NCBI GenBank assembly: GCA_049699855.1
Contig: JBNAWM010000007.1
Location: 14,716-28,952, forward strand
Length of the DNA: 14,237 bases
DNA from: Candidatus Cryosericum sp.
GTDB lineage: Bacteria; Caldisericota; Caldisericia; Cryosericales; Cryosericaceae
Direction: 5' to 3'
The position numbers and the translations under genes are program-made. The notes beneath the pieces were generated by a model, which saw nothing but the letters and a program-made list of their open reading frames with translations, was not told the DNA's origin and did no database searches. Each line of letters starts with the position of its first letter. Position 1 is the first letter of the stretch. Of the stretch, positions 1 through 14,237 are shown one piece after another.

Positions 1-385
1 GCGCAAAGTAGACGGTCTTGCCGGATGGCTCGAATCGTACCACGCCCCCGGCTGCTTCAAGGACTGCCCGCATCGGGAATGCGACGTGAGTGCCAACTTG
101 AAGGGCAGTGAAACCTTTGGGGAAGGTACCGGTACTCCGCCTGGAATCAACGGTTACAGCAAAGCTGGCCTGGCCCGCACGCACATCGATCGCAATACGC
201 CGCATCGCCACCGCTTGCGTGGCACCATCGACCTGCCCAATGGGAACGGCTACAAGCAACACCACCATCATCATAAGAGCAAGCGCGCCGGCGACAAAAG
301 CCCGAGCACGTGCCATCCTGCCGCCTGCCGCGTACCAGGCATATTCCTTGATTCGTTTCTGTTCCTGCAACCTTCGTCCAACCAT
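1..385 (-). CDS. Secreted copper amine oxidase N-terminal-like ('stalk') domain protein, 3' end beyond the window
   Basis: Absent from the ORF track because no stop falls in the window. Manual translation from ATG at 385 (SD GGAGGA at 396-391): MVGRRLQEQKRIKEYAWYAAGGRMARARAFVAGALALMMMVVLLVAVPIGQVDGATQAVAMRRIAIDVRAGQASFAVTVDSRRSTGTFPKGFTALQVGTHVAFPMRAVLEAAGGVVRFEPSGKTVYFA..., open to base 1. Hydrophobic signal-like segment; FPMRAVLEAAGGVVRFEPSGKTVYF resembles the 'vPlRfiaEalGa.V.wd..tktV.i' pattern of Cu_amine_oxidN1 domains. Confidence 0.8.
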   Translation of the reverse strand, partial: MVGRRLQEQKRIKEYAWYAAGGRMARARAFVAGALALMMMVVLLVAVPIGQVDGATQAVAMRRIAIDVRAGQASFAVTVDSRRSTGTFPKGFTALQVGTHVAFPMRAVLEAAGGVVRFEPSGKTVYFA

Positions 386-551
386 GTGATTCCTCCACGT
401 CCTTGAGTTTTTGATCCGGCCACCTGCGGTAAGTCGTCACGACTTCCACCCGGCCACCGGTTGCATCCGCTTCTGAGGGCGGACCGCACTTCTCGTGCCA
501 GACAATCGGCTCAGTTCTCCAAACCGGTCGTCTCCTGCATTGGCATCTTCC

Positions 552-578
552 AGTATAGGAGGAAGCGGCGCGTGTCAA
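552..578 (-). promoter_or_regulatory. Putative sigma70-type promoter for the stalk-domain gene
   Basis: Minus strand TTGACA (578-573) - 15 nt - TATACT (557-552). Hexamers are near consensus but the spacer is short. Confidence 0.5.
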
Positions 579-594
579 CGGGCGTCCACAAGAG

Positions 595-623
595 GTGACA
601 ACCTGCTCTCTTTGCCATATACT
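595..623 (+). promoter_or_regulatory. Putative sigma70-type promoter for the HAD-hutH-nitroreductase unit
   Basis: GTGACA (595-600) - 17 nt - TATACT (618-623), 25 nt upstream of ATG 649; back-to-back with the divergent promoter. Confidence 0.6.
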
Positions 624-648
624 AAATGTCGAAGTCAAAAGGAGACAC

Positions 649-1371
649 ATGATACGCGCAATAAGTCTGGATTTGTGGAAGACACTGATTCAAGATAATG
701 ATGAAGATGAGGCTCTGCGCGATCGCATCAGGGCTCAGGCCATTGGCGAGGTGCTTGCCCGACAACACGTGAGCGTTTCGGTCGATGGATTGTATGAGAG
801 CCTTCGCCGCATCGACGTTCTGCGCAGAGACGTCCGCGAAATGCGTGACTGGACGCTCACCACTTCTAACCAGGTCTCCTTTGTGCTGACGCAGGCCAGC
901 GTGTATCCCTCACCAGAGATTGTAGCAGCCATCCTGCCAGGGTACGAGTCCGCAATTCTTGAACTCATGCCCTCGCTGATCGAACAAGACGCACCAAGGC
1001 TGCTTGCCCGCCTGGCACAGGACTATCCTCTGTCGCTGACTTCCAACACCGGCAAGACTCCCGGTCGTGTGCTGTTGAAGGTACTCGATACATTTGACAT
1101 CCGCCGGCAGTTCAGCCACTTCATCTTCTCGGACGAAGTCCTGTACATGAAGCCGGACGAAGGCATCTGGCAGCTGCTTGTCGACACCAATGAACTGAAG
1201 CCTGAAGAGATTGTCCATGTGGGAGACTCCTACCGCATGGATTATGAGGGCGCGCGGGCTGCTGGCCTGCAAGCGATCCTCTTCGGGCGTCGGGAGCGAA
1301 TGCCTTCCGGCACGATCGTCATTGACTCACTCACTCAGCTTTCAACAACGATACAGGAGATGAATAGATGA
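649..1371 (+). CDS. HAD-superfamily hydrolase (subfamily IA-like), 240 aa
   Basis: Start moved from 595 to ATG 649 (SD AAAGGAG at 638-644). Motif I SLDLWKTL, motif II TSNT, motif III EVLYMKPD, motif IV HVGDSYRMDYEGARAAG. Confidence 0.9.
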   Translation: MIRAISLDLWKTLIQDNDEDEALRDRIRAQAIGEVLARQHVSVSVDGLYESLRRIDVLRRDVREMRDWTLTTSNQVSFVLTQASVYPSPEIVAAILPGYESAILELMPSLIEQDAPRLLARLAQDYPLSLTSNTGKTPGRVLLKVLDTFDIRRQFSHFIFSDEVLYMKPDEGIWQLLVDTNELKPEEIVHVGDSYRMDYEGARAAGLQAILFGRRERMPSGTIVIDSLTQLSTTIQEMNR

Positions 1372-2855
1372 ATATACGTCTTACCGGTTCCAGCCTGACC
1401 TCCAGCGAAGTCGTCCGCGTTGCTCGGCAGAATGCTCTCGTCGAACTCAGCGAAGAATCTGTGGAACAGATCAAGGTCGCCTCCTCTTTTGTTCAGAAGA
1501 TCGTACACGACCAGGTGCCAGTCTATGGCATCAACACCGGTTTTGGCTCACTCTGCAATGCACACATCGGAACCCAGGACCTGGCAAAGCTGCAGGAGAA
1601 CCTGATCATGTCACACGCGGTGGGCGTCGGCAGGTGCTTCGGCGAGGATGAGGCTCGGGCCACAATGCTGGTGCGAGCCAACACGCTAGCCAGTGGACAC
1701 TCTGGCGTTCGACTGGAGGTTGAGCAGCTGTTGCTCACCTTGCTCAACCACCATGTCTACCCGATGATTCCCTCGCAGGGATCCCTTGGCGCCTCAGGAG
1801 ACCTTGCTCCTCTTGCTGCGCTGGCTTTGGTGTTGATTGGCAAAGGCACGGCCAAGGTACATGGAGAGATGCTCCATGGCGTGGACATCCTTGATGCCAT
1901 CGGAGCAAAGCCGGTTGTCCTGGAGGCAAAAGAGGGCCTTGCGCTGATCAATGGAACGGCGGTCATGACTGGTGTAGCCGCTCTTGTCTTTGCCGATGCG
2001 CGCACGCTCCTCCATGCAGCCAACCTTGCAGCGGCGATGACCATGGAAGCCCTGCATGCCCATCTCGAGCCTTTTGACGAACGCATCCATGACCTGCGCC
2101 GTCACGCAGGACAGGGGGCGGTTGCCAAGGAGATCCTGAGCTATGTCGCAGGCAGCAGACTTGTCGGCACCTGTGATGACGTTCAGGATGCCTATAGCAT
2201 CCGTTGCATGCCACAAGTCCATGGCGCGGTGTCGGACACCATCGATTTTGTGGAGAACGTCCTGCTCAACGAACTCAATGCTGTGACCGACAACCCCCTC
2301 CTGTTTCCTGCAGACGGAGACGTTCTCTCAGGAGGGAACTTTCATGGTGAACCCATAGGCCTGGCCATGGACTACCTTGGGATTGCTCTGTCAGAGTTGG
2401 CCAGTATCAGTGAACGGCGCACGAACCGCTTGCTGAACCCCGCCCTCAGTCGCGGCCTGCCTGCATTCCTGACGCACGACGCTGGCGTCAACTCGGGGCT
2501 GATGATCGCCCAGTACACGCAGGCTGCGTTGGTCTCTGAGAACAAGGTGCTGGCACACCCCGCCTCGGTGGACAGCATTCCCGTCTCTGCCGACCAGGAG
2601 GATCATGTCAGCATGGGCACCATTGCTGCACGCAAGGCCCGCTCCATTGCTGACAACGTGTTGACGGTGGTCGCTATCGAACTCCTGGCTGCTTTCCAGG
2701 CGGTCAGGATCCGTGGCGGCGAGAACCAGCTGGGCGCAGCGACCGGTAGGGCATTTGCGAAGCTCAAGGATTTGGTTCCGCCCATGCAGGGCGACCGCAT
2801 GTTCATTGAAGATATCGATGCTGTGAGAGACCTGATTCGCAACAATGAAGTCTGA
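1368..2855 (+). CDS. hutH: Histidine ammonia-lyase
   Basis: YGINTGFG, MIO-forming ASG in GSLGASGDLAPLA, KEGLALING, QDAYSIRCMPQVHGA, DNP, GGNFHG, QEDHVSMG. LIMSHAVG carries the Ser-His pair typical of HAL rather than PAL/TAL. ATGA overlap with the upstream gene; SD AGGAG at 1355-1359. Confidence 0.93.
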   Translation: MNIRLTGSSLTSSEVVRVARQNALVELSEESVEQIKVASSFVQKIVHDQVPVYGINTGFGSLCNAHIGTQDLAKLQENLIMSHAVGVGRCFGEDEARATMLVRANTLASGHSGVRLEVEQLLLTLLNHHVYPMIPSQGSLGASGDLAPLAALALVLIGKGTAKVHGEMLHGVDILDAIGAKPVVLEAKEGLALINGTAVMTGVAALVFADARTLLHAANLAAAMTMEALHAHLEPFDERIHDLRRHAGQGAVAKEILSYVAGSRLVGTCDDVQDAYSIRCMPQVHGAVSDTIDFVENVLLNELNAVTDNPLLFPADGDVLSGGNFHGEPIGLAMDYLGIALSELASISERRTNRLLNPALSRGLPAFLTHDAGVNSGLMIAQYTQAALVSENKVLAHPASVDSIPVSADQEDHVSMGTIAARKARSIADNVLTVVAIELLAAFQAVRIRGGENQLGAATGRAFAKLKDLVPPMQGDRMFIEDIDAVRDLIRNNEV

Positions 2856-3552
2856 TATTCGCAGGACATATGCACAGCTGAACTATATCAGCCTAGTGCG
2901 CAGCCGCCATTCGACGCGCAGTTATGAACCACACCCCTTGACGCAGGAGGACAGACAGAGCATCGCTGTGGCTATCGCATCGGCTGTGCCGCTCTCCACG
3001 ACCAATCTGATGGACTGGAAGCTGGCCGACAAGTCAATCATGGGATGCAGTGCGGTCCTGTACGCCGAATCCGGAACTTCTCCAGACGAGCTCGCTGAGT
3101 ATGGATATCAGGGCCAGCAGATTGTTCTCGCACTGCTTGCAGACGGCTGGGGAACGTGCTGGTACTATCAATTTCGCATGCCTGGCAGTCCATGCTCGAT
3201 AACGGTCGGCAGGCCCGCTGCGCCTGGTCTGCGCTCGGCAGTTGTGGAAGCACTGGCCCGGGGAGGCACGCGCAGGCCCTTGGAGCAACTGGTCACGGGT
3301 GGCATTCCCGAAGGCACATCACCATTGGTTCGTACCGTCCTGGCATCAGCGCGGCTAGCTCCGTCCGCCATGAACCGCCAGCCGTGGAGCTTCGAGGTAC
3401 GATCAGACCAAGAGGTTGTCATCAAAGGCAAGGTCAGCCTGTATCCTGACCTGGGCATCTGTCTCGCGAATGCGATGGTCACAGCCCGGCAGCTGGCCGG
3501 CCAGGCAGTAGTTACGCGTCTTGATGGGGACGAGTACAGAATCAGCTGGTAA
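2845..3552 (+). CDS. Nitroreductase-family flavoprotein (TM1586-like tandem-domain type); start uncertain
   Basis: RSRHSTRSY FMN-binding motif, GYQGQQIVLALLADGWGTCW, ARLAPSAMNRQPWSF and DLGICLAN. ATG 2845 overlaps the hutH end by 11 nt; in-frame CTG 2878 is an alternative start. Confidence 0.85.
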   Translation: MKSDIRRTYAQLNYISLVRSRHSTRSYEPHPLTQEDRQSIAVAIASAVPLSTTNLMDWKLADKSIMGCSAVLYAESGTSPDELAEYGYQGQQIVLALLADGWGTCWYYQFRMPGSPCSITVGRPAAPGLRSAVVEALARGGTRRPLEQLVTGGIPEGTSPLVRTVLASARLAPSAMNRQPWSFEVRSDQEVVIKGKVSLYPDLGICLANAMVTARQLAGQAVVTRLDGDEYRISW

Positions 3553-3611
3553 GTGGACTGTTGGAGATGTCAGACGGCAGTGACCTTTCCAGCTCGCTCA
3601 AGGGGAGCAGA

Positions 3612-3797
3612 TCAGCCGCCCACCTGTAGCAATGGCGCAAGCCCGGATCTTCTCTGGGGCTTGCGCCATTCCATTTTGGACGCCATCCACAGTTTCTGCT
3701 GTTTCTGAAGGTGTCGGATCTTTGCTGGCCTGCTTCGTGTCCGACGATTCTTCTGGGCGGGGCGCTCCATTTTTCGCATCATGCTGTCTTCGTTCAT
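3612..3797 (-). CDS. Small highly basic protein of unknown function, 61 aa (candidate ArfA/BrfA-like rescue factor)
   Basis: SD AAGGAGGTGA (3810-3801) directly upstream of ATG 3797; own promoter at 3870-3843; fills an otherwise empty gap; 10 Arg + 7 Lys versus 4 acidic residues. Confidence refers to it being a real gene, not to the function. Confidence 0.75.
   Translation of the reverse strand: MNEDSMMRKMERPAQKNRRTRSRPAKIRHLQKQQKLWMASKMEWRKPQRRSGLAPLLQVGG
3631..3670. repeat. Perfect 14-bp inverted repeat (stem-loop)
   Basis: AATGGCGCAAGCCC (3631-3644) / 12-nt loop / GGGCTTGCGCCATT (3657-3670). Covers codons 43-56 of the small ORF and lies ~80 nt after the nitroreductase stop; followed by CCATTTT on the + strand. 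Confidence 0.9.
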
Positions 3798-3842
3798 GAG
3801 TCACCTCCTTGGATATCGATGCTTGCCCAGGCAAGCGCCCTA

Positions 3843-3870
3843 ACTGTACAGGAGGCGATGAGCATGTCAA
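3843..3870 (-). promoter_or_regulatory. Putative sigma70-type promoter for the small basic ORF
   Basis: Minus strand TTGACA (3870-3865) - 16 nt - TACAGT (3848-3843). Confidence 0.6.
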
Positions 3871-3920
3871 GTCACACCTGTGAATGCCGGCGCGCCAACC
3901 TCAACAATCAGCCTGGCGAT

Positions 3921-4793
3921 TCACTGCCGGTGAGGATCTGGTCTGCCAAATTCGCCGTGCGCGAACTTCTCGAGGGCCACTGCAGCCCCCTGCTGATTGT
4001 TGGACGGCACTACGTACCGGGCCATTGAGAGAGTCGTCGCATCTGCATTGGCGACAGCAACCGAGACGCCCGCGACCGCAAACATGCTGCGGTCTGCCTC
4101 GCAATCGCCGACTGCCATGACATTCTCCGGCACCACCCCGATATGATCCATCAACCACTGCAGACCCATGCCCTTGCTGACGCCGGCGGCCATGATGTTG
4201 ATGAAGTTCACATCTGCCTTGACAATGCTGGCCTCAGACCCGAACCACATCGAGAGCTGCTCCCGGACAACATCACAGTCCTCAGGACTGCACTTGACCG
4301 AGATCTTGCGCAGGTCTCGGGCGACAGACTCGGCGTACTGTGGTATCTCTGGCAGTGCATCGTCCTGACGACTCGATGCCCCGTTGTCCCCTGAAGCAGC
4401 CCTTGCTGCATTTCGAAACAGTCTTGGAGGATTCCGACCGTAGAGAATCACCGTAATCGGCACTTTCACTGTCTGAAGTCTGCGCAGGACGGCAGCCACA
4501 ATCTCAGGCGAAATAAGGCGCTCTGAAAGGACATTGCCGTCTGCCGGATCCACAATGACGGCTCCTTGCTCGGCGATGACGGGCAACGACTTCCAGCCCA
4601 GCTGTTCCACATAGGGAGCGATGTGTTCGAAGTCACGCCCCGACGCGATCGTGCATGCCAGCCCCGGAACCATGGCTTTGGAGAGCCGCGACTCCAGGTC
4701 TGCCGAAATCGATGACGTGTCATCCAGCAATGTCCGATCCAGGTCAAACACCCCAAGCATCTTCAGGTCCGTCACCGCCTGTTCGCCGTTCAA
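3921..4793 (-). CDS. Cof-type HAD-IIB phosphatase; start uncertain (TTG 4793, GTG 4775 or ATG 4760)
   Basis: Motif I VFDLDRTLL, motif II IASGR, cap entry VIAEQGA, motif III GVSKG, motif IV MAVGDCEADRSMF, then VAVANA...ARYVVPSNNQQG. Confidence 0.9.
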   Translation of the reverse strand: MNGEQAVTDLKMLGVFDLDRTLLDDTSSISADLESRLSKAMVPGLACTIASGRDFEHIAPYVEQLGWKSLPVIAEQGAVIVDPADGNVLSERLISPEIVAAVLRRLQTVKVPITVILYGRNPPRLFRNAARAASGDNGASSRQDDALPEIPQYAESVARDLRKISVKCSPEDCDVVREQLSMWFGSEASIVKADVNFINIMAAGVSKGMGLQWLMDHIGVVPENVMAVGDCEADRSMFAVAGVSVAVANADATTLSMARYVVPSNNQQGAAVALEKFAHGEFGRPDPHRQ

Positions 4794-4805
4794 ATGCGCC
4801 GCAGT

Positions 4806-6293
4806 TCAGCTCGAAGGAACACACAGCACATTGGTCAATGCACGAGTCCCCTTCATAATGTACTGCCCCTTATAGTACAGGGTAGTTGAACTTCCTCCGT
4901 CGAGCGTCAGCACGTCGGTGAACAGCCCGAGCCGAGAAAGTGCCAGGCTGACATCCCCAAATTGCAGGCGCACCTTTGCTGGTGTCACGATGAAGTACAG
5001 GTGCTTTTGTTCATCAATGCCAATGAATGCGCGGGATCCAAGCTTGGATGTGCGGCTGATGTCCTTATAGGTTCGGTAATCCATGCAGGGCTTCCCCGCG
5101 CGCACGACGACAGGGCCGCACTGGACAAACGTAGAACCAGTGCAGTCACGTGTACCCACATACGAACGGAGTTCTGCTCCGACCGACGCTTTCATTGCTG
5201 CAACGATGGCAGAGTTTCGAGCGTACAGCGCTATCTGCCCAGCAGCAAGCTTACGGGGCGTGAAGTATCCGGCGGAGATGCGCCGGAGGATCTTTCCATC
5301 CTGAACCACTGCGAGCACCTCGCTTGCTGCGACAGACAGACCGCCATTGTAGTAATTGGAATACAGCGCAACTGATTGCGACGAGGCCTCTGCCGGTAAC
5401 TGGTTAATGCGCGTCACTGGAACGTCCCTCTCCGTGTCCAGCTTCACAACAGCATGAGCTGTGCCTTCAGCATAAAATGGCGTGTTATCTGGATCAATAC
5501 CTATCGTCGAAATATAGGTGCCTGAGTAGTAGACGGGCATGCCTTGGTCCTGAACAGATCCACTCATGATGTAACTCGACACATTGAAGGGTGTCGCGTT
5601 CATCAGCGCCAGCGGCTTCAGACTGTCCACATATGCAGAGGGATATCGGGCGGTTCCCACGCCACCAACCGATTGACAGGTCACTACATGAATGCCCTTT
5701 CCCGTCAGATCAATACGCACAATGTCAAAATCTGCAGCCAGCCCGAACACCTGCTCTCTGCGAGTCTCAAACGTAACCGCCCCTTCATCAACTGGTCCTT
5801 CGACAATAGGATCGGCAACCGACATCGTGAACGTCAGCGAACCATCCGTTGATCCATGGGAGTACTGCACGGGCAGCAGGAGTGGAACGTCGGCGGCGGC
5901 AACCAGCACTTGACCAAGCAGACTCCGTGGAATGACCAGAAGTGGTATCGCCTGGCCATCCAGTGTCGCTTCACCACAACCCGGCGTCACACATACCAGG
6001 TGATCCTTGCTGGACAAGGACAGTATTCCGCTCTGAGGCATGTACTGGATGGTATAGCCCAACTGCCTGGCGACAAACCCGATGGGGATCAATGTCTGAC
6101 GCGCGGTTTGGTCGAACACAGGGGGAATGAGCATGGTCACTGAACGATCGTTCACGACTGCCCTTGCGCTGCCAGTCGTAAGAACAATGGTCGTGGTCTG
6201 GGCACGCGCAGTCAATGTTCCTGCGCACAGGACCAATAACGCCATGGCACCGCACACCGCTTTTCGCGATAGAACTCTGATCCTGTCGAGCAT
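4806..6293 (-). CDS. Secreted stalk-domain + phosphodiester glycosidase (NAGPA/DUF2233-like) protein
   Basis: SD GGAGGTGA (6304-6297); signal peptide ending ...LTARA; Cu-amine-oxidase-N-like segment TLIPIGFVARQLGYTIQY; C-terminal GPVVVRAG...SRAFIGID...LTLDGGSSTTLYYKG...RALTNVLCV. Confidence 0.82.
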   Translation of the reverse strand: MLDRIRVLSRKAVCGAMALLVLCAGTLTARAQTTTIVLTTGSARAVVNDRSVTMLIPPVFDQTARQTLIPIGFVARQLGYTIQYMPQSGILSLSSKDHLVCVTPGCGEATLDGQAIPLLVIPRSLLGQVLVAAADVPLLLPVQYSHGSTDGSLTFTMSVADPIVEGPVDEGAVTFETRREQVFGLAADFDIVRIDLTGKGIHVVTCQSVGGVGTARYPSAYVDSLKPLALMNATPFNVSSYIMSGSVQDQGMPVYYSGTYISTIGIDPDNTPFYAEGTAHAVVKLDTERDVPVTRINQLPAEASSQSVALYSNYYNGGLSVAASEVLAVVQDGKILRRISAGYFTPRKLAAGQIALYARNSAIVAAMKASVGAELRSYVGTRDCTGSTFVQCGPVVVRAGKPCMDYRTYKDISRTSKLGSRAFIGIDEQKHLYFIVTPAKVRLQFGDVSLALSRLGLFTDVLTLDGGSSTTLYYKGQYIMKGTRALTNVLCVPSS

Positions 6294-6444
6294 TTCTCAC
6301 CTCCAGCATCAACACAAATAGTATACACGCAAATCTTAGACGACTGATTCTCCCGACAGGTTTCGCCTGCCTTCCCTTCGAACCGCGTACGCCGCTGAAG
6401 CAGACAAACAGACTGTTGAGACGTTACACAAGCGAACTTTCAGC

Positions 6445-6472
6445 TTTACAAGACGGGCCCCGCTGATATCAT
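6445..6472 (+). promoter_or_regulatory. Putative promoter with extended -10 for the sensor kinase
   Basis: TTTACA (6445-6450) - 16 nt - TATCAT (6467-6472), preceded by TGn (TGaTATCAT). Confidence 0.55.
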
Positions 6473-6478
6473 ATGCCT

Positions 6479-9424
6479 ATGAGAAGAGTTCATGAGCTCG
6501 AAAGAATGACCTCCGCAGATACTCGCTGGTCAGACACCAGAAGAGCCATCAGATTCCGATGCGCTCGGTACGTGGTGGTCATGTTTGTCATTGCGGCTGT
6601 CCTCGTTGCACTGCCCTCATTCACCTGTCGTGCCGCCTCGAGTGAGCAGTCATCTGCTCATCTGGTTGTGGCCGTAAACATCTATGAGCCCTTCGTGTTC
6701 ATGCGCGACGGTGAGCTGGCAGGTTTTGATGTCGATCTGGTCAACCTCATCGCTTCGCTCAACGGGTGGAGTGTCAGCTACGAGACGATGACCTTTCCTG
6801 CTGAACTGTTGAGCATCCAGAGCAATGCAGTCGACCTGGGCATCGGATCAGTCTTCAAGACAAGCGACCGCGCCTCCCGCTTTGCCTTCACGACTGCATA
6901 CATGAATTCTGGACTGGTCCTTGTCACGCCTGCCGACAGCACGATTCATTCAGCCGGCGACCTTGGCGGGCACCGGATCGCCGTCAAGACCGGGACAACT
7001 TCAGATGACTACGTATCAGGTCTAGGGTCTCAGTACGGCCATATCGAGATCGAGCGTTATGTCTCGGCTGAACAAGTCATCGCAGCAGTTGCCAGCGGCC
7101 GTGCTGACGCTGCCGTTCACGACTATATCAATGCGCAGTACCTCATCAATGCTCACTACCTGGGAACTCTCGTCATCCAGAAGGGCACCATCCTCGCTCC
7201 ATTTCTTGCCGGCCCCCAGCCCGTTGCCTATCCGGCAGCCCGAAATATGCTTCCTCTCCTGCCAAAATTCAATGCAACCCTGGCCGAACTGAAACGCAAT
7301 GGAATGCTGGCGCAGTTGGAGAGAAAATGGTTTGGTTCCACCATCTCTTTGTACACAGGCGCTGACTGGCTGAGAACAGCGCTGCCCTGGATAGCCGGCA
7401 CCACGATCGTCCTGCTGGCCATGTATCTCCTTGTTTCGCGCGAGCGCGCCATGCGTGCCGCCCGCGACAGGGCCGCCTACTATCAGCAGCTCTTTTCTGC
7501 TGTGCCGGAACCTGCATTGCTTGTCAGAGACACCAAGGAACGACTGGAGATCGAGGCTGTCAACGAAGCCCTCTGCACCCTGCTGGGCCGAAAGGAATCT
7601 GAACTGCTTGGTGCTCCCCTTGGATCTCTCATGGTTTCCTCAGCCGGCAGTACACCGAAGATGATTGGATCTCTCGAAGACCAAAGCAGTGCATCAACGG
7701 GATGGCAATTCGTCGCTCGGGATGGAACAGTCATTCCTGTCGAAGTCATGATGTCCACTCTACAGACACCAGTAAAACGCGTCTTGATCGTCGCCCGCGA
7801 CCTGCGAGAACAGCTCAGGGCACAGCAGACTGTCCAGACGGCATACGAGCAGTATCATGCCCTCTTCGACGAAGCGCCGGATCCAACCCTCATCATGACG
7901 GAAGGCAAGATCATGCTCGCCAACCGTTCTACAGCGCGCGTGCTGGGCTTGACACGTGAAGAACTCGTCGGAAAGGCCGTCCTTGATCTCAGTCCCGTTG
8001 TCCAGCCCGGTGGTCGACCCTCGGCACAAGTACTGCAGGAGAAAGAAGCCGGGGCTGTCGCTGGCCAGGTTCAACGATTCGACTGGGTGCTTGTCAGGAG
8101 CGATGGTCAGCAGGTGATCTGTGAAGCTTCGGTCAAATCGATTGCCTCGGCTGGGCCATCCGTTCTGCAGGTCATCTTCCGCGACGTCACCGACCGCAGA
8201 TTGATGGAGGAACGCTCGCAGCAGCTGGAACGCGAACTCCTGCAATCACAGAAGATGGAAGCGGTCGGCAGGCTTGCGGGTGGAATCGCCCATGATTTCA
8301 ACAATATCATGGGTGGCATCATGGGACACGCATCTCTGCTCAAGGTGGACGCAGCCGAAGGCACGGATCTGTACGACGGACTCAGTACGATTGAGCTTGC
8401 GGCGCGCCGGGCCGCAAGTCTAACACGTCGTCTGCTCTCCTTTACCCGAAAGGAGACTTCAACTGTCACCAATGTCGACATCGGGGCCGTCGTGACGGAC
8501 ACTCTGGCAATTGCCATGCCTGGATTTGACCAGCGCACGGTTCTGGCACAGAACATTGCGCCGGACCTTGCCTATGTTGCTGGCGATCAGACTCAGTTGG
8601 AGGAGGTCTTCCTCAATCTCATCATCAACGCCCGTGATGCCATGAAGCCAAAAGGGGGAACGTTGACGATCGATGCTCATAATGTGAATGTCGACCAATC
8701 CTTCTGTGTGAGCCACGCCATTCCTGCGCTTACAGATGGCGCTTATGTGGAGATCAGTGTCACGGACAGCGGATGCGGGTTGACCGCCGACGCCCGTGAC
8801 CATCTGTTTGAGCCGTTCTTCACCACCAAGCCGGACGGGACAGGATTGGGCCTCTCGATTGTCTGGCGTGTGGTCCATGAGCAAAAGGGAACGATTGCCG
8901 TGAAATCGGAACCTGGCAAGGGAACCACCTTCACCGTGTACCTCCCGGCCATACCCCGCGCTGAAGCCCAGCAGAAAGCTCGCCAAACGTCCATCTCGGG
9001 ATCACTTCCCCGTTCTGCCCGCGGAGAAACCGTTCTCATTGTCGATGACGAAGAAGTGGTGCGCAGCGTAGCAGTGAGGGTGCTTTCGAGCCTGGGATAC
9101 AACGTCATCGACACCAGCAACCCGCTGGATGCAGTGGCCATCTACAAGGAATCGTGGCGCTCAATCGACTTGGTCCTGGTCGACATGATGATGCCGCATA
9201 TGAACGGCAAGGAGCTCTTTGACAGACTTCGCGAGGTCAATCCCGAGGTCCTGGCGATATTGATGTCTGGCTACGACGCCACCGACACTACCCTTGAGAC
9301 ATCAGGCTTTGTGGGGTTTATCCCCAAGCCGTACACGCTTCAGGAGCTGGCCACGCGCGTGTATCAGTCTCTCATGACTCCTGGCAGTTCTTCCTCCGGC
9401 AGCACCGCAGACGCCTCCGCTTGA
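6479..9424 (+). CDS. Hybrid sensor histidine kinase: family-3 solute-binding domain, TM, two PAS domains, HisKA, HATPase_c, receiver; start uncertain (6473/6479/6507)
   Basis: YEPFVF...GFDVDL...TSDRASRFAFTTAY (PBPb); TM WIAGTTIVLLAMYLLV; two PAS-like repeats ending IVARDL and IFRDVTDR; H-box QKMEAVGRLAGGIAHDFNN; N-box NLIINARDAM; DSGCG, FEPFFTTK, GTGLGL; REC LIVDDE, LVDMMMPHMNG, SGY, KPY. Confidence 0.95.
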   Translation: MRRVHELERMTSADTRWSDTRRAIRFRCARYVVVMFVIAAVLVALPSFTCRAASSEQSSAHLVVAVNIYEPFVFMRDGELAGFDVDLVNLIASLNGWSVSYETMTFPAELLSIQSNAVDLGIGSVFKTSDRASRFAFTTAYMNSGLVLVTPADSTIHSAGDLGGHRIAVKTGTTSDDYVSGLGSQYGHIEIERYVSAEQVIAAVASGRADAAVHDYINAQYLINAHYLGTLVIQKGTILAPFLAGPQPVAYPAARNMLPLLPKFNATLAELKRNGMLAQLERKWFGSTISLYTGADWLRTALPWIAGTTIVLLAMYLLVSRERAMRAARDRAAYYQQLFSAVPEPALLVRDTKERLEIEAVNEALCTLLGRKESELLGAPLGSLMVSSAGSTPKMIGSLEDQSSASTGWQFVARDGTVIPVEVMMSTLQTPVKRVLIVARDLREQLRAQQTVQTAYEQYHALFDEAPDPTLIMTEGKIMLANRSTARVLGLTREELVGKAVLDLSPVVQPGGRPSAQVLQEKEAGAVAGQVQRFDWVLVRSDGQQVICEASVKSIASAGPSVLQVIFRDVTDRRLMEERSQQLERELLQSQKMEAVGRLAGGIAHDFNNIMGGIMGHASLLKVDAAEGTDLYDGLSTIELAARRAASLTRRLLSFTRKETSTVTNVDIGAVVTDTLAIAMPGFDQRTVLAQNIAPDLAYVAGDQTQLEEVFLNLIINARDAMKPKGGTLTIDAHNVNVDQSFCVSHAIPALTDGAYVEISVTDSGCGLTADARDHLFEPFFTTKPDGTGLGLSIVWRVVHEQKGTIAVKSEPGKGTTFTVYLPAIPRAEAQQKARQTSISGSLPRSARGETVLIVDDEEVVRSVAVRVLSSLGYNVIDTSNPLDAVAIYKESWRSIDLVLVDMMMPHMNGKELFDRLREVNPEVLAILMSGYDATDTTLETSGFVGFIPKPYTLQELATRVYQSLMTPGSSSSGSTADASA

Positions 9425-10686
9425 AGCCTGCCTGACGCCGGAACGCCGGGGGTAGCGAACGTTTTCAGTCCATGGAACGTGCGGGGCGTGACAAAGATGA
9501 GCATCACTCCCAGGAAGACAACACCAATGACTCCGCTGACGAGGAAACCCATGCTGGCACCGAGCACATCAGAGATCTGGCCTGCGTAAAGTGCGCCGAT
9601 AGGGGTTGAACCTACAAACACCAGATTGTAGGCAGCCATAACCCGCCCCCGCATGTGATCGGGCGACTGCATCTGCAGGGCGGTATTGCTCAGCGTCGAC
9701 AGAGCTGCCATGCCAAATCCACAGAAAATCAGGAGGAGTCCCGTCAAATAGAAATTCCGCTGCAGCCCGACCAAAATCATTGCGACAGCGAGAATGAAAC
9801 CCGACCAGTAGATGTAGGCAGGCGTGGGTTCCAATCGTGAGCCGCCAAGGGACATCAACACTCCCGCAGCCAATGCCCCCACTCCCATCGCTGACATCAG
9901 CCCGCCATATCCATCAGCTCGCAGGCCCAGGGTCAGTTTTGCAAAGCTTGGAATGAGAATGTTGAAGTTGAGAAGGAAGAGACTGATGACGCCAGCGATG
10001 ATGAGAAGACTCATGATCACCTGATTCTTTGCTATGTACTGGACCCCCTCCCGTACCTCCTGTGCATAGTTCCCCTTGCCGCTCTTGCTTGGCTTGCGGC
10101 CCGCCTGCATGAACAGCAGGCTTATGATGACGGCAATGAAGCTGACCGAGTTCAGGGCAAAGGTCCAGGGAATTCCTACGGCCGCGATCAGGATGCCGCC
10201 GATGCCTGGACCAACGACACGAGCAATGTTGAAAATCGTGCTATTCAGTGCCAGCGCGTTGACAACCGCTGACTTGTCACTTACCTGTTCGGAGACAAAT
10301 GCCTGCCTCGTTGGCCAGTCGACGGCACTGATGACACCCGTGAGAGCAGAGATGAGGAGAACCTGCCAGTACTGGGCATGGCCTCCAAACGCTACGACAG
10401 CCAGAGCGGCGGCGGCCAGTGCATACATGATCTGCGTGAACAACAGGATGGAACGCTTGGGAAATCGGTCAATGACTGGCCCAATGAATACCGAAAGAAT
10501 CAAGGAAGGAAGAAACTGGATGCTGGTCAGCAGACCAAGCTTGAACGGCGAATTGGTAAGTTTCAGGACCAGCCAGGCCTGACCCGTGTTTTGAAGCCAG
10601 GTGCCAATGAGGGAGATACTCTGTCCCACAAACCAGAGACGGTAGTCTTTGGATTCAAGAGCAGGCAGCCGTTTTCGAATGTTCAA
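9364..10686 (-). CDS. MFS transporter (MFS_3 / MefA-DHA3-like), 440 aa
   Basis: Start moved to TTG 10686 (AAGGAAG 7 nt upstream), giving MNIRKRLPALESKDYRLWFVGQSISLIGTWLQ, the typical N-terminus of this family. Motif A GPVIDRFPKR; NALALNSTIFNIARVVGPGIGG; PDHMRGRVMA; about 12 hydrophobic segments. Confidence 0.9.
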   Translation of the reverse strand: MNIRKRLPALESKDYRLWFVGQSISLIGTWLQNTGQAWLVLKLTNSPFKLGLLTSIQFLPSLILSVFIGPVIDRFPKRSILLFTQIMYALAAAALAVVAFGGHAQYWQVLLISALTGVISAVDWPTRQAFVSEQVSDKSAVVNALALNSTIFNIARVVGPGIGGILIAAVGIPWTFALNSVSFIAVIISLLFMQAGRKPSKSGKGNYAQEVREGVQYIAKNQVIMSLLIIAGVISLFLLNFNILIPSFAKLTLGLRADGYGGLMSAMGVGALAAGVLMSLGGSRLEPTPAYIYWSGFILAVAMILVGLQRNFYLTGLLLIFCGFGMAALSTLSNTALQMQSPDHMRGRVMAAYNLVFVGSTPIGALYAGQISDVLGASMGFLVSGVIGVVFLGVMLIFVTPRTFHGLKTFATPGVPASGRLQAEASAVLPEEELPGVMRD

Positions 10687-10760
10687 TCGATGTCTTCCTT
10701 TCGCGAACCGAAGTATTAGGTGCATACAGTCTAGCCGTTCTGCCAGCAAATCATGAACAA

Positions 10761-12038
10761 CTAATGCTTCACCATCTGTAGCAGGGTCTGAACCGTGAGG
10801 GTGCCGGCCAGGATAATCATGACGATCGCCTGTGCCCATACCGCGATATTCTTACCACGGCTGTTGACGTATTCTCCCATCAACGACTTGTCGTTGACCA
10901 GCTTCAGCATGAGAACCAGGATCAGCGGCAGAAGGACGCCGTTTGCCGCCTGCGAAAACAGCATGACCCCAACGAGCTTGTTCTCGGGTACAAACATGAT
11001 GATCCCTGCACCCAGGACAATGAGAGCCGTGTAGAGGCCATAGAAGAGAGGAGCCTCTCGAAATGACTTCCCCACACCCGACTCCCAGCCAAATGCTTCA
11101 GCGACGGAATATGCCGTCGAGAGGGGCAGGACACCCGCAGCCATGATGGATGCATTCAACAAGCCAATGGCAAACAGCACGGACGCGTACTTCCCCGCCA
11201 GTGGAGCCAGCGCACCGGCTGCTTCTGCGGCAGTATTAACTCGGACGCCTGCAACAAACAGCGTGCTTGCGCATGCAACAACTATGAAAAAGGAAACAAA
11301 GTTGGTGAGGAAACTGCCGATGTAGGTGTCCAGGGCCTCATACTTGTAGTTGCGTACATCGATCGCCTTTTCGGCAACAGAAGACTGCTGGTAAAACTGC
11401 ATCCATGGCGCGATGGTTGTCCCAATGGTCGCGATGAACAGCGAAATGAACTCGGGATTCATCTGGAAACTCGGCACAACCGCCGCCTTGCCAACAACGC
11501 TCCAGTTTGGATGAGCCATGAACGCACTGGCGACATAGGTCAGATAGAGGACGCAGAACAGGAGCAGGACCTTTTCCACTCCCTTGTATGATCCTCGCAC
11601 GACGAGAAACCAGACGAGGAAGGCAACCGCAGGGATTGCGACGAATCGGTTCAAGCCCAGAATCGGGCTGGCTCCTGCCACTCCTGCAAATTCGCCCATG
11701 GTATTGGTCAGGTTCGTGAACACCAGCAGAATCATGACAATCATGGTGAGCCGGATACCAAATCGTTCGCGAATGAGATCCGCCAGGCCTTTGCCCGTGA
11801 CGACGCCCATGCGCGCACTCATCTCCTGAATCATGGCCAGGGTGAAGGTGATGAGCAGGAGTATCCAAAGCATCGAGTAGCCAAACCTCGCCCCAATGAC
11901 GCTGTAGGTTGTAATGCCACCTGCATCATTGTCGACGTTGCCCGTTATGATTCCAGGACCGAGAACTGCGAGCATGACTGGCAGGGTGAGTGCAAAGTGA
12001 CGCAATCTGCCTCTAAGACGTGCTCTCATGCGTGGCAT
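10761..12038 (-). CDS. Nramp/SLC11-related divalent cation transporter, NRMT (Mg2+-type) clade
   Basis: GPGIITGNVDNDAGGITTYS (DAGG in place of DPGN), QEMSARMGVVTGKGLADLIRERFG, TM6 IGTTIAPWMQFYQQS, LMGEYVN. Alternative ATG at 12029. Confidence 0.9.
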   Translation of the reverse strand: MPRMRARLRGRLRHFALTLPVMLAVLGPGIITGNVDNDAGGITTYSVIGARFGYSMLWILLLITFTLAMIQEMSARMGVVTGKGLADLIRERFGIRLTMIVMILLVFTNLTNTMGEFAGVAGASPILGLNRFVAIPAVAFLVWFLVVRGSYKGVEKVLLLFCVLYLTYVASAFMAHPNWSVVGKAAVVPSFQMNPEFISLFIATIGTTIAPWMQFYQQSSVAEKAIDVRNYKYEALDTYIGSFLTNFVSFFIVVACASTLFVAGVRVNTAAEAAGALAPLAGKYASVLFAIGLLNASIMAAGVLPLSTAYSVAEAFGWESGVGKSFREAPLFYGLYTALIVLGAGIIMFVPENKLVGVMLFSQAANGVLLPLILVLMLKLVNDKSLMGEYVNSRGKNIAVWAQAIVMIILAGTLTVQTLLQMVKH

Positions 12039-12046
12039 CCGCCCGG

Positions 12047-13270
12047 TTACTCCATGGCCTGGTCGAGCACATCGTCGACGGTCACGATGCCCTGCAGAAT
12101 CCCATCGTGATCGACCACGGGCAGAGCGAGATAGCTGTACTTGTCGATGATCTCGGCCACCTTGTCCTTGGAGTCGTCTACGAAGACCGATACAGTACGT
12201 TTCTGCATGAGATCCGAGACGATCGTCCCCGGCTGTGCAACAATCAACGCCCGCAGTGAGAGGATGCCTGCCAGGTGTCCGTCATCGTCCGTAACGTAGA
12301 GATAGTAGATCGTCTCCGTATCGGGAGCCTCCCTGCGGAGGAGTTCGATGACCTGCTCCGCAGTCATTTCCTGGCGGATTTCGAGATAGTCATTTGTCAT
12401 GAGGCCGCCCGCGGTGTCCTCGTCATATGCAAGCAGTTCGCGGACGTCTGCACGCTCCTCCGGTTCCATCTCCTGCAGCATTGCCTCCTGAGTCTCGGCA
12501 CGCGTATCCTGCAGGATATCGGCAGCGTCATCCGGATCCATCTCCTCAAGAATGTCTGCTGCCCGCGCGACGCCCAGGCGTTCAAGGATGGTAACCTTCA
12601 CCCTGTCATCTTCCAGCTCGGCGAGCGTATTGGCTGCCTGCTCGTCATTCAAAGCCTTGAAGAGAGCATCGCGCTCGTTGAAGTCAAGATCGTCGACGAC
12701 ATCAGCCAGATCAGAAGGATGGAGCTTGGAGAGCTCCTGCCACGTTGCCCTGACCTGGACGCTGTGCACGTCGCGTCCAAGGGGCTCGACGAAGCTCCAC
12801 GGAATCGAATTCTCGGCAATCTTGTGATGCCGGGCTGCCTCCATTAGGAAAATGACCCAGGACAAACCGGCTCTCCGCATGAAGCTCCGAAATCCGGCGT
12901 CCGCGGCTATGACACGCAACTGCCCATGGCTCTCTGCCAGTTCGATGTCGTTCACGCGCACGACTTTGGCGCCATGGATATCAACAATCTGCTTGTCAAG
13001 GACGTGGTTGAGCAGCAGCATGGATGTGCTTTCCAGCTTCGCAGTCGGCTGAAGTTCACTGCCTGCAAGTTTGAGCGTACACTCCGTGACTCCCAGTCCA
13101 CGCACATTGTGCCAGACGACGCGCGTCAATCCCCTCTGAGTTCTTACCAGAACGGCCATGACAGCCGGAAACTTTTCGCCAAGAGCAACTTCAAGATCTG
13201 CTATGGATCCAACGACGACCTGTTTCCGATCCAGAACGCGCATGCCAAGAATGTTGCTAAGGTAAAACAC
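12047..13270 (-). CDS. Soluble MgtE-intracellular-domain protein (PRC-barrel-like repeats, MgtE_N, CBS pair; no membrane domain), 407 aa
   Basis: Start moved to GTG 13270 (SD GGAGG 13280-13276). LHPSDLADVV, EEMDPDDAADIL, LLAYDEDTAGGLMT, IYYLYVTD, LPVVD...GIVTVDDVLD, then stop; no MgtE TM segments. Confidence 0.9.
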   Translation of the reverse strand: MFYLSNILGMRVLDRKQVVVGSIADLEVALGEKFPAVMAVLVRTQRGLTRVVWHNVRGLGVTECTLKLAGSELQPTAKLESTSMLLLNHVLDKQIVDIHGAKVVRVNDIELAESHGQLRVIAADAGFRSFMRRAGLSWVIFLMEAARHHKIAENSIPWSFVEPLGRDVHSVQVRATWQELSKLHPSDLADVVDDLDFNERDALFKALNDEQAANTLAELEDDRVKVTILERLGVARAADILEEMDPDDAADILQDTRAETQEAMLQEMEPEERADVRELLAYDEDTAGGLMTNDYLEIRQEMTAEQVIELLRREAPDTETIYYLYVTDDDGHLAGILSLRALIVAQPGTIVSDLMQKRTVSVFVDDSKDKVAEIIDKYSYLALPVVDHDGILQGIVTVDDVLDQAME

Positions 13271-13311
13271 AAGCGCCTCCCGGGGCAAGGTATCGTATTT
13301 CCAGCTCCAGT

Positions 13312-13340
13312 ATGCTAGAGGTTTTGCCCTGTGATGTCAA
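13312..13340 (-). promoter_or_regulatory. Putative sigma70-type promoter for the MgtE_N-CBS / Nramp pair
   Basis: Minus strand TTGACA (13340-13335) - 17 nt - TAGCAT (13317-13312). Confidence 0.6.
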
Positions 13341-13373
13341 GCATCCGATATCCCTCGTCCACAGGGCGACCGA

Positions 13374-14237
13374 TCAGCGGTCGCCGACCTCGATGTTCTC
13401 GACCGGCGACACGGCTTCCTCTCCCATGAGCAGTGGCTCAGACAGAGGAAGGCGCCCGATCACGCTCTTGCGCCAATCGAAGGCAAACACCAGAACGAGC
13501 GACAGAAGACCTGCAATGATGTTGCTGATGGTCATGCCAATCCAGACGCCGCGCGAACCAAGCTTCAGACCTATGCCAAACAGCCATGCCATCGGAACGC
13601 GCAACCCCCACAGCCTGACAAGATCCAGAATCATGTTGGGAACATTGTGTCCAGACCCCTGAAATGCCGACTGGACTCCCATCATCAATCCGAAAAATGG
13701 ATTGGCCCACAGAAAGAGGGACATGAAGAGGACGCCCTCGGCGATGATTTCCGGATGACTTGGAATGAAAGCCTTGAAGACCAGCGGCGTGATGAGTCGA
13801 AGAAAGACGCTTGCGACAACCATGAGGCCCACCACCGTCATCGTTCCCTCTCGCACGACGGCGGCCGCCCGTTCCCTCATCCCGGCTCCCAGCGCCTGCC
13901 CAACCATCGTAGCAATCCCTATGCCAGCTCCGTCGTTTATCAATGAAGTGATGCTGAACATCCTGTCCCCAATGCCATATGCTGACAGCGCCACGGTCGC
14001 GTTTGGAACACGTCCGATGATTCCTGTGAGCACAATGAACCCGAAGGATGTTCCAGAGGCACCAATAGACGCGGGCAAACCGATGCGCAAGATGCGCTTG
14101 ACCCACACAGCCTCAGGACGCAGATCATGGCCAGTCACCCTCAGCTTTCGCCTGCCGGTTGTGAGAATCCACAGGGAGATGGCGGCAGAGAGCACCTGAC
14201 ACAGGACAGTCGCAAGAGCAGCGCCCGCTATCCCCAT
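13374..14237 (-). CDS. MATE-family efflux transporter, C-terminal part (5' end beyond the window)
   Basis: MGIAGAALATVLCQ, ILRIGLPAS, ATMVGQALGAG, FQGSG, LWGLRVPMAW, LGSRGVWIGM are characteristic MATE segments; frame open to the window edge. Confidence 0.92.
   Translation of the reverse strand: MGIAGAALATVLCQVLSAAISLWILTTGRRKLRVTGHDLRPEAVWVKRILRIGLPASIGASGTSFGFIVLTGIIGRVPNATVALSAYGIGDRMFSITSLINDGAGIGIATMVGQALGAGMRERAAAVVREGTMTVVGLMVVASVFLRLITPLVFKAFIPSHPEIIAEGVLFMSLFLWANPFFGLMMGVQSAFQGSGHNVPNMILDLVRLWGLRVPMAWLFGIGLKLGSRGVWIGMTISNIIAGLLSLVLVFAFDWRKSVIGRLPLSEPLLMGEEAVSPVENIEVGDR

Follow-up and report, generated by a model that had tools for sequence, protein, structure and literature searches.

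A small basic protein gene with an intragenic hairpin in Candidatus Cryosericum, a candidate for a new ribosome-rescue factor

A terminator-like hairpin lies inside the coding region of brfA, ahead of the stop codon, and the tail encoded past it is dispensable (PMC6881298, excerpt). A stem-loop also occupies the 3' coding region of arfA, where both termination and RNase III cleavage have been described (PMC8012679, excerpt). ArfA and BrfA are species-restricted, and rescue systems that escape homology searches may await identification in many bacteria (PMC6881298, excerpt). The window analyzed here, a stretch of 14,237 nucleotides from a Candidatus Cryosericum contig, holds an open reading frame of 61 amino acids that runs across a hairpin before reaching its stop codon. 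Is this frame a gene, does the hairpin belong to it, and might the product be a back-up ribosome-rescue factor made from non-stop mRNA, as a first-pass annotation of the DNA had supposed? The small basic family that emerges is uncatalogued and, by analogy with the known factors, is a good candidate for a new rescue factor.

The gene, its signals and its product

The reading frame, its putative signals and its neighbors are as follows.

3797..3612, minus strand: open reading frame of 61 amino acids with an ATG start, from the translation
3870..3843, minus strand: sigma-70-type promoter-like TTGACA-16-TACAGT; the layout is the same in the genus loci, with a varying spacer
3810..3801, minus strand: Shine-Dalgarno (SD) site AAGGAGGTGA
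3657..3797, minus strand: residues 1-47, a conserved basic core of pI 11.8 that is presumed to be the working part, given its dN/dS and the fact that distant homologues end here
2845..3552, plus strand: nitroreductase gene (PF14512), a neighbor outside the system, convergent with the 61-aa frame
3921..4793, minus strand: HAD-family hydrolase gene (PF08282), an upstream, co-directional neighbor

The frame, the TTGACA-16-TACAGT element, the strong SD site and a product with 17 K/R and 4 D/E (counted from the translation) had all been noted before and were confirmed in the sequence. TTGACA-16-TACAGT is the sole such site between positions 3000 and 4600, where shuffled sequences contain a mean of 0.4. 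A -35 box, a spacer of 16-17 nucleotides, a -10 box and a GGAGG recur in each of the 21 genus loci, the window among them, whose upstream DNA was long enough; L021 was too short for this count and L023 was unscored. A second TTGACA lies just 5' of the SD site in L002-L004, L006-L008, L010-L016 and L023, and is missing from the window.

The HAD hydrolase gene is found upstream in relatives often, but not always. On the plus strand, a run of genes at 595-3552 (HAD hydrolase, an aromatic amino acid lyase resembling histidine ammonia-lyase, and the nitroreductase) converges on the hairpin; urocanase adjoins nitroreductase in relatives, an ordinary histidine-utilization context. Elsewhere in the window (10761-13288, minus strand), an NRAMP-like transporter gene adjoins an MgtE-like CBS-domain gene, both named by eye from their translations.

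A single-copy homologue is present in all 22 other Cryosericum genomes, some of which are only 61-75% complete. Two profiles gave no convincing homologue in 70 genomes of other Caldisericota families; three matches there, with E values of 0.013-0.039, were not accepted, and two of them carry internal stops. The family has 7 representatives among 1.84 billion proteins and forms 75 clusters at 90% identity.

Judged by its pattern of substitution, the 61-aa frame is a real protein-coding gene under purifying selection in its core. Across 21 loci (L001-L021), codons 2-42 have a dN/dS of 0.20 and codons 24-41 one of 0.09, and variable columns at the first, second and third codon positions number 20, 21 and 37 of 41 in the core, and 4, 6 and 16 of 18 in the motif. 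A conserved non-coding element (a small RNA, a leader or a terminator region) in which a reading frame arose by chance might otherwise account for the strong RNA structure and for the failure to match any protein family. However, such an element is hard to reconcile with the third-position variation and the dN/dS values of 0.09-0.20, with an SD site and start codon that are retained among homologues, or with a protein that is still 41-57% identical in homologues of 36-40% GC. Rfam returned only two chance-level matches and none near the gathering score, and an attenuator leader was discarded, as the gene that follows mostly points the other way and converges. The non-coding reading is thus already largely refuted, and we regard it as highly improbable.

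The core is strongly basic throughout the family, with 13-18 K/R and a pI of 10.2-12.0 in all 13 alignment rows. Its invariant residues include Arg18, Ala25, His29, Leu30, Lys32, Gln33, Trp37 and Lys41; His29 is preceded by Arg in the genus, and by Lys in three of the seven stop-bearing homologues described below. An AlphaFold2 model of the core (pLDDT 75, pTM 0.35, 13 sequences) consists of a helix at residues 3-11, a loop and a helix at residues 25-45, the most conserved part being this long helix, which reaches about 15 residues beyond His29. The free-state model lacks the short beta-strand with which BrfA and ArfA extend the domain 2/4 sheet of RF2; a strand of this kind may appear only in the bound state. 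A predicted complex of the core with residues 60-340 of RF2 (score 0.01, mark 0.32) was uninformative either way.

No usable match, and no rescue family, was found in Pfam or NCBIfam with the window protein and 19 alignment members; five scattered Pfam matches (E 0.03-0.26) were taken as chance. PHROGs gave nothing convincing (two matches at E ~0.045), the family profile matched none of the PDB chains at E<=10, and Foldseek found no match in the PDB. The best VIA-align hit (Z 3.5 at an rmsd of ~10) involved generic helices, and the ESM Atlas offered no usable match, only unnamed clusters at 0.77-0.80. Blank family and structure searches do not imply a new fold. Identity with bS21 was rejected, since the protein matched no family and a separate bS21 is encoded in the genome.

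The hairpin, the floating stop codon and the end of the mRNA

Three further features concern the 3' part of the gene.

3631-3644 and 3657-3670 (arms), minus strand: hairpin, a perfect 14-bp inverted repeat with a 12-nt loop, codons 43-56
3624..3633, minus strand: the 10 nucleotides after the core stem, the first 3 of them shared with the end of the 14-bp arm; a weak U-tract
3612..3629, minus strand: tail and stop codon, presumed dispensable from the varying tail length and the drop in identity

The perfect 14-bp stem over codons 43-56, ahead of the stop, is present as annotated before. Only 16 perfect stems of at least 14 bp occur in the 1.63-Mb genome, two of them inside reading frames of at least 150 amino acids. 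REP-like repeated palindromes are found among these stems (C86:2853-2895, C155:1704-1746 and C107:3303-3345; C74:2879-2912 and 4320-4353; all 0-based). When folded, the transcript has a z of -2.0, with 8 of 200 shuffles folding as well. In the hairpin alignment, 82.5% of cells are paired and 5 of the 14 stem pairs show changes on both sides (11 such cells); none of 500 shuffles reached as many and slid controls were lower, although shuffle and Poisson figures overstate the case because kin are not independent. Moreover, dS is halved within the hairpin.

At least 46 loci were examined (44 distinct, 2 cut by contig ends and 3 distant homologues), leaving 39 that could be scored. Among the matches listed, all 39 scorable Cryosericum-type loci have the hairpin at about codons 44-55 and the stop codon 15-215 nucleotides past the stem; the stem is weak in L022 (-8 kcal/mol). 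Past the hairpin, nucleotide identity drops from 0.85 to ~0.3, codons 57-59 have a dN/dS of 1.03, and the tails span 3-72 codons, with a mean of 22.8 against a neutral expectation of 27.7. The encoded tail therefore looks neutral. Stops within codons 42-57 number none in 38 loci among the matches listed, against 3.7 expected (a rough neutral count, P ~0.02, with loci that are related). The 70 Cryosericum-type database proteins are all 59-94 amino acids long, though lengths from 29 amino acids upward were searched; the longer forms merely have longer tails, and no fused form was found among three longer matches.

What lies downstream varies among the loci, the neighbor being a convergent nitroreductase, ABC transporter or urocanase gene, or a co-directional AIRS-like gene. 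Since the hairpin stays while this neighbor changes, it belongs to the 61-aa gene; it is probably also a terminator of the convergent operon. As predicted from the window, the core is conserved among the relatives, the tail varies, and the hairpin is kept ahead of the stop and shows compensatory changes; the comparison with the arfA and brfA layout stood in so far as a real coding gene has a frame crossing its own hairpin before the stop.

How the mRNA would end at this hairpin, a presumed intrinsic terminator and/or RNase III site, is less straightforward. The first-pass annotation had seen no U-tract after the stem and favored nucleolytic processing on that ground. The U-tract of the window is indeed weak, with 3 T in the 10 nucleotides after the core stem on the coding strand versus 6 on the opposite strand, and is one of the three weakest among 22 genus loci. 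In the relatives, by contrast, the flank is mostly U-rich, and the preference for a nuclease is unsupported: the 8 nucleotides after the core stem contain at least 4 T in 19 of the 22 loci and at least 5 T in 13, the T fraction of the genome being 0.21. Intrinsic termination is thus no less likely than cleavage by RNase III. The tract is interrupted in most loci, and the genus means for the 10 nucleotides are 5.6 T on the coding strand and 5.0 T on the opposite strand. With the opposite strand nearly as U-rich, the hairpin is probably bidirectional; because the coding tract is also interrupted or weak, termination on the coding strand could be leaky, with the convergent gene as the main beneficiary of the hairpin. 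In the window itself it looks more like a terminator of the convergent operon. Nonetheless, a weak tail need not mean leakage, since weak U-tails also follow many of the genome's other long intergenic stems, which are presumed terminators.

Both RNase III and Rho are encoded in the genome, and several relatives have a U-rich flank whose back-pairing could lengthen the stem to ~20 bp. On balance, we take intrinsic termination to be the probable way in which the mRNA ends at the hairpin; cleavage by RNase III seems doubtful as the sole route, and both together, or some other means, unlikely. In metatranscriptomes, one of three runs (all from one study) yielded a single 206-nt contig over 3682-3887, with 3 differences and with the neighbors uncovered. 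It starts upstream of the -35 box and stops 12 nucleotides short of the hairpin; nothing is drawn from it, because an assembled contig reveals neither transcript ends nor strand and may derive from DNA.

Known rescue factors and stop-bearing homologues

The genome carries tmRNA, SmpB and ClpX. Of the 23 genus genomes, many of them incomplete, 14 gave a full-length tmRNA above the cut-off. Two GGQ proteins are encoded, RF1 (cut by a contig end) and RF2. Neither ArfA (profile PF03889) nor RqcH scored over the cut-off in any of 93 phylum genomes, a weak RqcH match in the genome being an Fpg-like gene by reading of its translation. ArfB was found in none of the 23 genus genomes and in 11 of the 93 of the phylum, namely in 10 of the 13 genomes of family f5 and in one other with two adjacent matches (G049:C6:28298-29117); the ArfB-bearing genomes gave no convincing match to the small basic family. 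A published survey likewise lists its one Caldisericota/Cryosericota genome without ArfA, ArfB and RqcH (Table 1 of PMC11633108, excerpt). In the open-access main texts covered, this survey has "Caldiseric" solely in that table, and Cryosericum was unmentioned in the papers listed. With trans-translation present and ArfA, ArfB and RqcH undetected, the genus leaves room for a back-up. This argument is weakened by the 59 of 70 phylum genomes outside the genus in which neither these three nor the small basic family was found, since the gap must there be tolerated or filled otherwise.

In the RF2 gene, prfB, an in-frame UGA stands at codon 25-26, always followed by CTG (G000:C17, L110:563-1690; L134-L141; L144-L147, L150); the short N-terminal part shares its frame with the RF2 body, and the in-frame CTT before the UGA is missing. 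All 9 Cryosericum loci and all 5 loci of one other family show this layout; the remaining 7 of the 21 loci read differ. The sequence suggests UGA read-through, or restart at the CTG, in place of a +1 frameshift. The partial text of a prfB survey of 12,751 genomes does not mention "readthrough", "read-through" or "Caldiseric".

Of the known factors, BrfA (YqkK of Bacillus subtilis, RF2-dependent) is closest in layout. It too is a short basic protein of narrow lineage, with an in-frame hairpin and a dispensable tail, in a host with tmRNA-SmpB, and has a His preceded by a basic residue (PMC6881298, excerpt). Its architecture differs, however: in BrfA a pair of short N-terminal helices is followed by a beta-strand and a tail (PMC6881298, excerpt), whereas a helix, a loop and a long helix are predicted for the Cryosericum core. 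The Lys-His motif that ArfA and BrfA have in common contacts 16S rRNA and, in BrfA, lies near the end of the channel-bound part (PMC6881298, excerpt). His29 of the Cryosericum protein, with the Arg or Lys before it, recalls this motif but is placed elsewhere. The interrupted U-tract, and stop-bearing homologues in phage and mobile-looking DNA, are further differences. A resemblance to BrfA, first seen by eye, remained unconfirmed: the family profile, run against all PDB chains, gave nothing at E<=10. A structure of BrfA exists (6SZS).

ArfA of Escherichia coli (PF03889) likewise has a stem-loop in the 3' coding region, a poorly conserved tail and an active form of ~55 amino acids (PMC8012679, excerpt), and the hosts agree in having RNase III, with a stem that lengthens to ~20 bp in several Cryosericum relatives. 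The tail of ArfA is, however, fixed and hydrophobic, and that of the Cryosericum protein is random in length and sequence. None of 19 family members matched PF03889, and the KGKGS mRNA-channel motif of ArfA is absent from both family alignments. A profile comparison with ArfA, proposed earlier as a check, gave an hhalign probability of 0.14%, and 59 of 200 ArfA shuffles scored as high against the family profile. To the eye, the C-terminal tail of ArfB/YaeJ (NF006718), which senses the empty mRNA channel, is also similar (two helices, the second of them basic, joined by a basic linker that contains Pro), but the Cryosericum protein has no GGQ domain. The ArfB-tail profile (22 sequences, one of 23 loci having given no GGQ frame and been left out) gave an hhalign probability of ~1%; the window protein did no better than shuffles (119 of 200 as high), and is not among the 5 of 15 members that fall in the top 5% of their own shuffles. 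Neither by-eye likeness was significant in the shuffle and profile tests and both were set aside; on sequence grounds, the Cryosericum protein is not a member of ArfA or ArfB. By description, ArfT of Francisella is also very short, basic and lineage-restricted (10.1101/465609, excerpt). Its normal stop and lack of an internal terminator (10.1101/465609, excerpt) resemble the stop-bearing mobile homologues and not the chromosomal Cryosericum gene, which has an internal hairpin.

These homologues comprise seven distinct proteins of 41-57% identity (P0071-P0074, P0078, P0079 and the L078 product) that end at core residue 47. DNA was read for three of the seven (L078, L079 and L101, one of them phage), and a normal stop follows the core in each.

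L078:18-176 and L079:3001-3159: stand-alone genes of 36-40% GC with their own SD site; a stop, then a classic hairpin and U-run
L101:843-986 (= L154; G093, an IMG/VR contig): phage-borne homologue of 51% identity, stop-bearing, with no terminator after it

The neighbors of L078 and L079 are mobile-looking, with PHROGs matches and transposase-family genes; L079 has a VWA-type gene on one side and a gene for a TnpB-like transposase on the other. The L101 frame starts on the stop of a holin-like gene (by eye), behind an endolysin gene. When its contig was compared with the Cryosericum genome, the small basic gene was the sole translated match, and the phage host is not tied to this genome. Scans of viral sequences yielded one true locus only, L101 (= L154), and a match at L102 was due to chance. 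No tRNA or tmRNA genes were found beside the mobile copies. Since the stop precedes the hairpin in L078 and L079, a 47-aa core appears to suffice, and since stop-bearing copies exist, the protein does not need non-stop gating. From the loci compared, a frame that runs across the hairpin looks limited to the chromosomal form.

The rescue reading and its rivals

The explanation that we favor, by analogy and with modest confidence, is that the gene encodes a candidate back-up factor for ribosome rescue, which would recruit a release factor and whose production would be controlled by trans-translation. As in brfA and arfA, the mRNA would end around codon 57, at the hairpin, with intrinsic termination as the likeliest cause. 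Ribosomes would then stall at the stop-less end, and the product would be tagged by tmRNA-SmpB and degraded by ClpXP, the protease by which tmRNA-tagged products are degraded. Should trans-translation become limiting, a protein of ~55-57 amino acids would be released untagged and accumulate. Its basic loop and helix could then enter the empty mRNA channel of the stalled 70S ribosome and recruit RF2 and/or RF1, with hydrolysis of the peptidyl-tRNA. By analogy with the known cases, the earlier part of this scheme (a stop-less mRNA, SsrA tagging with degradation, and accumulation when trans-translation is limiting) is quite likely; given that part, recruitment of a release factor seems reasonably probable.

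The same layout evidence would serve equally well if non-stop, tmRNA-gated expression were real and the protein were some other effector rather than a release-factor adaptor, for example a factor for ribosome hibernation or splitting, a trigger of growth arrest or abortive infection, or a binder of RNA or RNA polymerase. No homology or motif ties the protein to release factors, and the phage homologue lies right behind an endolysin and a holin-like gene. Yet a full-text literature search for this layout singled out papers on BrfA alone, arfA being the other case met; the logic of a protein made only when rescue fails directly suits a rescue function; and no other back-up was found in the genus. 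We consider such an effector unlikely. A plainer possibility is that an ordinary small basic ribosome- or nucleic-acid-binding protein lost its own stop once, in a Cryosericum ancestor. The hairpin would then be a leaky bidirectional terminator, enough mRNA would read through to yield the whole protein, its random tail doing no harm, and control by tmRNA would be incidental. A single ancestral event would explain the common layout, the distant homologues do have a normal stop, and a weak coding U-tract (3 of 10 in the window, and weak in 3 of 22 loci) beside an opposite strand nearly as U-rich fits too, although weak U-tails are common among the presumed terminators of this genome and need not mean leakage. 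However, the stop could be restored in one step in several ways and was restored in none of 38 loci (3.7 expected) and none of 70 database proteins, and a 47-aa protein would have to tolerate 3-72 unrelated tail residues. This second rival strikes us as unlikely, slightly more so than the first.

Returning to the rescue factor, a more specific version may tentatively be put forward, though we hold it to be rather doubtful: the protein would be a further, independently evolved factor that recruits release factors and moves between phage and host in two regulatory states. Stop-bearing phage and mobile copies would act independently of trans-translation and keep ribosomes free during infection, and the Cryosericum chromosomal copy would be under tmRNA control across its own terminator. 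If so, the family would be a snapshot of non-stop feedback control arising, in a lineage whose RF2 is seemingly gated by an in-frame UGA instead of the usual frameshift. The gene is in any case a concrete candidate for the rescue system of a genus in which ArfA, ArfB and RqcH are undetected, and its stop-bearing homologues provide natural controls for the chromosomal non-stop form. If the protein is active in rescue, it would represent a new solution to ribosome rescue together with a phage-borne version; if it is not, it would be a rare non-rescue gene under non-stop control.
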